Shown piece by piece: positions 1 to 64,000 of a stretch of 64,000 bases of DNA. The position numbers were made by a program, and so were the translations under genes. Source of the stretch: Chloroflexota bacterium (lineage in GTDB: Bacteria; Chloroflexota; UBA11872; VXOZ01); contig CATQHC010000007.1 of assembly GCA_958295775.1 (NCBI GenBank), positions 1,061 through 65,060 on the forward strand, in the 5' to 3' direction. Below the pieces are notes generated by a model. It was given only the letters and a program-made list of their open reading frames with translations, did no database searches and was not told the DNA's origin. Each line of letters starts with the position of its first letter. Positions within the stretch are counted from its first letter, which is position 1.

Positions 1-1
1 A

Positions 2-1006
2 GACGCGGCGGAAATCCTTTCCGGCGTCCGCCACGGCAAGACCATTGGCAGTCCCATCGGCATGTTAGTCAACAATAAGGACTGGGAAAACTGGCAAGAA
101 ATCATGGCCGTGGAGCCGGTTGAGAAACCGATCAAGAAAGTGACGCACTTGCGCCCCGGCCATGCCGATCTCGTCGGTGTCCTCAAGTACGATGTCGATG
201 ACTTGCGCCCAATTCTGGAGCGGTCGAGCGCGCGCGAAACCGCGGCCCGCCTTGCCGCCTCAAGCGTGTGCCGGGCCCTGCTGAGCCACTTCGGCATCAA
301 GATCGCCAGCTACGTTTCGGTACTCGGGCCAATCGAGATAGACGGCAAGTATGAAGTTACGCAGCATCCTGAGACCGTGGATTGGGACGCGTTGGAAACA
401 GACCCGTTGCGCTGCCCGGACCCGGCGGCGAGCAAGCAAATGGTCGCGCTTATCGACGAAATGAAAGCTGCCGGCGATAGCCTGGGCGGCGTCTACAACG
501 TTGTGGCATGGGGCGTGCCGATAGGATTGGGCAGCCACGTCTTCTGGGACCGGCGCCTGGACTCGCGTCTGGCGGCGGCAATTCTCTCCATCAACGCCAC
601 CAAAGGGGTAGAATTCGGCTCGGCATTTGAGAACGCCCGCCGGCAGGGCTCCCAGGTGCAAGACCAGATTCGCTTTGAGAAAGGCCGGGGGTTCTCCCGC
701 CTCAGCAACCGCGCCGGCGGTTTGGAAGCAGGCATCACCAACGGTGAGCCGCTGCTCGTGCGGGGCGCGCTTAAGCCGATATCCACCATCCGCAGCCCGC
801 TGCCTTCCGTCGACTTGGCCACGCTCGAGCCCGCCCAAGCGCACTACGAACGCGCCGACACGACCGCGGTGCCCGCGGCGGGCGTCATTGGCGAGGCCAT
901 GGTAGCCATCGTCCTGGCAGACGCGTTTCTGGAGAAATTCGGCGGCGACAGCCTGGCCGAGATCGAGCGCAACTATCACGGGTACATGGAAGGGCTGCCA
1001 AAATAG
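2..1006 (+). CDS. aroC: Chorismate synthase (5'-truncated by window edge)
   Basis: Open frame from the window start (DAAEILSGVRHGKTIGSP). Motifs RPGHAD, ERSSARETAARLA, GGLEAGITNG, KPISTI, YERAD. Confidence 0.97.
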   Translation, partial: DAAEILSGVRHGKTIGSPIGMLVNNKDWENWQEIMAVEPVEKPIKKVTHLRPGHADLVGVLKYDVDDLRPILERSSARETAARLAASSVCRALLSHFGIKIASYVSVLGPIEIDGKYEVTQHPETVDWDALETDPLRCPDPAASKQMVALIDEMKAAGDSLGGVYNVVAWGVPIGLGSHVFWDRRLDSRLAAAILSINATKGVEFGSAFENARRQGSQVQDQIRFEKGRGFSRLSNRAGGLEAGITNGEPLLVRGALKPISTIRSPLPSVDLATLEPAQAHYERADTTAVPAAGVIGEAMVAIVLADAFLEKFGGDSLAEIERNYHGYMEGLPK

Positions 1007-1524
1007 AGAGCGTAGTACTCGTCGGTCTATCGGGCACGGGCAAGTCCACGGTCGGCAGAATCTTGGCGCGCAGGCTGCGCTGGCGGTTCGTCGATACCGA
1101 TACCGAAATCGAACGGCAAGAGCAACAGCGGATTGCGCACGTATTCCGCGACAAGGGTGAAGCGTACTTCCGCGACCTAGAGCAGCAAGTCGTCACGGAC
1201 TTCTGCACTCAGCAACATCTGGTCGTAAGCACGGGCGGCGGCGCTGTGCTCGATCCCGATAACCGTACCGCGATGCGCGCCCAGAACCTGGTAATTTGGC
1301 TCCGTGCCACACCGGAGACCATCTATAGTCGTCTCAAGTGGAGCGTCCACACCCGACCTCTGCTCAAGGCTGCCGATCCGCTCGCCAGAATCCGCGCCAT
1401 GGCGGCTGAGCGGCATGACGACTACAACGAGGCGTGCCACGTCGCAGTGGCTACGGATGGAATGAGTCACGAGGCGGCGGCGGAACTCCTATGGAAGCAG
1501 GTTGAGGCATGGAAGAAGCAATAG
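1003..1524 (+). CDS. aroK: Shikimate kinase
   Basis: Walker A GLSGTGKS lies upstream of the ORF-track start at 1063. Also DTD, GEAYFRDLE, STGGGAV, RPLL. Start uncertain; ATA at 1003 overlapping the aroC stop is proposed. Confidence 0.93.
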   Translation: MESVVLVGLSGTGKSTVGRILARRLRWRFVDTDTEIERQEQQRIAHVFRDKGEAYFRDLEQQVVTDFCTQQHLVVSTGGGAVLDPDNRTAMRAQNLVIWLRATPETIYSRLKWSVHTRPLLKAADPLARIRAMAAERHDDYNEACHVAVATDGMSHEAAAELLWKQVEAWKKQ

Positions 1525-2558
1525 TCGGGCGCGATATCCTGCCTGAGCTTGCCGGCGCCTTGGCCCGCCACGGAATTGACGGCCGCCTCTTCGTCATTGC
1601 CGATGAACGCGTAGTAGCGCGCACCCAAAACAAGCTGTCGGAGACTCTCGCCGCGAGCGGCTATACGGTCGCCACCTATCCCGTCGCTGCCGGTGAGGCG
1701 AGCAAGAACCTGCGCCAGGCCGAGCGTATCTACCACTGGCTTGCCGAACAACGGGCGGAACGCAAGGAAGCCGTTTTGGCGTTTGGCGGCGGTGTCATCG
1801 GCGACCTCGCCGGCTTTGTGGCTGCGACCTACCTGCGCGGTATGCCATTGGTCCAGATACCCACAACCCTGGTGGCGCAAATCGACAGCAGCATCGGCGG
1901 CAAAGTAGCCGTAGACCTGCCGGAGGGCAAAAACCTCGTCGGCGCGTTCTATCCGTCACTGGTCACGTGTATCGACATCAGTTTCCTGGAAACGCTTTCG
2001 CAGCGAGACCTGCTGGCCGGTTGGGCGGAAGTCATCAAGACGGCGTTGCTTTTCGATGCGCCGCTCTTCAACGAGATAGCCGCTAGAGGACCCGCCGACC
2101 TGACACCTGAATTCTTGCTGGAAGTCGTGCCGCGCTGCGTGCGCTGGAAGCAGAAAGTCGTGGCAGAAGACCCCAAAGAGCAGGGCATCCGCGCGCTTCT
2201 CAACTACGGTCATACCATCGGCCACGCCCTGGAAGCCGCCACCGGTTACCAGACGTACCTCCACGGCGAGGCCGTCGCCATCGGCATGCACGGCGCGGCA
2301 CGGATTGCGAAGCATTTGGGCCTGCTTGGTCAGGAGGCATTCGAAAAACAACAAGCCGTGATTGCGCAATACAACCTGCCTCTCCAATACGCCGCGGTTG
2401 ACCCCGCCGCTATCCACGACGCAATCGCCCTTGATAAGAAGAATCGCCAAGGCAAAGTGCGCTGGATTCTCTTGGATGACATTGGCAAGCCCCGCATCGA
2501 GAGCGGTGTTCCGCAGACGCTTGTACGTCAAGTATTGCAGGAACTTAGGCAACACTGA
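1509..2558 (+). CDS. aroB: 3-dehydroquinate synthase
   Basis: GEASKN, GGGVIGDLAGF, PTTLVAQIDSSIGGK, GKNLVGAF, LNYGHTIGHALE, HGEAVAIGM, DKK. Confidence 0.97.
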   Translation: MEEAIVGRDILPELAGALARHGIDGRLFVIADERVVARTQNKLSETLAASGYTVATYPVAAGEASKNLRQAERIYHWLAEQRAERKEAVLAFGGGVIGDLAGFVAATYLRGMPLVQIPTTLVAQIDSSIGGKVAVDLPEGKNLVGAFYPSLVTCIDISFLETLSQRDLLAGWAEVIKTALLFDAPLFNEIAARGPADLTPEFLLEVVPRCVRWKQKVVAEDPKEQGIRALLNYGHTIGHALEAATGYQTYLHGEAVAIGMHGAARIAKHLGLLGQEAFEKQQAVIAQYNLPLQYAAVDPAAIHDAIALDKKNRQGKVRWILLDDIGKPRIESGVPQTLVRQVLQELRQH

Positions 2559-2845
2559 CAGGCAAAGGCGGCGCCGACAGATCGAGACCAGGCAGAGTAG
2601 CAAAGGTGCTGAAATACGCAAGTCCGTTCACCCTTCGACAGTCTCGGGACGAACGGACTTGCTTGCTTTTGAAAGTCGCGTCTCAAGTCGTACTTCCTTG
2701 AGCTTGTAATGTGGTGGTCTTGCAAAGCCACCCGCTGATCGTGCTTTCAGCGTGAGTATCTGTCCCAATTGACTCAGCTATTTTGCCAAGCGCGGGAGAG
2801 CAAGTCCCCGCGCCATAGGAAAAGGAGCATTTCAACCCGTCATTT

Positions 2846-3037
2846 GTATGTTGAAGAAGGCCTACAGATGAGCGAAGGTGAGAGGATTGCGCGAGGGGCG
2901 CGTCTTCCGTCATTCCCGAGAAAGCGGGAATCCATCTTGACAGTTTGACAGCTATCTAACGAACAGTGTGTTGGCGTGCTCACTCTCCTAAGAGCGGGGG
3001 ACAAGCCCCCGCGCTACTAAAGATAAGATCACCTCAA
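2846..3037. repeat. ~190-bp composite dispersed repeat, copy 1 (copy 2 at 19052..19242)
   Basis: Direct comparison: a 71-bp core at 2947..3017 is identical to 19153..19223, and the flanks are similar. Confidence 0.9.
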
Positions 3038-3257
3038 CCCGTCATGCCCGCGCACGCGGAAATCCATCCGTGACGGCATGGCGTAACCAAACCAGGTGGG
3101 CGATATGTCCACGGACTACAAAGCGATCTCAATCTGCGCAGTTGACGCTCCCTTCCGTGGCTACTTGCCAAATCGACCGGGTAAGAGAACAGTCCATGTG
3201 TAGATGCTAAAATGAAGAGAGTCGTTCTCATCCAATATTAGCGATCCGAGGTATTCA

Positions 3258-3593
3258 GTGGCACAATTCATCTTCTTCTATCGCGCTTCACCGGAAGCTA
3301 TGCAGCGTATGGGGAACGCGACGCCTGAGCAGCAGCAAGCGCACATGGGCAAATGGCAGGCTTGGACGCAGCAAAACGCGGAGGCGCTGTTGAATGCAGG
3401 CACACCTTTTAGCGGCGGGCAAGTCCTGACCGGCACCGGGAGTTCTGATGTAGACGGGACCATGATGGGCTACGCGATTTTGCAGGCAGAGGACATGGAG
3501 GCCGCCCAGGCCATCCTTGAATCCGATCCCTTCCTCGCCCAGGGCGAAGGTTGCTCAATCGAGGTCTACGAGTGTATGTCCATGCCTGGGTAA
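3258..3593 (+). CDS. YCII-related (YciI-like) protein
   Basis: 111 aa. EQQQAHMGKWQAW...AGTPF...MMGYAILQAEDMEAAQAILESDPFL...IEVYE fits the YCII fold pattern. Confidence 0.75.
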   Translation: MAQFIFFYRASPEAMQRMGNATPEQQQAHMGKWQAWTQQNAEALLNAGTPFSGGQVLTGTGSSDVDGTMMGYAILQAEDMEAAQAILESDPFLAQGEGCSIEVYECMSMPG

Positions 3594-3659
3594 GATTCAC
3601 GGCTATGTTGCGATGGCCGACTGTGACGGTTACGTAGCCGCAGTAAATGTGAGGGCATA

Positions 3660-4640
3660 ATGGACTATCGTCAGCTTGGCAGAACCGGCGTGCGCGTTTC
3701 CACCATCGCCTACGGCACGTTTCCCCTCGGCGCCTACAGCGATACCGGCGCGGGCGTGCGGATGATTCACGCCGCCATGGAACGCGGCGTGAACTTCATC
3801 GACACGGCCAACGTCTATTTCAAAGGCCGCTCGGAGGAAATCGTTGGCGCGGCACTGAAGGGACGGCACCATGAGGTCGTTCTCGCCAGCAAGTTCGGCC
3901 ACCCGATGGGAGACGGCCCCAATGAAAGAGGGTCTTCTCGCTACCACATCTGCCGGGAGATCGAGGGGTCGTTGCGCCGCCTCCAGACCGACTGCATTGA
4001 CCTCTACTACATTCACATCCCGGATCCCACCACGCCGCTGGAAGAGACCGTCCGCGCGTTGGACGACTTGGTGCGCCAAGGCAAAGTGCGCTACCTTGGC
4101 ACCTCTCATTTTGCCGGTTGGCAGATTGCCCACGGATTGTGGCTGGCGGAGCGAAACCGGCTGACGCCCTGGGTGGTGGAGCAGCCGCGGTACTGTCTGA
4201 TAGACCGCGCCATCGAACAGGAAGTGGCGCCGATGGCGCAGGACTTGGGCATCGGCATTGTGGCGCACAGCCCGCTCGGCGGCGGCTTCTTGACCGGCAA
4301 GTATCGTCAGGGCGAACCGCCACCGCCGGACTCGCGCTTCGCGTCGCATCCCGGCGGCATTACTTCTCTGCCGCAGCACTACGACCTGATGATGACGGAG
4401 CCAAACCTGGCCGTCGTCGATACTGTGCGTGCCCTTGCGCGCGAGCACGGCACAACGCCGAGCGCCGTCGCATTGGCGTGGGTCATGGCAAAGCCGTTTG
4501 TTTCCTCGGCCATCATCGGCCCCAAGAATCACTTCCAACTTGAGGACAATCTGGCAGCCGTAGACGTCACGCTCTCACCGGGAGACATGGCGCAACTCGA
4601 CGCCGTCTCCGACTTTGCCCGCGGCCTCATTCGCACGTGA
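3660..4640 (+). CDS. Aldo/keto reductase
   Basis: LGRTGVRVS, FIDTANVY, SKFG, SLRRLQTDCIDLYYIH, GKVRYLGTS, SPLGGGFLTGKY. Confidence 0.95.
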   Translation: MDYRQLGRTGVRVSTIAYGTFPLGAYSDTGAGVRMIHAAMERGVNFIDTANVYFKGRSEEIVGAALKGRHHEVVLASKFGHPMGDGPNERGSSRYHICREIEGSLRRLQTDCIDLYYIHIPDPTTPLEETVRALDDLVRQGKVRYLGTSHFAGWQIAHGLWLAERNRLTPWVVEQPRYCLIDRAIEQEVAPMAQDLGIGIVAHSPLGGGFLTGKYRQGEPPPPDSRFASHPGGITSLPQHYDLMMTEPNLAVVDTVRALAREHGTTPSAVALAWVMAKPFVSSAIIGPKNHFQLEDNLAAVDVTLSPGDMAQLDAVSDFARGLIRT

Positions 4641-4851
4641 GGGTTGGACGACCCTGGAGCTTGTCAGGCGGGAAGCTGCTTCTTTGCGCCACGCGCCGCA
4701 CACCCGGCAGCGAGTAGCGCGCCTTGCAGTGGAGGGCGGCGTGCCCGCTCCCTTCTTTCCCGCAACAATCTCAACACCGCATGTTGCGGCAGCGCAATTC
4801 AGTTACCCTTAAACGTGGACAATGTAGTCGTGCAATTGCGGTGGGCGCACA

Positions 4852-6465
4852 GTGAGATCGTTCTTTTCGGTACGAGAGCAGAGAACCCGCCTGGTTCTCA
4901 TTCTCTTTGTCTGCGTTGGAACGCTGCTCGGCGCGCTCCAACTCCACCCTCACCTCGGACTCTTCAACGACGACGCCGAGTACCTCGTGATTGGCGACGC
5001 CCTCGCGAGCGGCCAGGGTTACACCTGGGCAAATGACCCACAGTATCCCCCGCACAACAAGTACCCGCCCGGCTACCCGCTGGCGGTCGCCGGTGTGCTA
5101 TTCGTTACCGGACAGGCCGCTGATGCCTACGGCGGCATCATACCCGTAAAGCTGTTCACGCTCTTGACATTTGCCGGAGCGTTAATTCTCCTGTGGTTGG
5201 TATTGTCACGCAGCCAACGCGAGGCAGGCATCGAACCCTTGCTCGCGGTCGGTCTGTTCGCCGTCAACCCGTTCGTGCTCGAGTACGCCGTCCAGATCAT
5301 GTCCGAACTGCCGTATACGTTCTTCTCGCTTCTCACGCTCTTGCTGGGCCTAGTCTACCTCCGATTTGTCCAACCTTCTTCCTCGTCCGCCCGCGCGCAG
5401 CGCCGGCAATCGTGGGGACTCCTCCTCTTGCTCGCCATTCTGGCAGCCCTGTGCTACTACCTGCGGGGGGTGGGCGCAACTTTGGCAATCAGCCTGGTGC
5501 TTTGGCTTCTTCTTCACCGCCAGGTGCGCGCGGCCATGCTGGTGGGAGGTGTGAATGTATTGCTCATCGGCCTGTGGCAGGTGCGCAACGCCGTGGTCTT
5601 GCCCGTCACGATTTACTCCTACCAGTTCTTCCTCAAAGAGCAGGAAGACCCGCTGGCAGGCACCATCGGCTTGTCGGACTTCATCGCTCGTGTGGGCGCA
5701 AACATGGAGCACTACATCCTGGCAGGCTTCTTGGACATAGATCGGCCCGGTATCAGCGCGATTGTCGGCGCGATCGCGGCTCTGGGCTGGCTCATTGCCG
5801 CCTTCGGCTGGGGGATGCACCTCAAGCGGCAGTTCTCACTCGTAGCCGTCTACACGTTTGTCTACCTGGGCGTGGTGTTTGTGTGGTCCTATGCGAGTGG
5901 ACGCTTTCTCATTCCCGTCATTCCGTTTCTCGGCTATTACGGGCTTTTTGGCGGACGTGTGATCTTGACGCGCATCATCTCCTCGCGTGCAACGGGACGC
6001 ATCATCGTTGCCGGCACGTCGGCGTTCATCCTCGCCCTGATCTTGGCAAACGCTGCCGTGATTCGCACTAACCTCGAGCGGTGGAGCGCCGACCCGGCTG
6101 CGTACTATAGTTTCGACCCGGCCTGGTCGTCATACCTGCTGACAGCGCAGTGGCTGCGCGAGAACCTGATCTCGGATGATGTCATCCTGGCACGGCGCCA
6201 TTTTGCAATGTACGTCTACACCGGCCGCCTGACCGCCAAGTACCGCTACGACACTGACGATTTTGAGATGGGATACCTGCTGAGCGGCACAGAGACTAAG
6301 TATGTGGTTGAAGACGCATTCGCCGGCGCGCGGGGGGATTTCTCGCTGTTGCCCCCGGCATTGGAGGCACGCAACGGCGGACTAGACTTAGTATACAGCA
6401 CGCCGCGTGATCCTCCTGTCCGCGTCTGGCGGCTGGAGCGGCCGCCGGGCACAGGCGCGGAATAG
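4852..6465 (+). CDS. Polytopic GT-C glycosyltransferase (ArnT/PMT-like, GT39/GT83-type)
   Basis: N-terminal loop NDDAEY, KYPPGYP, SELPY, many TM segments, RFLIPVIP. Confidence 0.75.
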   Translation: MRSFFSVREQRTRLVLILFVCVGTLLGALQLHPHLGLFNDDAEYLVIGDALASGQGYTWANDPQYPPHNKYPPGYPLAVAGVLFVTGQAADAYGGIIPVKLFTLLTFAGALILLWLVLSRSQREAGIEPLLAVGLFAVNPFVLEYAVQIMSELPYTFFSLLTLLLGLVYLRFVQPSSSSARAQRRQSWGLLLLLAILAALCYYLRGVGATLAISLVLWLLLHRQVRAAMLVGGVNVLLIGLWQVRNAVVLPVTIYSYQFFLKEQEDPLAGTIGLSDFIARVGANMEHYILAGFLDIDRPGISAIVGAIAALGWLIAAFGWGMHLKRQFSLVAVYTFVYLGVVFVWSYASGRFLIPVIPFLGYYGLFGGRVILTRIISSRATGRIIVAGTSAFILALILANAAVIRTNLERWSADPAAYYSFDPAWSSYLLTAQWLRENLISDDVILARRHFAMYVYTGRLTAKYRYDTDDFEMGYLLSGTETKYVVEDAFAGARGDFSLLPPALEARNGGLDLVYSTPRDPPVRVWRLERPPGTGAE

Positions 6466-6511
6466 ATCGCATTGCCTGCGGAGCACCGGTGTCACCCGGC
6501 AGCGTTGCTGA

Positions 6512-7444
6512 CTATGGGGTACGCAGATGATCGAAGGCGTCAACGAGAAAGTCTGCAACGCGGTCAACGTAGGCATCCTCGAGCTTTTCGTGGCAGCGAC
6601 CGTGGCCGGCATCGGGAATGATCCAGAGGTCCCTCGGTCCCTCAGCGGCCAAGTAGAGTTGGTAGGCATCTTGCACGTAGACAACGTCATCTTCCGTACC
6701 GTGGATGATCAGAAGAGGGCAGGTGGCTGTCTGCTTGATTCGCGCCAGCGGCTGCACGACGCCGAGCACATCAGCGAGCTTCTCGCCTACGAACCGGCTG
6801 GCGAACCAGACCGTGGGCGTGCGAAAGATAGACGGCGGGAGATCGGCGATTCTCCGAAAGCCGTGGTCGATGGCCCCTCTCAACGTCGCGAAGGCGCAGT
6901 CAGTCACCAGAGCGCGCACGCCAAAGTCCTGCGTGTTCGTGAGCAGCGCAGTGGCGCCGCCCATTGACACACCATAGATGCCGATGCGGTCCGCATCGAC
7001 GTCACAACGCGAGTGGAGATACTGCAGCGCGCCAAGCACGTCCTGCCGCTCGCGCAGCCCCAAAGTCGTCCCGTCCCCTTCGCTCGAACCATGTCCGCGA
7101 AAGTCCACCAACAGGCTCTGCAGGTCTCGCTCGAGGAGAGCATAGGCGAGATGCACCAAGCCGAAGTGGTTGGTGCCAAAGCCATGGAGCAGTAACACCG
7201 TGCCCCGGGGCTGGGGATGCGCCAAGAACCAACCCGCTATGCGCGTGCCGTCCGTAGCGGGAAATGCAAGCGGCTCCAGCGCGGGTTCCATTAGGGGAAG
7301 CTCCGGCAACCGCCAACTGCGGTCGGGGTGCGCAAGCGAGTTGCCGGTTCGCGCGGAAATAAAGAGTACTACGCCGGCAGCGCCAATTGCCGCCAGCGCT
7401 AAGCCGCCGAGCACGAAGACAACCAAGAGCGGTCCGGCTAGCAC
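6512..7444 (-). CDS. Membrane-anchored alpha/beta hydrolase
   Basis: N-terminal TM, LLHGF, DFRGHGSS, nucleophile elbow GVSMGG, IHGTEDDVV, AGH. Confidence 0.9.
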   Translation of the reverse strand: MLAGPLLVVFVLGGLALAAIGAAGVVLFISARTGNSLAHPDRSWRLPELPLMEPALEPLAFPATDGTRIAGWFLAHPQPRGTVLLLHGFGTNHFGLVHLAYALLERDLQSLLVDFRGHGSSEGDGTTLGLRERQDVLGALQYLHSRCDVDADRIGIYGVSMGGATALLTNTQDFGVRALVTDCAFATLRGAIDHGFRRIADLPPSIFRTPTVWFASRFVGEKLADVLGVVQPLARIKQTATCPLLIIHGTEDDVVYVQDAYQLYLAAEGPRDLWIIPDAGHGRCHEKLEDAYVDRVADFLVDAFDHLRTP

Positions 7445-7678
7445 TGTGATCCCAACACTCTACACCTGCCATGGGCACGGTCTCGATTAATCGTATCAGT
7501 TATCCTTATGACTTCGCTGGTAACTCCGGACCTTCGCAGGGCTCTGCACGTCAATTCGCACTCCTTGCCCGTCCCCTCAGCGATGCAGAGTCGGACTAAG
7601 ATACCGGGGAGAATTGACAAGAAAGGAGCGCACATTCGCATGTCGGGCAAAGCAGCGCGTGACGCTCTCCAGTCGTAC

Positions 7679-7707
7679 TTGACGCTCCCCAAGTGCGGGG
7701 ATATGAT
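7679..7707 (+). promoter_or_regulatory. Sigma70-type promoter of tRNA-Gln
   Basis: TTGACG-17 bp-TATGAT, ending 8 bp before the tRNA. Confidence 0.7.
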
Positions 7708-7715
7708 GAACCAGG

Positions 7716-7787
7716 TGGGGCGTCGCCAAGCGGTAAGGCACGGGCCTTTGGAGCCCGCATTCGTAGGTTCGAATCCTACCGCCCCAG
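7716..7787 (+). tRNA. tRNA-Gln(TTG)
   Basis: Cloverleaf: acceptor TGGGGCG/CGCCCCA, anticodon arm CGGGC-CT TTG GA-GCCCG, T arm GTAGG-TTCGAAT-CCTAC. CCA is not encoded. Confidence 0.96.
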
Positions 7788-7906
7788 CCGCGGTTTGCTA
7801 GCGGCGCACAAGGAGGAAGGGTGTAGGCGGACTGCGTCCGTAGGACGGCAGCGACTCTCAGCGGCACGAAGCCGGCGCAGCGCGCTGGCGCGGTCCCCGC
7901 GCCGCC

Positions 7907-9319
7907 TTGAAACCCATGACAGAGAGCGACCCAGACCCTCACCAATCCACTGCAGCCATCATTTTGGCTACCGGCCAAACTGGGCGGATGCAGTCTCGTC
8001 GCGCTACGGTCTTGCATGCGCTTGCCGGCCGCCCTATGACGATGTACGCCGTCCAGTCGGCCAACGCGGCCGGGTGCACGGCGGTGTTTGTAGCCTGCAC
8101 CCCTGAAACTTCCCAATTGCACGACTACGTCGGTCCCGCAGCCACCTGCGCCGAGCTGACCGGTTGCAACTGGCTGGAGACGGCGGTGACCGCGCTACCG
8201 CAGGCCGCGCGAACGGTCTTGGTCATTGCCGGCGCCATGCCGCTCCTCTCCGCCGCGACGATGACTCGTCTCATGCAGTGCCAGCAAGAGACTTCAGATT
8301 CGCTGGTACTCCTCACCACCTCCCCCGCCTGCGCACAGCAAGGCGGCGGCATCATCCGTGATGCTGCCGGACGTGTTGCGCGCATCCGCATTGATGAGGG
8401 CACTATGCCAGCGCAACCCCCGGCGGAATACTTCAGTACCGGCGCGGCCTGCTTCTCCGGCGAATGGCTGTGGGAGAATCGAAGCAACATGCAGGCGCTT
8501 ACTGAAAACAGCCTTGAATGCCTTGTCGCGGACGCGCTGGCAGCGGGGGCTCCGGTGGGAACGATGCGCCACGCGGACGCGGAACTCGAGCTGTTGCAAG
8601 TAGTTGACCGAACGGACTTGGCGCGGGCGGAGAGCGCGCTGCGCGAACGGATACGGCGACGCGCGCTGGAGAGCGGTGTAACTTTGGTTGATCCGGCGAC
8701 CGTCTGGATCGATGACACCGTGACGTTTGGGCGGGATGTTACCATCTTGCCCAACTGCCACCTCTACGGGAATTCGGCAGTCGGAGACGACTGTACCATC
8801 GGCCCCAATACCCGTTTGCAGGACACGCGCCTGGCCGCGCGGGTTGCGGTGGTGGAGTCGGTGCTGGAAGGGGCGCAGGTAGGTGAAAACGTGCGCATTG
8901 GGCCATATGCCCATCTGCGCCCGGGAACGATAGTCGCCCATGATGTCGAAATTGGGAATTACGCGGAACTCAAGAATACTCAGGTGGATTCTGGAGCGAA
9001 AATACACCACGTGGGTTACTTGGGTGATACAGTAGTCGGAAGCGACGTGAACGTGGGCGCCGGTACGATCACTTGCAACTATGACGGTGTGGAGAAGCAC
9101 GAAACCGAGATAGGTGACGGCGCTTTTGTGGGCAGCGGCACGTTGCTCGTGGCGCCGGTGGTTGTGGGCAGCAAGGCGATGACCGGCGCCGGTTCAGTGG
9201 TTACACGGGACGTGCCGCCGTCGGCGAAAGTCTACGGCGTGCCGGCGCGGGTGCAGGGAGTCCGCGCGCTGCCAGCGGATTCCGATCAGGCGCGGCCGGA
9301 TGAGAAACGCGGGGCGTGA
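7907..9319 (+). CDS. glmU: GlmU homologue: intact acetyltransferase beta-helix, degenerate uridyltransferase domain
   Basis: C-terminal GPYAHLRPG, IGNYAELKN, HHVGYLGD, GAGTITCNYDG are intact. N-terminal motifs are eroded (see findings). Confidence 0.9.
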   Translation: MKPMTESDPDPHQSTAAIILATGQTGRMQSRRATVLHALAGRPMTMYAVQSANAAGCTAVFVACTPETSQLHDYVGPAATCAELTGCNWLETAVTALPQAARTVLVIAGAMPLLSAATMTRLMQCQQETSDSLVLLTTSPACAQQGGGIIRDAAGRVARIRIDEGTMPAQPPAEYFSTGAACFSGEWLWENRSNMQALTENSLECLVADALAAGAPVGTMRHADAELELLQVVDRTDLARAESALRERIRRRALESGVTLVDPATVWIDDTVTFGRDVTILPNCHLYGNSAVGDDCTIGPNTRLQDTRLAARVAVVESVLEGAQVGENVRIGPYAHLRPGTIVAHDVEIGNYAELKNTQVDSGAKIHHVGYLGDTVVGSDVNVGAGTITCNYDGVEKHETEIGDGAFVGSGTLLVAPVVVGSKAMTGAGSVVTRDVPPSAKVYGVPARVQGVRALPADSDQARPDEKRGA

Positions 9320-9430
9320 ACTAGGACAGCAAGGGGCTTATTGGCCTGAGGCAGTACACGTACAAGGGTTTGCAGCAATTGTATTTGAAGGGGTGGAGCG
9401 GCAGGAAGGGCGTATTTTAGTAAGGAGTTT

Positions 9431-10759
9431 TTGATTTTGGATCCGTCAAGTTGGGGTCAGATTCTTGGAATTCTCATCCTAACGATACTCAACGGGTTCT
9501 TCGCAGCGACAGAGACCTCGGTGATTACGGTAAGCCGCGCGCGCATCCAACAACTGGCGGATGAAGGCGTAAGAAATGCGCGTATCGTTCGCGGCTTTCA
9601 TCTAAACATCGAGCGATTCCTGACGACCATCCAGATTGCGATCACGACGGTTGGCTTCCTCGCGTCCGCCATCGGCGCGGTGAGCTTCTCGGATGACCTG
9701 GGGCGCGTCATCGGCAACAATCTCGTCGCCCTCATTCTGATCACATTGGCAATTGCCTTCGTCAGCATCGTCCTGGGCGAAATCGTGCCCAAGACGATGG
9801 CAATTACCCACGCCGAGCGCTTTGCCCTGGTCACGGCGCGGGCAATCATGGTCACTCAAACCGCATTCTATCCGCTGGTCTGGCTCATTTCCCGCTCAAG
9901 CAACCTCATCACGCATCGCTTTGGACGAGAAGCCCTCACCACCGTCCCTACAGTCACGGAAGAAGAGATCAAGTTGATGGTGGATACCGGCGGCAAAGAG
10001 GGGGTGCTCGAGGAAGGCGAGCGCGAAATGATCTACGGCGTGTTTGAATTAGGCGATTTGACGGTTGGCGATATTATGTCTCCCCGCGTCGATATTGTGA
10101 CCCTAGAAAGTGACAATACGCTGGCTGACGCTATCCATGCGTCTTCCGACCACGGGTACTCCCGCATTCCGGTCTATGAAGAGACTATTGACAATATCAA
10201 GGGTGTTGTTTATGTAAAGGACATGCTGCCATACGTGCAAGCCAATACGCTCGATACGCTCGTGGGGGACGTAATGCGCGAACCGTATTTCGTGCCAGAG
10301 TCAAAGAAGGTAAGCGATTTCCTGCAAGAAATGCGGCAAAAGCGCGTCCACGCGGCAATCTGTGTGGACGAGTTCGGCGGCGTCGCCGGTCTCGTAACGA
10401 TTGAAGACGTGCTGGAAGAAATCGTGGGCGAGATCCAAGACGAGCACGACGCCGAAGAGCCCCAGGTGGAGATGGTCAACGAACTGGAAGCGATGGTGGA
10501 CCCTGCGGTAAACATGCACGATCTCAACGATGTGCTCGGCATCAATCTTGAGAACGAAGAGGTGGACACCCTGGGCGGTGTGATCTACGCCCATCTCGGG
10601 CGTATGGCAGACGAAGGTGACGAGCTGAAACTCGACGGTATTACGGTGTCAGTCTTAGCGGTCGAAGGCACTCGCATCAAGAAGGTGCTCGTGCGTAAGG
10701 AGCCGGAGCCGAGCCCGTCCGACGAAGGGACAGAAACGAGCGATCAAGCGGAGAATTGA
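9431..10759 (+). CDS. CNNM/HlyC-CorC family protein (DUF21 + 2 CBS + CorC domain)
   Basis: LNGFFAATE, VLGEIVPK, IMSPRVDI, YSRIPVY, VDEFGGVAGLVTIEDVLEEIVGEIQDEHD. Confidence 0.93.
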   Translation: MILDPSSWGQILGILILTILNGFFAATETSVITVSRARIQQLADEGVRNARIVRGFHLNIERFLTTIQIAITTVGFLASAIGAVSFSDDLGRVIGNNLVALILITLAIAFVSIVLGEIVPKTMAITHAERFALVTARAIMVTQTAFYPLVWLISRSSNLITHRFGREALTTVPTVTEEEIKLMVDTGGKEGVLEEGEREMIYGVFELGDLTVGDIMSPRVDIVTLESDNTLADAIHASSDHGYSRIPVYEETIDNIKGVVYVKDMLPYVQANTLDTLVGDVMREPYFVPESKKVSDFLQEMRQKRVHAAICVDEFGGVAGLVTIEDVLEEIVGEIQDEHDAEEPQVEMVNELEAMVDPAVNMHDLNDVLGINLENEEVDTLGGVIYAHLGRMADEGDELKLDGITVSVLAVEGTRIKKVLVRKEPEPSPSDEGTETSDQAEN

Positions 10760-10771
10760 TAGCCCCTTGCG

Positions 10772-11092
10772 GAGACCTTTGCGAAACCCTTGCCGAGGCG
10801 AGAAAGTCCCCTCTCCCGGCGGAGACCCTTGAATTACTCACGTGCATTCGAGACAAACTTCCTCTCCCTGGGGAGAGGATCAAGGTGAGGGGTCTTTTGG
10901 TTGAATTGGTCCCTTAACTTGTGTAAGGTCAAGATGTAACAGAGCGAAATTGGTATGCATATGTAGGGAGTTGGGAACATTTGCCCTCACCCTAACCGTT
11001 TTCCGTCGAGGAGAGGGTTAGAGCCTGCCCCGTACTTGATACGGGGGTGAGGGGGTCTTCTCACCACACGGCCCAAGTTGTGCAAGGGTCTC
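10772..11092. mobile_element. MITE-like element with GAGACC(T/C)TTG termini, filled with palindromic repeats
   Basis: Left end GAGACCTTTGCG, right end TGCAAGGGTCTC. Shares ACCCTTGCCGAGGCGAGAAAGTCCCCTCTCC (inverted) with 40905..41226. No ORF. Confidence 0.6.
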
Positions 11093-11330
11093 TTCGCGGG
11101 GGAAAGCCCCTTTACGGCAAGTGAGGCATTGCAGACTGGGTATTGCAGATGTGAGTGACTCCATAGGGCTGTGGGTACGCCAACTCGCAGCCCTTTGTCA
11201 TGCAAGCGGTAACTCAGGCGGAGACTGAACGCAGTTCGCTGAACTGGCGTCTTCCACGACATAGCGGGCGCCAATTTGCGGCAAGCGCCGGCAGAGCGAA
11301 CACCCGTGCTGCGGCTACAATTGTGACTTC

Positions 11331-12095
11331 ATGACGAAACAACGTACCCACATTGCGGAAGCGATTGTGCTGCGGCGTTCCGACTTCCAGGAGGCGGACC
11401 GGCGCTTGACGCTGCTTACGCCCGAGCGGGGACGCCTCAACGTGGTAGCAAAAGGCGTGCGCCGTCCGGCGAGCCGCATGGCCGGACACCTGGAACTGTT
11501 CACCCTGGCCAGGCTATTTGTGGTGCGGCGCCGCAGCTTGGACTTGGTAGTACAGGCGGAGACCGTGCAGACGTTCCCGCAATTGCGCACCGACCTAAAC
11601 CGCCTGCCGTACGCCTACCAAGCGGTGGAGGCCGCGCACATTCTGGTGGAAGAAGAGGTGGAAGCGTATGGCGAATTCGTTCTGCTCGTCCAGGCGCTGG
11701 GGGCGCTTGCAACCACCGCTGCCTTGCCGTTGGTCTTAGTTGCCTATAAACTACAGCTACTGGCGAGTCTTGGGTATCAGGCACAGCTCCAAGAATGCGC
11801 GCGCTGTGGCGACCCACTCTCCGCGGGGGCCAATCGGGTGCGCCCTGACATCGGTGGCGCGGTGTGTTCCCGCTGCGGCGGCGTAACCGGACTACCGGTT
11901 ACGGTGCGCGCAATCAAGTGCCTACGCTGGCTAGCGCGTGAGCCGCTGCAAACTGTAGACCGTCTTCAGGTTGATACGGCCACCACCGCCCAAATCGAAC
12001 TGACCGCAGACGCGTTTGTGCGCTACGTTGCCGAGCAGGACTTGAAATCCTCGCCCTTCCTCGAGCGTATGCGCGCGTTGAAAACACAATCGTAA
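11331..12095 (+). CDS. recO: DNA repair protein RecO
   Basis: EADRRLTLLT, AKGVRR, GHLELF, Zn finger CARC...CSRC. Confidence 0.96.
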   Translation: MTKQRTHIAEAIVLRRSDFQEADRRLTLLTPERGRLNVVAKGVRRPASRMAGHLELFTLARLFVVRRRSLDLVVQAETVQTFPQLRTDLNRLPYAYQAVEAAHILVEEEVEAYGEFVLLVQALGALATTAALPLVLVAYKLQLLASLGYQAQLQECARCGDPLSAGANRVRPDIGGAVCSRCGGVTGLPVTVRAIKCLRWLAREPLQTVDRLQVDTATTAQIELTADAFVRYVAEQDLKSSPFLERMRALKTQS

Positions 12096-12106
12096 AGGGA
12101 TTCACG

Positions 12107-13438
12107 TTGGCAGCGAAAACCGACATCATGGAAGAAATCGTCAGTCTGTGCAAACGGCGGGGGTTTGTCTATCCCTCCAGCGAGATCTACGGCGGTTTCG
12201 AGAGTTTCTGGGACTACGGGCCGCTTGGCATCGCCCTCAAGCGCAACGTACGCGAGGCCTGGTGGCACAACACCGTCCGCTCCCGCGACAACGTGGTTGG
12301 CGTGGAAACCGGCGTCATCATGAATCCCAACGTGTGGCAGACGACCGGCCACGCCTCGCATTTTGCCGACACCCTGGTGGATTGCACGAGTTGCAACCAA
12401 CGCTTTCGTGTGGACCATCTTGAAGGTGACACCTGCCCCAATTGCGGCGGCGAATTCACGGAGCCGCGCCGTTTCCTGACAATGTTCAAGACGTTCGTCG
12501 GCCCGGTGGAGGACGATTCCGCGGTTGCGTATCTGCGTCCGGAGACTGCTCAAGGCATGTTCGTGAATTTCAAGAACGTGCTCAATACGTCCCGGCTGCG
12601 CCTGCCGTTCGGCATTGCCCAAATCGGCAAGTCGTACCGCAATGAAATCACCACCGGCAACTTCATCTTCCGCCAGCGTGAATTCGAACAAATGGAGATC
12701 GAGTTTTTCTGCGAGCCGGGCACCGACGACCAGTGGCACGCCTACTGGCTGGAGGCGCGGCGGCAATGGTATCTCGCCTATGGCGTGAAGGAAGAAAAAC
12801 TGCGTCTCCGCCAGCACGGCGACGACGAACTCGCCTTCTATGCGAAGTATTGCTGGGACATCGAGTATGAGTTCCCCTTCGGCTGGGGCGAGTTGGAGGG
12901 CATCTCCAACCGCACCGACTACGACCTCCGCAACCACAGCGAAGCTACCGGCCAGGACCTCACCTTCTTTGACGAGGAGAGGAAGGAGCACGTCTTCCCC
13001 TACGTGATCGAGCCCGCTGCCGGCGCAGACCGGGCGCTTCTCACCTTCCTGCTCGACGCCTACGACCGGGACGTCGATGCCAAAGGCGATACGCGGGTCG
13101 TGCTGCGGTTCCATCCGTTTCTCGCGCCGATCAAGGCGGCAATTTTGCCCTTGGTAAAGAAGGGCGGCCTGCCGGACATCGCCAAAGAGATCGTGGCACA
13201 GCTCCAACTGCATTGGGACGTCTTCTACGATGAGAGCGGCAGCATTGGCCGCCGCTACCGGCGCCAGGACGAAGCCGGCACGCCGTTCGGCATCACGGTG
13301 GACTTTCAAACGAAGGACGACAATACGGTGACGGTGCGGCATCGCGACAGCATGGCGCAAGAACGCGTGCCGATTGCGGAACTCACGGCGTTCATGGCGC
13401 AGCACATCCGCCCCGAGTCGAATCCGAAGCTTCCATAA
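12107..13438 (+). CDS. glyQS: Glycine--tRNA ligase (homodimeric alpha2 type)
   Basis: LCKRRGF, YLRPETAQG, FGIAQIGKSYRNEI, FRQREFEQMEIE, VIEPAAG, SIGRRYRRQDEAGTP. Confidence 0.97.
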   Translation: MAAKTDIMEEIVSLCKRRGFVYPSSEIYGGFESFWDYGPLGIALKRNVREAWWHNTVRSRDNVVGVETGVIMNPNVWQTTGHASHFADTLVDCTSCNQRFRVDHLEGDTCPNCGGEFTEPRRFLTMFKTFVGPVEDDSAVAYLRPETAQGMFVNFKNVLNTSRLRLPFGIAQIGKSYRNEITTGNFIFRQREFEQMEIEFFCEPGTDDQWHAYWLEARRQWYLAYGVKEEKLRLRQHGDDELAFYAKYCWDIEYEFPFGWGELEGISNRTDYDLRNHSEATGQDLTFFDEERKEHVFPYVIEPAAGADRALLTFLLDAYDRDVDAKGDTRVVLRFHPFLAPIKAAILPLVKKGGLPDIAKEIVAQLQLHWDVFYDESGSIGRRYRRQDEAGTPFGITVDFQTKDDNTVTVRHRDSMAQERVPIAELTAFMAQHIRPESNPKLP

Positions 13439-13636
13439 AGTTAGTTGAGTGTTGGAAGAGTGATTCACAAATTCGTTCGGGGCCAAGAGTGATCTCCAAT
13501 GCCTTACTGTAGCTTGTTTCCGTGGCGGATTTCTTGTATTTAGCTCGCGCATGACGATGGTAACCGCAGCTAATCGCACTCTTGCTACAGCGTAGTTCAA
13601 TTGGTATATTGAGTGTAGTGGATTGAGGAGATAGAC

Positions 13637-13852
13637 ATGAGTTGGGAATCTGCTACAACCGTCGTTGTAACAGGTGTTGCAGTTGGCGGATTCATAATGC
13701 TACAGATTCGTAGCCTTGACGGGCGCATGTCCAGTCTTGAGAGCCGTGTATCTGGCATAGAGCAGCGGCTGGCTCGCATCGAAGGGTTACTAGAAGGCTA
13801 CTTTGCAAGCAACAAAGGGAGTGAATCTAATACCCCGCCCACGAGCGACTAG
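13637..13852 (+). CDS. Small hypothetical protein: one TM plus heptad coiled coil
   Basis: RBS GAGGAG, 71 aa, LDGRMSSLESRVSGIEQRLARIEGLL, followed by a terminator. Confidence 0.65.
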   Translation: MSWESATTVVVTGVAVGGFIMLQIRSLDGRMSSLESRVSGIEQRLARIEGLLEGYFASNKGSESNTPPTSD

Positions 13853-13913
13853 TCAAAGAATGAATTCAAGCGGCGGGACTTCAATCCGGCCTGCAGACAA
13901 ATATAAGAAAAAT

Positions 13914-13948
13914 AAAAGCCCGCTACGCTTCCTGTAGCGGGCTTTTTT
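13914..13948. terminator. Bidirectional intrinsic terminator
   Basis: AAAAGCCCGCTAC-GCTTCCT-GTAGCGGGCTTTTTT between convergent genes. Confidence 0.85.
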
Positions 13949-13971
13949 GGTTCCAAGTGTGGGAGGAAAGT

Positions 13972-14436
13972 CTAGCCTGCCTTCAGGCTCTCCGCATAGT
14001 CCGCGATGAACGCGTCTACCTTGCCGCCCTTCAAGTCGCCGGGGCGGAAGTCGCGTAACGCTTGTACCGCGTCTTGCGGCGAATAATCTTCGTACTTGAC
14101 CAAGTACCCTGCCAGGACCGTACCGGCCCCGCCGAATCCCGAGCCTCAGTGAATGAGGGCTTTGTCATCCCGCAGGGCTGCCGCGTGCAGGGACTCCACG
14201 GCGGCATCGAGTGTCGCCACGTCGCTGCTCACGCCACTAAAATTGTCGACCGTCATGCCAAGACGTTCGATGGTCTCCGTATCGGGTGTCTTGCTCGATG
14301 CGGCGACGATGTGGGAAATGCCCTGCGCTGCCACCGCGCTTAGCTCTTCTTCGGTATCCGGAAAGCCGGAGGCGGCGAACTTACTCTCCCCAAACCACTT
14401 GAAAATACGTGGCAGGGTTTGCGCATTCTCAGTCAT
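13972..14436 (-). CDS. Dual-specificity phosphatase (PTP/DSP)-fold protein with in-frame TGA at the catalytic Cys; candidate selenoprotein (U97), 154 aa
   Basis: RBS AAGGAAG then ATG at 14436. Reads ...DKALIH-TGA-GSGFGGAGTVLAGYLVKYEDYSPQDAVQALRDFRPGDLKGGKVDAFIADYAESLKAG-TAG. Aligns with VHCxxGxGRTGTxLAxYL...AIxxxRxxRPG. SECIS-like hairpin follows the TGA. Confidence 0.8.
14113..14131 (-). promoter_or_regulatory. Putative bacterial SECIS upper stem-loop
   Basis: mRNA CGGGGCCG-GUA-CGGUCCUG at +15..+33 after the UGA. 8-bp stem with two G-U pairs; loop G at +23 and U at +24. Confidence 0.65.
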
Positions 14437-14602
14437 AGCTCTCTTCCTTTCAGTGCAGCTCTTCATCAAGACTGCGTTTTTGTTGAGAGCCGCGACACGT
14501 ACCCTCTCAGTGCCGTAGCCCATCGTGGCAGACGGTTGAACACTTATCTCGCCCAATAAGGTCGCTAGCTGTGCGCTTCTCTCGTGCTCCGACCGATTCC
14601 GG

Positions 14603-17600
14603 TCAGGCGGCCCGCACCACACCCAGCGTTACCAAAATGCCGTTGAGATCGACTACCTCTTGATGAGCCTCGTCAGGCGCAGAGGCCGGCTCAACGCTCA
14701 CGGATAACGTCTCCTGGGCGACAGCTTCGCAATGCGTGCTCAGCATCGCGGAAACGGTTGCATGGTCCGCCTCCCCGTCGGTCACTCCGATATACGTCAC
14801 AATGCGATCGGAGAGGTCGAAGTTAGCGGCGCGCCGCAGGTTTTGGACATGGTGGATTAGTTCGCGGGCCATGCCTTCCCGTTCAAGGTCCGGCGTAATT
14901 TCGGTATGGAGCGCCACTAAGTAGCCTTCCTCGGTCGCCACGCTATAGTCCGCGCGTTCCTGCGCTTGCACATCCACTTCCTCGGGCAGCAACTCGATAG
15001 ATTGTCCGTCCACCTCAACCGCGATCGGCTCGCCCTGTGCGGCCAGCCGCGCGCCGGCCTGGGCATCGCTCGCACGCAGCGCTGCCGCGATTGCCTTTAC
15101 CTGCTTGCCGTACTTGGGACCGAGCAGGTTGAAGCGGGGTTTGAGCGCATACGTCACCAGTTCCTCTTCCGGCCCGACAAACCGGATTGTCTTGACGTTC
15201 AATTCGCTGAGAATGTGCTCCTGCAAACGCGCGAGGCCCGCCTGCTCGTCGGCGGTCTTCACGTGTATCAGGATCTCCGGTAGGGGCTGGCGTACCTTGA
15301 TCTTGCTGGTGCTGCGCGCGGCGCGCCCTAAGCTGACGATGCGCTGAACCAGTGCCATGTGCGCCAGCAGCGGTTCATCGATCAGCGCAGCATTGCACCG
15401 CGGCCATTCCGTATGGTGGACGCTTTCAGGCGCCGTGCCGTCCACCGCGCGGACGAGGTTCTGGTAGACCTCTTCGCTGAGAAACGGCATTACGGGAGCA
15501 ATCACTCGTGTGAGCGTGGTGAGCGCCTCGTACAGCGTCACATAGGCAGACAACGTATCGCGGTCCTGGCCTGACTTCCAATAACGCCGGCGGCTCCGAC
15601 GCACGTACCACGTAGATAATTGCTCGATGAAACTGTTGACCCGGCGCGCGACGCTGTAGGCATCGTATTGTTCCAGATCGCTGGTCACGTCGCGCACGAG
15701 CTTGTGCAGCAACGCGATGATCCAGCGGTCCATCAACGACCGTACTTCCAGCGGCATGGCGACCTGGGTGGGGTCGAACTCTTCCAGCTTTGCGTAAGTA
15801 ACAAAGAAGTTGTAGACGTTCCAGAGGAGCAGGAGCCGCCGTTTGACGTCCTGAGCGACACCGTAGCCGAAGTTCAAATTCTGCTGGGGATTGCTCTCGC
15901 AATAGAGCCAGCGCATGACGTCCGCGCCCATCTGCTCCACGGCATCATCGAACCAGATGGCGTTGCCGTGGCTCTTGTGCATCGGCCTGCCCCGCTCATC
16001 ATTGACCTTTTCGTAGATGAGCACGTTGCGGTAGGGACGCACGTCTTCCAGGGTGACGCTCATAAAGGCGAGCGCGTAGAACCAAAGCCGAATCTGCTCG
16101 CGCATTTCGCTTACGAAGTCGGCAGGATACCACTTGCCCCACTCGGCGCTGCCTTCCAGGTAGCCGAGCGTGGAGAACGGCACAATACCGGCATCCAGCC
16201 AGCAGTCGCCGACCTCAGGAATGCGGGACACCTCGGCATCGCATTGCTCGCAACGAATTATGATCTCATCGATCCAGGGGCGGTGCAATTCCGGGAGCGC
16301 GCGCACCTTCTCGGGATCAGTCGCCCGTTCCTCCAGCTCCTGCAGCGTGCCGACGATTGTCACGTGGTCGCAGCTCTCGCAGGCGTAGAACGGCAGGGGT
16401 AGACCCCAGAAGCGCTTGCGCGAGATACACCAGTCGCCCATGTTGAACAGCCAGTCATCCATGCGCTTCTGGCCGTAGCCGGGTACCCAACCGACCGTCT
16501 CGTTTTCCGCGCGCATGTGCCCGCGGATTTCCTCGGCGGAAATGAACCACTCTTCTACCAACCGAAACGCGACTTCCTCTCCGCAGCGCCAGCACACCGG
16601 ATAGCGGTGGGTGTAGTCTTCGATGCGGTAGACGTTGCCCGCCGCTTCAAGCGCGGCAAAGATCATCTCGTTCGTCTCAGTGATGTTGCGGCCGCTGAGC
16701 TGACCGAACCCTTCAACATAGTTGCCGTCGCCATCGATCGGCACGATGACACTGAGCCCCTGTTCCTGCGATAGCTCGTAGTCCTCGGCGCCGCAGCCCG
16801 GCGCGATATGGACGATGCCCGTGCCTTCTTCTTCGCCAACGATTTCCCAACCGACGACGCGGGTAGCAACTTCCTGCTGGACAGGTAATTCATGCCAGGG
16901 CCCGGCGTATTCCAAACCCACAAGCTCAGCGCCTTTGAACTCACGGAGGACCGCGAGCTTGCCGCGCCCCACGCTTTCCAAGGTGCCTTTCGAGAGGTAG
17001 TAGGTGTTGCCGTCAGCTTCGGCGGCCACGTAGATCAGGTCGGGATGCACGGCCAGCGCGGTGTTCGCCGCGAGCGTCCACGGTGTGGTTGTCCAGACCA
17101 TGAGATACTCGTTTTCGCGGCCCTTGACCGGCAGCCGCAGCGTGATGCTCGGGTGCGTGACCTCACGGTAGGTGTCGGTACCGACCAACTCATGCTGCGA
17201 GAGGCTGGTGCCGCAGCGAATGCACCAGGGCATGGAGCGCCAGCCCTTGTAGAGCCAGCCCTTTTCGTGGCAGCGCTTGAGGAAATACCAAATGTGCTCG
17301 ATATTGGAATCGTCCATGGTGTAGTACGAGTTGTCCCAATCCATCCACTGACCGAGCCGGATGGACTGGTTCGTCTGCACCGCGGAGAAGTGCTCGACGC
17401 GCTTGCGGCACTCGCGGGAAAAGTTATCGAGGCCGAACTCCTCGATTTCATGCTTGGAATCAAAGCCCAGGTCGCGTTCGACCTCCACCTCAAGCCACAG
17501 TCCCTGGCAGTCGAAACCGTTTTGATAGCGCTGCGCGTAGCCCTGCATGGCCTTGAAGCGCTGATAGATGTCCTTGTACGTGCGTCCCCAGGCGTGGTGG

Positions 17601-17773
17601 ACGCCCATCGGATTGTTGGCGGTGATGGGGCCGTCAATGAAAGACCAGCGAGGATTGTCGCAGTTCTTTTCAACTAGCTTGTTGAACGCATCGGTATCCT
17701 CCCAGAATTTCAGGATTCGATGCTCCATACTGGGAAAGTCGAGGTCTCTGTTGACTTCCTTGAACCCGGCCAA
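14603..17773 (-). CDS. ileS: Isoleucine--tRNA ligase, type 2, GXHH signature variant
   Basis: AGGAGG RBS then TTG at 17773. DGPITANNPMGVHHAWGRTYKD, WTTTPWTL, DWCISRKRFWG, MHKSHGN. The ORF-track extension to 17977 is judged spurious. Confidence 0.96.
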   Translation of the reverse strand: MAGFKEVNRDLDFPSMEHRILKFWEDTDAFNKLVEKNCDNPRWSFIDGPITANNPMGVHHAWGRTYKDIYQRFKAMQGYAQRYQNGFDCQGLWLEVEVERDLGFDSKHEIEEFGLDNFSRECRKRVEHFSAVQTNQSIRLGQWMDWDNSYYTMDDSNIEHIWYFLKRCHEKGWLYKGWRSMPWCIRCGTSLSQHELVGTDTYREVTHPSITLRLPVKGRENEYLMVWTTTPWTLAANTALAVHPDLIYVAAEADGNTYYLSKGTLESVGRGKLAVLREFKGAELVGLEYAGPWHELPVQQEVATRVVGWEIVGEEEGTGIVHIAPGCGAEDYELSQEQGLSVIVPIDGDGNYVEGFGQLSGRNITETNEMIFAALEAAGNVYRIEDYTHRYPVCWRCGEEVAFRLVEEWFISAEEIRGHMRAENETVGWVPGYGQKRMDDWLFNMGDWCISRKRFWGLPLPFYACESCDHVTIVGTLQELEERATDPEKVRALPELHRPWIDEIIIRCEQCDAEVSRIPEVGDCWLDAGIVPFSTLGYLEGSAEWGKWYPADFVSEMREQIRLWFYALAFMSVTLEDVRPYRNVLIYEKVNDERGRPMHKSHGNAIWFDDAVEQMGADVMRWLYCESNPQQNLNFGYGVAQDVKRRLLLLWNVYNFFVTYAKLEEFDPTQVAMPLEVRSLMDRWIIALLHKLVRDVTSDLEQYDAYSVARRVNSFIEQLSTWYVRRSRRRYWKSGQDRDTLSAYVTLYEALTTLTRVIAPVMPFLSEEVYQNLVRAVDGTAPESVHHTEWPRCNAALIDEPLLAHMALVQRIVSLGRAARSTSKIKVRQPLPEILIHVKTADEQAGLARLQEHILSELNVKTIRFVGPEEELVTYALKPRFNLLGPKYGKQVKAIAAALRASDAQAGARLAAQGEPIAVEVDGQSIELLPEEVDVQAQERADYSVATEEGYLVALHTEITPDLEREGMARELIHHVQNLRRAANFDLSDRIVTYIGVTDGEADHATVSAMLSTHCEAVAQETLSVSVEPASAPDEAHQEVVDLNGILVTLGVVRAA

Positions 17774-18075
17774 TTCGTGCCTCCTGGATGACGCCGCTAC
17801 GCGGAGTTGGGACTGTCCAAAGCCCCTGCTGTTGCTGCGGGCATTTTGCAGTCTAGAAGTTGTCTTTGGGTAATACTGACTTTGGGGAAAGGCCGCGCGC
17901 CGGTGACTGCGCAGAGCCGCAGGGTTGCAGTCGCACAGCAATTCTAAGCGCGAACAGGCTGCTCCTACGCGTGGCATTCTGGCACGGAATCACGCCGCGC
18001 GTCAAGCTGAAGCGAGCAATGGCGCCCGGAATCCCGCTCGGTGCGCGCAACCATCGCTTTCAGCGGCATTGGGGT

Positions 18076-18103
18076 GTAGGGGCACGACATGTCGTGCCCC
18101 TAC
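18076..18103. repeat. GTAG-family REP palindrome GTAGGGGCACGACATGTCGTGCCCCTAC
   Basis: Perfect 28-bp palindrome; near-identical copy at 24955..24982. Confidence 0.85.
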
Positions 18104-18251
18104 GGGTCAAAGGCTCTATTCTCTTCGTTGGCGGAAGTTTGCGCGTGTGGGACTTGATTTACTGTCTAGGGTATATTCATGAAGAACAATGACATGAAAT
18201 AGCTATGCGATGTATCGCGATACGAATGAGACTTAGAGGGGAACAACGTCC

Positions 18252-19016
18252 ATGACAACGCCAGCATTTTGCCTTGAGGACAAGGTTGCTTTGGTCACGG
18301 GGGCCAGTCGCGGCATCGGTCGGGGCATTGCCAAGGCGCTCGCTGAGGCGGGCGCAGACGTGGCGGGTGTGTCGCGTTCCGCTTCAACTGAGACGCAAAC
18401 CCAGGTGGAGGCAGCCGGTCGGCGCTACCTTTCACTGCAGGCCGATTTGGCGACGGCGACAGTGCCGGATCTGAATGCACTCGTGGACCGGACAGCCGAC
18501 CATTTCGGCCGCATCGACATCTTAGTCAACAACGCGGGAGTCACCGTCCGCAAGACCGCGTTGGAACTCACCGAAGCCGACTGGAACACCGTAATGCAAG
18601 TGAACCTCAATGCGGTATTTTTTCTCTGCCAGGCGGCGGGCCGCTACTTTGTGCCGCAAGGCAGCGGCAAGATCGTAAACATCGCCTCGCTCATGTCGTT
18701 TCAGGGCGGGCTGCAAATTGTGCCGTATGCCACGAGCAAGCACGGCGTGGCCGGCATCACGCGCGCGCTGGCCACGGATTGGGCGCCGCATGGGGTCAAC
18801 GTGAATGCGATTGCGCCGGGCTACATCGACACGGACATGACCGAGGCTTTGCAACAGAACCCCACGCGCGGCCCGGAGATTCTTGGACGCATTCCCGCCG
18901 GCCGTTGGGGCGCGACGGCCGACATCGGCAAGCTGGCCGTGTACCTTGCTTCGCCGGAATCCGACTTCATGCACGGTTCGATTGTGCCAATTGACGGCGG
19001 CTGGCTGGCGCGGTAG
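18252..19016 (+). CDS. kduD: 2-dehydro-3-deoxy-D-gluconate 5-dehydrogenase KduD-like SDR
   Basis: TGASRGIG, NNAG, IASLMSFQGG, YATSKHGVAG, NAIAPGYI, RIPAGRWG, DGGWLAR. Confidence 0.85.
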   Translation: MTTPAFCLEDKVALVTGASRGIGRGIAKALAEAGADVAGVSRSASTETQTQVEAAGRRYLSLQADLATATVPDLNALVDRTADHFGRIDILVNNAGVTVRKTALELTEADWNTVMQVNLNAVFFLCQAAGRYFVPQGSGKIVNIASLMSFQGGLQIVPYATSKHGVAGITRALATDWAPHGVNVNAIAPGYIDTDMTEALQQNPTRGPEILGRIPAGRWGATADIGKLAVYLASPESDFMHGSIVPIDGGWLAR

Positions 19017-19051
19017 TCACTTGACGTGGCGGTTCCGTGTGGCCGTGATTC

Positions 19052-19242
19052 GTATGTTGAAGTAGGCCTACAGATGAGCGAAGGTGAGAGGGTAACGCGA
19101 GGGGCGCGTCATCGGTCATTCTCGCGAATGCGGGAATCCATCTAGACAGATTGACAGCTATCTAACGAACAGTGTGTTGGCGTGCTCACTCTCCTAAGAG
19201 CGGGGGACAAGCCCCCGCGCTACAAAGAAGAAATTACCTCAA
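19052..19242. repeat. ~190-bp composite dispersed repeat, copy 2
   Basis: Matches 2846..3037. Followed by the palindrome ATGGATTCCCGC-TTTC-GCGGGAATCCAT at 19244..19271. Confidence 0.9.
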
Positions 19243-19445
19243 GATGGATTCCCGCTTTCGCGGGAATCCATCTTGATGCAACGCAGGAGCGTACAGAGAG
19301 TAGCTCCAGCTTGACGCGGCTGCCGGACACTTCGCCTGAACGGCATGGTTCGCCGCCACTCTAGATTCCGCAAGCCCTGTTCGACGCTGCGCTCGGAATG
19401 ACCACTCACGGAGATTAACAATAGGCGCACATTGCCAAGTGTGCC

Positions 19446-20672
19446 CTAGTCCGTCCACACCGCTCCGGCTACCGAAACCACCGAGCCGGCCGTTTCGTCG
19501 GCGGGGCATTGGGCATAGTCCAGCACGCGCCCGCGCGCAGCGCCAAGCAACTGCAACGCCAGGTAGATGGGCGGCAGGCCGCACACTTTCTGTCTGTCCC
19601 GGCTCTGCCGCAAGTGTCCGAGAAAAGCTTCCGGATCACCTTGGCACACGGCAGCGAGCAGCGCTCGATCAAACTGCGCAAGCTTCTCTTTTTTCTGCGC
19701 AGCCAGCGGCTGTGGGTCACCGAAGGCCGGTCCCATGTGCGCGAAATCGGCCGCGGCAACGACGAGCACGCGCCGCCCCGCGAGGGTTTCATCGAGCGCG
19801 GCCATGCTCCGTACGAGTTGCGGGAGTTCCCGGGGATGCGCCTCACCCGCGGTAAAGGGCAGAAAGGAACCGCAAAGTAGCGGTACCAGCGACACCGGCT
19901 CACCATTGCGCATGTAGTGCAGCCAGACGGCGGCCAACTCGATAGAGTGTTCCCGGCGGTGGTGAAGTTCCTCAGCGAAGAGTGAATCATCGCCCCAGGC
20001 TTCCTCAAGCCGGTCGATGACTCCTTGGTCCGTGGGCAATGTGCCCCACGGCGTGGCGTAATGCTGGCGCGTGGGCGTGAGCGCGCCCGGGCTGCCCGCG
20101 TGGTCCGTGCCGAAAATGACAACTACCTCTGCTGCCTGCACTGCCCGGCGCGCGTGACTCCAGGTGCGCGCGTAGATTGAACCGCCACGGTCGTAGTCGA
20201 TGTGCGGGCTCACGATTCCGCGAATGGCGCGCTCTTCTGGCTCTGGTTCCGCGTCTACGGCAGCCACGAACTCATCGAGCATGGATGAAAGCTCCACTGG
20301 GTCTGCCGGGTACGAGAGTCCCGCCAGGGCCGGCTGACGAAATGGCAGACTCCGGTAGGCCGCGTGCGCCTCGTCTCGCGCCGCCTGGGCCCGATTGCCC
20401 TCCAAAAGCAGCGCTGAATCGAGTTGGCCCACCAGGGACTCCAGTGTCGCCATTGGCAGCGAAATACCGTGCCGCAGGGAGAGTGCCGCTTGGATTCCGG
20501 TGAGAGAATGCTCGCCGTCGCAGAGTTCGAGCACAGGGGCGAGGGCGGCCGCAACGAGGACCGTGCCCTCGATCAACTCATCGGGGTCCCGCAGCGCGAG
20601 ACGCACGTCGCCGTTCGCCATTACCCACTCTGAGATGAGCGGCCGCACCTTGGGCTGTGCCAACGTGGACAT
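19446..20672 (-). CDS. AmmeMemoRadiSam system protein B (MEMO1 family) with N-terminal PqqD-like extension
   Basis: RQPALAGLSYPAD, VSPHIDY, GTDH, TPWG, EHSIE, AADFAHMG, VCG. About 100 extra N-terminal residues. Confidence 0.85.
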   Translation of the reverse strand: MSTLAQPKVRPLISEWVMANGDVRLALRDPDELIEGTVLVAAALAPVLELCDGEHSLTGIQAALSLRHGISLPMATLESLVGQLDSALLLEGNRAQAARDEAHAAYRSLPFRQPALAGLSYPADPVELSSMLDEFVAAVDAEPEPEERAIRGIVSPHIDYDRGGSIYARTWSHARRAVQAAEVVVIFGTDHAGSPGALTPTRQHYATPWGTLPTDQGVIDRLEEAWGDDSLFAEELHHRREHSIELAAVWLHYMRNGEPVSLVPLLCGSFLPFTAGEAHPRELPQLVRSMAALDETLAGRRVLVVAAADFAHMGPAFGDPQPLAAQKKEKLAQFDRALLAAVCQGDPEAFLGHLRQSRDRQKVCGLPPIYLALQLLGAARGRVLDYAQCPADETAGSVVSVAGAVWTD

Positions 20673-20767
20673 TTATGCACCTTGAGTTTCACCGGACAGT
20701 CTGTGCCAACGCCCTAGTATAGGGAAAGTCAACTTGACCGGGCAACTGCCGGTTCGGCGCGCAGTTC

Positions 20768-20796
20768 TTCACGCTGCTCGCGGCGCTTGCTACAAT
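20768..20796 (+). promoter_or_regulatory. Sigma70-type promoter upstream of miaB
   Basis: TTCACG-17 bp-TACAAT with an extended -10 TG. Confidence 0.5.
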
Positions 20797-20934
20797 GGAA
20801 TGACGTAAACGCAGTAATGGGTTTGGGCGTAGACTGTTCGTTACGGGAAGATATCGGCCAATTCACAATGGCTAAATTCCCCCGAATTGCAAAATTGCTG
20901 ACCGAGAATTGCTGAGAAGCAAGATGAGGAACAT

Positions 20935-22236
20935 TTGGACGTGGACCTGCGCTACCACCTGATCACATACGGCTGCCAGATGAACAAGGCCGACTCCGAG
21001 CGGCTGGGCGGCTCGTTGGAGGCGCTGGGGTACGCATGGGCGGAAGAGCCGATGCAGGCCGATCTGGTAGTAGTAAACACGTGCGCCGTGCGCCAGAGCG
21101 CCGAGGATCGCGCCCTGGGGCAGCTTGGCTGGCTCACCGGCATGAAGAAGAAAAACCCCGATCTCGGAATCGCGATGATGGGCTGTATGGTCGGTGACGA
21201 CAGCCTGGAGCGCTTGCAGGCGCGCCTGCCGCAGGTCGATGTCTTTACCAAGCCGGTAGAGTACGAACCGATTCTGGAGTTCGCCCAGAAGAAGGCCGGT
21301 AACCGGGGCATGCTGGACGAGGGCTGTTTGGAGGGCTCGCCGCTCGCAAGCGGTGGTCCATGCCGCTGGGTGCCGGTGATATACGGCTGCAACATGCGCT
21401 GCGCGTTCTGCATCGTGCCGATCCGGCGGGGCGCTGAGCGCAGCCGCCCGATCCCGGAGGTGGTGCGCGAGTTGCGCTGGCTGGTGCGGCAGGGCACGCG
21501 GGAAGTTACTCTGCTGGGGCAGACAGTGGACGACTACGGCCGCGACTTGGAGGGCCGTCCCGACTTGGCGGACTTGCTCGCGGCCTGCAGCGAGGTGCCG
21601 AAGTTAGACCGCATTCGCTTTCTCACCTCGCACCCACTCTTCATGACCGACCGCATCATCGAGGCGGTGGGCAGCCTGCCCAACGTCTGCGAGCACTTCA
21701 ATGTTGCCGTGCAGAGCGGCGACGATATGGTATTGCGCCGCATGAAGCGCGGGTATCCCGCGAGCCGTTACGCGGATTTGGTGGCGCGCATTCGCAAGAT
21801 AATCCCCCACGCCTCGATCGCGACGGACATCATTGTGGGATTCCCTGGCGAAAACGAGCAGCAATTCCAGAATACGCTCGCAATGTTAGAGCAGCTCGAA
21901 CTCGACGTGGTGCACACGGCCATGTACTCGCCGCGGCCGGGCACCAAGGCCGGCGAGGAGATGGCAGATGACGTGCCCCGCGAGGAAAAACACCAACGAC
22001 TGCTGGCAGTTGAGGCGCTGCAGGAGCGGATCGTCTCAGCCAAGAATGAACGACTGCGCGGCCGGACGCTGGACGTATTGGTGGAAGGTCAGAAGAACGG
22101 CAAGTGGTGGGGCCGCATTCGCACCGACCGGATCACCTTTTTCACCGATCCCCGCGAGGACCTGGTAGGACAGATTCTGCCGATACGCATTGACGAGACG
22201 ACGGCGTATTCGCTGCGGGGCACGGCGGTGGCGTGA
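20935..22236 (+). CDS. miaB: tRNA-2-methylthio-N6-dimethylallyladenosine synthase
   Basis: TYGCQMNKADSE, NTCAVR, GCM, radical SAM CNMRCAFC, VQSGDD, TDIIVGFPGE, C-terminal TRAM domain. Confidence 0.95.
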   Translation: MDVDLRYHLITYGCQMNKADSERLGGSLEALGYAWAEEPMQADLVVVNTCAVRQSAEDRALGQLGWLTGMKKKNPDLGIAMMGCMVGDDSLERLQARLPQVDVFTKPVEYEPILEFAQKKAGNRGMLDEGCLEGSPLASGGPCRWVPVIYGCNMRCAFCIVPIRRGAERSRPIPEVVRELRWLVRQGTREVTLLGQTVDDYGRDLEGRPDLADLLAACSEVPKLDRIRFLTSHPLFMTDRIIEAVGSLPNVCEHFNVAVQSGDDMVLRRMKRGYPASRYADLVARIRKIIPHASIATDIIVGFPGENEQQFQNTLAMLEQLELDVVHTAMYSPRPGTKAGEEMADDVPREEKHQRLLAVEALQERIVSAKNERLRGRTLDVLVEGQKNGKWWGRIRTDRITFFTDPREDLVGQILPIRIDETTAYSLRGTAVA

Positions 22237-22320
22237 GCCCATGCGGCCCGATTTCCAATCATCGGGCTGTTGGGAAAGTCTTGCGCATGCCGGTGGCGAA
22301 TTGCTACGTGTCTGGTCGTA

Positions 22321-22344
22321 CTTCGACAGGCTCAGCACGAACGG
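22321..22344. repeat. CTTCGACAGGCTCAG-family repeat
   Basis: Copies or variants at 2631, 22321, 26202, 26313 and 34221. Confidence 0.75.
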
Positions 22345-22509
22345 ACAGGGGCTGTCGAGGTTCGTGCGGGCACGGGCTGTCGAAGTCTGTACGGACGCAG
22401 GCTGTCGGATTGGTGAGCGAATGGATGCAATCTACGCCTAAGCAGCTGCGCCGAGTCTAAAGATTTCAATAAAACTAAGATCGATCATTAGCCGGATCGA
22501 GGTAATCCC

Positions 22510-23508
22510 ATGAAACTGCGGGTGGCAGGAATAGGCGCCGGGCGGCGCGCGCAGGCGCATTATCGCGCGTTGCAAGCGGTGGAAAACGCGGAAGTTATCG
22601 CGATCTGCGACGTCGACGCAGAACGGGCGCAGCAGGCCGCCGCGCCCTTTGCCGCGGCAACCTACGCCGACTACCGCGACATGCTCGATACCGAGCAGCC
22701 TGACGCCGTGTATATCATCACTCCCCCCAATATGCACGCCGAGCAGGTGGAATACGCAGCCACGCAAAAGGCCGCCATTTTCGTGGAAAAGCCCGTGGCG
22801 CTGAGCGTCCTGGATGCGCGCCGCATTCGGATGGCAGTTGAGCAGGGCGGCGTACTCTGTTGCGTCGGCTATCAGCACCGCTACGGCAGCCTGGTCGCCC
22901 GCGCCCGGGAACTCATGGCGGGGCGCGAACTAGGCCTGGCGCGCATTTGGTGGTATCAAGGCGTGCCGAAAGTCCCGTGGAACCTTGATTCGTCCCAGGG
23001 CGGCGGCCAGATTGTCGAGCAGGCGACGCATCTCCTCGACCTGTGCCGGCTCCTGGGTGGGGAAGTGGACAACGTCTTTGCGGAATTCGGCCGGAGCGCG
23101 TGGAAGGACGATAAATCTTTCCAAAATTGGGATGTCTATTCCGGCGTCTTTGCCTTCAAGACCGGCGCCGTCGGCAGCGTGGCCACCACGTATGCGCTCT
23201 TCTTCGGCCTGCCCCTGAGTTCGGGCCTTGACATCGTGAGTGAAGAAATGCTGCTGCGCTTCTCACAAGGCGAGTTGCAACAGATCACGCCGCACGGGAC
23301 CGAAGTGCATGCCGCCGCAGACCCGTCCGCTGAAGTGCGCATGGCGCAAGCGTTCTTGGCAGCCGTGGACGAGGACGACCCATCACTGGTGCAGTCATCG
23401 TTAGACGATGCCCTTAAGACGCTGGCGCTTACCCTTGCGTTCAACCGCTCCACCGCCGAGAGCCGGCCGGTTTCGCCGGAAGAGATCGAAGCTGAGATTT
23501 TTGCCTAG
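22510..23508 (+). CDS. Gfo/Idh/MocA oxidoreductase
   Basis: GIGAG, TPPNMH, FVEKP, VGYQHRY, EQATHLLD. Confidence 0.93.
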   Translation: MKLRVAGIGAGRRAQAHYRALQAVENAEVIAICDVDAERAQQAAAPFAAATYADYRDMLDTEQPDAVYIITPPNMHAEQVEYAATQKAAIFVEKPVALSVLDARRIRMAVEQGGVLCCVGYQHRYGSLVARARELMAGRELGLARIWWYQGVPKVPWNLDSSQGGGQIVEQATHLLDLCRLLGGEVDNVFAEFGRSAWKDDKSFQNWDVYSGVFAFKTGAVGSVATTYALFFGLPLSSGLDIVSEEMLLRFSQGELQQITPHGTEVHAAADPSAEVRMAQAFLAAVDEDDPSLVQSSLDDALKTLALTLAFNRSTAESRPVSPEEIEAEIFA

Positions 23509-23620
23509 CAGCGGACCTGGACGCAATAATCGGCCAAAGATAGCGGTACTGTCGTGGCTTGGGTTCTCGAAATATCCATGTTCCACCGGACGTGTTTGTA
23601 GATTGCGCACTCGCAGGCAG

Positions 23621-23644
23621 GCGCAGGTTGCAAACCTGCGCTAC
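23621..23644. repeat. GTAG-family REP (GCGCAGGTTGCAAACCTGCGCTAC)
   Basis: Hairpin ending in CTAC; variant GCACAGGTTTGTAACCTGTGCTAC at 26419..26442. Confidence 0.75.
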
Positions 23645-23864
23645 TGAGGGTTGTGTTGTTGCTTCACGAGATAGTCGCATGCGCGGGCCAGATTCTTTTG
23701 GATTCTGGCTTTCGCGGAATGACGAACTACCCAGTTCACGTAACTCAATGGGGTGACTTGCTGACTAACCGGCTGCGCAGACGCGCAAGAATGTGAGAGT
23801 AGCTCAGGGGACCCCGGCGGAATTTCAGCCCAAGCCAAGAAGAATGTCGCCAGCTTAGGAGACG

Positions 23865-24881
23865 ATGCACCCAATGCGTGACGCGAAGACCTACCACTTT
23901 CCCGTTTCTCTATTCGATCCTGAAACTGCCCACGTCGTGCGAGAACCGTTGGCAGCCGGAAACGGCCACTGGGTAGGCGCGCCGTGCGTGCTCTATCTGC
24001 CGGATGAAGCTGCGTTCTACCTCTACTATCGACGGCGGCGGCCGCGCGGACAAGAGCCCGATCGCGGCTTTGCCTGCTACGTGGCGCGCAGTGAGGACGG
24101 CAAACACTTCGAAGACATTTGGTCGGCGCCCAAGCATGCCTTTGGGGATTCCTCATCCGTCGAGAAGAGCAGCCTGGTGCGGGATGTCGACGGTCGCTTC
24201 CTGCTGTTCGTCTCGTTCGTGGACAGCGCGGATAACCGCTGGCGCATCGACATGCTGGAAGCCGACGCGCCGGCGCAGTTCGATCCGGCCTCGCGCCGGC
24301 CGGTGCTCACGGCGGCGGACATTCACGCCGAAGGCGTCAAGGACCCCTACGTATTCAACTTCGGCGGGTTATGGCACATGATTGCCAGCTACGCTCCCTC
24401 GCCCGCGGTCGTAGATGCCTCCGCGCGCTCAGCGATGCATGCCACCGCCGACGTATACAACACCGGCATTGCCAAGTCGAGCACCGGCCTGGCCGTGAGC
24501 GGCGACGGGCGCAACTGGGAATGGCAGGGCGACGTCTTTCCGCCCCGCGAGCAGGGCTGGGACAGCTATTGCAGCCGCATCTCCTCACTGGTGCGGGTTG
24601 GGCAGCAGTGGCTTGCGCTCTATGACGGTTCCGCCGATGTATCTGAGAATTACGAGGAACAGTGCGGCCTTGCCTGGTCTGCCGACGTGCGCCGCTTCAC
24701 CCGCCTGAGCGTGAACGGACCGGTGGTGCAGTCACGCGGCGGCTCCCGCTCGGTGCGCTACGTTGACGCCGTGCCGATAGGAGACGATATCTACTTCTAC
24801 TACGAGTGCGCCCGGTCGGACGGCGCGCACGATCTTCGGCTCAGCGTCATGCCCCGCGGCGACTTCTGCGCCAACAGTTGA
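23865..24881 (+). CDS. Five-bladed beta-propeller glycoside hydrolase-like protein (GH32/43/130 superfamily)
   Basis: Repeated blade motifs ARSEDGKHF, AVSGDGRNW, AWSADVRRF; also GVKDP and YEEQCG. No signal peptide. Confidence 0.65.
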   Translation: MHPMRDAKTYHFPVSLFDPETAHVVREPLAAGNGHWVGAPCVLYLPDEAAFYLYYRRRRPRGQEPDRGFACYVARSEDGKHFEDIWSAPKHAFGDSSSVEKSSLVRDVDGRFLLFVSFVDSADNRWRIDMLEADAPAQFDPASRRPVLTAADIHAEGVKDPYVFNFGGLWHMIASYAPSPAVVDASARSAMHATADVYNTGIAKSSTGLAVSGDGRNWEWQGDVFPPREQGWDSYCSRISSLVRVGQQWLALYDGSADVSENYEEQCGLAWSADVRRFTRLSVNGPVVQSRGGSRSVRYVDAVPIGDDIYFYYECARSDGAHDLRLSVMPRGDFCANS

Positions 24882-24954
24882 ATAAGCAGGCGATCTACGT
24901 TACGCGGTAATCGTCGCAACTGCCGAACAAGAAAACGTTCGCAGTAACGAAAGT

Positions 24955-24982
24955 GTAGGGGCACGGCATGTCGTGCCCCTAC
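24955..24982. repeat. GTAG-family REP palindrome
   Basis: GTAGGGGCACGGCATGTCGTGCCCCTAC, one mismatch to the copy at 18076. Confidence 0.85.
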
Positions 24983-25058
24983 AAGACTCGCGAGACCGTT
25001 CGACCGTTTTCGCTCTTCCGTTGTGGGGTTCGGATAGCCGTGCTACCATTTGGTAGCC

Positions 25059-25538
25059 ATGAACTCTATCCCCCTTTGGCGTTACATTGCCGTGGGCGTT
25101 GCCGGCGGTACGCTGTCCGGTCTCGCCGGTGTCGGCGGCGGTGTCGTCATCGTCCCCCTAATAACTGCCTACTTGGCCCTATCGCAACGCGAGGCCCATG
25201 CGGTCAGCCTGGGGGCGATCGTGCCGACGGCAATTGCCGCGGCGTTGGTCTATGCCTTGTGGCCCCGTGACGAGCCGCCGGGGAACGACGTGCCGGCGTA
25301 CATCGCGGGCGCCGGCTTCATGATCAGCGCCGTGCTCGCGGCGCCCATCGGCGTGCGCATTTCGCACCGCATCAATCAGAAGCAACTGAAACGCCTCTTT
25401 GCCGTCTTGCTCACGGCCGTCGGCCTGCGCATGCTCTTGCAGCATCCGGTGCTTGGGAATGTGATTTTGATTATCGGCTTCGTGCTCCTGGCGGTCATGG
25501 CGGTTTGGAGCCTTGTCTTCCACCGGGAAGAAGCGTGA
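25059..25538 (+). CDS. TSUP/TauE-SafE family half-size transporter subunit 1
   Basis: GTLSGLAGVGGGVVIVP, LAAPIGVRISH, LKRLFAVLL. Confidence 0.85.
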   Translation: MNSIPLWRYIAVGVAGGTLSGLAGVGGGVVIVPLITAYLALSQREAHAVSLGAIVPTAIAAALVYALWPRDEPPGNDVPAYIAGAGFMISAVLAAPIGVRISHRINQKQLKRLFAVLLTAVGLRMLLQHPVLGNVILIIGFVLLAVMAVWSLVFHREEA

Positions 25539-25993
25539 TGACGCTCGATCCCGAACTTGGCGTATTCCTCTTTAGTCTCGCCATTGGCTTTAGCGTGGGA
25601 CTGCTCAGCGGCACCATGGGCGTCGGCGGCGGCATCATCATGGTTCCGGCCGCGGTGCTCATTCTGGGCTACGGCCAGCACATCGGCCAGGGCATTTCAC
25701 TCGTGGTAATGATCCCCACCACGCTCGCCGGCGCCGTTACCCACTACCGCATGAAGAACCTCAAGTTGAAGCCGGTACTCCTTATTGCAATTGGCGCCGT
25801 CGCCGCCGGCCTCTTGGCGGCTACGCTTGCCCAGCAACTCTCGCAATCCACGCTGCAGCGGGTTTTCAGTATCTGGGTGCTGTATTCGGCCATCCGCGCC
25901 TGGGGTGTCAACGATTGGATCATGCGCCGCTTCTTCAGTCGCGAGCCTGAAGAGCACGAGGAAGACGTGCCGGAAGAGGACCCCCTTACGTGA
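25538..25993 (+). CDS. TSUP/TauE-SafE family half-size transporter subunit 2
   Basis: TGATG overlap with the previous stop. GLLSGTMGVGGGIIMVP, QGISL, LQRVF. Confidence 0.85.
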   Translation: MTLDPELGVFLFSLAIGFSVGLLSGTMGVGGGIIMVPAAVLILGYGQHIGQGISLVVMIPTTLAGAVTHYRMKNLKLKPVLLIAIGAVAAGLLAATLAQQLSQSTLQRVFSIWVLYSAIRAWGVNDWIMRRFFSREPEEHEEDVPEEDPLT

Positions 25994-26036
25994 GCCTCGC
26001 TGCGTGCGAGTGAGCCCTCGCTGCGTGCGAGTGAGC
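25990..26036 (+). repeat. Short tandem repeat GTGAGC(C)CTCGCTGCGTGCGA, two full units plus a partial third
   Basis: Seen directly; no spacers. Confidence 0.8.
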
Positions 26037-26479
26037 ACACGGCCCGCAAGGCTATTCGCTCATGCCCCTCAGCCGACGCCCCCGAATCGTGTCGATACGC
26101 TGTATTGAGTGCGGGGCCGGCTCTGAGCGTGTCTCAGCGTGAACGCGTTAGCGAAGCAACCACATTGCATGCGCGCCTGCATTGAGCCGCTCATACTTCG
26201 ACCCTTCGACAGGCTCAGCACGAACGACTCAATGCGGCCTTTCATTGGCAGGATTTCGCGGACTACGCTGGGACTAGGACTCCACCACGATTGTATTGAT
26301 GGGAATCGTAGTCCCTTCGACAGGCTCAGGACACGTTTGCAACCCCGTGTCACGCACGGGGCAGGCTCTGCGTCATCTTGCCGCAACGTGGAGCGAGCAC
26401 ACCAGACCGAGAGGCTGGGCACAGGTTTGTAACCTGTGCTACCGGCACTCATCCTCAGCAATGCAAGAATGTCGAACCA

Positions 26480-27319
26480 CTAGTCCAGCCCGAGCAGGGC
26501 CAGGCTCTCGCGGTGAATGATCCCCTCGATCACGTCTTCCGGCACGCGCGGGAGCGCCGTGCCTTCCACTAACGCGTTGGCGTTGCGCAGACCGGCCATG
26601 GTGTCTGCCGCGCTAAAGAGAGGAAAGTCCGTGCCAAAGAGCAACTTGTGGGCAGCCCCGTATTCGACGGCGGTCATGAGCGCGTTGTAGTACTGCCAGG
26701 GGCGGGGGTAGAGTCCGCTGATATCAGCGAACACATTGGGTTGTTTGCGCACCACCGCAACCGTCTCCCCGACTCCCGGGTGTCCCATGTGCGCCACAAT
26801 GATCTTCAAGGCCGGAAAGCGTATCGCCACCTCGTCCACCTGCCAGGGCTGAGCGAACCGCAGCGGCGCTTTGCGCACGAAGGTCGTGCCATGGTGCCAC
26901 ATCACGGGAGTGCCGAGGGCTTCGGCTTTGGCGAACATAGCAAACGCCTCATCCGAAAGCGGATCGTACCCCTGGTAGATGGGGCCGATCTTGAGGCCGC
27001 GCAGCCCCAACTGCTTGACCGCGTGCTCAAGCTGGTCGGGCGCTTCCGGATCATTGGCGTCAACACTCGCAAATCCGATAACGTTCTCACCGGCGCCGCG
27101 CACGTAATCGGCCACGTATTCGTTAGGCACCACAATGCCGCTGTACGGAGCATTAAGTGGGAAGACGATGATGGCGTCCACGGCGGCGGCGGCTTGCCGG
27201 TGCACCTCAGGCGGTGCGTGAATGGTGTGGTCTTTCCACGAGGCATCGAGGTCCGCCTTGAACTCTGCTGAGAGGTGCAGCGTGGAATCCGCCATATGGG
27301 AGTGAACATCTACAATCAT
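26480..27319 (-). CDS. Amidohydrolase family (Amidohydro_2) protein
   Basis: MIVDVHSH, GLKIGP, WHHG, AHMGHP, ADISG, LFGTDFP. Start set at the ATG at 27319. Confidence 0.9.
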   Translation of the reverse strand: MIVDVHSHMADSTLHLSAEFKADLDASWKDHTIHAPPEVHRQAAAAVDAIIVFPLNAPYSGIVVPNEYVADYVRGAGENVIGFASVDANDPEAPDQLEHAVKQLGLRGLKIGPIYQGYDPLSDEAFAMFAKAEALGTPVMWHHGTTFVRKAPLRFAQPWQVDEVAIRFPALKIIVAHMGHPGVGETVAVVRKQPNVFADISGLYPRPWQYYNALMTAVEYGAAHKLLFGTDFPLFSAADTMAGLRNANALVEGTALPRVPEDVIEGIIHRESLALLGLD

Positions 27320-27613
27320 GCTACCTACCGCTCTAATCCTTGGTGTCGTGTCGACTAAGTCATTCCGCTTCCGCTTGGGTAGCACTAGAATACCACGCGC
27401 ACTGTTGGCGCGCTCCCGCCGCAGTAGCGTGAGTTCAAGCGGCACGGCTTGAAATAGGCCGCGCCACGCCGTACCATAGAGATAACGAGGGCGGCCACGA
27501 AGCGGTCGCTTTCTTAATTTGGAAGTATCGCTGGACGGCGGATTCTATCGTCTGCAGGCGCACGTGTCGCATGCAGACCGTCCCGATACTATGAACAGGG
27601 TTCGAATGAGACC

Positions 27614-29281
27614 ATGAGCAGAGAGTCAGCACGCACACACATTCGCGGACTGCTGGTGCACGCGTTGGGCGTTGCGCAGAAACAAAACAAACTGCCGCCC
27701 CTCGCCAGTACCGACGTTACCGTGGAGTATGCCCCACCTGAGAAGGCCGATTATGCCTCCAATCTGGCCCTGCGCCTTTCGCGCGCCGTGCGCATGCCGC
27801 CTATGCAAGTTGCCGAGGTGATCGTGGCAGCGCTCCCGAAGAGTCCCTATCTCGGTGAGGTCAGCGCGGCCCCACCGGGGTTCATCAACTTCAAATTGGA
27901 TGAGAATTGGCTGGCGCGCCAGGTGCAGGATATCCTCGATCAAGGCGAGGCATTTGGCAACTGCGACGTGGGCGGCGGCGCGGCCCTGCAGATTGAGTTC
28001 GGCAGCGCCAACCCCACCGGCCCGCTCACCATCGGCAGCGGGCGCAACATCGTGCTCGGCGACACGCTGGCGCGGGTGCTCGAGGCCGCGAACTATAGGG
28101 TGCAACGAGAGTACTACGTCAACGACGTGGGCAGTCAGATGGATACCTTTGCCCGTACGTTGTTCGCGCGCTACCAACAGCTCCACGGCAGCGACGTCCA
28201 CGTGCCGCCCGACGGCTATGCGGGCGCCTACATGGTGGAACTTGCCGAACAGGTCAATCAAGAAGTGGGAGATGCGTTGCTGCAGGCGCCGGAGAGCGAG
28301 GCGCTGCGCACGCTGCACGAACGCGGGCTTGCCTTGATGCTGGATTCGATCCGCGCGGATTGTGCGCTCTTGGGCGTGGAGTTCGACGAGTGGCTCTCGC
28401 AGGCTTGGCTGGAGGATGAAGGCCGCGTGCACGCCGCCATCGCTGCGCTGCGTGACCGCGGGCGCGTCGCCGAACGAGAGGGCGCGACGTGGTTTGTGTC
28501 CACCGACGTGGAAGAAGACAAAGACAACGTGCTGGTACGGAGTACTGGCGATCCCACGTACTTCGCCGCCGATATCGCGTACCACGATTACAAGCTGGAA
28601 CGTGGCTTCACGAGTCTTATCGACGTCTGGGGGGCGGACCACCACGGGCACGTGCCGCGCGTAAAAGCCTCTCTGGCCGCCCTGGGCCACGATCCCGAGC
28701 AACTCACGATTTTGCTATATCAGCTTGTGCGCGTGCTGCGGGGCGGCGCAGAAGTGCGCATGTCCAAGCGCACCGGCGACGTTGTGACCGTGCGTGAAGT
28801 GGTGGATGAGGTTGGGGTAGACGCCAGCCGCTACTTCCTGGTCGCGCGGTCGCCCGATACGGCCATGACCTTCGACTTGGACCTGGCGCAGGCGCAGTCC
28901 GACGAGAATCCGGTGTATTACATCCAATATGCCCACGCGCGCACGGCGAGTATTTTAGAACGCGCGCAACAGGACGGCGTCGGCCCGGGCGATACCGACC
29001 TCGACCTCTTGCAGCATCCGGCGGAGCTCGCGCTGCTGCGCCTCATGATCCGCTTGCCGGAACTGGTTGAAGATGTGGCGTTGCAGCACGCCCCCCACCG
29101 GCTCGCATTCTATGCCCAGGAATTGGCGGCGCTCTTCCACGCGTTCTATCGTGATTGCCGCGTCATCGATCCCGATAACGTGGCACTATCCCGCGCGCGC
29201 CTGGAGCTTGTGCATGCGGCCAAGCTCGTGCTGGCGCGCTGCCTGGGCCTGATGGGAATGTCCGCGCCGGACCACATGTAG
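27614..29281 (+). CDS. argS: Arginine--tRNA ligase
   Basis: IEFGSANPTGP, EYYVND, YFAADIAY, WGADHHG, MSKRTG, NPVYYIQYAHAR. Confidence 0.97.
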   Translation: MSRESARTHIRGLLVHALGVAQKQNKLPPLASTDVTVEYAPPEKADYASNLALRLSRAVRMPPMQVAEVIVAALPKSPYLGEVSAAPPGFINFKLDENWLARQVQDILDQGEAFGNCDVGGGAALQIEFGSANPTGPLTIGSGRNIVLGDTLARVLEAANYRVQREYYVNDVGSQMDTFARTLFARYQQLHGSDVHVPPDGYAGAYMVELAEQVNQEVGDALLQAPESEALRTLHERGLALMLDSIRADCALLGVEFDEWLSQAWLEDEGRVHAAIAALRDRGRVAEREGATWFVSTDVEEDKDNVLVRSTGDPTYFAADIAYHDYKLERGFTSLIDVWGADHHGHVPRVKASLAALGHDPEQLTILLYQLVRVLRGGAEVRMSKRTGDVVTVREVVDEVGVDASRYFLVARSPDTAMTFDLDLAQAQSDENPVYYIQYAHARTASILERAQQDGVGPGDTDLDLLQHPAELALLRLMIRLPELVEDVALQHAPHRLAFYAQELAALFHAFYRDCRVIDPDNVALSRARLELVHAAKLVLARCLGLMGMSAPDHM

Positions 29282-29433
29282 CCCGCCGCAGATTCCGCGC
29301 TCAATCCGAATGACCGCGGTGAGTCCCGCAGCCCCTCGACAACGTCTGCGAGCACGGCGACCTCCTCGATTGTCGCGCGGGGGCTTGTCCCCCGCCGCTT
29401 GGCGCAAGAGCAAACACGATTTCGGGCAAGCAC

Positions 29434-30552
29434 TTAGGCGACTTCCTCCAGCACCGCGGCCACGTGCCAGAAGAGATTCCACACCTCGCGCAGGAAGATG
29501 AGCTGGTTGGCGTCATTGGTTGGATAGAGATGCGCAAAGAGCACGAAAGACCGGAACACCACCGTTGTGTGCTCTCCGGCGGCCTCCGCGAGACGCAGCG
29601 ACTCGCTGTAGGGCAAGAAAGCGTCGGCGTGGTCGTGGGCGACGTAGAGACGCGCGCTTACGTCCTGCATGGCCGGAGCGGGTGAGATGTCCCGCAGCCA
29701 ACCCACCAGCGTCGGGTCGCCATCCAAAATTTCCCTGGTGCGGCGCGGGTCTTCATTCGCGTAGAGAGCGAGCAGCGTTCGACCTCGCTGTGAAAGGATT
29801 GCCGGCGCCTCACCGTCCCCGGCAAGCGCGGCCTGTAGCTGCGCGCGCTCCGCTTCGTTCTCGACCGTAGCCAACAGCGCGTGTTGAAACAGGCTGGCGG
29901 CGAGCGGATCGGGTACCCACGGCTCTGCCTCACCACTGACGAGTACCTGCTGCGTCGTCACGGCGCCCAGCACATTCGCCGCGTCAAAATAACCGCCGAA
30001 ACTATGTATGAAAGCGATGTCGTCACGTATGCGAGGGTCGGCCGCCGCCCGCAGCGCCAGGCCTGCCCCGACTGAGAATCCTAGTATGCCAATGCGCTCA
30101 CCATCGACCTCAGGCCGCTCGTGCAGATAGCGTACCGCCTGGACGATTCCTTCGATTTCGCTGGGGTCGATGATGCCGGCTTCCATGCGGCTCGACTGAT
30201 GCACAAGCACGACGATGCCCTGCTTTGCCAAGCCGCGTACCAGCGCCTGGGCATAGGGATCGTCCGCCGGCGACGCGATGCCTAAGTAGATCAGAATCGC
30301 CCCATACGGGCCTGCGCCCGACGGCAAGTAGAGATCGCCGCTCAGGGCCGGATCTGCCCCGCCATACACGGTGTGTTCTTCTCGTATAGTCTCGCCGATA
30401 AGGCTGAGCGGCTTGATCGGGACTTGCGGTAACACCTCGGTGAGCAGCAGCGCCGACTTGAAGATCGACCGCTCCTGCGCCGAAGTAAGGCAGCTTGTTG
30501 TGAGCAAGCCGAAGATGAGAAAAAGAAGACTGACTCGGCGGAGCATGCGCAT
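29434..30552 (-). CDS. Exported or lipoprotein alpha/beta-hydrolase-fold protein
   Basis: Signal peptide with LTTSC, GDLYLP, GFSVG nucleophile elbow, HDHADAFLP. Confidence 0.75.
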   Translation of the reverse strand: MRMLRRVSLLFLIFGLLTTSCLTSAQERSIFKSALLLTEVLPQVPIKPLSLIGETIREEHTVYGGADPALSGDLYLPSGAGPYGAILIYLGIASPADDPYAQALVRGLAKQGIVVLVHQSSRMEAGIIDPSEIEGIVQAVRYLHERPEVDGERIGILGFSVGAGLALRAAADPRIRDDIAFIHSFGGYFDAANVLGAVTTQQVLVSGEAEPWVPDPLAASLFQHALLATVENEAERAQLQAALAGDGEAPAILSQRGRTLLALYANEDPRRTREILDGDPTLVGWLRDISPAPAMQDVSARLYVAHDHADAFLPYSESLRLAEAAGEHTTVVFRSFVLFAHLYPTNDANQLIFLREVWNLFWHVAAVLEEVA

Positions 30553-30853
30553 GGCTTTGATAGGTGTCTTCTCGTTATTGCGTAAGAATCCGCATGTGCT
30601 GTGGTTATGTCTTCATTGTATGTCAACGACACGCACACAGACACGCGCCCAAGCAAACAACGGGCGGATTTCTCATAATCGCGCCTAAGGCAGGCTCAGG
30701 CCCAATGGGCAGCGTATCGGGCTCTGCCAGGTGTCCGGGAGATGATTTGAGAGCGACTGCAACTTGCCGCCGGCGCCGGTCTTGCAGCAAGAACTTCGGC
30801 TGCTGCAGGCCACTTGTGCCTGAAGGAAGGCAGGATTGCGGGGCCTCATAACC

Positions 30854-30882
30854 TTGACTGGCAAGTGGATTTCGCCTATACT
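30854..30882 (+). promoter_or_regulatory. Sigma70-type promoter upstream of tRNA-Glu
   Basis: TTGACT-17 bp-TATACT. Confidence 0.7.
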
Positions 30883-30916
30883 CAAAGGGAATTGCCAGTG
30901 TCGCAAAGACTGGCGT

Positions 30917-30993
30917 GGCGCATTCGTCTAGAGGCCAAGGACACCGCCCTCTCAAGGCGGAGATCACGGGTTCGAATCCCGTATGCGCTACCA
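30917..30993 (+). tRNA. tRNA-Glu(CTC)
   Basis: GGCGCAT/ATGCGCT acceptor stem, CCGCC-CT CTC AA-GGCGG anticodon arm, ACGGG-TTCGAAT-CCCGT T arm, encoded CCA. Confidence 0.96.
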
Positions 30994-31283
30994 AGCATAG
31001 TTCGCGGCAGGACGGCGAAACGCATGTGAAGGCAGCGTAGACGTTCTCCCGGAATCCGTCGCGGAACCGAAAGCCGTTCATGGTTTTAAAGGGCCTGTGG
31101 TGAGTCTGTCGAAGCGCTCACTACGAACGGTTTGCCAAGAACGAGGCATTGGCCGTCTGGAGGAGAGTCTGTTATGGACAGTGGGGTATTGGAGATACGG
31201 AGCCGATTGCAGGAAGAGTAGTGGGATTGCCGCGTGTAGTTACGCGCGCAGCCGCCGCTTTGCAGACCGTAGAGAGTGCGATG

Positions 31284-31319
31284 AGACCGCTTTCGTCAAG
31301 AGATGAAAGCGGGTCTTTT
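31284..31319 (+). terminator. Terminator-like hairpin between tRNA-Glu and valS
   Basis: AGACC-GCTTTCGTC-AAGA-GATGAAAGC-G-GGTCT-TTTG. Confidence 0.6.
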
Positions 31320-31385
31320 GTTGTTTGGCTTGGATGTCTTATTGCTCAGGAAAGCATTTGAGTGAGTAGAGAGGGAACGTAGAGG

Positions 31386-34070
31386 ATGGCAGAGGCGAAA
31401 CCGAAAATTCAACCGCGGCGCGCGATGGAGAAGACGTACGACCCGGCTCCCGTGGAAGCGCGCTGGTACCCCTACTGGGAAGAAGGCGGCTACTTTGCGC
31501 CGCAACCCAACGCTGCAGGCGAGCCGTTTACAGTCATCATGCCGCCGCCAAACGTGACCGGGGAACTTCACCTCGGCCACGCGCTTACGGCGGCAATAGA
31601 GGACGTGCTCGTGCGCTGGCACCGCATGCGCGGCGACGCCACGCTCTGGGTGCCTGGCACCGACCACGCGGGCATTGCGACGCAGGTGGTGGTGGAGCGG
31701 CTGCTGCAGGAAGAGGGCACTTCAAAGCAGGAGTTAGGACGCGCGCGCTTCGAAGCGCGGGTCTGGGAGTGGGTGCAGAAGTACGGCCACATCATCGACG
31801 ACCAGCATCGCCGCCTTGGGGCTTCCTGCGATTGGTCGCGAGACACGTTCACGCTCGATCCGGGCCCGGCCCGCGCTGTGCGCACTACATTCGTGAGGCT
31901 GTTCCACAAGGGCCTCATCTACCGCGGCGAACGCATCACCAACTGGTGCCCGCGTTGCGCCACGGCGCTCTCCGATCTGGAAGTGGCGCATGAGGAGGAG
32001 GACGGTCACCTCTGGCATATTTCATACCCACTCGTGGACGATGACTCTACGTCAATAACCGTCGCGACCACCCGGCCGGAAACCATGTTAGGCGATACCG
32101 CCGTTGCCGTGAATCCGGACGACCCGCGCTACCGGCATCTCCTCGGTAAGGAGGTCTTTCTCCCACTAACAGATAGAAGAATCCCAATTATCGCCGATGC
32201 AGCGGTGGAAGCGGAGTTTGGCGCCGGCGCGCTCAAGGTTACGCCGTCGCACGATATCGCGGACTTCGAAATCGGCCAACGGCACGGGCTTGAATTCATC
32301 AACGTGTTGAACCTCGACGCCACGATGAATGAGAACGCCGGCGCAGCCTACGCGGGTATGGACCGCTACGCCTGCCGCGAGGCGGTCGTACGCGAACTCG
32401 AGACCCAGGGGCGTTTGGTGAAAATTGAAGCGCATCGCCATGCCATCGGACACTGCACCCGGTGCGACATAGTCGTCGAACCGCTGGTGAGCAGGCAATG
32501 GTGGCTGGAAACGGAACCGCTCGCGGCTCCGGCCATCGCCGCCGTGCGCAGCGGCAAGATTCGTATTCTGCCGGAGCACTTTGAGCGCATCTACTATAAC
32601 TGGATGGAGAATATCCGCGATTGGTGCATCTCGCGCCAACTGTGGTGGGGACACCGTATCCCCGTCTGGTACTGCGATTCCTGCGAAGCCGTCGCTGTGC
32701 CGCCGCTGGACGACCCCTTGCGGGACCCGGACGCGTGCGCGGAGTGCGGCGGCGCGCTGCGCCAGGATCCGGACGTACTCGACACGTGGTTTAGCTCTGC
32801 CCTTTGGCCCCATTCGACGCTTGGGTGGCCTGATGATACTGAAGATCTGCGCACATTCTATCCAACCACGGTCATGGAGACCGGCCACGATATCCTCTTC
32901 TTCTGGGTGGCCCGCATGATCATGATGGGTATCGAAAACATGGGCGACATTCCCTTCAACACCGTCTATTTGCACGGGCTCATTCGCGACGTGGAAGGCC
33001 AGAAGATGAGCAAGACGCGCGGCAACGTGATCAATCCGCTCGTCATGGTCGAAGAGTACGGTGCTGATGCGCTGCGCTTTGCGCTGGTCACGGGCACGAC
33101 CGCGGGCAACGATATGCGCTTCACGACGGAGCGCATTCAGGCAGCGCGAAACTTTGCCAACAAGCTCTGGAACGCAAGCCGTTTTGTGCTCAGTAGCCGG
33201 CCCGAAGGCGCGACTGCTTTCGCACGGGAGCCAGATCCAGCCCAACTATCGCTTGTGGACCGCTGGATCATCAGCCGCCGCAACCACACCATTGCGGAAG
33301 TCTCGCGGCAACTTGAACAATTCCATCTCGGCGAGGCCGGACGTACCCTCCAAGAGTTCATCTGGAATGAGTTCTGCGATTGGTACATCGAAGCCAGCAA
33401 GGTTAATCTCTACGGCGATGATCCCGACGCCAAAGCGGTGACCCAGAGTGTGCTGGAGCATACGCTTGCCGTGATTCTGCGTCTGCTGCATCCCTTCATG
33501 CCGTTCATCACGGAGGAGATTTGGGGTCACCTCCATCCGGATGGCGGCGAGAGCCTCATCATCGCGCCCTGGCCGGTTGCAGGTGAACGCGACCGCGAGG
33601 CTGAGGACTTCCTTGGCGAAGTCATCGAAGCGGTGCGCGGTGTGCGCAACATCCGCGCCGAATACGAGGTGGAGCCGGGCCGCTATATCCCGGCAACGGT
33701 CGCGGCCGGCGATCATGCCGCTGCAGTAGCGGCCCACACCGCCGTGATCGAGCTGCTGGGCCGCGTGCGGCCCCTCTCTGTCCACGCAACGCTCGCGGAG
33801 AAGCCGGAAAAGGCCGTTTCGGTGCTCACTAGTCACTTGGCCGTATACGTGCCCCTCGCCGGACTCCGCGACGTGGAGCAAGAGCGCCAACGACTGCAGA
33901 AGGAAGAAGAGAGCCTGCGCGCAAATCTGGAACGCACGCGCGGCCTGCTGGCAAACGACAACTTTACGAGCAAAGCGCCCGCGGCCGTTGTGGCAAAAGA
34001 GCGGGCAAAGCTCGCGGACTTGGAGTTGCGCGCAACGCGGATCGCCGAACGTCTGGCAGGGCTCTCGTGA
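31386..34070 (+). CDS. valS: Valine--tRNA ligase
   Basis: PPPNVTGELHLGHA, PGTDHAGIATQ, ATTRPET, DWCISRQLWWGH, KMSKTRGN, C-terminal coiled coil. Confidence 0.98.
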   Translation: MAEAKPKIQPRRAMEKTYDPAPVEARWYPYWEEGGYFAPQPNAAGEPFTVIMPPPNVTGELHLGHALTAAIEDVLVRWHRMRGDATLWVPGTDHAGIATQVVVERLLQEEGTSKQELGRARFEARVWEWVQKYGHIIDDQHRRLGASCDWSRDTFTLDPGPARAVRTTFVRLFHKGLIYRGERITNWCPRCATALSDLEVAHEEEDGHLWHISYPLVDDDSTSITVATTRPETMLGDTAVAVNPDDPRYRHLLGKEVFLPLTDRRIPIIADAAVEAEFGAGALKVTPSHDIADFEIGQRHGLEFINVLNLDATMNENAGAAYAGMDRYACREAVVRELETQGRLVKIEAHRHAIGHCTRCDIVVEPLVSRQWWLETEPLAAPAIAAVRSGKIRILPEHFERIYYNWMENIRDWCISRQLWWGHRIPVWYCDSCEAVAVPPLDDPLRDPDACAECGGALRQDPDVLDTWFSSALWPHSTLGWPDDTEDLRTFYPTTVMETGHDILFFWVARMIMMGIENMGDIPFNTVYLHGLIRDVEGQKMSKTRGNVINPLVMVEEYGADALRFALVTGTTAGNDMRFTTERIQAARNFANKLWNASRFVLSSRPEGATAFAREPDPAQLSLVDRWIISRRNHTIAEVSRQLEQFHLGEAGRTLQEFIWNEFCDWYIEASKVNLYGDDPDAKAVTQSVLEHTLAVILRLLHPFMPFITEEIWGHLHPDGGESLIIAPWPVAGERDREAEDFLGEVIEAVRGVRNIRAEYEVEPGRYIPATVAAGDHAAAVAAHTAVIELLGRVRPLSVHATLAEKPEKAVSVLTSHLAVYVPLAGLRDVEQERQRLQKEEESLRANLERTRGLLANDNFTSKAPAAVVAKERAKLADLELRATRIAERLAGLS

Positions 34071-34565
34071 AAGCGCTCAAGACCCATGCGAGGCCCGTAC
34101 GCCGTAAGCGTTTCAGGTGTCCGTGCTGTGCTTGCCTGATCTGCGCTTGATGAAGGGGCGATGTAGGGACGGCGGCGTTTACGAGACCCTCCGCGCGAAT
34201 GCCAATGTCAGGGATTGGCATTCGACAAGCTCAGGCCGAACGGAGTCGGGTGCTGCAAGGCTCTAACGGGATGGGCGATACATAACTCCAACAGGTGGGG
34301 CGATGCAAGGCTCTAGCCGGTCGGACGAAGCTAGGCTGTTTCTGGCAGCAGTACCGCAATGGGTAGCACTGTGCAGCACCTTGCGCTGAAGCCTGTGATA
34401 CTCTGGGTAGAAGGGCGAGTGCTGCCAACGCCGGTTGGAAACGTGCGCAACGATGCCCGCGCCGGTGCACATTAGTATTGGTACACGGCGTTTTTTCGGG
34501 ATACATACAATGAGCAGATTTAAAGAAACTGCTTCTGACAAGCAGTAGAGGATTTAGCTATTTCT

Positions 34566-35279
34566 ATGATTACGTTAGTTTGGAACGACGTGGCGGCCAC
34601 GCAACTCACTATGGCTGCGCAGGAAGCGCAGCGGCTGGCGGGTGCGAACTCTGAGAAAGAGGCGCAAAGTTGGGCACGCGCAGCGGTTACGGCCGCGGCT
34701 GCCGTCGACCCAGTGGAAAGCGATTTCGCTCCCTTCCAAGCGTTCGCTGATGCCATGCTGGCAGCGGGGGATGAAGAGCTTGTGAAGGTTGCAGCCGACT
34801 CTCTCACAAAGCACCCGCAAGCGCTCTTCGCCCTGGCAACTGCCGCCCGTGAGAAGAAGTGGGATGACCTTGCCAGCTCGATCATGGCGCGCTGCCTCGT
34901 GCAAACGGTTGCTTTGGCATGGCCGGATGAGTTTCCCTATCAACAGGAGTGGAAGCAGCAGTTCCAGGAGCAGTTAGTCGACACGCTGCTGAAAGTGTGG
35001 AAGAAGCGCGCCACGCGGAACATAGCCAAGGAAGCGGTGGCGCTCATCACGGCGTCTGAGGACCTAGACTCGAAGCAAGTGGAAGAGAAGCTCAAAGCGC
35101 TGCTCACTCCTGCCGACTTGTGGACGACTCCGGTCCGGCGAGGCAGACCGGCGCGCGGCAGGCAAGCGGCTTCCGGTCGCTCCCGCAGCGGGCCCCGCCG
35201 CCCGGCAGCCACAAATCGCTCACAGCGGTCGAGTACCCGGTCTCGGGCTCCCCGCAAGTCCGAAGGCGAAGCCAGCTAA
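34566..35279 (+). CDS. Hypothetical alpha-helical protein with Arg/Ser-rich tail and RRGRP motif
   Basis: 237-aa ORF filling the gap between valS and the DUF62 gene; coding-like composition; upstream AGAGGA. Confidence 0.7.
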   Translation: MITLVWNDVAATQLTMAAQEAQRLAGANSEKEAQSWARAAVTAAAAVDPVESDFAPFQAFADAMLAAGDEELVKVAADSLTKHPQALFALATAAREKKWDDLASSIMARCLVQTVALAWPDEFPYQQEWKQQFQEQLVDTLLKVWKKRATRNIAKEAVALITASEDLDSKQVEEKLKALLTPADLWTTPVRRGRPARGRQAASGRSRSGPRRPAATNRSQRSSTRSRAPRKSEGEAS

Positions 35280-35490
35280 CGATAAGACGTGCCGGCAGCG
35301 AACGCAGAATGTGGGGCCGTTGGCTGACCCGGCCCAGGCAAGCGCGCAAATATCCCACCGGCCGCAAGCAACAGTGTGCGCCAGTAGGCAAGGATGCCAC
35401 GTCTTGCTCAGACGGCCCTGACCTTGTTTGCCGATCATTGCCCGACGTGCGGTGCTTGACCGCCTAGGACCAAGTCCCGCTTCTCGCAGC

Positions 35491-36267
35491 ATGGCTACCA
35501 TCATCACCCTCACCACCGATTTCGGCACCGCGGATGGCTTCGTGGGCGCCATGAAGGGCGTGATCCTCAGCCTCGCGCCGCAAGCGACTGTCGTTGATCT
35601 CACGCACGACATACCTCCTCACGACGTGCGCGCGGGGACGTTTGCCCTCGAAACCGCCGTTCCCTACTTTCCACCGGACTGCATCCACGTCGTAGTGGTT
35701 GACCCCGGCGTCGGCAGCGAACGGGCGGCACTGCTCGTCGCAACCGACCGGGGGCGGTTTCTGGCGCCGGACAACGGTGTGTTGACGAGCGTGGTTGACG
35801 ATGATGAGAACGCTACTGTCTATACGCTGGATAGACCCGAGTTCTGGCGGCCGCAGGTGAGCGCCACGTTCCACGGACGCGACGTCTTTGCGCCGGTAGC
35901 CGCCCACCTCGCACGCGGCGCGCGCCCGGATACGCTGGGCGCCCTGCGGTCCGGCATGGTGCGCCTGCCGTGGCCGCAGCCCTTGCCATGCGGTGACGAG
36001 ATTAGAGGTGAAGTGATTCACATCGACCGTTTTGGAAACTTGATTACGAACCTGCGCCTTGATGACCTTGGCCCGGAACCAGAGCGCGCGCATTTTCGCG
36101 TTCGCGATACCACGATTACCGGGATTACGCCGCACTATGCCGCCGGTGATGGCATCATGGTCTTGGTGAACAGTAGCGGGCGAATCGAGGTTGCCTTGCC
36201 CAGCGCGAGCGCCGCACGAACGCTGCAGCTTGGCATCGGCGCAGAAATTCGCGTAACTCCAACCTGA
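35491..36267 (+). CDS. SAM hydroxide adenosyltransferase (DUF62/SAM hydrolase family)
   Basis: ITLTTDFG, DLTHDI, VVDPGVGSER, APDNGVL, SATFHGRDVFAP, HIDRFGN. Confidence 0.92.
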   Translation: MATIITLTTDFGTADGFVGAMKGVILSLAPQATVVDLTHDIPPHDVRAGTFALETAVPYFPPDCIHVVVVDPGVGSERAALLVATDRGRFLAPDNGVLTSVVDDDENATVYTLDRPEFWRPQVSATFHGRDVFAPVAAHLARGARPDTLGALRSGMVRLPWPQPLPCGDEIRGEVIHIDRFGNLITNLRLDDLGPEPERAHFRVRDTTITGITPHYAAGDGIMVLVNSSGRIEVALPSASAARTLQLGIGAEIRVTPT

Positions 36268-36329
36268 TCGGCAGCCGCATCATAGTTGTGAAGTGAGGGG
36301 AAGAGCGGACTCTTGGAAGGAGGCAGCAC

Positions 36330-37070
36330 GTGAACACACGCACGCCCGAGCGGTCTAGAGCGCTCAGTCAGCGCAGCGCTGAATTCATGGCATTCCTGGC
36401 CAATTGGCAAGCCGATCTGGAACCGTTAAGCCTGGAATCGGACTGGGCCGCACACGGGGTCGCGGCAAATAACGTCGCTGTATTCGTGGTAGACATGGTC
36501 AACGGCTTCTGTCACGAAGGACCGCTGGCGGGTCCACGCGTCCAGGGGCTCATTGCCCCGGTGCGCGCGGCGGTCGCGCGCTGCTACGCGCTGGGCGTGC
36601 GGCACTTTCTCTTGCCGCAAGACACCCATGAATCCGATGCCTTGGAATTTGCGCAGTTTGGTCCGCACTGTGTGGTGGGACAGAGCGAATCAGCCACCAT
36701 CCCCGAACTCGCCGGAATGCCTGCCGCTGCTGACTTCACGGTTGTAGCAAAAAACTCTCTACATCCGGCTTACGGCACCGAGCTTGAGGCATGGCTCGCG
36801 CAGCGGCCTGAAGTGCGGTACTTTGTAATCATCGGCGACTGCACCGACCTCTGCATCTACCAAACCGCGATGTACCTGCGGCTCGCGGCGAACGCGGCCC
36901 AACGCGAATGCCAGGTGGTTGTCCCGGAGAATTGCGTGCAGACCTATGACTTGCCTGTTGCCACCGCCCAAACCATCGGCGCAATGCCCCACGATGGCGA
37001 CGTGCTGCACCTTATATTCCTCTATAGCATGGCGCTAAACGGCGTCCGCATCGTGAAAGCAGTAGAATAG
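36330..37070 (+). CDS. Isochorismatase/nicotinamidase-family cysteine hydrolase
   Basis: VVDMVNGF, QDTH, HCV, AKNS, GDCTDLC. Confidence 0.9.
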   Translation: MNTRTPERSRALSQRSAEFMAFLANWQADLEPLSLESDWAAHGVAANNVAVFVVDMVNGFCHEGPLAGPRVQGLIAPVRAAVARCYALGVRHFLLPQDTHESDALEFAQFGPHCVVGQSESATIPELAGMPAAADFTVVAKNSLHPAYGTELEAWLAQRPEVRYFVIIGDCTDLCIYQTAMYLRLAANAAQRECQVVVPENCVQTYDLPVATAQTIGAMPHDGDVLHLIFLYSMALNGVRIVKAVE

Positions 37071-37166
37071 GAACAAGTGTTCTCATGTCATGCGCCTGGG
37101 AACAATCGTATTGCTCATGATTAACAAAGTGACGCGTAACAAAGAGCCCGAGAGGATAGAGCGACC

Positions 37167-38075
37167 GTGAAATTGGTGCAATTCTATGATGCAGATTCCC
37201 ACATTCGCGTAGGCGTGGTGCGCGACGGACAGGTGATCGACATTACCGACCCGGAGCGGGACCTTTCGACGACGCTCGATTATGTTGACGAAGCTCGACG
37301 GCAACGATGCTCGCTGGACGCAGTGATAGCAGATCGGCTTGCCGATTCATCGGGCAGCACACACAGCTACGCCGAACTATTGGAGTCGGACGAGCCGCGT
37401 CTCACTATGCCACTCTTTCCGCCACAGGTGTGGGGCTGCGGTGTGACGTACCGGCGCAGCGCCGAGTTTCGCGACGGGGACATGGAGGGGCCGATGGGCA
37501 TCTACGACAAGGTGTACCAATCGGACCGGCCGGAGATTTTCTATAAGGGGGATACGCAGCATTGTGCGGGGCCGAACGAGCCCATCGGCATCCGCGTCGA
37601 TTCCTCGTTTACGGCCCCCGAACCGGAGTTAGCCTACGTGCTGGGCTTCGACAATGAGATTGTCGGGTACACCATTTGCGATGACGTTTCGGCCTGGGAC
37701 ATCGAGCGTGAGAATCCCCTCTACCTGCCGCAGTCCAAGATCTTTCTGGGTTGCACGGCACTGGGCCCTACGCTGGTCACGGCGGGCGAGATCACCGACC
37801 CCTATCACCTGGAGATTACGGCGCGCATCCGCCGCGACGGTGAAGTGATTTTCTCAGGATCGGCAAATACTGACCAAATCCGCCACCCGTTTGAGACGCT
37901 CACCGCCTATCTCATTCGCAATAACCCCGTGCCCGTGGGCACGGTGGTGAGCACAGGCACCGGCATCATTGTGACGGAAGACGCAGCGCTCCAAGCCGGC
38001 GACGTCGTGGAGATCGAGATTGACGAAATCGGACTACTCTCAACGCCTGTGCGCCAACTTACCGCTGAGGAGTAG
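37167..38075 (+). CDS. Fumarylacetoacetate hydrolase family protein (2-keto-3-deoxy-pentonate dehydratase-like)
   Basis: GVTYRRS, RPEIFYKG, PEPELA, DVSAWDIERENPLYLPQSK, STGTG. Confidence 0.85.
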   Translation: MKLVQFYDADSHIRVGVVRDGQVIDITDPERDLSTTLDYVDEARRQRCSLDAVIADRLADSSGSTHSYAELLESDEPRLTMPLFPPQVWGCGVTYRRSAEFRDGDMEGPMGIYDKVYQSDRPEIFYKGDTQHCAGPNEPIGIRVDSSFTAPEPELAYVLGFDNEIVGYTICDDVSAWDIERENPLYLPQSKIFLGCTALGPTLVTAGEITDPYHLEITARIRRDGEVIFSGSANTDQIRHPFETLTAYLIRNNPVPVGTVVSTGTGIIVTEDAALQAGDVVEIEIDEIGLLSTPVRQLTAEE

Positions 38076-38113
38076 GCAGACGCAGCACTTGCCGCCGTGG
38101 AGAAGGCCGCCGC

Positions 38114-38362
38114 CTATGCTGGGTCGTCCGGATCTTCCTTGCGTCCGCTGACATAAAACCACACCGCATACGCCACAGCGCAACCGATGAGAACGGCGCC
38201 GACGGCCACTTCGTCCCACACGCCCAGCGCGCCATGTTCCAACGGCGCCGGCAGCGTTGAAAGCGGGACTGCTGACGCAAGCCTGCCTAGGCGCAAAGCC
38301 CTGCCGCAGTCTCTCGCGGACCGCACCGTACGGCCAATGGATCGCAGGCGCCGGGCTCGCAT
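38114..38362 (-). CDS. Small hypothetical membrane protein
   Basis: 82 aa, HGALGVWDE followed by one TM. Same strand as and just downstream of the ferredoxin-like gene. Confidence 0.4.
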   Translation of the reverse strand: MRARRLRSIGRTVRSARDCGRALRLGRLASAVPLSTLPAPLEHGALGVWDEVAVGAVLIGCAVAYAVWFYVSGRKEDPDDPA

Positions 38363-38422
38363 GGTATCTATCTCACTTCCCTCCCACTGACACTCTCGGC
38401 CTCGCGTGCGCACGTCGTATTC

Positions 38423-40189
38423 CTACCCCAAGATCGTGCCCCGCATCTCCATGGGCTGCGTCATTAGCCAGGCGCCCGCAAAGAACAGCATGACGATGAG
38501 TACCGCCCACGGCAAGAGTGCGCGGGCAGCGCGGGCTGCGGTGCGCTGTTGCTCTTTCGCGATGCGGTAGCCAACGGTAAGGGAAACCAGCATGCCAAGC
38601 TCCAGCAGCAGGAGTTCCAGCGGCGCCAGCCAGGACTCCGGCACGATGGCAGCCAACTCCCAGCGTGGGTCGCCGAGTATCGGGATGCCAAAGTCGACGA
38701 GAAAGCTCTGCATGACGGGAATTACGGTCAAAGCGCCAATGAAGAAGTGAAATCCATAGTGCGCGAGCCACATGCCAAAGCCAATGGGTATAAGGGCAAA
38801 GCTGTAGCGCGTCACGGTAGCGCCCAGCGGCTCAGCGCCGGCGACGAGAGCGCGGCTAGCCCAGCCAGCAGACGTCACCAGTACAAAGGGAACCGCCACA
38901 AGTCCCACCATGAAAACTACCCCCAGGACCAGCGGCTCATTGCGTACGCCAAGCATATTCGCGAGCCACTGCTCCAAGGCATAGACCGGCGCCACCATGC
39001 CGAACGCATTCACGAACGCCGCGAACACGAGCACAATCACTAGTGCAGCGACGTCCGTCCGTTTCACTAGCGTGCCCACGCCGGAGCGCCACGTATCGAG
39101 GCGGCGGAATTCGCTGGTGGGAGCGCGCAGCCGGATGCCGACGTTGTCATACGGACAGGCTTGAATGCAGTCCAGGCAGAACGTGCAGTCCATGTTCCCT
39201 TTCTTGCTCTCTTGGAAGAGCCAGAGTTCACAACCGGACTGCACGAGTTGAAGACCGGCCGGCGCAGCTACCTGTCGCATTGCTTGGGAGGGAGTATCGT
39301 CGGCAGGTGGTACAACCGCTTTGCCGGGCTCATCCGGGTCGACGGGATTCCGGCTTGCGCCGGAATGACCGCGTTCAATTTGACTGCCCAGAATCTCTCC
39401 AGAATCGGCGCGTGTAATGCGCTCCGAGATGAAAGAATCCCCTCTCCCTTGAGGGAGAGGGCCAGGGTGAGGGTGATCTTCCACAGTCAAGCCGGACGCC
39501 ATCGTATTGGGAGAGTCTTGCACTGACTCGACTTCGCGAAAACTACGGTCATTCTGCGGCTTTGGCGCTTGGCTATACCGCCCCTTGATGCAGTCTTTCG
39601 TGGTGCACGAGCCGCAAAGTGCAGGCTGGCGCACTTTGATCTCCAGCGGCGACACCATGCTATGAACGAAGTGGAATTGTCCGATGGGACAGACGTATTT
39701 GCAGAAGGCCGCACCCCTGAAGATGCCGTCTATGGCAAAGGCGGCGGCAAAGTAAGTAAGCGCCACCCAAGCTGTGAGCCATGGGCTCGCCCAGAGATCG
39801 AACGCTTCGTACGCCCAGAAGAAGACAAGAAGCACACCAATCGCCAGCCACTTGCTGCGCATGACTTTCGGCCAAGGACGGTTTGCGGGGAAGAGCTTCT
39901 TGGCAAGACGGCGTGGCAGCATGAAGGGGCAGGCCATGCAAAAGAGGTTGCCGGCAATGAGCAGAGCCAGCACCACGAGACCCCGCCAATGCACCCAAGG
40001 CAGCACACCCGCGACGTTCTTCGGCGCGAGCTGGGGTCCCCAGAACCCGTCATAGAGGATGAGCGCCGACACAGCCAGCAGGACTGCCTGCATGGAGGTA
40101 CGGGCATGCTTCCAGCGCAGAAAGCCCCCGACTACGGGAACGTTGAGCAGATCGCGTTGCCGCGACTGCTGGGTCCGCAGCGCCGCCAC
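38423..40189 (-). CDS. Membrane 4Fe-4S binding (polyferredoxin, NosR/NapH/FixG-like) protein with a ~115-aa repeat-containing insertion
   Basis: GNLFCMACP, FCKYVCPIG, CGSCTTKDC, DCTFCLDCIQACP, many TMs. GTG start 2 bp after the upstream stop. Confidence 0.85.
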   Translation of the reverse strand: MAALRTQQSRQRDLLNVPVVGGFLRWKHARTSMQAVLLAVSALILYDGFWGPQLAPKNVAGVLPWVHWRGLVVLALLIAGNLFCMACPFMLPRRLAKKLFPANRPWPKVMRSKWLAIGVLLVFFWAYEAFDLWASPWLTAWVALTYFAAAFAIDGIFRGAAFCKYVCPIGQFHFVHSMVSPLEIKVRQPALCGSCTTKDCIKGRYSQAPKPQNDRSFREVESVQDSPNTMASGLTVEDHPHPGPLPQGRGDSFISERITRADSGEILGSQIERGHSGASRNPVDPDEPGKAVVPPADDTPSQAMRQVAAPAGLQLVQSGCELWLFQESKKGNMDCTFCLDCIQACPYDNVGIRLRAPTSEFRRLDTWRSGVGTLVKRTDVAALVIVLVFAAFVNAFGMVAPVYALEQWLANMLGVRNEPLVLGVVFMVGLVAVPFVLVTSAGWASRALVAGAEPLGATVTRYSFALIPIGFGMWLAHYGFHFFIGALTVIPVMQSFLVDFGIPILGDPRWELAAIVPESWLAPLELLLLELGMLVSLTVGYRIAKEQQRTAARAARALLPWAVLIVMLFFAGAWLMTQPMEMRGTILG

Positions 40190-40191
40190 GC

Positions 40192-40668
40192 CTACTTGCC
40201 TTCCTGCGACGAATCTTTGGACTTCATGTCCATCTTCATCTCGCCCTGCACACCTTTGAGGTCGACGCGTTGCTGCACCGTTGTGCCATCGGCAAGCGTC
40301 GCGCGCACGATGATGACCCAATCGCCGCCCATCGTAAATCTGAAGTCCCGGGTGGCATATTTGCCCGCACCCAGAGCCTCAGTCGCCACGATGACCGGTT
40401 GCATACCGGCATGGGTCATGGTGCCTTCCACTTCGATGGTCGCGCCCTCGATCGGATTGCCGTCTACGTCGCGAATTTCCAAGGTGAGTACGGCGTCACC
40501 CACTGTCGCCGGGTCCGGCGCCACGGAAATAATAGTTACGTCGAGTGCGCCGCTCTCTTGACCGCGCGGGCCGCACGCAATGAGGGCAAGCACACCCAGC
40601 AGCGCAAACACGACGGCAATTGTTGGGCACGCGCGAACTTCAACTACATCATGGATGGAACGATTCAC
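40192..40668 (-). CDS. YtkA/FixH-like lipoprotein
   Basis: GGAGG RBS, GTG start, lipobox LIAC, IEVEGTMTHAGMQP, FTMGGDWVIIV. Confidence 0.8.
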   Translation of the reverse strand: MNRSIHDVVEVRACPTIAVVFALLGVLALIACGPRGQESGALDVTIISVAPDPATVGDAVLTLEIRDVDGNPIEGATIEVEGTMTHAGMQPVIVATEALGAGKYATRDFRFTMGGDWVIIVRATLADGTTVQQRVDLKGVQGEMKMDMKSKDSSQEGK

Positions 40669-40904
40669 GACACCTCCCTCTTCATGGTAGCAATGAACCG
40701 TCGTGGCTGCGCGACGTGCGTACAAAGGCAGCATTCGCGTTGCCATCACGCTCAACCGTCACGGGGCGCCGCGGCGAGTCCGGCACAGCAAATCAACTGC
40801 GCCGCGCCGCTTAGGGCTTGGCGAATGCCTCAACGCGTCGCATAAAAGGCAAAGGGCCGACGCGTTGCATGGTGGGAATGCCAGCCGCGCGCAAGGACTC
40901 TCAG

Positions 40905-41226
40905 CCTGAGGAGACCTTTGCATAACCTCAGCCAGTGGCGTAAGAATTACTCCCTCTCCCGGTGGGAGAGGGCCGGGGTGAGGGGATTACTGCTTGTCCC
41001 GTTTTGTTTGCCGCAAAGACCTATACGAATGTGTGCAGAATCGGTGAAAATGGCTCAGATTGCGAGAATTCTCCCTCACCCCCGTATCACGTACGGGGCG
41101 GGCGCTAAACCCTCTCCCGCCTGGAGAGGGGACTTTCTCGCCTCGGCAAGGGTTATTCAAGGGTCTCCCTAGGAGAGGGCGTACCTTTTTCTCCCTCGGC
41201 CGTAGTTATGCAAAGGTCTCCTCAGG
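40905..41226. mobile_element. MITE-like element bounded by a 22-bp perfect inverted repeat
   Basis: CCTGAGGAGACCTTTGCATAAC (40905..40926) and GTTATGCAAAGGTCTCCTCAGG (41205..41226). Internal palindromic repeats, no transposase. Confidence 0.7.
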
Positions 41227-41347
41227 GAGAGTACAGATAACAGGAAGGGCAAAAGGTAATGCAGGCGGACGCACATTGACACTAACGGACACCCCTGTGC
41301 GTAGGTCGATTGTCCGTCGGCCCATGCTTTACCTAGAATTCCTAGCG

Positions 41348-42292
41348 CTACTGCTCCGGTCGCAGGACGAGCGCCGCCGCGCCAAGGATGCCGGCGTGTT
41401 CGCTTTCGCCGGCGAGGCGGATGAAAGACTCAATGTCGGGATGTTCGCTGCCGGCAAGGCGCTGAAACCACGCGCGGATCCCCTGAATCAAGCGACCGCC
41501 GTCCTGCATCACGCCACCGGCGAAAACTATACACTCCGGCGCGAAGAGCTGTTGGCAAATCTGGCAGCCGATGGCGAGCCAGCGTGCCGTATCGTCGCGC
41601 ACCCCTTGCATCATCTGGTCGCCGGCTTCAGCGGCGTCGTGCACGGTGAAGCTTGTCAGGCTATCCAAATCACCGCCGGTAAGTCGACGGACAATTTCGC
41701 TAGGTTCATTGGCCGCCGCAGTGCGGCCGCGGCGCGCGATGCCGGGTCCGGCAGCGAGCGATTCCAAGCAGCCGTTGACGCCGCAGTTGCAGAGCGGGCC
41801 GCCCGGATTCACCAGGATATGACCGATTTCTCCCGCAGCGCCCCTACCTCGCACCACCCGTCCGGCTTCGATGATGCCGCCGCCGATGCCGGTGCCGACG
41901 GTAACGTACACCAGGTTCTCCATGCCCTTGCACGAGCCAAATGCATACTCGCCCCACGCGCCGGCGTTGGCATCGTTGGCGATTACTCCCGGAAGACCGT
42001 ACCGGTCCTGCAGCAGCGCAACCAGCGGCAGATTCTTCCAACCAACATTTACAGCCGAGATTGCGATGCCCTGATCCCGGTCCACGGTGCCGGGCACGGC
42101 GATTCCGATGGCGCTGGGCCGCTCCACCGCCTGGACGAGCAGGTCGTCCACCACCACGCAGACACTCTCCAGGATCGTCTCGTGGGAATCCTTGACGATT
42201 GGCGCGCGGCCATGCGCCAGGATGGCGCCGTCGTGGTCGACTATGCCTGCAGCGACTTTTGTGCCGCCAATGTCAATACCGATACCGGTCAT
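41348..42292 (-). CDS. ROK family sugar kinase
   Basis: GIDIGGTK, VPGTVD, NDANAGAWGE, VGTGIGGG, GEIGH, CNCGVNGCLE. Confidence 0.93.
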   Translation of the reverse strand: MTGIGIDIGGTKVAAGIVDHDGAILAHGRAPIVKDSHETILESVCVVVDDLLVQAVERPSAIGIAVPGTVDRDQGIAISAVNVGWKNLPLVALLQDRYGLPGVIANDANAGAWGEYAFGSCKGMENLVYVTVGTGIGGGIIEAGRVVRGRGAAGEIGHILVNPGGPLCNCGVNGCLESLAAGPGIARRGRTAAANEPSEIVRRLTGGDLDSLTSFTVHDAAEAGDQMMQGVRDDTARWLAIGCQICQQLFAPECIVFAGGVMQDGGRLIQGIRAWFQRLAGSEHPDIESFIRLAGESEHAGILGAAALVLRPEQ

Positions 42293-42297
42293 TGCGC

Positions 42298-43473
42298 TTA
42301 CCCTGCTGAGAGCTCCGGATTGCGATAGGCAATTTTGCCCCCTACGAGCGTCAACATTACGCGAAAGTCCTGAGAGAGCACGGCGATGTCGGCATCCGCG
42401 CCGGGGCGAATGGCGCCTTTCGTCTTGCCCAAGCCGAGTTGGCGGGCAGGCACCGCGCTCGCCATGGCAAGCGCGTGCGGCAAGGGTACGCCGGCCTCCA
42501 CATAGACCTTGACATTGCGATTCATCGACGACGCGCTCCCCGTAATCGTACCATCGTCTCGTGTGCCAAGTACCTCAGAAACCGTTACCGTGACGCCGCT
42601 CGCCCGCTGGTAGACGCCCCCCGGCAGACCGGAAAACTCCACGCCGTCGGTAACAAGCGCGACGCGCTCCCAGCCTTTCGCGGCGATAAGCAGTTTTCCC
42701 GCCTCCGGGTCAACGTGCGCGCCGTCGCCAATCAACTCCGCGGTGATTTCCGGGTGCGCCATCACGCCGCCGACGGCGCCGGGATCACGGTGGTGGAGTT
42801 CGCGCATGGCGTTGAACGTATGCGTCGCTTGGCGTACGCCGCTGGCGACCGCTGCCGCCACCTGGGCGAACGTGGCGTCGGAGTGGCCGAGGGAAGGAAC
42901 AATGCCCATGGCAGCGAGGCGCTCTACCAGCCCTAAGCCGCCTTCCCGCTCCGGCGCGACGGTCATGACCTTGATCATGCCCTGCGCAATGTCTTGGAGC
43001 GCTGTGACCTCGTCACTATCGGGTGTACGCATCAGTTCAACGCGCATCGCCCCCGGGCGCTCAGGGCTGAGATAGGGACCCTCCATGTGCACGCCGAGAA
43101 GCTGCGATCCGACGGGCGTAGTCGCAGCATCCCCAATTGTGCGCAACGCCGCCACCGTATGCTCCCACGCCGCGGTGCCTACGGTGGCCAGCAGTCCGGT
43201 CGTGCCCGTCTCGGCGCGGTACGCACAAATTTTGTGGACATCTTCAACCGAGGTCGTGCTGAACGACGCCCCTAACGCCCCGTGCACGTGCATATCGATG
43301 AACCCGGGACAGACGATGCAGTCCGACACGTCAATCGTCTCTGCGGCGTTGTTGTCGGCAGTAATTGCATCAGCGGGGACTACGCGCGCGATGCGGCCGG
43401 CGTCAATGACGACGCTTGTCTGCGCGAGCCTCTGCAGAGGGGTAAAGACGGTGCCACCAGCCAGGACAATCAT
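42298..43473 (-). CDS. nagA: N-acetylglucosamine-6-phosphate deacetylase
   Basis: PGFIDMHVHG, HMEGPY, TVAPE, GHSDA, THTFNAM, DGAHV, LVTD. Confidence 0.93.
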   Translation of the reverse strand: MIVLAGGTVFTPLQRLAQTSVVIDAGRIARVVPADAITADNNAAETIDVSDCIVCPGFIDMHVHGALGASFSTTSVEDVHKICAYRAETGTTGLLATVGTAAWEHTVAALRTIGDAATTPVGSQLLGVHMEGPYLSPERPGAMRVELMRTPDSDEVTALQDIAQGMIKVMTVAPEREGGLGLVERLAAMGIVPSLGHSDATFAQVAAAVASGVRQATHTFNAMRELHHRDPGAVGGVMAHPEITAELIGDGAHVDPEAGKLLIAAKGWERVALVTDGVEFSGLPGGVYQRASGVTVTVSEVLGTRDDGTITGSASSMNRNVKVYVEAGVPLPHALAMASAVPARQLGLGKTKGAIRPGADADIAVLSQDFRVMLTLVGGKIAYRNPELSAG

Positions 43474-43580
43474 GCAACTCCCTTTCGCTGCATCCGACCT
43501 CATCGTACGGGGCGGTTGGGGCGGCGTCAATGTATACTAGAGTGACGCGCAATTGGCTGGAGATGAATGAGGAGAGTGCA

Positions 43581-44630
43581 ATGGGAACAAGAGTGCGGGT
43601 TGGCGTAATCGGAGCCGGTGGCATCGCCCGCGGCGCCCATCTGCCGGGATACGCAAAGATCCCCGAAGAAGCGACTGTCGTTGCCATTAGCGATATTGAC
43701 GAACCACGCGCCCAACAGGTCGCGGACGAATTTGGCATAGCTCGGGTCTACGCCGACTTCAACGAGATGCTCGCGCAAGAAGAGCTGGACTTGGTCAGCG
43801 TCTGCACGCCGCCGTTCATGCACTGTGCGGCAAGCGTCGCAGCGCTCAATGCAGGCGTGAACGTCATTTGCGAAAAGCCGATGGCGATGAATGCCGCTGA
43901 GGGCGAAGCGATGATCGCAGCAGCTCAGCAGAATGACAAAATGCTTACGATCGGTTTCCAGTCCCGCTATGGCGAACGCGCACAGTTTCTCAAGCACCTT
44001 ATCGAGCAGGGCGAGTTGGGCGACATCTACTTCGCGCGCGTGCTGGCCTTACGCCGGCGCGGCATTCCCTGGTGGGGCGTGTTCGTGGAAAAAGACAAGA
44101 ACGGCGGCGGCCCGCTGATCGACATCGGTGTGCACACCCTCGATCTCACGCTGTGGCTCATGGGTCACCCCACCCCGACTGCGGTTAGCGGCGCTGTCTT
44201 TACAAAGCTAGCCAAACGACCGGGCTTGTACTCTCGGCGCGTGCCAATTGATCAGTCGCGGTATACCGTTGAGGACTTTGCCACGGCGCAAATTCGCTTT
44301 GACACCGGCGCAGTCATAAACCTCGAAACCAGTTGGGCGCTTAACATCGAGAACGAAGTAAATGCCTACATCTGCGGCACCGAGGGCGGCGCCACGTTGC
44401 GCCCGCTTAAAATTCTCAAGGAAGTGCCAAATGCCGGACTCCTGGACTGCACGCCCGCCCATGAAGAAGGCAGAGAACACAATCACGCAGGCCAATTCGC
44501 CCAGGTAGTGAGGAACGTGAAAGAGGGCACGCCGCCGCTGGTAAAAGCCGAAGAGGCGTTGACCGTGCAGCGCATCGTGGACGCGATCTACGAGTCGGGT
44601 GAGACCGGCCAGATGGTCGCGATTGAATAG
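43581..44630 (+). CDS. Gfo/Idh/MocA oxidoreductase
   Basis: GVIGAGGIA, CTPPFMH, CEKPMA, GGGPLIDIGVH. Confidence 0.93.
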   Translation: MGTRVRVGVIGAGGIARGAHLPGYAKIPEEATVVAISDIDEPRAQQVADEFGIARVYADFNEMLAQEELDLVSVCTPPFMHCAASVAALNAGVNVICEKPMAMNAAEGEAMIAAAQQNDKMLTIGFQSRYGERAQFLKHLIEQGELGDIYFARVLALRRRGIPWWGVFVEKDKNGGGPLIDIGVHTLDLTLWLMGHPTPTAVSGAVFTKLAKRPGLYSRRVPIDQSRYTVEDFATAQIRFDTGAVINLETSWALNIENEVNAYICGTEGGATLRPLKILKEVPNAGLLDCTPAHEEGREHNHAGQFAQVVRNVKEGTPPLVKAEEALTVQRIVDAIYESGETGQMVAIE

Positions 44631-44778
44631 TGCCGGGCGCAGGCTGGCGGCAAAGCGCATTCCATAGGAGGCGCACACATCTGTTGCATACGGCGGCTCT
44701 CCACTGGGGCTCGCGCCGTTTGCTCGCAGCGGAGATGTCGCGGGCATCGACCCGCCGCCCAATTAAGGAACAAGGCAA

Positions 44779-45630
44779 ATGGCTCGCTTGAAAGTTGTCG
44801 TAACCGGAGCCGCAGGCTACGTTGCTTCACAACTGCTGCCCGCGTTTCGCGAACGGTATGATCTTGTCCTGCTCGATAGTCGAGACCGGACTCGCACCGG
44901 CGTGCTGGTGGAGGATGTCACCATCACCGACCTCTGTGACACTGACCGGGAAAGCTATCGCGCGTTCTTTACAGGGGCGGATGCCGTTGTGCACCTAGCC
45001 TTCAACTACAAGCCCGGGCACTCCATGAACGACGGCGACTACTACTCGGAGCGGTCAAACCTTGATCTGGCCTACCACGTCTATCAGACCAGCCTGGAAG
45101 AGGGAGTGCGGCGGGTGGTGGTGGCCAGTTCAAATCACGCCGCCGATTGGTACGAGCACCTGCTGCGGCAGCGCACGTTGGAAATGTTGGATGAAACGGC
45201 GCCGCCGCTCTCAGACAACTACTACGGCTGGGCCAAGGCGTGTTACGAGCATCTGGGGTTCCTCTTCGCCGTCGGCGCCATGGGTCGGAAACTGGAAAAC
45301 GTGCAGGTGCGCATTGGCGCGCCGCGCCCGATCCCCGCGGATAATGCCTTGCAAGACCCTACGAGCTATAAACGCAACCTCGGCGCGCACATAAGCCCGC
45401 GCGACTTACAGCAACTTTTCGCGAAGTCAATCGAAGCTCCCACCATTGAGAACCAGCACGGCATTCCGTTTCAGATCTTCTACGGCGTCTCCAACAATGC
45501 CCGTGCCTTTTGGAGCAATGCCAACGCCCGCAAGGTGATCGGTTACGCGCCGGAAGATGATTCGGAAATCACCTTTGCCGACGACATCCGGCGGGTGCTG
45601 GTCGATCACGGGAGTGCGGGCAGACTCTAG
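44779..45630 (+). CDS. NAD-dependent epimerase/dehydratase (uronate dehydrogenase-like)
   Basis: TGAAGYVA, VHLA, ASSNHA, YGWAK, RIG, FYGVSNN. Confidence 0.8.
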   Translation: MARLKVVVTGAAGYVASQLLPAFRERYDLVLLDSRDRTRTGVLVEDVTITDLCDTDRESYRAFFTGADAVVHLAFNYKPGHSMNDGDYYSERSNLDLAYHVYQTSLEEGVRRVVVASSNHAADWYEHLLRQRTLEMLDETAPPLSDNYYGWAKACYEHLGFLFAVGAMGRKLENVQVRIGAPRPIPADNALQDPTSYKRNLGAHISPRDLQQLFAKSIEAPTIENQHGIPFQIFYGVSNNARAFWSNANARKVIGYAPEDDSEITFADDIRRVLVDHGSAGRL

Positions 45631-45949
45631 ACTGCCCAATTGGACGATGTCATCACCACGGCGATTGGCATTCCGAGGGCAGCATCGAACAGGGTTCGCA
45701 GAATCTGGGGGCTCCGTTGTGACGGTCCTTGTCGGCAGGAGTTTACCCAAACTCGCGGTCCGTTTCCCCAGATTTGGAATCTTAATGTACCGGTCACCTG
45801 TTGCGCGCGCCACTTCCTGCCACGGCAAACACCGTTCAAACAAGCAGAGGTCTCGCACTTACGCACAGTTGACGCATACGTTACGATAATAGTGAAGGAA
45901 CTTCCCTTTCTGTCCCACGAACATCAGTAGTAATTCGGGATTCAGCAAC

Positions 45950-46435
45950 ATGGCAGCCCTACGACTCGTTAACACCGGCACCGCGGAACAGGCGCAAGTA
46001 ACCGACGTGCCCGCGATGAAGCAAATCATCGACTTTTACGCCAAGCAGAACCGCATGCTCTTCCGTTCGCTGGCAGAGCTCTATGGGGGTATCCGCGACT
46101 ACGTGGTCTGGCGGCAAGACGGCAAGGTCGCCGGCTGCTGCGCTTTGCACGTCATGTGGAAAGATCTCGCCGAAGTGCGTGGGCTGGCGGTGCTGCCGGA
46201 GTACCAGGGCCAGGGCATCGGTCGCCAGCTCGTCGACGCCTGCGTGGCGGAAGCGCGGGATCTGGGCATCAAGACAGTATTCACGCTGACGCTGGAGCCG
46301 AAGTTCTTCAGCAAGTGCGGTTTTCGGGAAGTTGAGCGCGATACGCTCTCCATCAAAGTGTGGCAGGAGTGCTATCGCTGCCCCAAGTTCTCGAAGTGCG
46401 ACGAGATCGCCATGGTGCGCGCGCTACAGGAGTAA
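45950..46435 (+). CDS. GNAT N-acetyltransferase, short ArgA-like (amino-acid N-acetyltransferase)
   Basis: CCALHVMWKDLAEVRGLAV, QGQGIG, VFTLT, KVWQECYRCPKF. Confidence 0.85.
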   Translation: MAALRLVNTGTAEQAQVTDVPAMKQIIDFYAKQNRMLFRSLAELYGGIRDYVVWRQDGKVAGCCALHVMWKDLAEVRGLAVLPEYQGQGIGRQLVDACVAEARDLGIKTVFTLTLEPKFFSKCGFREVERDTLSIKVWQECYRCPKFSKCDEIAMVRALQE

Positions 46436-46605
46436 CCTAAAGTGCACATAGCAGCTCCGGCAGCGGCGGTCGCTCGCACCCCGGCAAGGGTGAGCAAATA
46501 TGTGCTCTTTCGTTGTGCTAAAATGTAGAATGCGATCAATCAGGTAGACTACCAGATTGAGACAGGGTAAGAGTAGTGCAAAAAGACCAATCAAGGAGGT
46601 CTTGC

Positions 46606-47994
46606 ATGCTTAGCGAAAAGCGCATATCACGAAGCCAATTCCTGCGCGGTGGCGCGGCACTTGTCGGCGGCACAGCATTGCTGGCTGCCTGCGCCCAGGG
46701 CGGTATGGCTCCTGCGGCCCCGGCCGATGGCGAGATGGCCGCTGAAGCGGAAAAGCCCGCGATGATGGAGACTACGGAGATCACCTTCCTGTGGCCTCAC
46801 TATTCCTCCGGTAAGACCCGCTGGCTGGAGTGGATCATCGAGACCTACAACGCCAAAGAGACCGGTGTCCATGTAAACACCCTGGACGTCGCCGGCAGTT
46901 TTGGCGGCAGCCCGACTACGAAGCTCCAGGCCACGGTGGCCGGCGGCGCGGCGCCGGACATGGGCTGGTTTGGCGTAGGTATCCATCCCTTTGCCGGCAT
47001 CTTGTACGACGCCAACGTGCTTCTGAAGGGCATGAATTACGACATGAGCCAGCTCAACCAGACGCTGGTGAACGGTCTTACGTGGCAGGGCAAATTGATT
47101 GCAGCGCCCATCGGCATCAACACCACGGCGTGGTTCTACAACAAGGAACTCTTCGACAGAGCGGGCGTACCCTATCCCCAGGATAGCGACACGTTCGATG
47201 ACCGTCTTGCCGCCGCGCAGCAGGTGTCTGCCAGCCTGAGCACGACCGATGAGAAGATCTGGGGCGTGGCGACCATACACTACGTCGCCTACTGGATCGC
47301 GGGCATGTACCAGGGCTTCATGGATGATTCCGGCGCCAATGTGGTGGTGGATGGGCCTTTGGCACTGGAGTCGGTCCAATGGTGGCGCGACAACTGGGCG
47401 AAGTATGAAATAGGCCCGCGCGCTGAGGACTACAACCGCCAAGAGGACGCGCAGTTCTTCAATTCGTTTGCCAACGGCAAAGTCGCCATGGCCGTTTACG
47501 GCACCTGGGGCTTGGAGCCGATCCGGCGTCATGAGGCCGGCGTAGACTTCGACATCGTCGAGCAGCCGACAGCGGTTGGCGGCGGCGAGGAGGGCAAAGG
47601 GGCATTCTTCGGCATCGAGGAGATCTTCACGGTGGCCACCACCCAGAAGCTGGAGGCCTCTGCCGATTTCCTCGCCTTCCTGGTCGGGCCGGAGCACTTG
47701 AGCTGGACCGGCGGCCAGGGCAACATCATCCCGGCTATCAACTCGATAGCTGAGGAAGTCTTCGTGCCCTCGGCTGATAGCCCGGATCCCGCCAACCTGC
47801 TGGCTTTTGCCCGCGCGGCGGACTACGCCAAGCCGTACTTCCCGCATCCCAAGTACGGTGAGTTGCGGGGCGCCTACGGTGAAGCCATGACCCCGTGGTG
47901 GAACGAAGAGGCAACTACTGCCAAGCAGGCCCTTGAGAAGGCAGAGGAAGACTGCCAGGTAATCGTGGACGAGTGGAACGCCGCCAACCTGTAG
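46606..47994 (+). CDS. ABC sugar-binding lipoprotein (CUT1) with Tat-like leader
   Basis: AAGGAGG RBS, ISRSQFLR...LLAAC lipobox, APDMG, WFYNKELF, FANGKVAM. Confidence 0.9.
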   Translation: MLSEKRISRSQFLRGGAALVGGTALLAACAQGGMAPAAPADGEMAAEAEKPAMMETTEITFLWPHYSSGKTRWLEWIIETYNAKETGVHVNTLDVAGSFGGSPTTKLQATVAGGAAPDMGWFGVGIHPFAGILYDANVLLKGMNYDMSQLNQTLVNGLTWQGKLIAAPIGINTTAWFYNKELFDRAGVPYPQDSDTFDDRLAAAQQVSASLSTTDEKIWGVATIHYVAYWIAGMYQGFMDDSGANVVVDGPLALESVQWWRDNWAKYEIGPRAEDYNRQEDAQFFNSFANGKVAMAVYGTWGLEPIRRHEAGVDFDIVEQPTAVGGGEEGKGAFFGIEEIFTVATTQKLEASADFLAFLVGPEHLSWTGGQGNIIPAINSIAEEVFVPSADSPDPANLLAFARAADYAKPYFPHPKYGELRGAYGEAMTPWWNEEATTAKQALEKAEEDCQVIVDEWNAANL

Positions 47995-48042
47995 GCTGAC
48001 GGTCTTACAGATCATTTACCACGTAACCGGTTGAGAAACGGA

Positions 48043-48081
48043 AGAACCCGGAGAGTGTGCAACTCTCCGGGTTCTCTCTTT
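48043..48081 (+). terminator. Intrinsic terminator
   Basis: 14-bp perfect stem AGAACCCGGAGAGT/ACTCTCCGGGTTCT followed by CTCTTT. Confidence 0.8.
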
Positions 48082-48142
48082 GTATGCACGTTTGCTGCAA
48101 ACCATCTGCCTCTGCAATGGCAGCTTGACCAGTTCGCGCAAA

Positions 48143-48169
48143 AGAGCGGGGGACAAGCCCCCGCGCTAC
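48143..48169. repeat. GTAG-family REP AGAGCGGGGGACAAGCCCCCGCGCTAC
   Basis: Identical copies at 2991 and 19197; inverted variant at 29372. Confidence 0.85.
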
Positions 48170-48303
48170 ATCCAATGCGTGGCAAATCCGCCAACCGCTT
48201 TGCGTCTAATTTCTCGCCTAACCGCTAACCGAACGTGCTGAGCTTGCCGAGATACGTGGCAGAAAGCGCCGGTCATTCATGCCCATTGCTTCCCGGAACT
48301 AGC

Positions 48304-49302
48304 TCAAGGATTCGGCACTGCCAGCATCTCACCCGTCTTGGCGGCTTCAAGGGCCGTCAGGCACGCGATGGCGCTGCGGGCGCCCTCGCGGACATCGCAG
48401 AAGAGCGGTGTATCGTCCAAGAGGCTGTCTACCACGCTGTCGACCTCGGCGGCGTAGCCGTCCCGACCCGTAGCCGGCGGTTGCGGCAGCGGCGTCACCT
48501 TATGCAACTCTCTGCCATGGATTTTGTCCCAGACTACGCTGGCCCCGCTGCCGTGGAGTTCCAGGCCGTAGAAGGAGTCAAACACGTAGTGCGACGCCCA
48601 ACACACGGTTATGCTGCCGGTAGCGCCAGAGGCAAAGCGGTACACCGCCGTAACCGAATCGTCTATGGGATTGCCAGGCAAAGCCAGGCCCTGATTCCCC
48701 ATCGCTTGCACGTGAGTGACGTCGCCGCCGTACCAGCGCATTAAGTCTACCGGATGCACGCCCATGGTAAGCATGGGGGGAGAGTAGCTTCTGTTTGCTA
48801 TGTCGAGAAAGCGGGGGCCTCGCCGCATCGCGTCGTTGAGATAGTGCGTACGCATGGCATGGAGTGACCCGAGCTCTCCCGCGTCTACCATCTCCTTGAC
48901 CATCCGGAAGAACGGCCGCGTGCGGAGAACATGCCCGACTGCCATCCGCGTTGGCGCGCGGTCGGCGCGTTCAACTACCTGCAGACAGTCCGCCACGGTG
49001 GTGGCCATGGGCTTTTCCACGAACACGTGCTTGGCAGCGTCGAGCGCGGCCAGCGTAAAGGGCGCATGGAGGCCGTCCGGCCCGTGGATTGACACCAAGT
49101 CCACTTCATCGTGTCGCAATAGCGCCTCAATGCTGTCGTAACCGTACGGCACCTGATACTTATCCTGCAATGCTTGGCGGTGGTCCTCGCGGATATCGCA
49201 AAGAGCGACAACTTCCGCGCGGGGATTGGTGGCATACGCGTCGAGGAACCGGCCCCCGTTACCGCCTACACCCACTATGCCGACCCGTAGCTTTGTGCTC
49301 AC
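48304..49302 (-). CDS. Gfo/Idh/MocA oxidoreductase
   Basis: GIVGVGGNG, HVFVEKPM, VGHVLR, MGVHPVD. Confidence 0.92.
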   Translation of the reverse strand: MSTKLRVGIVGVGGNGGRFLDAYATNPRAEVVALCDIREDHRQALQDKYQVPYGYDSIEALLRHDEVDLVSIHGPDGLHAPFTLAALDAAKHVFVEKPMATTVADCLQVVERADRAPTRMAVGHVLRTRPFFRMVKEMVDAGELGSLHAMRTHYLNDAMRRGPRFLDIANRSYSPPMLTMGVHPVDLMRWYGGDVTHVQAMGNQGLALPGNPIDDSVTAVYRFASGATGSITVCWASHYVFDSFYGLELHGSGASVVWDKIHGRELHKVTPLPQPPATGRDGYAAEVDSVVDSLLDDTPLFCDVREGARSAIACLTALEAAKTGEMLAVPNP

Positions 49303-49440
49303 ACGACCCTCCCTTTACTCTCCGGAATCGAACACTCTTTCAATTGGCCTCTGGTACTCACTCAGGCGTTGCCCTGCCGGCATAGCCTGACTCTCCCTTG
49401 CAACTATCCTGTCCCAAGCGGAGTGTATAGAATCGTCGCT

Positions 49441-50190
49441 TCAAACGTCGCCGTACCCCACGGCCGCCAAAAACGCGCGGGCAATGACCGCATGGCCGGG
49501 CAAGCCGGGATGGATGCGGTCCGCCGCCCAAACCGCGGGCGGCTGTGCCGCCATCGCTACATCGAAGGCGGCCTGGGTGCGGACGAGAATCGCGTCGTAT
49601 TCTGCCGCAAGGCGGTGCACCACCTCAATATAGGAGTCGATATAGGCCCGGAAGTACATCCAACCGGCGGTGAGGATTGCACCCTCCTGCGCGCCGCTGG
49701 CGCGCAGAGCGCCGAATTGCTGCTGCACCTCTGCCAGACTCGCACCTGAAGCCGCTGCCGGATCGTCTACCGCCGGAGCTATGACATACGGCTCCATGAG
49801 AATGAGCTTGCCGTTGGCAACTGCCGGGGTCTGCTGGAGAAGCGACCGGTAGGTTGCTTCGTACTCATCGAGCCGCACGTGGTCTGCGAGATTTCCAACA
49901 ATGAGACGCCCCACGTCGTTGATGCCAACCTTCACAGAGAGCCAATCCGGCTCCTCATCGATTACGTCCTCCTGCCAACGCGCCGCCAGGTCTCGTATGG
50001 TATTGCCGCCAATGCCGCGGTTGACAATATCTAGCGCGCGTTCCGGATAACGCGCGTGAAGCAAAGCCCGCACCAGGCTCACGTAGCCTTTTCCGTATGG
50101 ACCGTCTTGCTCGGTGCGCCGCCCGCAATCGGTGATGCTATCGCCGATGAAGACGATCTTCTCGCCTGTGCCAAAGCAGAGATCTCCCAT
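49441..50190 (-). CDS. SGNH/GDSL hydrolase
   Basis: FIGDSIT, NRGIGGN, VGIND, DRIHP. RBS AAGGAG before the ATG at 50190. Confidence 0.92.
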   Translation of the reverse strand: MGDLCFGTGEKIVFIGDSITDCGRRTEQDGPYGKGYVSLVRALLHARYPERALDIVNRGIGGNTIRDLAARWQEDVIDEEPDWLSVKVGINDVGRLIVGNLADHVRLDEYEATYRSLLQQTPAVANGKLILMEPYVIAPAVDDPAAASGASLAEVQQQFGALRASGAQEGAILTAGWMYFRAYIDSYIEVVHRLAAEYDAILVRTQAAFDVAMAAQPPAVWAADRIHPGLPGHAVIARAFLAAVGYGDV

Positions 50191-50532
50191 GCATCCGCTC
50201 CTTATGTTCATGTCATGTAATTGCCGATACGTGCAGGTACGGTGTCGCTCATGGCGGAAGAGTTATGTGTCGCAGACCTCTCTCAAGCGCAAGTCCTCTT
50301 CCTCGCGGGAGACGCCCCGCCTCCACTGGCATTGTAAACTACCGGAGCAGCCTGTCCTATCTCGCATTTGCCCAACCGCGTGTCTTGTCATCCCTCGCCT
50401 CGGTGAGCCGTACCCACCACATGACTTCGACCGGCATGACCAGTACAGCCGGCACTCTCGCAATTTGACTGGGTGTGTGGTGCACCATATCATCAAGCAA
50501 GTCAGAGCGTCAGCACCCAACGAGAGTGGATC

Positions 50533-51156
50533 ATGGCAGAACTCCCGACAGTACCAAACCATTACCGCTACTGCCCCCGCTGCGGTCAATCACTATCATT
50601 GCGGCCAGATGGTGGGCGCCAACGTGCAACCTGCGAGGCGTGCGGCTTCATTCACTTCAGCACCTTCTCCCTCGGCGTGGGCGGTATTGTGGTGCGCGAC
50701 AACAAGGTGCTGTTTATTCGGCGCGGTCAAGACCCCGGCAAGGGGCGTTGGACCATTCCGGGCGGCTACGTTGAGCAGGACGAGCCCTTTGAGGAAGCAG
50801 TAGTACGCGAACTCTTCGAGGAAACCAGCGTCCGCACGGAGGTGCAGGGCGTGCTGGCGGCACGCAACAGCCTTAGTCAACGCGATAGCAACGTCTACAT
50901 CGTCTTCACCCTCAGAGACCTCGGCGGCGGGCCCGAGTGTGACGGGGAGGAGGTCGATCGGGCTGAATTCCTGGCGCCCCACGAATTCGAAGCGCTCGCA
51001 GAACTTGCGCCGGTCAGCAAATATTTCGCGCAAATGGCGCTGGAGACCGCTGCCGCGCCACTCACCGCCTCTGAGTTTGCCGGCCAGACGAGCGGCTATG
51101 CCTACTCTATGTTCGACATCGCCGGGTTCAACCCCCATGCGCTGGACCTGGACTGA
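50533..51156 (+). CDS. Zinc-ribbon NUDIX hydrolase
   Basis: YCPRCG...CEACG, Nudix box GGYVEQDEPFEEAVVRELFEET. Confidence 0.92.
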   Translation: MAELPTVPNHYRYCPRCGQSLSLRPDGGRQRATCEACGFIHFSTFSLGVGGIVVRDNKVLFIRRGQDPGKGRWTIPGGYVEQDEPFEEAVVRELFEETSVRTEVQGVLAARNSLSQRDSNVYIVFTLRDLGGGPECDGEEVDRAEFLAPHEFEALAELAPVSKYFAQMALETAAAPLTASEFAGQTSGYAYSMFDIAGFNPHALDLD

Positions 51157-51228
51157 AGTGCGTTCGGCACGTCATAGACTGCGCGTGTAGGTTCGATCGA
51201 GTTTGTGCGCTGCCGCGGACAGCCGCGC

Positions 51229-53658
51229 CTAATTGCCTTGCTGCGGGCGATCGGTGCGTACGTCGCGCTGGACTCCCACCACACCATTGACGCGCTCGAT
51301 CTTGGCCATGAGATCGGATAGTCTGCCCACGCCGGTCACTTCTACCGTGAACCTAATCGTCGCCGCGCCGCCATCGGTATGGACACTGGCAGCGCTGATG
51401 TTGAATTTTTCTTCTGTGACAACAGCGCTTATGTCGCGCAAGAGCCCCGGCCTATCCATGCACTCCGCGCGCAACGCTACCGGGTAGAGCGTTTGCTGCT
51501 TGCTCGTTCGCGACCAAGAGACGCCAACGTTCGTGCCGGGCGGCCCGTCTTGGCGCAGGCGGCGACAGTCGCTGCGATGCACCTCCACACTGCCGTCAAC
51601 CACGTAGCCCTTGATCTTGTCGTTCGCTTGCGGACTGCAGCACTGCGCCAACTGAAGCGGCAAATTAAGCGTTTCATGACTGATCACCTGATCGCCCCAA
51701 TCCACCGGCACCAGGCGCTCCTTATCCTTCACGCTATGCACGTTGCGGCAGTCCCGGCGGTGCACGGTAACACCCCGTCCGCGCGTGATATACCCGACAA
51801 TGTGATCGCCGGGCAACGGCTTGCAACACGTGGCCAGGCGGGTGAGCATGTTGCCTTCACCCATCACCTGCACGGTGCCCGTGGTCTTCTCTGTGCGCGG
51901 TTCGGTAGGCAGGATTTCCGTCTCGAGCGCTGTGGGCGCAGTCTGTTCGCCGGAACGGCTCAAATTCGCCACCACCTGCCGGGTGGAAATTGCCCCATAC
52001 CCAATTGCCGCAAAGAGATCTTCCGCCGTGTTGAGCGTAAGGGACTTGCACATGGTGCGGAAGCGCGCCTCGTCCACGCTATTTAAATCGCCCTGGCCCA
52101 AGCGCCTGATTTCCTTGTCCAGCATCTCTCTCCCGCGCGTGACATTCTCGGCTCGCTCCTGCTTCTTGAACCACTGGCGGATGCGCTCGCGCGTGTGACT
52201 GCTCTTGACGATGTTGATCCAGTCGCGGCTCGGTCCTTTCGGAGACTTGCTTACCTGAATGTCAACCACATCGCCATTCTGAAGCTCAGTGTCAAGCGGC
52301 TTGATTTGACCGTTGATCTTCGCTCCCAGGCAGCGGTGACCGACGTCGGTATGAATGCGGTACGCGAAGTCAATGGGCGTGGAACCGGCGGGGAGGTCCT
52401 TCACGTCGCCGCGGGGCGTGAACACAAAGACCTGGTCCTCGAAGATGTCGGCTTTGACCGTCTCGACAAACTCGCGCGCGCTCGACAACTCTTCCTGCCA
52501 GGTAAGCAACTGGCGCAACCAGGCCAAGCGTTCGTCCACGTTGGCGCCGCGCTCGTCCTCTTTGTAACGCCAGTGTGCGGCAACGCCTAACTCCGCTTCT
52601 TGGTGCATGTGCTCGGTACGGAGTTGCACCTCCACCGGCTGGCCGCGCGGCCCGATTACGGCGGTATGCAACGAGCGGTAGTTGTTCGACTTGGGCATCG
52701 AGATGTAGTCGTCGAACTGCCCGGGAATCGGTTTCCACAGCGTATGCACCAGTCCCAACACCGCATAGCACTGTTGCACTGTATCGACGATCACGCGCAC
52801 GCCGATGAGGTCGTAGATCTCCTGAATGCCCACGCCCTTGCGCTGCATCTTGAACCACGTACTCGTGATATGTTTGGGTCTGCCGCTTACCTCGCCCTGA
52901 ATGCCTGCCCGCTTGAGCTCAAGCGTAAGCGTCTCCACGGCTTCTTGCAGAATATCGTCCTGCGCGGACGAGCTCTCAGCCAAAGTGTCTTCAATCTGCT
53001 TATACACGTCCGGGTGGAGCACGGCAAACGCCGCATCTTCCAATTGCCATTTCCAGTGTCCCATCCCCAACTGGTTCGCCAGCGGCGCATAGATGTCCAA
53101 GGTCTCCTGGGCCTTGCGGCGCTGCCGATCCGGTTCCACGTACGCCAACGTACGCATGTTGTGCAGACGGTCGGCGAGCTTGACGATCACGACCCTGATG
53201 TCCCGCGCCATCGCCAAGAACATCTTGCGCAGGTTCTCCGCCTGGGTATCTTCCAGATTCAAGAAGTCGAGCTTGGTGAGTTTTGTGACGCCATCCACGA
53301 GCAGCGCCACGTCGTCGCCGAATTGCGTGCGAACGTCGTCCAAGGTTACGTCGGTATCCTCCACACAATCGTGGAGCAAGCCGGCGCAAAGGGTACTGGT
53401 GTCCATGCGGATTTCCGCGAGGAGCAATGCGGTACAGAGGGGATGCTGCGAAAACGGTTCGCCGGACTTGCGTACCTGGCCCTCGTGGGCACGCTCGGCA
53501 TAGGCAAAGGCTTGGCGAATGCGGCCGAGTTCCCGCTTGCGGGTTGAGGGACTGTCGCTCGCATACGCAGCTACTGCCGCGATCAACTCTTCGATCGTGT
53601 GCAACTGCGTTTCTTCAGATGAAGCAGCGAATTGCGCCAGCGCCATGTAAACGTCCAA
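51229..53658 (-). CDS. rel: Long bifunctional RelA/SpoT homologue (Rel) with duplicated zinc-finger domain
   Basis: HD motif LLHDCVEDT, KLADRLHNMRTL, RPKH, YRSLHT, AAHWRYK, TGS (DFAYRIHT), two ZFD-like repeats, ACT (DRPGLL). Confidence 0.96.
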   Translation of the reverse strand: MDVYMALAQFAASSEETQLHTIEELIAAVAAYASDSPSTRKRELGRIRQAFAYAERAHEGQVRKSGEPFSQHPLCTALLLAEIRMDTSTLCAGLLHDCVEDTDVTLDDVRTQFGDDVALLVDGVTKLTKLDFLNLEDTQAENLRKMFLAMARDIRVVIVKLADRLHNMRTLAYVEPDRQRRKAQETLDIYAPLANQLGMGHWKWQLEDAAFAVLHPDVYKQIEDTLAESSSAQDDILQEAVETLTLELKRAGIQGEVSGRPKHITSTWFKMQRKGVGIQEIYDLIGVRVIVDTVQQCYAVLGLVHTLWKPIPGQFDDYISMPKSNNYRSLHTAVIGPRGQPVEVQLRTEHMHQEAELGVAAHWRYKEDERGANVDERLAWLRQLLTWQEELSSAREFVETVKADIFEDQVFVFTPRGDVKDLPAGSTPIDFAYRIHTDVGHRCLGAKINGQIKPLDTELQNGDVVDIQVSKSPKGPSRDWINIVKSSHTRERIRQWFKKQERAENVTRGREMLDKEIRRLGQGDLNSVDEARFRTMCKSLTLNTAEDLFAAIGYGAISTRQVVANLSRSGEQTAPTALETEILPTEPRTEKTTGTVQVMGEGNMLTRLATCCKPLPGDHIVGYITRGRGVTVHRRDCRNVHSVKDKERLVPVDWGDQVISHETLNLPLQLAQCCSPQANDKIKGYVVDGSVEVHRSDCRRLRQDGPPGTNVGVSWSRTSKQQTLYPVALRAECMDRPGLLRDISAVVTEEKFNISAASVHTDGGAATIRFTVEVTGVGRLSDLMAKIERVNGVVGVQRDVRTDRPQQGN

Positions 53659-53664
53659 TTCGGG

Positions 53665-55398
53665 TCACTCGCCGGGCGCATCCCGGTCTAACCCAGCCAT
53701 CTGTACGTCCTGCAAACGAAACTCGAGGCGCGAAAACCCGCCCCACGTGTTCTCTTGCAACGAATATACCACATCGACAGCCTGCCCCTGATACAAATGG
53801 GCACCGCGATCGGCCATATGAAACCCGATGCCGGTGATGGAGCCGCCGCCTACGTCAAACGTTGCCCGGAGATGATCGGCGCCGACGGTGCGCGTGCTAT
53901 TCAAGCGCAGGCCCCGGCTGAGAAAGCGCGGCTCCGGGTTGCTGGCGCCGAAGGGCGCGAGCACGTTGATTTCATCGAGAATGTCGAGGTCCATCCGCCG
54001 CGCGGACACTTGGCAGTCAATCTCGAGTCGCGGCTGCATGCGGGCGGGTTCCAGCGTCCGGCGCGCGTCCGCTTGCAGCGCTTCCCGCAAGGCAGCGCGT
54101 TGCGCATGCGCAACAGCAAATCCCGCTGCCTGCGGATGGCCGCCATGCCGCCGCATGAGCTGTCCCTGCGCGGCAAGCGCCGCGGCAATATCGTAGTCGG
54201 GAATGCTGCGGCAGGAACCCACCGCTTCCGCGGCGCCCACAGCCACTGCGAGCGTCGGCTTGCCGTACTCCTCGGCCAGCCTGCCCGCGACCAAGCCAAT
54301 AATTCCCGGCGGCCAGTCACTGCCTTCGACCCAAAGCAGGGCTTCCTCCGCCTGGGCGGGCTTCACCTGCAGGTGCGCGGCGGCAAGGAGACGTTTTGTT
54401 TCGCCCTGCCGCTGCTGATTGAGCTGCTGTAGTTGCGCCGCCAGCACCTGCGCTTGCGCCTGGTCACGGGACGTCAAGAGATCGAAGGCAAGCTGGGGGT
54501 GCGCCATGCGTCCGGCGGCGTTAAGTCGCGGCGCGAGCGCAAAACCAATGCTGCCGCTAGTGACGGTCGCCGGATCTACACCCGCCACCTGCATGAGGGC
54601 GCGCAGTCCGGGATGTGCGGTGCGGCGCAGCGCCGCAATCCCGGCGGCGACAATTGCCCGGTTCTCCCGCCGCAAGGGCACGACGTCTGCGACAGTTGCA
54701 AGGGCGGCAAGGGCGCGGAGTTCAGCATGCCCACCGGCATTCGCGACGCTGCCGTCGGCTGTGGCGGACGATAGCAGGGCGCAGGCAAGCTTGTACGCCA
54801 GGCCCGCCCCGCAGAGTTCCGGGAAGGGATACCCGCAATCCGGCAGCCAGGGATTGACAATGGCGCGGGCAGCGGGCAATTGCGGCGGCGGTTGATGGTG
54901 ATCGGTGACAATCACGTCCATGCCCCGCTCACTTGCCAGCGCCACCGGTTCGATGGCGCTAATGCCGCAGTCCACCGTGATGAGCAGCGTGACGCCCTGC
55001 GCCGCCAGCGCTTCGATTGCGGCATCCGTGACGCCGTAACCGTCGGTAACCCGATGCGGCAACCGCACCACCACACGCGCGCCGATTCTCTCCAGCGCAT
55101 CCTTGAGCAAGGCAGCGGCTGTGATGCCGTCGGCGTCGTAATCGCCGAAGACGCCAATGAGTTCGCCCTGCCGCACGGCATGGAGAATGCGGTCAACCGC
55201 CACGTCCATGTCTTTCAAGAGGAAGGGGTCATGCTCCTGCGTATCCTCGCCTTCGAGAAATCCCTGAATGGATGCCGGGGTCGTATAGCCGCGGTTATAC
55301 AAGAGTTGCACAACCACCCGATTGCAGGCCGGCAGCGAATCGAATACTGAATCAGGGGCAGGAACTGCTACCTGCCACCGGTAGCGCGGGGAGAGCAT
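53665..55398 (-). CDS. recJ: ssDNA exonuclease RecJ
   Basis: GDYDADG, TVDCG, TDHH, TVADVV, APRLNAAGR, GGHPQAAG. Confidence 0.96.
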   Translation of the reverse strand: MLSPRYRWQVAVPAPDSVFDSLPACNRVVVQLLYNRGYTTPASIQGFLEGEDTQEHDPFLLKDMDVAVDRILHAVRQGELIGVFGDYDADGITAAALLKDALERIGARVVVRLPHRVTDGYGVTDAAIEALAAQGVTLLITVDCGISAIEPVALASERGMDVIVTDHHQPPPQLPAARAIVNPWLPDCGYPFPELCGAGLAYKLACALLSSATADGSVANAGGHAELRALAALATVADVVPLRRENRAIVAAGIAALRRTAHPGLRALMQVAGVDPATVTSGSIGFALAPRLNAAGRMAHPQLAFDLLTSRDQAQAQVLAAQLQQLNQQRQGETKRLLAAAHLQVKPAQAEEALLWVEGSDWPPGIIGLVAGRLAEEYGKPTLAVAVGAAEAVGSCRSIPDYDIAAALAAQGQLMRRHGGHPQAAGFAVAHAQRAALREALQADARRTLEPARMQPRLEIDCQVSARRMDLDILDEINVLAPFGASNPEPRFLSRGLRLNSTRTVGADHLRATFDVGGGSITGIGFHMADRGAHLYQGQAVDVVYSLQENTWGGFSRLEFRLQDVQMAGLDRDAPGE

Positions 55399-55703
55399 AT
55401 GCTGGCTTTCTTTAGTGTCAATCATGCTGCTAGTTGCGTGTATTATACCATGCCGGGCAGCCCCGCCATGCCTGGTTTGCTTGTCGGGAAGCGCGGAGAT
55501 TTTCGCTCTCCCTCTCCTTATGTAAATTACGTGTCGCAAGTGCCACCGAAGTTTGCACGCGGCGTACTCTGTTCACGAGTTGCGCCCGTTCACACGACCG
55601 TCAGCAGTGAGGGAGTAGGCACAGTCCAAGTATCTGTGCTATTGTCCCCGTAAAGGACGCACCCTGGCGAGGGGCTCGACCATTCGCCAATGAAAGGCTA
55701 GCG

Positions 55704-56597
55704 ATGCTGCGAATCGCGCGTGAGCACTACACCTATAGTTTCGATAAAGACGTGCCGGCGATTGCTGAGATCGATTCCGGTGACCGCCTTACCCTGGAAA
55801 CCCATGACTCCTCCACCGGCCGCATCAAGCGGCGTGAAGACTTGGACTATTACCTCTCCGTGCGCAAGACTCGCGAGTCGAATCCCGCGTGCGGCCCCGT
55901 TACCGTGCGCGGCGCCATGCCCGGGGATGGACTCAACGTCCGCATCGAACAAGTCGCACTGGTCGCTCCCGGCATTCTGCGTTTTACCCCCGGCTTTGGC
56001 ATTCTGAACGACGCGGCGGCGGAACCGGCCATCGTGATGGTGGACGTGCAAGGCGATACGCTCGTCTTGGATAACGGCATTCGCCTGCCCGCCCGTCCCA
56101 TGGTCGGCGTCGTGGGCACTGCCTTGCCCGACCGGGTAGTCTACACGGCCGATCCCGATATCAACGGGAGCAACATGGACTGCAACAGCATTGCCGAGGG
56201 CACGGTGGTGCATCTGCCGGTGTGGGTGCCGGGCGCGCTGTTTGGTTTGGGTGACGTGCATGCCTCGATGGGCGACGCGGAGTCCACCGGCGGCGCCATT
56301 GAGATTTCCGCCGACGTGACGGTGCAAATCGACGTCGTAAAGAACGCCGGTTGGGATAAGGTGTGGTGGGAGACGGACTCCTCTTGGATTACGTATGGGC
56401 ACGGCGAGACACTGGAAATCGCCACCCGGGAGGCGGTAGCAGACATGTCAGGGCTGCTCTCGCGGGAGCTGGATGTGCCCTTTCATGAGGGCTTCATGCT
56501 CATCAGCGCCTATGGCGACGTCCGCATCGGCCAGGCTGCCAACTGCGGCCTTGACGTGACATCATGGGTGGAATTTCCTAAAATAGCAAAAGAGTGA
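55704..56597 (+). CDS. Acetamidase/formamidase family protein
   Basis: NPACGPV, PMVGVVG, NMD, GDVHASMGDAE. Confidence 0.88.
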   Translation: MLRIAREHYTYSFDKDVPAIAEIDSGDRLTLETHDSSTGRIKRREDLDYYLSVRKTRESNPACGPVTVRGAMPGDGLNVRIEQVALVAPGILRFTPGFGILNDAAAEPAIVMVDVQGDTLVLDNGIRLPARPMVGVVGTALPDRVVYTADPDINGSNMDCNSIAEGTVVHLPVWVPGALFGLGDVHASMGDAESTGGAIEISADVTVQIDVVKNAGWDKVWWETDSSWITYGHGETLEIATREAVADMSGLLSRELDVPFHEGFMLISAYGDVRIGQAANCGLDVTSWVEFPKIAKE

Positions 56598-56624
56598 CCT
56601 AGGCGCAGCTCCTATCACGATGAC

Positions 56625-57896
56625 GTGGAGGCAGCCATGAGCGAAGAAAAACCGCCGGACGAAAACGAAGATAACGGCAGGCCCGCGCGCCGCCCGCAGG
56701 ATGCGGGCTCCGATGACGGGGAGTCGCTGATAAAGAAACAGCGCGAGCGCACCATCGGCATCATCGTCGTGGGCATCATCGCGGTCGTCGCGCTCTTTGC
56801 CTTCATCATCTATCCCCGCTTCCTGCAACCGGTCCAGCAGCGTACGGTTGCCAATATGCGGGGCGGCACGGAAGCAGCGGCCCAAGCGCACTTTCAACGC
56901 TCGATTGAGTACATCAACGAATACAACTTCAATGGCGCCATGCGGGAGTTGGATGACGCAGTTGAGTTAGACGGGGAGAATCCGCAGTACCGCATGCTCC
57001 GCGCCATCGTAGCCGTGCAGCTTGACCGCTATAGCCAGGCGCTGGAAGACCTTGACACTATCATCGCAGCCGACCCCGGTATGGTTGACGCTTACGGGTT
57101 GCGCGCCAACGTCTACCTGCTGCAGGAAGACTACGATCGGGCACTGGCAGACGCCGATTACGCACTTTCATTGGATCCTGAGACCGCCCACCGCTACCTG
57201 ACCCGGGCGAAGGTGTATCAGGCCATGGGCGACTATGAAAAGGCGCTGGCGGATGCCGACGACGCGATACTCCTCGATCCGGGAAACCCGGAGGCCTATC
57301 GCGTACGCGCTTATCTGGGCATCAAGGTGGGAGCCTGCTTGGACGCATTGGCGGACGCTAACGTGGTTACGCAAATGGCGCCGGAGTACTCCGGCGCGTA
57401 TCTGGCGCGCATCGCCGTCTACCTGGCGTTGGAACAATACGATAACGCCATCTCTGATGCGACACTGGAAATCAACATGGCGCCGGAGGGCAGTTTCGGC
57501 TACAACGCCCGCGCTTGGGCGTACGCGAAGGCCGGGCAATACGAGCAGGCTCTGGAAGACGCGAATAGATCAATCGAGCTTGATGACGAGTGCGCCGAGT
57601 GCTACGACACGCGTTCGCTGGCGCAAATCGGCTTGGGCGATCTCAACGCGGCGGAGTCAGACGCCGATAGAGCGTTGCAACTCAGCGACCATGCGAGTTG
57701 GGCCTACGTAGGACGCGCCAAGGTCTTTCTAGCCAAGAATCGCCTGGATGCGGCGCTGTCCGACGCCAACGCGGCGGCGGAAGCCAGCCCCAACGAACGG
57801 GACGTGTTCAGCATCCGCGCCCAAATCTACCGCGCCATGGGCCGCACCAGCGAAGCCAACCGCGACGAGGCAAGGAAAGAAGCGCTTTCCTGCTAA
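56625..57896 (+). CDS. Membrane-anchored tetratricopeptide repeat protein
   Basis: One TM followed by about nine 34-aa TPR-like repeats (e.g. AYGLRANVYLLQEDYDRALADADYALSLDP). Confidence 0.9.
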   Translation: MEAAMSEEKPPDENEDNGRPARRPQDAGSDDGESLIKKQRERTIGIIVVGIIAVVALFAFIIYPRFLQPVQQRTVANMRGGTEAAAQAHFQRSIEYINEYNFNGAMRELDDAVELDGENPQYRMLRAIVAVQLDRYSQALEDLDTIIAADPGMVDAYGLRANVYLLQEDYDRALADADYALSLDPETAHRYLTRAKVYQAMGDYEKALADADDAILLDPGNPEAYRVRAYLGIKVGACLDALADANVVTQMAPEYSGAYLARIAVYLALEQYDNAISDATLEINMAPEGSFGYNARAWAYAKAGQYEQALEDANRSIELDDECAECYDTRSLAQIGLGDLNAAESDADRALQLSDHASWAYVGRAKVFLAKNRLDAALSDANAAAEASPNERDVFSIRAQIYRAMGRTSEANRDEARKEALSC

Positions 57897-57944
57897 GCTC
57901 TCACAGGCTGACAGCGTTTATCCCGAGCAACTACGTCGCGGCGG

Positions 57945-59132
57945 CTAACGCAGTTCTAGGATTTCTTCGATTGCCTTCGTGTCGTTGGGAGCCGAGACCA
58001 CATCTCTTGCCACGTCCAGGGCGATTTGGGGGTCTTTGAGGCCGTGGCCGGTGAGGACGCAGACGATGCGGTCGGTGGGCTTGACCTCGCCGGCGGCGGC
58101 CATTTTGAGGACGCCGGCTACTGAGGCCGCTGACGCCGGTTCGGCAAAGACGCCTTCACGCTCCGCCAGCAGTTTGTAAGCGTCCAGAATCTCGGGATCG
58201 CTCACCGTATCGATCAGGCCGCCGGAATCGTCGCGGGCGCGGACGGCGCGCTGCCAGTTGGCCGGATTGCCGATGCGCAACGCCGACGCGACAGTATCGG
58301 GGTTGGCAATAGGGCGGTTTTCCACGATGGCGGCCGCGCCTTCCGCCTCAAAGCCCCACATGCGCGGCAGGCGAGTCGTGCGCCCGGCTCGGTGATACTC
58401 CCGGTAGCCCAGCCAGTAGCTGGTGATGTTGCCGGCGTTTCCGACCGGGATTGCGAGAATGTCCGGCGCGTTGCCCAGCACGTCGCTGCACTCGAACGCC
58501 GCCGTCTTCTGCCCTTGTAGCCGGTAGGGATTGATGGAGTTGACCACCGTGATGGGATTGCGGGCCGTAATCTCCCGCACGATGCGCAACGCGTCGTCAA
58601 ACGTCCCGTCAAGGCTGATGACCACCGCGCCGTAGATCAACGCCTGGGCCAGCTTGCCCAGGGCGATCTGCCCCTGCGAAACCACGACCACCGCCTTGAT
58701 CTGCGCGGCGGCGGCATAGGCCGCCGCGGCTGCGCTCGTATTGCCGGTGGAGGCGCACATAATCGCCTGCGCGCCCTCTTCCAGCGCCTTGGCCACGGCC
58801 ATGACCATGCCGCGGTCTTTGAAGGAACCGGTGGGATTGCAGCCTTCCAACTTGAGCCACAGCTCGGCGCACCCCACGCGTTCTTCCAGAGCGTGCGCGC
58901 GCACGAGCGGCGTGAAGCCCTCGCCGCGGCTGATGAGCGGAGTGCGCTCCGTTACCGGCAGGAATTCGCGGTAGTGCGCCAGCAAGTTGCGGCCGGCGGG
59001 CCCACGCCCGGCGGGCATCGTCATACTCGCCGTTTCCGCCGGTGAAACACTTGCGGAAGCAGCCTGCGGGGCTTTGCTTGACGCAGGCGTACGTGCACCA
59101 ATGTTGCTGCGTGCGTTCACGATTGCGCTCAC
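57945..59132 (-). CDS. thrC: Threonine synthase (start may be the ATG at 59024)
   Basis: [13 protein letters not shown] lysine, [35 protein letters not shown]. Confidence 0.95.
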
Positions 59133-59144
59133 GCGCCCTTTCGA

Positions 59145-60482
59145 CTACACACGGACGGGCTCACCCAAATCCACAATGCGGAGAAATCCCGCCACCCGTG
59201 CCACCACGTCCAGCGCGGCGATATCCTGCAGCGCGGCCTGCATGGCCCGTTCGTAGGCGTCATGGGTGGTGATAACGATTTCAGCGGTCTGCTCCTCCGG
59301 ATCTGCTTCTTTTTGAATCACGGACGCAATACTGATGCGATGCGTCCCGCAGATGGAAGCAATCTTCGCCAGAACGCCCGGCCGGTCGGCCACCCACAGC
59401 CGGAAGTAGAAGCGGGTTTCGACCTCATCCATGGGCTTCATGGTCTTCGCAGAGTCGATGGTGTAGGGAATGCGGTTGGTTACCTGGCTGATGATATTGT
59501 GGGCCACGTCGATCACATCCGCCACGATTGCGCTGGCGGTGGGTTCCGAGCCCGCGCCCCGACCGTAGAACATCACGTTTCCCACCAGGTCGCCCACTAC
59601 GTACACTGCATTATACACCCCGTCCACGCTGGCAAGCGGCGCGGTCTGCGGCACCAGCGCGGGGTAGACCGACGCTTCATAGCGCGCGCTCTGCTGCGGC
59701 GCAGCGTTTTCCTGGCGCGCGAGGGCCAGCAGTTTGATCACATAGCCCAGGTCCTGCGCGTAGCGAAAGTCGGCAGGCTCAAGCTGCATGATGCCGGTAC
59801 GCGGTATGTCCGCGGGATCGACCTCTGTGCGAAAGGCCAGGGAGGTCAGGATTGCCAGCTTGTACGCCGCGTCAATGCCCTCGACGTCTTTCGTCGGGTC
59901 CGCCTCGGCAAAGCCCAGGCGCTGCGCGTCGGGCAACACCTCTGTCAGCGCCGCGCCCTCCCGCGACATGCGGGTCAAGATGTAGTTGGTCGTGCCGTTG
60001 ATAATTGCGTAGATTTCACGGATCTCATTCGCCACCAGGTCCGAGCGAAACGAGCCGATCAAGGGTATGCCGCCGCCGACACTCGCCTCGAAGTACACAT
60101 CGACGCTTTTCTCGTTGGCCAGGCGGAGTAATTCCGGGCCGTGGACTGCCATTACGTCCTTATTGCCCGTAACGAGATGCTTGCCCGCCAGAATTGCGCG
60201 CTTAGCATACGCATATGCCGGTTCAACGCCGCCAATCAGCTCGATCACTATGCTAATCGTCGGGTCATCGAGAATCTCATCGGGATCGTTTGTCAGCAGC
60301 GCAGCGTCTACGCTGATGTCCCGCACTTTCGCCTTCTCGCGCACCAGAATCTTCTTCACGCGCAGATTGCGGTCCGTTTCCAACGCGAGCACACGGGCCT
60401 TTTCGTGAATTATGCGCAGCACGCCGCTGCCGACTACGCCCAGACCCATCAGACCGATATTGATTGTCTTGTCGTTGTTCAC
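59145..60482 (-). CDS. hom: Homoserine dehydrogenase with C-terminal ACT domain
   Basis: GLGVVG, FEASVGGGIP, NGTTNYIL, AEADP, DAAYK, YGRGAG, DRPGVLA. Confidence 0.97.
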   Translation of the reverse strand: MNNDKTINIGLMGLGVVGSGVLRIIHEKARVLALETDRNLRVKKILVREKAKVRDISVDAALLTNDPDEILDDPTISIVIELIGGVEPAYAYAKRAILAGKHLVTGNKDVMAVHGPELLRLANEKSVDVYFEASVGGGIPLIGSFRSDLVANEIREIYAIINGTTNYILTRMSREGAALTEVLPDAQRLGFAEADPTKDVEGIDAAYKLAILTSLAFRTEVDPADIPRTGIMQLEPADFRYAQDLGYVIKLLALARQENAAPQQSARYEASVYPALVPQTAPLASVDGVYNAVYVVGDLVGNVMFYGRGAGSEPTASAIVADVIDVAHNIISQVTNRIPYTIDSAKTMKPMDEVETRFYFRLWVADRPGVLAKIASICGTHRISIASVIQKEADPEEQTAEIVITTHDAYERAMQAALQDIAALDVVARVAGFLRIVDLGEPVRV

Positions 60483-60597
60483 CTTGCGCCGTGCTCCCTT
60501 GGCGTTGGTTTTCCATTGGTTACGGTTACTTGTGATTCAGTCCCTTTCACCCAGCACATTTCCCTATTTACCAAATTGACGCGACCCATACGTATTT

Positions 60598-61134
60598 CTA
60601 GGTCTGACCCAGCCGGTAGACGAAGAACAGCGCGACGTCTTGGGTAGGGTAGTAGCGGTCATTATAGCCGCTGTACACGAAACCATTGTTCTGCAGGAAC
60701 TGTATCGCGGGATAGTTGCGGGACTGCACGTCCATGCACAGCCCCTGCAGCCGATTGTGCTTTGCCCAGTTGAGACTCGTGCGCAGCAAGGCGGAACCCA
60801 CGCCGCGCCGCCGCAAATCGGGACGGACCACAATGCTCTGCACCAAACCGGTGCGAAGCCGACGCGGGGACACCATGTCCAAGTAGCCGATGATTACGCC
60901 GCCTTCGTCTGCGACCAAGAAGAGGTCGCCGTTCCGCCAATCGGCGTGCAGATCATCCGGGTCTAACGGCGGCTGCAAGGTCAGGACACGCGGCAAGCGG
61001 CGCACCTGAAAGCCGGCAAGCTGCCGCTTGCCTTCCCAGCGCGTATCCATTGCCCAAACGGTCTGTGTTTGAAAGGAAGAATCGAGCCGAATACAAGCGT
61101 CGATATCTCTGCGTTCGGCGCGGCGTACACGCAT
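60598..61134 (-). CDS. GNAT acetyltransferase
   Basis: VVRPDLRRRGVGSALL, NYPAIQFLQNNGF. Confidence 0.88.
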   Translation of the reverse strand: MRVRRAERRDIDACIRLDSSFQTQTVWAMDTRWEGKRQLAGFQVRRLPRVLTLQPPLDPDDLHADWRNGDLFLVADEGGVIIGYLDMVSPRRLRTGLVQSIVVRPDLRRRGVGSALLRTSLNWAKHNRLQGLCMDVQSRNYPAIQFLQNNGFVYSGYNDRYYPTQDVALFFVYRLGQT

Positions 61135-61142
61135 GCGAGGGC

Positions 61143-62273
61143 CTAAGTGGTTAGCTTTACGTAGAGGTAGCTCAGCACAATTCGCAGAAGAGCGGCCGTA
61201 GGAATCGCAAGCAGCATACCGGAAATACCAAAGAGTGCGCCACCCGACAGGATCGCAAAGAGCGTCAACACCGGATTGAGCTGCACGTAACGACCGACGA
61301 CGTTCGGGATGATGAGATAGTCTTCAATATGGCGCAGAACGGTGTACATGAGGGCCACGACAATCGCGTTCACTACCGGCGACCAACCGAACGGGCTGGG
61401 ATAGACCAGTGCGAGCAACACGGCCGGCGTTGCCGCCATGAACGGGCCGATAAAGGGAATCAACTCCAGCACTCCCGCAACGGGAGCCAGCACCAACGCG
61501 TAGGGCACGCCCAGCAGCTTCAAACCGATGTAGGTTGCGACTGACATGATCAGCACCAGCATCAACTCGCCGCGAATGAACCGGCCGAGCATGCGGTCCA
61601 CTTGACCGCCCAGCGCCGCCAACTCGTTCCGGTACGGGGCCGGCACAATACGCCGCGCCCACACGCCAAAACGTTTTGACTCCAGCAGCAAATAGAACGT
61701 AGTGAAGAGGCAGAGCAGGAACTTAAGCAAGAGTTCAACCACGTGCAACGCGATTTCCAACGCCGCATCAACCATCTGGGAAGTAACAGAGTCCAGTGCG
61801 CCCGCCAGCAGTTCGCCGGAAGTCCCAATCACTGCCTCCAGTCCGAAGAGGTCTACCTGCGCGAATTCTCCAACCGTGCTTTCCAGGTTGCTTACTATGC
61901 TGGGGAGACTCTGGCGGAGACCTTCGAGTTCACGACTCAGCGGCGGATAGCCGAACGTGAAGAGCAGCACCATGCCGCCAACGAAGAAACCCATGAGAAT
62001 GAGTGTCACCCAGAATCGATGCAGGCGCGAGTGTTTGCACAACCAGGTTACAAGCGGCGCCAAGAGATATGCCAACACCGCTGCCCAAATGAACGGCCAG
62101 ATGATGGCGCGCACACCATATACGAATATGACCGCAACCGCGAGGAGCAACAACACAACCATAACCTTGGTACGCTGAGAAAAGCGCACTCCCTGAGGTT
62201 GGGGGGCGTTGGGACCTTGCGGCTCCTCCACAGGAGAATTCTCGATTTCGGGGGGAGTAGTAATGCTGCTCAT
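61143..62273 (-). CDS. AI-2E family transporter
   Basis: PFIWAAVLAYLLAP, FIRGEL, ELIPFIGP, LNPVLTL, GMLLAIP. Confidence 0.92.
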   Translation of the reverse strand: MSSITTPPEIENSPVEEPQGPNAPQPQGVRFSQRTKVMVVLLLLAVAVIFVYGVRAIIWPFIWAAVLAYLLAPLVTWLCKHSRLHRFWVTLILMGFFVGGMVLLFTFGYPPLSRELEGLRQSLPSIVSNLESTVGEFAQVDLFGLEAVIGTSGELLAGALDSVTSQMVDAALEIALHVVELLLKFLLCLFTTFYLLLESKRFGVWARRIVPAPYRNELAALGGQVDRMLGRFIRGELMLVLIMSVATYIGLKLLGVPYALVLAPVAGVLELIPFIGPFMAATPAVLLALVYPSPFGWSPVVNAIVVALMYTVLRHIEDYLIIPNVVGRYVQLNPVLTLFAILSGGALFGISGMLLAIPTAALLRIVLSYLYVKLTT

Positions 62274-62410
62274 TGCTCGTCTTCACCGTTAACGGTCGGG
62301 CGTGGGTGAACACTTTAACTATGACACAGCTAGCGCGGAAACGCATCCTGCACTGAAATCAAATTGCGCGCACATGTCAGCATTCACGCCAATTATGTGC
62401 CTCCTAACGG

Positions 62411-62439
62411 TTGACGAATGCTTAATTTTAGCTTAGAAT
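62411..62439 (+). promoter_or_regulatory. Sigma70-type promoter
   Basis: TTGACG-17 bp-TAGAAT upstream of the gene at 62495. Confidence 0.65.
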
Positions 62440-62494
62440 TAAGGGAGAATTCGTCGCGAGAGTTTCTACCAGTTGCAGGGTAAGGAGGCAGCAT

Positions 62495-62902
62495 ATGGCG
62501 AGCAGTACCGATGTGGATTCTGTCCTTGGAGTTTATACCTCCTATCTTGCACACCAAAGGCGGCTTTCAAGGACGGAGACAGGGAAGAGGATCACGTGGC
62601 TCAAGGAATTTGGCCACTACATGTGCACAAGAAAGACAATCTACGAAATATCGGTACGAGACGTCGTGACCTATTTTGCGGAGTGGGCTGAGAGATTTGA
62701 AGATCCGGCCGAATGGTATGACCGCTATAAGGTACTGGAACGCTTTTTTGATGATCTCGTTGACATGCAGGTTCTTGAATCAAACCAAATCAAAGGCATT
62801 TACGACGATACGGATATCGAGCCCGAACTCACCGACGACGACGAACCGTCTGAATCTCTCGCGCCGGTGAATTGGATGAGGCAGGACCACCCTCTTTACT
62901 AA
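62495..62902 (+). CDS. Stand-alone tyrosine-recombinase N-terminal (SAM-like core-binding) domain protein with acidic tail
   Basis: RBS AAGGAGG. SYLAHQRRLS...LKEFGHY...IYEISVRDVVTYF...LERFFDDLV...ESN pattern. Has its own promoter and terminator. Confidence 0.6.
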   Translation: MASSTDVDSVLGVYTSYLAHQRRLSRTETGKRITWLKEFGHYMCTRKTIYEISVRDVVTYFAEWAERFEDPAEWYDRYKVLERFFDDLVDMQVLESNQIKGIYDDTDIEPELTDDDEPSESLAPVNWMRQDHPLY

Positions 62903-62946
62903 CCGATCACTGCAATAGTCCTCAGCAAACAAGCACAACGACAACC

Positions 62947-62986
62947 AACCGAGACCGGGATGCTTTTCCCGGTCTCGGTTTTGTTT
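62947..62986 (+). terminator. Intrinsic terminator
   Basis: AACCGAGACCGGGA-TGCTTT-TCCCGGTCTCGGTT-TTGTTT. Confidence 0.8.
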
Positions 62987-63247
62987 GGCGGTCGGACGCA
63001 CGCAAATTGCCCTTGCCGTGTCATTCATGTGCTACGCGACTTCCCGCAATCGCCTCAGTCTCCCTTCCCCGCTAGCTTGAAAACACACCACGGCTGCCGC
63101 CCGGGCGCCAAGGGCAGGACTATAGAATTAGCCACAAACGCCGGTGCGAAAACGCTTGTGTGAGATTGTAAATCGTGGTATAGTAGGCTTCCATTATTAG
63201 GAATAATTCTCAAAATAGTTGAGCTTTAGAGGTGTTGAGGGTCGGAC

Positions 63248-64000
63248 ATGGCAACTGCGCAAAAAGCAGACTCCCTAAGCACAAGTTGGCGGCTCGCGCG
63301 CCTCACTAAAGGTCATCGCGGCCGGATTGCCCTGGCCGCCCTCTTCGGCCTGGGCGCAGTGACAACCGGTGTGGCGCGTCTGTCCCTCTCGGGCACCGCC
63401 GTAGCCATGGTTTTCGAGAAGAAGCCTTTCACCGAAATCATCGTGATATTGATCGGTGTGCTCGCGCTGCCCATGCTCCGCATCGCCTTTACGATGGCGC
63501 AGCAATTCATGGCCCACGAGACGGCGGCCAAGATGAAAGTCAAGCTGCGCACCGCCCTCTACAAGCACTTATTGCGCCTCGGCCCGGGCTTTACGCAGAA
63601 ACAGCGCACCGGCGAAGTGGTTGTAAAGGCCGTGGATTCCGTTGAGCAATTGGAGACGTTCTTCGGCCGCTACTTGCCCCAGCTTGCGGTGGCCGGTATT
63701 GCGCCCGTCGGCATTCTCACGTTCATGGCAATCCTGGACTGGCATTCGGCTCTGATCTTCTTGCTCTTTTCCACGCTAACGATCCTGGCGCCGATGTTCT
63801 TTCGCCGGGCTACCTACCGCGCCAGCCGCGGCCGCTGGCAAGCAAACCGGGAGCTAAGCGCAGATTTCATCGACGCCATTCAGGGGCTCGCGACGCTGAA
63901 GATCTTCGGACGCAGCACGGAATGGGGACGCATGCTTGCCGACCGTGCAGGTGCGCTCTCCCGTTCCACCATGAAGGTGCTGGGCATCAACATCGCCTCC
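63248..64000 (+). CDS. ABC exporter TM domain, CydD/CydC-like (3'-truncated by window edge)
   Basis: Not in the ORF track. MATAQK...LRTALYKHLLRLGP...RTGE...VEQLETFFGRYLPQ...DAIQGLATLKIFGR. Confidence 0.85.
   Translation, partial: MATAQKADSLSTSWRLARLTKGHRGRIALAALFGLGAVTTGVARLSLSGTAVAMVFEKKPFTEIIVILIGVLALPMLRIAFTMAQQFMAHETAAKMKVKLRTALYKHLLRLGPGFTQKQRTGEVVVKAVDSVEQLETFFGRYLPQLAVAGIAPVGILTFMAILDWHSALIFLLFSTLTILAPMFFRRATYRASRGRWQANRELSADFIDAIQGLATLKIFGRSTEWGRMLADRAGALSRSTMKVLGINIAS

Follow-up and report, generated by a model that had tools for sequence, protein, structure and literature searches.

A full-length GlmU homologue with a probably inactive uridyltransferase domain in Chloroflexota, and a candidate replacement enzyme

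As an antibiotic target, GlmU is regarded as bifunctional and universally essential, and metabolic reconstructions rely on it as a fixed point. In Staphylococcus aureus the single change Asn169Ser suffices to impair the enzyme, for which NagU serves as a backup, and among the NagU-bearing species surveyed the Ser169 variant occurs only in Staphylococcaceae; the same study reported that alternative routes to UDP-GlcNAc are not rare (Fong et al., bioRxiv 2026, 10.64898/2026.06.23.733835). Truncated homologues with the acetyltransferase alone are known from PVC bacteria (Fong et al. 2026, 10.64898/2026.06.23.733835) and from some Bacteroidetes (Renzi et al. 2015, PMC4358021), and the engineered E. 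coli GlmU del78, which lacks the first 77 residues, supplies acetyltransferase activity at a reduced level, evidence that the beta-helix half can function by itself (PMC4358021). Moreover, in the host-associated Capnocytophaga canimorsus the GlmS-GlmM-GlmU route is incomplete, and the synthesis of its peptidoglycan depends on salvaged GlcNAc (PMC4358021).

Here we describe a GlmU-like gene in a stretch of 64,000 nucleotides from a Chloroflexota bacterium (the window), in which the uridyltransferase (UT) domain has lost its catalytic residues and the acetyltransferase domain has kept them. The genus belongs to the sponge-symbiont type of Chloroflexota.

The gene and its architecture

The gene, its surroundings and its domains lie on the forward strand as follows.

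7716..7789, + strand: tRNA-Gln (anticodon TTG), directly upstream of the GlmU-like gene (ARAGORN; Rfam tRNA 63.9 bits)
7790..7915, + strand: conserved leader from the tRNA to the start codon (DNA alignment of 11 genus loci)
7916..9319, + strand: GlmU-like gene; the conserved ATG gives 467 aa, and TTG 7907 opens the longest ORF
7946..8602, + strand: degenerate UT (nucleotidyltransferase-fold) domain, residues about 11-229 (E. coli GlmU alignment, AlphaFold2, Foldseek)
8609..8671, + strand: long connecting alpha-helix, residues 232-252 (DSSP on the model)
8672..9256, + strand: left-handed beta-helix (LbH), predicted GlcN-1-P acetyltransferase domain, with the checked catalytic and substrate-binding residues intact

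The ORF is uninterrupted from TTG 7907 (470 residues) or ATG 7916 to 9319, in agreement with the first-pass annotation of this DNA, which had reported no frameshift. In place of the start at TTG 7907, the conserved ATG 7916 is the likely translation start. The public gene model begins later, at Met41 (8036, 427 aa); the codon-position substitution pattern and an in-frame 3-nt indel in one locus (L047) show translation of the first 40 codons. Alignment of the leader and the 5' end of the gene across the 11 genus loci reveals an invariant block with AAGGAGG and a small hairpin unit, GCGTCC-GTA-GGACG, that occurs one to three times, and the tRNA is the sole Rfam match obtained with the conserved leader. 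The order of tRNA and glmU is also found in a relative from another family (L029).

Automated annotation calls the product an 'NTP transferase domain-containing protein'. Pfam detects both NTP_transf_3 (residues 17-139, 42 bits) and Hexapep (87 bits), the two families proposed for the alignment at first pass, and the glmU model TIGR01173 aligns end to end (model 2-433) with 353.5 bits, below the curated NCBI equivalog cut-off of 366.85 bits. In the class sample, 15 of 16 genus genomes score 328-358 bits on this model and the remaining one (G010) gives a partial match of 271 bits, while canonical relatives reach 377-482 bits with one exception at 355 (G019). The HMM matches, the AlphaFold2 model and Foldseek agree on the GlmU architecture, namely an N-terminal nucleotidyltransferase domain, a long helix and a C-terminal left-handed beta-helix. 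The ORF product is thus a full-length GlmU homologue that scores just under the NCBI GlmU cut-off.

The uridyltransferase and acetyltransferase sites

Residues are numbered after E. coli K-12 GlmU (from NC_000913.3). Against this reference, LAAGKGTRM reads LATGQTGRM in the window protein, P24-K25 reads A-T, Q76 is lost, the loop Q79-T82 (QLGT) is deleted, Y103-G-D105 has become A-G-A, Y139-G-R has become G-G-G with loss of G140/R141, E154 is I, N169 is S, N227 is V, and the EYYITD motif shows no conservation. All substitutions listed in the first-pass annotation recur in this alignment; Arg18 and Gly14, which it had passed over, are kept. The losses are shared by the genus. In 17/17 genomes the UT signature L-x2-G-x-G-T-(R/K)-M-x4-P-K is broken by the loss of Gly16, Thr17 and Lys25 with Arg18 retained, Asn169 is Ser, and the Mg2+ ligands are gone, Asp105 being Ala or Thr and position 227 being V, R, E, A or D. 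The uracil and GlcNAc contacts (Gln76, Gly81, Thr82, Tyr103, Gly140, Glu154, Asn169) are likewise lost, with 79-82 deleted and the others replaced, mostly by variable residues. The former active-site positions 15-17, 76, 83-85, 103, 139-141, 154 and 227 vary within the clade, which fits relaxed constraint and does not fit a new active site.

Every one of the 17 species genomes of the genus, many of which are closed, combines lost UT residues with intact acetyltransferase residues, and 21 independent public protein clusters (90%) do likewise, so that chance or sequencing error is excluded, while 12 outgroups of the same class have all residues intact. These residue losses suggest that uridyltransferase activity has been lost, that is, that the domain is catalytically dead. 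It had been allowed at first pass that the catalytic Lys might be retained in a shifted register; residues 3-355 of the 470-residue ORF contain no Lys at all, so a shift of register cannot restore it and this rescue is ruled out.

In spite of these losses, the protein might still be bifunctional through a rearranged UT site, for example with Arg18 plus Arg22/Arg23 standing in for Lys25 and with other Mg2+ ligands. Gly104, Pro107 and Gly171 are kept along with Arg18 and Gly14, the UT fold is predicted to be intact, dN/dS of the N-domain is below 1, and the S. aureus Asn169Ser enzyme retains measurable activity (10.64898/2026.06.23.733835). However, at least ten uracil-, Mg2+- and sugar-binding residues are lost together with the QLGT loop, the UT domain is wholly devoid of Lys, the replacing residues differ between species and so form no new conserved site, and Arg22/Arg23 is ancestral, as an outgroup (L025) has RR plus Lys25. 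We consider a surviving second activity of this kind highly improbable.

The acetyltransferase domain presents the opposite picture: R333, E349, K351, H363, Y366, N377, N386, K392, S405 and A423 are invariant in 17/17 genus genomes, bearing out the first-pass description of an intact beta-helix site, and point to GlcN-1-P as the probable substrate. One may ask whether this half has also changed, to act on another amino-sugar phosphate or nucleotide sugar and place the protein outside UDP-GlcNAc synthesis, considering that the GlmU equivalog cut-off is not reached and that GlmS and canonical GlmM are missing. Such a change is hardly credible: the bits missing from the TIGR01173 score lie in the N-domain, the residues with which E. 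coli GlmU binds GlcN-1-P and acetyl-CoA are all invariant, dN/dS of the LbH domain is 0.07, and no other candidate GlcN-1-P acetyltransferase was found in the genome.

Regarding the state of the N-domain, the AlphaFold2 model has a mean pLDDT of 88.8, with 80-96 across most of the UT domain and 95-99 in the acetyltransferase domain, values that rest on an alignment of mostly canonical GlmUs. The top Foldseek matches are all GlmU structures (TM 0.80-0.87). Per-domain dN/dS, proposed at first pass, gave 0.32 for the N-domain (about 0.3-0.45) and 0.074 for LbH, with saturated synonymous divergence; LbH is under very strong constraint, and constraint on the N-domain is looser by comparison. The ratio of N-domain to LbH is 4.3 in the genus versus 0.8-3.8 in canonical GlmU control groups, and as a test of UT loss this is supportive and not decisive by itself. 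The UT domain thus combines a predicted fold, loss of catalytic residues and purifying selection, the features of a pseudo-enzyme, and its selection and fold point to a maintained domain, not to decaying DNA. The first-pass reading of a monofunctional acetyltransferase is strengthened by the lineage-wide residue losses, whereas its term 'relic domain' is too weak. Most likely, the dead domain persists as a pseudo-enzyme domain with a structural or stabilising role.

The domain may also have a function beyond scaffolding, given the purifying selection and the very strong conservation of its N-terminal 36 residues. Inactive paralogues occur in the nucleotidyltransferase superfamily. By analogy with GMPPA-GMPPB and GalF-GalU, the dead domain could have taken on a regulatory role, sensing a ligand or binding a partner, in which it tunes the acetyltransferase or docks a stand-alone UT, a proposal to which the purifying selection over saturated dS, the conserved first 36 residues and the presence of GMPPA/GMPPB among the structural neighbours all lend something. 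We regard it as unlikely, since the nucleotide- and sugar-binding positions vary within the clade, one species (L024/L048) carries a low-complexity insertion of ~45 residues inside the UT domain, no partner gene lies nearby, and part of the 5' conservation falls on synonymous sites and therefore concerns the nucleotide sequence.

The source of UDP-GlcNAc

The first-pass annotation had left two possibilities, that UDP-GlcNAc comes from another enzyme or that it is not needed, as with reduced peptidoglycan. The search for mur genes that it proposed decides against the latter: murA, B, C, D, E, F and G are present with ddl, ftsW, ftsI and murT/gatD (mraY as a partial match), and MurA is above cut-off in 84/84 class genomes, so UDP-GlcNAc is still needed and an absent or reduced peptidoglycan is ruled out. 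The former gains support from the lineage-wide loss of UT residues beside retained mur genes, and the absence of a second GlmU or a UT-only paralogue from every genus genome also fits a source elsewhere. No match to UAP1/NagU (PF01704) was obtained in the window's genome or the other 15 sampled genus genomes, and the same search gave one weak match in 84 class genomes and no positive control in 14 control genomes; with no PF01704 homologue found in the class, the backup enzyme would belong to another family.

The upstream steps are also altered. GlmS above cut-off and canonical GlmM were each found in 0/17 genus genomes, and the genus has a single-copy archaeal-GlmM-like phosphohexomutase (C5:1164-2681 in the window's genome). 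NagA and NagB are above their cut-offs, and the window carries nagA with a sugar kinase gene directly downstream.

42301..43473, - strand: nagA, GlcNAc-6-P deacetylase (TIGR00221 304 bits, cut-off 225.65; tblastn with E. coli NagA)
41348..42292, - strand: ROK-family sugar kinase, candidate GlcNAc/glucose 6-kinase (TIGR00744 223.8 bits, below the cut-off of 260; adjacency)

With GlmS missing in 17/17 genomes, we predict a dependence on amino sugars from the host or community, or a reversal of NagB.

The reading that we prefer, and hold to be probable, is that the GlmU homologue acts only as a GlcN-1-P N-acetyltransferase and that another enzyme makes UDP-GlcNAc. The N-domain would have kept its nucleotidyltransferase fold but not its binding residues for UTP, Mg2+ and GlcNAc-1-P. 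GlcN-6-P would arise from salvaged GlcNAc through the ROK kinase and then NagA, or from reversed NagB; the archaeal-GlmM-like mutase would convert it to GlcN-1-P, the GlmU-like protein would acetylate this to GlcNAc-1-P, and a separate stand-alone nucleotidyltransferase would form UDP-GlcNAc for MurA and MurG. The sequence of these steps is deduced, as is the assignment of a replacement enzyme. The stand-alone enzyme is most likely a diverged GalU paralogue (GalU2, C9:897189-898076), and the GHMP sugar kinase coupled to it may directly feed in hexosamine 1-phosphate.

GalU2 and the GHMP kinase genes overlap by 4 nt, i.e. they are translationally coupled, and their adjacency is kept in five families. 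When mapped over 41 relatives and 20 kinase loci, GalU2 orthologues occur in every sampled lineage without a GlmU UT domain (families f1, f2 and f5). On the basis of this phyletic pattern, which spans few lineages (6 non-canonical genera) that are not independent, and of gene coupling, GalU2 appears to be the strongest candidate for the UT that is missing. The kinase was found in 53/53 class genomes whose GlmU is non-canonical or absent versus 8/31 with a canonical one, and in 25/26 class genomes that lack GlmS. In family f4 the kinase and GlmS exclude each other (5/1/0/9), and there, as in f3 g3/g7, the kinase lies apart from GalU2. Searches of NCBIfam and PDB sequences gave the kinase distant matches only (HddA, mevalonate kinase, galactokinase) and no characterised close relative.

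These data make it possible, though we put it forward tentatively, that the class uses a two-gene bypass from scavenged hexosamine, consisting of a GHMP anomeric hexosamine kinase joined, in the majority of lineages, by a UDP-GlcNAc pyrophosphorylase of the GalU family. To our knowledge, no bacterial GHMP-type GlcNAc/GlcN 1-kinase has been described, and no bacterial GalU-type GlcNAc-1-P uridyltransferase either. If true, the bypass let the GlmS-GlmM-GlmU route be dismantled repeatedly and in different ways, as a dead UT, UT only, no GlmU or no GlmS; elsewhere in the class GlmU is UT-only in f6 g10 and f3 g3/g7 and absent from f5 and f2, and GlmS is lost in three lineages.

It is about equally conceivable, and as uncertain, that the missing UT is some other promiscuous nucleotidyltransferase and that the GalU2-GHMP pair salvages another sugar, such as galactose or glucuronate, the latter occurring in sponge glycosaminoglycans (PMC6306507). 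Three other genes come into question, an RmlA-like one (C2:50632-51369), the canonical GalU (C2:958079-958963) and a MurU/GMPP-like one (C2:854936-855646). The RmlA-like protein is nearest to an archaeal GlmU N-domain (168.7 bits) and 86-99% identical across the genus, its gene lying between ftsY and ffh; however, rmlB and rmlD are present, so it has its ordinary job, and its orthologue is missing from f2, on which grounds we demoted it. The MurU/GMPP-like gene was demoted as well, its orthologue being missing from f5, f2 and f4. Furthermore, a role in uronate salvage leaves unexplained why the kinase tracks GlmS loss and GlmU dismantling, and in f2 a gene of the GH20 hexosaminidase family adjoins the GalU2-GHMP module. 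With the f2 gene as query, no GH20 hexosaminidase was found in the window's genome.

In view of annotation practice, a full-length 'GlmU' call can conceal a half-dead enzyme, and automated annotation either overcalls a complete UDP-GlcNAc pathway or gives up on naming the gene. Our reading would extend the recent finding of alternative uridyltransferases in bacteria to a new phylum and a non-NagU enzyme family, with GalU2 and the GHMP kinase as a concrete candidate pair for an undescribed UDP-GlcNAc salvage route. What is more, the predicted amino-sugar dependence (or NagB reversal) bears on why these symbionts remain uncultured.

Comparison with known systems

Compared with the bifunctional GlmU of E. 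coli, S. pneumoniae and M. tuberculosis, the window protein has the same two-domain architecture, a predicted fold at TM 0.80-0.87, 30-33% identity and an acetyltransferase active site identical at all checked positions, but it lacks the UT signature, both Mg2+ ligands and the uracil- and GlcNAc-binding residues, and scores below the cut-off. S. aureus GlmU resembles it in being full-length with a compromised UT and Asn169Ser, and in the reliance on a separate UT, which for the window genus is our deduction; however, a single substitution has weakened the S. aureus enzyme and left it active, whereas about ten residues and a loop are lost in the window genus. Among proteins of the same fold superfamily, human GMPPA, eIF2B gamma/epsilon and GalF, a weak GalU paralogue, also retain an inactive nucleotidyltransferase domain for a non-catalytic role, but each is a regulatory subunit in its own right for which binding of a ligand or partner is documented, and the ligand-binding positions of the window protein vary.

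The truncated GlmU homologues and E. coli GlmU del78 likewise provide a GlcN-1-P acetyltransferase without a UT, as the window protein presumably does. In the truncated homologues, however, the N-domain is physically gone, whereas the window lineage has kept the whole domain, predicted to be folded and under selection, with synonymous divergence near saturation. Finally, Capnocytophaga keeps the UT and lacks the acetyltransferase and the mutase, so that the window genus, if its UT is indeed lost, would be the mirror image.

Residue losses in the glmU-like gene and its start region

The gene and its immediate neighbours are the following.
7716-7789: tRNA-Gln, just upstream of the glmU-like open reading frame
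7907 (TTG) or 7916 (ATG) to 9319, + strand: glmU-like open reading frame, uninterrupted
9431-10759: gene of the DUF21-CBS-CorC type by reading of its translation, downstream of the glmU-like frame

The product aligns end to end with TIGR01173, the NCBIfam glmU equivalog, at 353.5 bits, slightly below the cut-off of 366.85, and its closest solved relatives are GlmU structures (E-values down to 6e-71). In Pfam its hexapeptide repeats are strongly matched, and the NTP_transf_3 match is weak (residues 17-139, 42 bits). It was aligned with E. coli K-12 GlmU (from NC_000913.3), 16 orthologues of the same genus and 12 outgroups, and residues are numbered as in E. coli GlmU. In the uridyltransferase half, Gly16 and Thr17 are swapped or lost, Lys25 is Thr, Gln76 is lost and Q79-T82 deleted, Tyr103 and Asp105 are both Ala, Tyr139/Gly140/Arg141 read Gly-Gly-Gly, and Glu154, Asn169 and Asn227 have become Ile, Ser and Val; Arg18 and Gly14 are kept. 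None of the acetyltransferase residues examined (R333, E349, K351, H363, Y366, N377, N386, K392, S405 and A423) has changed. The first-pass annotation had described a dead uridyltransferase domain beside an intact acetyltransferase, with no frameshift. Each motif change listed there is real in the alignment to E. coli K-12 GlmU, the frame runs uninterrupted to 9319, and the catalytic lysine is not retained in a shifted register, since lysine is missing from the frame between residues 2 and 356; the observation is thus confirmed and its interpretation supported.

Public annotation begins this gene and its three nearest relatives at Met41 (8036-9319, 427 aa), leaving out the former P-loop and the first beta-strand; in other species the gene is called from a conserved ATG (465-468 aa). 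Codons 1-12 of the gene, whose first ~36 codons span 7916-8023, are nearly invariant as DNA across the genus, and synonymous codon identity is 0.85 in codons 1-12, 0.70 in codons 13-36 and ~0.55 elsewhere. In the leader 3' of tRNA-Gln (7790-7915) an AAGGAGG block is invariant, and a GCGTCC-GTA-GGACG hairpin occurs in 1-3 copies. Leader and early codons may form an RNA-level regulatory or processing element common to the tRNA transcript. On the other side of the gene, a Dehalococcoidia MAG (OY762251.1, locus L054) has GlmU fused to a CBS/CorC-type protein in a single 894-aa open frame, the CBS/CorC part resembling the gene at 9431-10759; glmU and corC have therefore long been neighbours.

Conservation of the apparently half-dead protein within its genus

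The loss of uridyltransferase residues characterises the whole lineage and is not accidental. The genome is from an uncultured Chloroflexota genus, the only one sampled from its family and order in the set of relatives searched, whose public relatives are MAGs, one of them read as derived from a sponge metagenome. One orthologue with the same losses occurs in each of 17/17 species genomes (60-89% identity; in one of them matched as two pieces), many of them single closed contigs: Lys25 and Asp105 are lost, Asn169 is Ser and the QLGT deletion is present in 17/17 in every case. The same signature is carried by 21 public metagenome clusters at 90% identity, one member of which is named by NCBI only 'NTP transferase domain-containing protein', and in the next-best public matches, clusters P0023-P0028, every residue is intact. 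In an unrelated Chloroflexi MAG, Kiruna2_bin-0196 (L078), a separate GlmU homologue of full length also has a degenerate N-domain: R18, K25, E154, N169 and N227 are V, L, R, C and T, with D105 kept and the acetyltransferase residues intact; this degeneration being independent, the phenomenon arose more than once.

Comparing dN/dS by domain, as the first-pass annotation had proposed, sets the N-domain (0.32) apart from the beta-helix (0.074), with the linker helix at 0.22 (Nei-Gojobori estimates, 120 genus pairs, dS ~1.1). The ratio of N-domain to beta-helix is 4.3 in the genus vs 0.8-3.8 in five control groups with canonical GlmU. Constraint on the dead N-domain is relaxed, though to a degree that GlmU tolerates, and the domain clearly does not evolve neutrally. 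An AlphaFold2 model, whose input alignment consists mostly of canonical GlmUs, has a mean pLDDT of 88.8 (N-domain mostly 80-96) and superposes on GlmU structures with TM 0.80-0.87. The "relic domain" of the earlier reading is accordingly sharpened to a maintained pseudo-enzyme domain, predicted to keep its fold. At the former active-site positions the residue differs from species to species, and in one genus member (G010; L024/L048) the dead domain carries, midway along it, a ~45-residue low-complexity insertion enriched in Gly, Glu and Pro; both observations speak against any newly conserved catalytic or ligand site. The engineered del78 form of E. coli GlmU still works as an acetyltransferase, at reduced activity (PMC4358021), which is consistent with stabilisation by the retained N-domain.

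Supply of UDP-GlcNAc and candidate uridyltransferases

The suggestion that UDP-GlcNAc might not be needed, with peptidoglycan reduced or missing, is rejected: murA, murB, murC, murD, murE, murF, murG, ddl, ftsW, ftsI, ftsA and ftsZ were found (tblastn with E. coli proteins), as were MurT/GatD (Pfam) and, in a less stringent search, a partial match to mraY, and MurA exceeds its cut-off in 84/84 genomes of the class. The other suggested source, a second GlmU or a stand-alone uridyltransferase-only paralogue, was found in none of the genus genomes, nor was a UAP1/NagU-type protein (PF01704) in a search run without a positive control. GlmS and canonical GlmM are each absent in 17/17 genus genomes, and the sole phosphohexomutase resembles archaeal GlmM (268.6 bits, under the cut-off). 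Two amino-sugar genes adjoin each other inside the window.
41348-42292, - strand: ROK kinase
42301-43473, - strand: nagA (304 bits vs a cut-off of 226)

The pair (41348-43473, - strand) can be part of an amino-sugar salvage route able to replace GlmS, and nagB lies elsewhere in the genome (238 bits vs a cut-off of 237). In such a route the ROK kinase would phosphorylate GlcNAc to GlcNAc-6-P, NagA, or NagB in reverse, would give GlcN-6-P, the archaeal-GlmM-like mutase would yield GlcN-1-P, the GlmU-like acetyltransferase would form GlcNAc-1-P, and a stand-alone uridyltransferase would complete UDP-GlcNAc. This would explain the strong conservation of the acetyltransferase half. GlcNAc is a component of sponge matrix glycans, and importers for it occur in sponge Chloroflexi (PMC6306507).

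The genome has four stand-alone sugar-1-phosphate nucleotidyltransferases.
Canonical GalU: 325.6 bits
GalU2, a diverged GalU paralogue: C9:897189-898076, 258.9 bits
RmlA-like protein: between ftsY and ffh
MurU/GMPP-like protein

The RmlA-like gene has an ordinary role, since the genome also encodes rmlB and rmlD. A GHMP sugar kinase gene, uncharacterised and with a galactokinase-type N-terminal signature, shares its first 4 nt with GalU2 (the pair at C9:897189-899140, outside the window); no characterised close relative of the kinase was found. Across five families of the class the two genes remain neighbours.

GlmU states in the class sample (84 genomes, completeness >=85%; f, families; g, genera)
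Canonical: 31 genomes
Full length, dead uridyltransferase: the window's genus, 16 genomes
Uridyltransferase domain only, ~265 aa (ORFs ~262-268 aa): f6 g10, 23 genomes
Uridyltransferase plus part of the beta-helix, open frames 369-420 aa: f3 g3 and g7, 4 genomes
Absent: f5 (g5), 9 genomes; f2 (g2), 1 genome

In f6 g10 (for example G054:C1:70508-71224 and G037:C1:1643427-1644146) and in f3 (G030:C11:32264-33268 in g7, G018:C24:17850-18872 in g3) GlmU is dismantled in the opposite way to the window's genus. MurA is present in all genomes of f6 g10, f3 g3/g7, f5 g5 and f2 g2 despite the reduction or absence of GlmU. Among 41 relatives searched, GalU2 has orthologues in all three lineages lacking a functional GlmU uridyltransferase domain (f1, f2 and f5); f5, f2 and f4 have no MurU-like orthologue, and f2 has no RmlA-like one. 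It is quite possible, if somewhat short of probable, that GalU2 is the missing uridyltransferase.

The GHMP kinase occurs in 53/53 genomes without canonical GlmU vs 8/31 with it, in lineages that are few and phylogenetically dependent, and in 25/26 genomes without GlmS. In f4 kinase and GlmS are mutually exclusive (kinase only 5, GlmS only 9, neither 1, both 0), one genus being split between the two states. Next to the module in f2 lie genes for a HAD hydrolase and a GH20 (hexosaminidase-family) protein, and in f3, f4 and f5 an MsiK-like sugar ABC ATPase lies near the kinase. At four loci the kinase stands away from GalU2 (L151, L154, L155, L157; f4 g15/g14, f3 g7/g3), by a DUF624/YesL-like membrane protein, an MsiK-like sugar ABC ATPase and nusA. 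These gene patterns fit a broader idea, a bypass for hexosamine salvage, which we regard as rather unlikely.

Comparison with known half-functional GlmU proteins

The genus presents a robust, lineage-wide exception to textbook GlmU that is biochemically testable, and gives a concrete though unproven pointer to a new way of making UDP-GlcNAc. That a GlmU with one non-functional half can be complemented in trans is an established concept; what is new here, and not established, is this form of half-dead GlmU together with the implied non-NagU uridyltransferase. A preprint of June 2026 (10.64898/2026.06.23.733835) attributes the weakness of S. aureus GlmU to one substitution, Asn169Ser, and most S. 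aureus UDP-GlcNAc to NagU, a eukaryote-like uridyltransferase; in its survey many NagU-carrying bacteria lack GlmU wholly or partly, PVC bacteria have acetyltransferase-only fragments, and among NagU-carrying species the Ser169 variant was found only in Staphylococcaceae. That survey concerned NagU species, with Chloroflexota outside its coverage, and no NagU was found in the present genus. Ser169 is common to both, but the genus loses far more uridyltransferase residues than the staphylococci, and it keeps the whole dead domain whereas the N-domain is truncated in PVC bacteria. Capnocytophaga canimorsus, which keeps the uridyltransferase, has lost acetyltransferase and mutase and is a GlcNAc auxotroph (PMC4358021), is the mirror image of this genus, where the acetyltransferase is kept and the uridyltransferase apparently lost.

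Follow-up and report, generated by a model that had tools for sequence, protein, structure and literature searches.

A UGA-containing gene of the PTP/DSP superfamily in Chloroflexota as a candidate member of a new selenoprotein family

The window analysed here, a stretch of 64,000 nucleotides of DNA from a Chloroflexota bacterium, contains on its minus strand a 154-codon read-through ORF (14436..13972), read directly from the sequence, in which codon 97 is a TGA. Our analysis indicates that this UGA is very probably read as selenocysteine (Sec), giving one 154-residue selenoprotein with a SelB-type SECIS element inside the coding sequence. That the gene encodes Sec and belongs to the PTP/DSP superfamily had been proposed in a preliminary description of this DNA, and the proposal is supported by the presence of TGA in all 17 distinct sequences recovered, by dN/dS values, by a Cys column at the same position in homologues and by a hairpin that is frozen at the nucleotide level. 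The fold is that of a phosphatase, and the protein itself is probably not one, judging from its active site residues.

The ORF had been described as stopping at TGA 14146-14148 and continuing for 57 further codons to a TAG followed by a terminator, and all these elements were borne out by the sequence (Table 1). The frame between the TGA and the TAG holds 57 sense codons and is open throughout, and a terminator scan found no minus-strand terminator-like site between the two. With Sec at codon 97, conceptual translation of the surrounding residues gives ALIHUGSGFGGAGTVLAGYLVK, and the mass estimated from the length of the 154-residue product is about 16 kDa. The translated window protein contains zero cysteines and therefore has no resolving thiol. 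In its Chloroflexota context the gene is solitary, flanked by ileS on one side and by a small ORF, glyS and recO on the other, and it has a Shine-Dalgarno sequence and a terminator of its own. The neighbours in other lineages are different, being an acetyltransferase and DAO oxidases, or a GFO/IDH/MocA oxidoreductase, and neither the Chloroflexota loci nor those of the other lineages showed a conserved gene neighbour that points to a pathway.

Table 1. Positions in the window of the features of the candidate selenoprotein gene.
Feature	Position	Strand	Basis
Full CDS of the 154-residue read-through protein, TAG included	13972..14436	-	Translation; Pfam matches across the TGA; orthologues of the same length and frame
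Start codon ATG	14436..14434	-	Sequence; start shared by public gene calls of relatives
Shine-Dalgarno-like AGGAAG, 6 nt before the ATG	14443..14448	-	Read from sequence
In-frame TGA, codon 97, candidate Sec codon at the position of the DUSP23-like catalytic Cys	14146..14148	-	17/17 distinct sequences; alignment with Cys homologues
Stop codon TAG of the extended frame	13974..13972	-	Sequence
Strong intrinsic terminator, about 25 nt past the TAG	13946..13914	-	13-bp stem with 7 G-C pairs, then a T-run
Codons 96-108, modified P-loop H-U-G-S-G-F-G-G-A-G-T	14113..14151	-	Alignments
SECIS-like hairpin, CGGGGCCG-GUA-CGGUCCUG, 8-bp stem, +15..+33 after the UGA	14131..14113	-	Folding; comparative
Apical loop GUA	14123..14121	-	Folding
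Small hairpin CCUCA-UUCAC-UGAGG, with the UGA in the 3' arm	14144..14158	-	Four pairs kept in 12-14 of 14 rows

The TGA at codon 97 was found in 17/17 distinct nucleotide sequences from five lineages, down to 39% protein identity, and no member of the clade carries TGY at this codon. Among 5.8 billion proteins, a word-indexed search found 26 relatives with 75-96% identity. Of these, 25 have a length of exactly 96 aa and one has 114 aa, which shows that public gene calls end at this TGA. At the DNA level, four complete or near-complete Chloroflexota MAG chromosomes (OZ242272.1, OZ244798.1, OZ219802.1 and OZ244145.1) have the TGA at codon 97 with the conserved open frame behind it, and the same holds for 14 further loci. 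Additionally, four truncated clusters that are much more distant (97-99 aa, 39-49% identity) came from an exhaustive HMMER search covering 1.84 billion cluster representatives, and their DNA shows the TGA followed by 57-59 open codons and the motif H-U-GSG[FYL]GGAGT. These distant loci include a TARA ocean scaffold and JGI metagenome contigs, and one member (L026) came from a metagenome scan. The lineage of the most distant member is rare: a word-indexed search started from it matched only itself, and returned no Cys-type relative lacking the Arg. The preliminary description had expected automated annotation to truncate the protein, and in the public gene calls the family does appear only as unnamed fragments of 96 aa and 41/42 aa.

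The frame behind the TGA is under purifying selection at least as strong as the frame before it, with dN/dS within the Chloroflexota clade of 0.115 upstream of the TGA and 0.092 downstream, or 0.064 when the hairpin codons are left out. A reassigned genetic code was considered and excluded, since TGA is an ordinary stop codon both in the window, where 18 of 46 long ORFs terminate with it, and in several orthologues, which close their own extended frame with TGA.

The read-through product completes a DSP fold, as had been suggested from the sequence. It matched the Pfam models PTP-SAK (PF22784; E 1.9e-14, 54.4 bits against a cutoff of 27, residues 9-133) and DSPc (PF00782; E 5.9e-9, 36.3 bits against a cutoff of 33.5), and both matches run across the TGA. 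The sequence matches in the PDB include 25xa, a bacterial protein of the DSP family, and human DUSP23/VHZ (2img and 4erc), which are the closest solved structures by sequence. An AlphaFold2 model of the product reached a pLDDT of 89.6 and a pTM of 0.84, and Foldseek aligned it to DUSP23 (2img, 4erc) with TM scores of 0.82-0.85. In the model, Sec97 lies at the end of strand 92-97, just before helix 103-116, and this predicted placement is the classical nucleophile position. The protein thus resembles the DUSP23/VHZ-type atypical DSPs, including the bacterial 25xa, in size (about 150 aa) and in fold, and shares with them an N-terminal F-x-W, the register H-[C/U]-x-x-G-x-G-x-x-G-T, the YLVKY helix and an RxxRPG motif.

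The active site, in contrast, differs from that of the DUSP23/VHZ-type enzymes at several positions. The column of the UGA is the invariant Cys of the HC motif in the Cys homologues (HCxxGxGRTGT), and the comparison of VHC-xxG-xG-R-T-G-T in these with HU-GSG-xG-G-A-G-T in the Sec forms places Gly103 at the position of the Arg of HCX5R and Ala104 at that of the Ser/Thr. A UGA at the nucleophile of an HC(X5)R motif had been claimed previously; the alignment with the catalytic Cys stood, and the motif did not, as the R position is a Gly. This Gly is present in 17/17 Sec forms, whereas Arg occupies the position in 151/151 true HCX5 P-loops among the 148 best Cys homologues listed; likewise, all six TGA-truncated clusters defined at 50% identity are Arg-less and the Cys forms keep the Arg. 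The Sec forms also have a 3-residue deletion in the general-acid loop (...P-x-x-D-[FYL]-x-x-P in the Cys forms), and the residue nearest to the site of the general-acid Asp varies within the clade among D, E, G, V, Y and T. Other differences from the Cys forms are FKWF, which includes Lys13, in place of FSWV near the N-terminus, and RPGDL in place of RPGSIE. The clade is invariant at Lys13, Lys114, Arg131 and Asp134. A maximum likelihood tree of 113 sequences, 12 of them Sec forms, groups these 12 in one clade (support 100/99) nested among Cys forms and separated from them by a long stem branch of 1.05 changes per site. The single clade shows one origin of the Sec forms, at which the Cys to Sec replacement, the Arg to Gly replacement and the loop deletion occurred together. 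With neither the Arg of the P-loop nor the general-acid Asp present, 'phosphatase' describes the fold and is not a supported activity. The idea of a Sec-containing PTP/DSP enzyme consequently holds for the fold and for the Sec-type gene and not for the phosphatase activity.

The main functional rival, which is compatible with Sec, is that the protein is still a phosphatase in which the more nucleophilic selenolate and another basic residue, for example Lys13 of FKWF, would compensate for the Arg/Asp pair. The intact fold and P-loop backbone seen with AlphaFold2 and Foldseek agree with this, as do the four clade-invariant residues. To our knowledge, however, the P-loop Arg is essential in all PTPs studied, and its universal presence in the Cys homologues listed, the general-acid loop shortened by three residues with no fixed Asp and a stem branch whose length suggests a change of function all argue against it, so we regard retained phosphatase activity as unlikely.

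Our analysis of the RNA confirmed the hairpin claimed in the preliminary description; 22 nt separate the UGA from the loop, whose G and U fall at +23 and +24 after the UGA. Its folding energy is -11.1 kcal/mol, which is unremarkable for the GC content, and the comparison with shuffles on the window sequence alone was not significant (z = -0.32). The synonymous sites, on the other hand, are strongly conserved. The synonymous entropy of codons +6 to +12 (GGG GCC GGT ACG GTC CTG GCA) averages 0.18 bit, compared with 1.13 bit at the four- and six-fold sites used as reference, upstream and further downstream alike, and the flanking four-fold sites are saturated. Between the window and L024, 6/6 codons are identical inside the hairpin stretch and 3/33 outside it (Fisher p 2.6e-5, the lowest of the pairwise values), although the protein identity between such lineages is only about 40%. 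The stretch is under selection at the nucleotide level, and this selection coincides exactly with the hairpin. RNAalifold recovered the 8-bp helix in 14/14 distinct nucleotide rows, with 98% of cells paired. The sole change within the 7-bp stem core is from G-U to G-C, in three lineages, and the closing pair (33-51) is C-G in 10 rows, U-G in 2 and unpaired in 2. No double compensatory changes were seen among the 14 rows because the stem is invariant, and in the lack of both covariation and an excess over shuffles the case for the hairpin rests on the conservation of synonymous sites. Thus, of the pattern proposed as a check, namely Cys or TGA at position 97 together with a covarying hairpin, the first part was found (TGA throughout the clade, Cys in the homologues) and the covariation was not. 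The opposite pattern, in which close relatives would all have TGC/TGT and no conserved hairpin, does not describe the family, where both the TGA and the hairpin are conserved.

The position of the hairpin and the G-U that opens its apical loop fit bacterial SECIS elements. In E. coli fdhF the corresponding bases are G23/U24, counted from the U of the UGA; on this numbering the loop bases of the window gene would presumably be G26/U27, one codon further out. Accordingly, the likeness to fdhF proposed earlier holds for an in-CDS stem-loop with a G-U in the loop and not for the exact spacing. The two kinds of gene also share the order of UGA and stem-loop, the existence of Cys homologues and an annotation that truncates the protein, and they differ in the loop lying one codon further from the UGA here by fdhF numbering, and in the stem, which is short, perfect and GC-rich with a 3-nt loop. 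The gene also shows the feature of the bSECIS model, namely a stem-loop soon after the UGA whose apical loop contains a G. The notion that the SECIS element forced the Arg to Gly replacement was rejected on inspection: AGG would pair A-U where GGG pairs G-U, and ACC pairs like GCC, so the RNA does not dictate the Gly-Ala replacement.

With these data we infer that Sec is the inserted residue and that its insertion depends on SelB. A different possibility is that the UGA is read through as Cys, Trp or Gly by a near-cognate or suppressor tRNA, the hairpin acting as a general stimulator of read-through. The comparative data show that the codon is translated and not which residue enters, and the 64-kb window holds no Sec machinery that would favour Sec: ARAGORN and Rfam found no tRNA-Sec in it, there is no SelA, SelB or SelD among the ORFs scanned (of the ten with a matching size, each either is a different protein or lacks a Pfam match), and no second selenoprotein gene is visible, the four other unoccupied TGA extensions of at least 21 codons that were translated looking non-coding. 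Set against this, the UGA falls on the catalytic nucleophile, the one position where exchange between Cys and Sec is the rule, and the hairpin behind it matches bacterial SECIS elements in position and in its G-U loop. In addition, TGY is absent from the clade, though it would be expected if Cys were acceptable. Furthermore, Dehalococcoidia, which belong to the same phylum, are among the most selenoprotein-rich bacteria, with 46-49 selenoprotein genes in their MAGs in BSepDB (PMC13326102). Taken together, we consider read-through with a residue other than Sec improbable, and prefer Sec.

Even less probable, in our view, is that translation simply ends at the UGA, with a product of 96 residues from the N-terminal part and possibly a second, 43-residue product from the C-terminal part, initiated at TTG 14103. 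Gene callers output exactly such fragments, but the 15 residues between the UGA and this TTG (GSGFGGAGTVLAGYL) hardly vary even at 39% identity, and they make up the P-loop and the first part of the main helix. Both the Pfam and the structural matches cross the UGA, the internal TTG (codon +15) is CTG or CTC in some relatives, and half a PTP fold is not known to be stable. Finally, a pseudogene formed by a recent nonsense mutation, or a TGA that is an assembly error, has nothing in its favour other than the bare presence of the stop codon and is already refuted by the comparative data, given that 17 distinct sequences, obtained by different technologies and assembled independently, have the TGA, that the dN/dS after the stop is 0.06-0.09, and that independent Logan contigs of two runs reproduce 13900..14500 with zero differences.

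A selenoprotein of this type is not a recognised family in the inventories accessible to us, in agreement with what the preliminary description had supposed. The table of 119 prokaryotic selenoprotein families and subfamilies in the 2026 review 'Recent advances in exploring the composition and evolution of the prokaryotic selenoproteome' (PMC13188914) has no phosphatase, PTP or DSP entry, and it is on this table, which integrates Haft and Tolstoy 2025 and the groundwater MAGs of Deng et al., that our statement on absence from the literature rests. A PTP/DSP selenoprotein family is likewise unmentioned in the BSepDB paper (111 families; PMC13326102), in a 2022 review (PMC9312934) and in the deep-Sep paper (PMC12013277), and the sole mention of a phosphatase in the GOS paper (PMC2398784) is a PP2C domain fused to Prx, which has an unrelated fold. 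NCBIfam holds no model of the family, the only match being a sub-threshold one to NF009025. We rate the gene as representing a new selenoprotein family, of the UGA/SECIS type and on a known fold, and not a categorically new system. If the Sec reading is right, the catalogue of selenoproteins would gain the PTP/DSP fold, which was not found among its roughly 119 catalogued families.

In the mechanism that we propose for the Sec reading, a complex of SelB and tRNA-Sec would bind the hairpin 15-33 nt downstream and insert Sec at UGA97. The Sec would then be the nucleophile at the start of the P-loop in a DUSP23/VHZ-type fold, its selenolate lying in the glycine-rich anion hole, or amide cradle, with the preceding His kept. 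Lacking both the phosphate-clamping Arg and a general acid, this selenolate probably attacks something other than a phosphomonoester. For the chemistry we favour redox or chalcogen transfer, in which a Se-O, Se-S or Se-Se adduct would be formed and then freed by an external thiol or by thioredoxin. We hold such a role, and with it the view of the protein as a neofunctionalised enzyme, with low confidence, as it derives from which residues are present and which are missing. Loop composition is known to separate chalcogen transfer from phosphatase activity in the rhodanese/Cdc25 pair. In this regard, the Sec rhodanese-like proteins (forms 1-5, motifs UxxG/UxxS; PMC13188914, Table 1) provide a possible parallel, since there too Sec opens a glycine-rich anion-binding loop and the U-G-S-G of the window protein is a UxxG; they have a rhodanese instead of a PTP fold and no sequence similarity was detected, so that any analogy would be one of function.

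A broader and more tentative reading is that this is the first natural selenoprotein of the PTP superfamily, in which the change from Cys to Sec together with the loss of the Arg and the Asp turned a phosphatase scaffold into a single-selenolate enzyme of different chemistry. The candidates within that reading, which we put forward as a possibility only, are a thiol-dependent peroxidase or reductase and a sulfur or selenium carrier, used by sponge-associated and marine bacteria. For phosphatase enzymology the family could represent a natural experiment that links the identity of the nucleophile to a change of reaction, as the Arg and a conserved general acid are lacking in all 17 Sec members and the Arg is found in all P-loops of the 148 best Cys homologues listed, and it is directly testable on a small protein of about 16 kDa.

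Public pipelines systematically split the family into 'hypothetical' fragments of 96 aa and 42 aa. The invariant nucleotide signature of the family, CAYTGAGGNTC...GGGGCCGGTACGG, offers annotation a simple route to further members. With regard to expression, a sponge metatranscriptome run contained a contig of 255 nt, corresponding to 14145..14399, from a relative with 91% identity. This argues weakly for transcription of the gene family, as carry-over of DNA could also account for it. Lastly, the small hairpin that holds the UGA in its 3' arm shows one-sided changes only (A-U to G-U), and the terminator scan flagged the same repeat on the plus strand; this hairpin may form the base of the recoding element.

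The in-frame TGA of the selenoprotein gene was unchanged at the loci of two relatives, L014 and L018, despite the poor state of the neighbouring genes, as ileS and glyS are broken there into several called genes (L014:1-2706, L018:1-2235 and L018:4144-5107). Both loci lie on long-read contigs of low coverage (3x-11x), and the split calls are most likely the result of indel errors. In a third relative, the gene copy at L006:1250-1690 carries a short masked/N stretch (XXXX) in its C-terminal half and is apparently 9 codons shorter, which we have taken as a scaffold gap rather than a true deletion. In a sponge metatranscriptome (run X14), window positions 14145-14399 are matched by a 255-nt contig from a relative whose copy is 91% identical to the gene. 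This contig ends one base beyond the TGA; the break is probably the end of a unitig and not of the RNA.

The Sec UGA itself lies within a small hairpin (see table), distinct from the SECIS-like hairpin, that is mostly kept across the family, the sole changes being from A-U to G-U pairs. Its role might be to keep release factor 2 away from the UGA, or it might serve as the lower part of the SECIS.

Among the nearest Cys homologues, four proteins (P0028, P0029, P0030 and P0034) contain two to four tandem DUSP23-like domains, and in P0028 the HC motif has been lost from the first repeat. They look eukaryotic, judging from their composition, and are not related to the Sec clade, the TGA-bearing forms; their tandem copies show that the DUSP23-like domain is prone to duplication.

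The product of the small ORF next to the selenoprotein gene has a hydrophobic N-terminus and a heptad-like stretch, LESRVSGIEQRLARIEGLLEG. A gene of 71-91 aa was called at the equivalent position in four relatives (L009, L011, L013 and L016), and in L010 a neighbour of the selenoprotein gene gave a weak CCDC90-like Pfam match. The ORF may encode a small, conserved protein of membrane or coiled-coil type. Elsewhere in the window, a Pfam search of the 632-codon ORF, one of three overlapping ORFs, gave no match at E <= 1e-5.

Coordinates of the small hairpin and of the additional ORFs in the window
Feature	Position	Strand	Remarks
Hairpin CCUCA-UUCAC-UGAGG, 5 bp	14144-14158	minus	Sec UGA within 3' arm
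71-codon ORF	13637-13852	plus	between glyS and selenoprotein gene
632-codon ORF	38423-40321	minus	
330-codon ORF	39569-40561	opposite to 632-codon ORF	
191-codon ORF	40270-40845	opposite to 632-codon ORF
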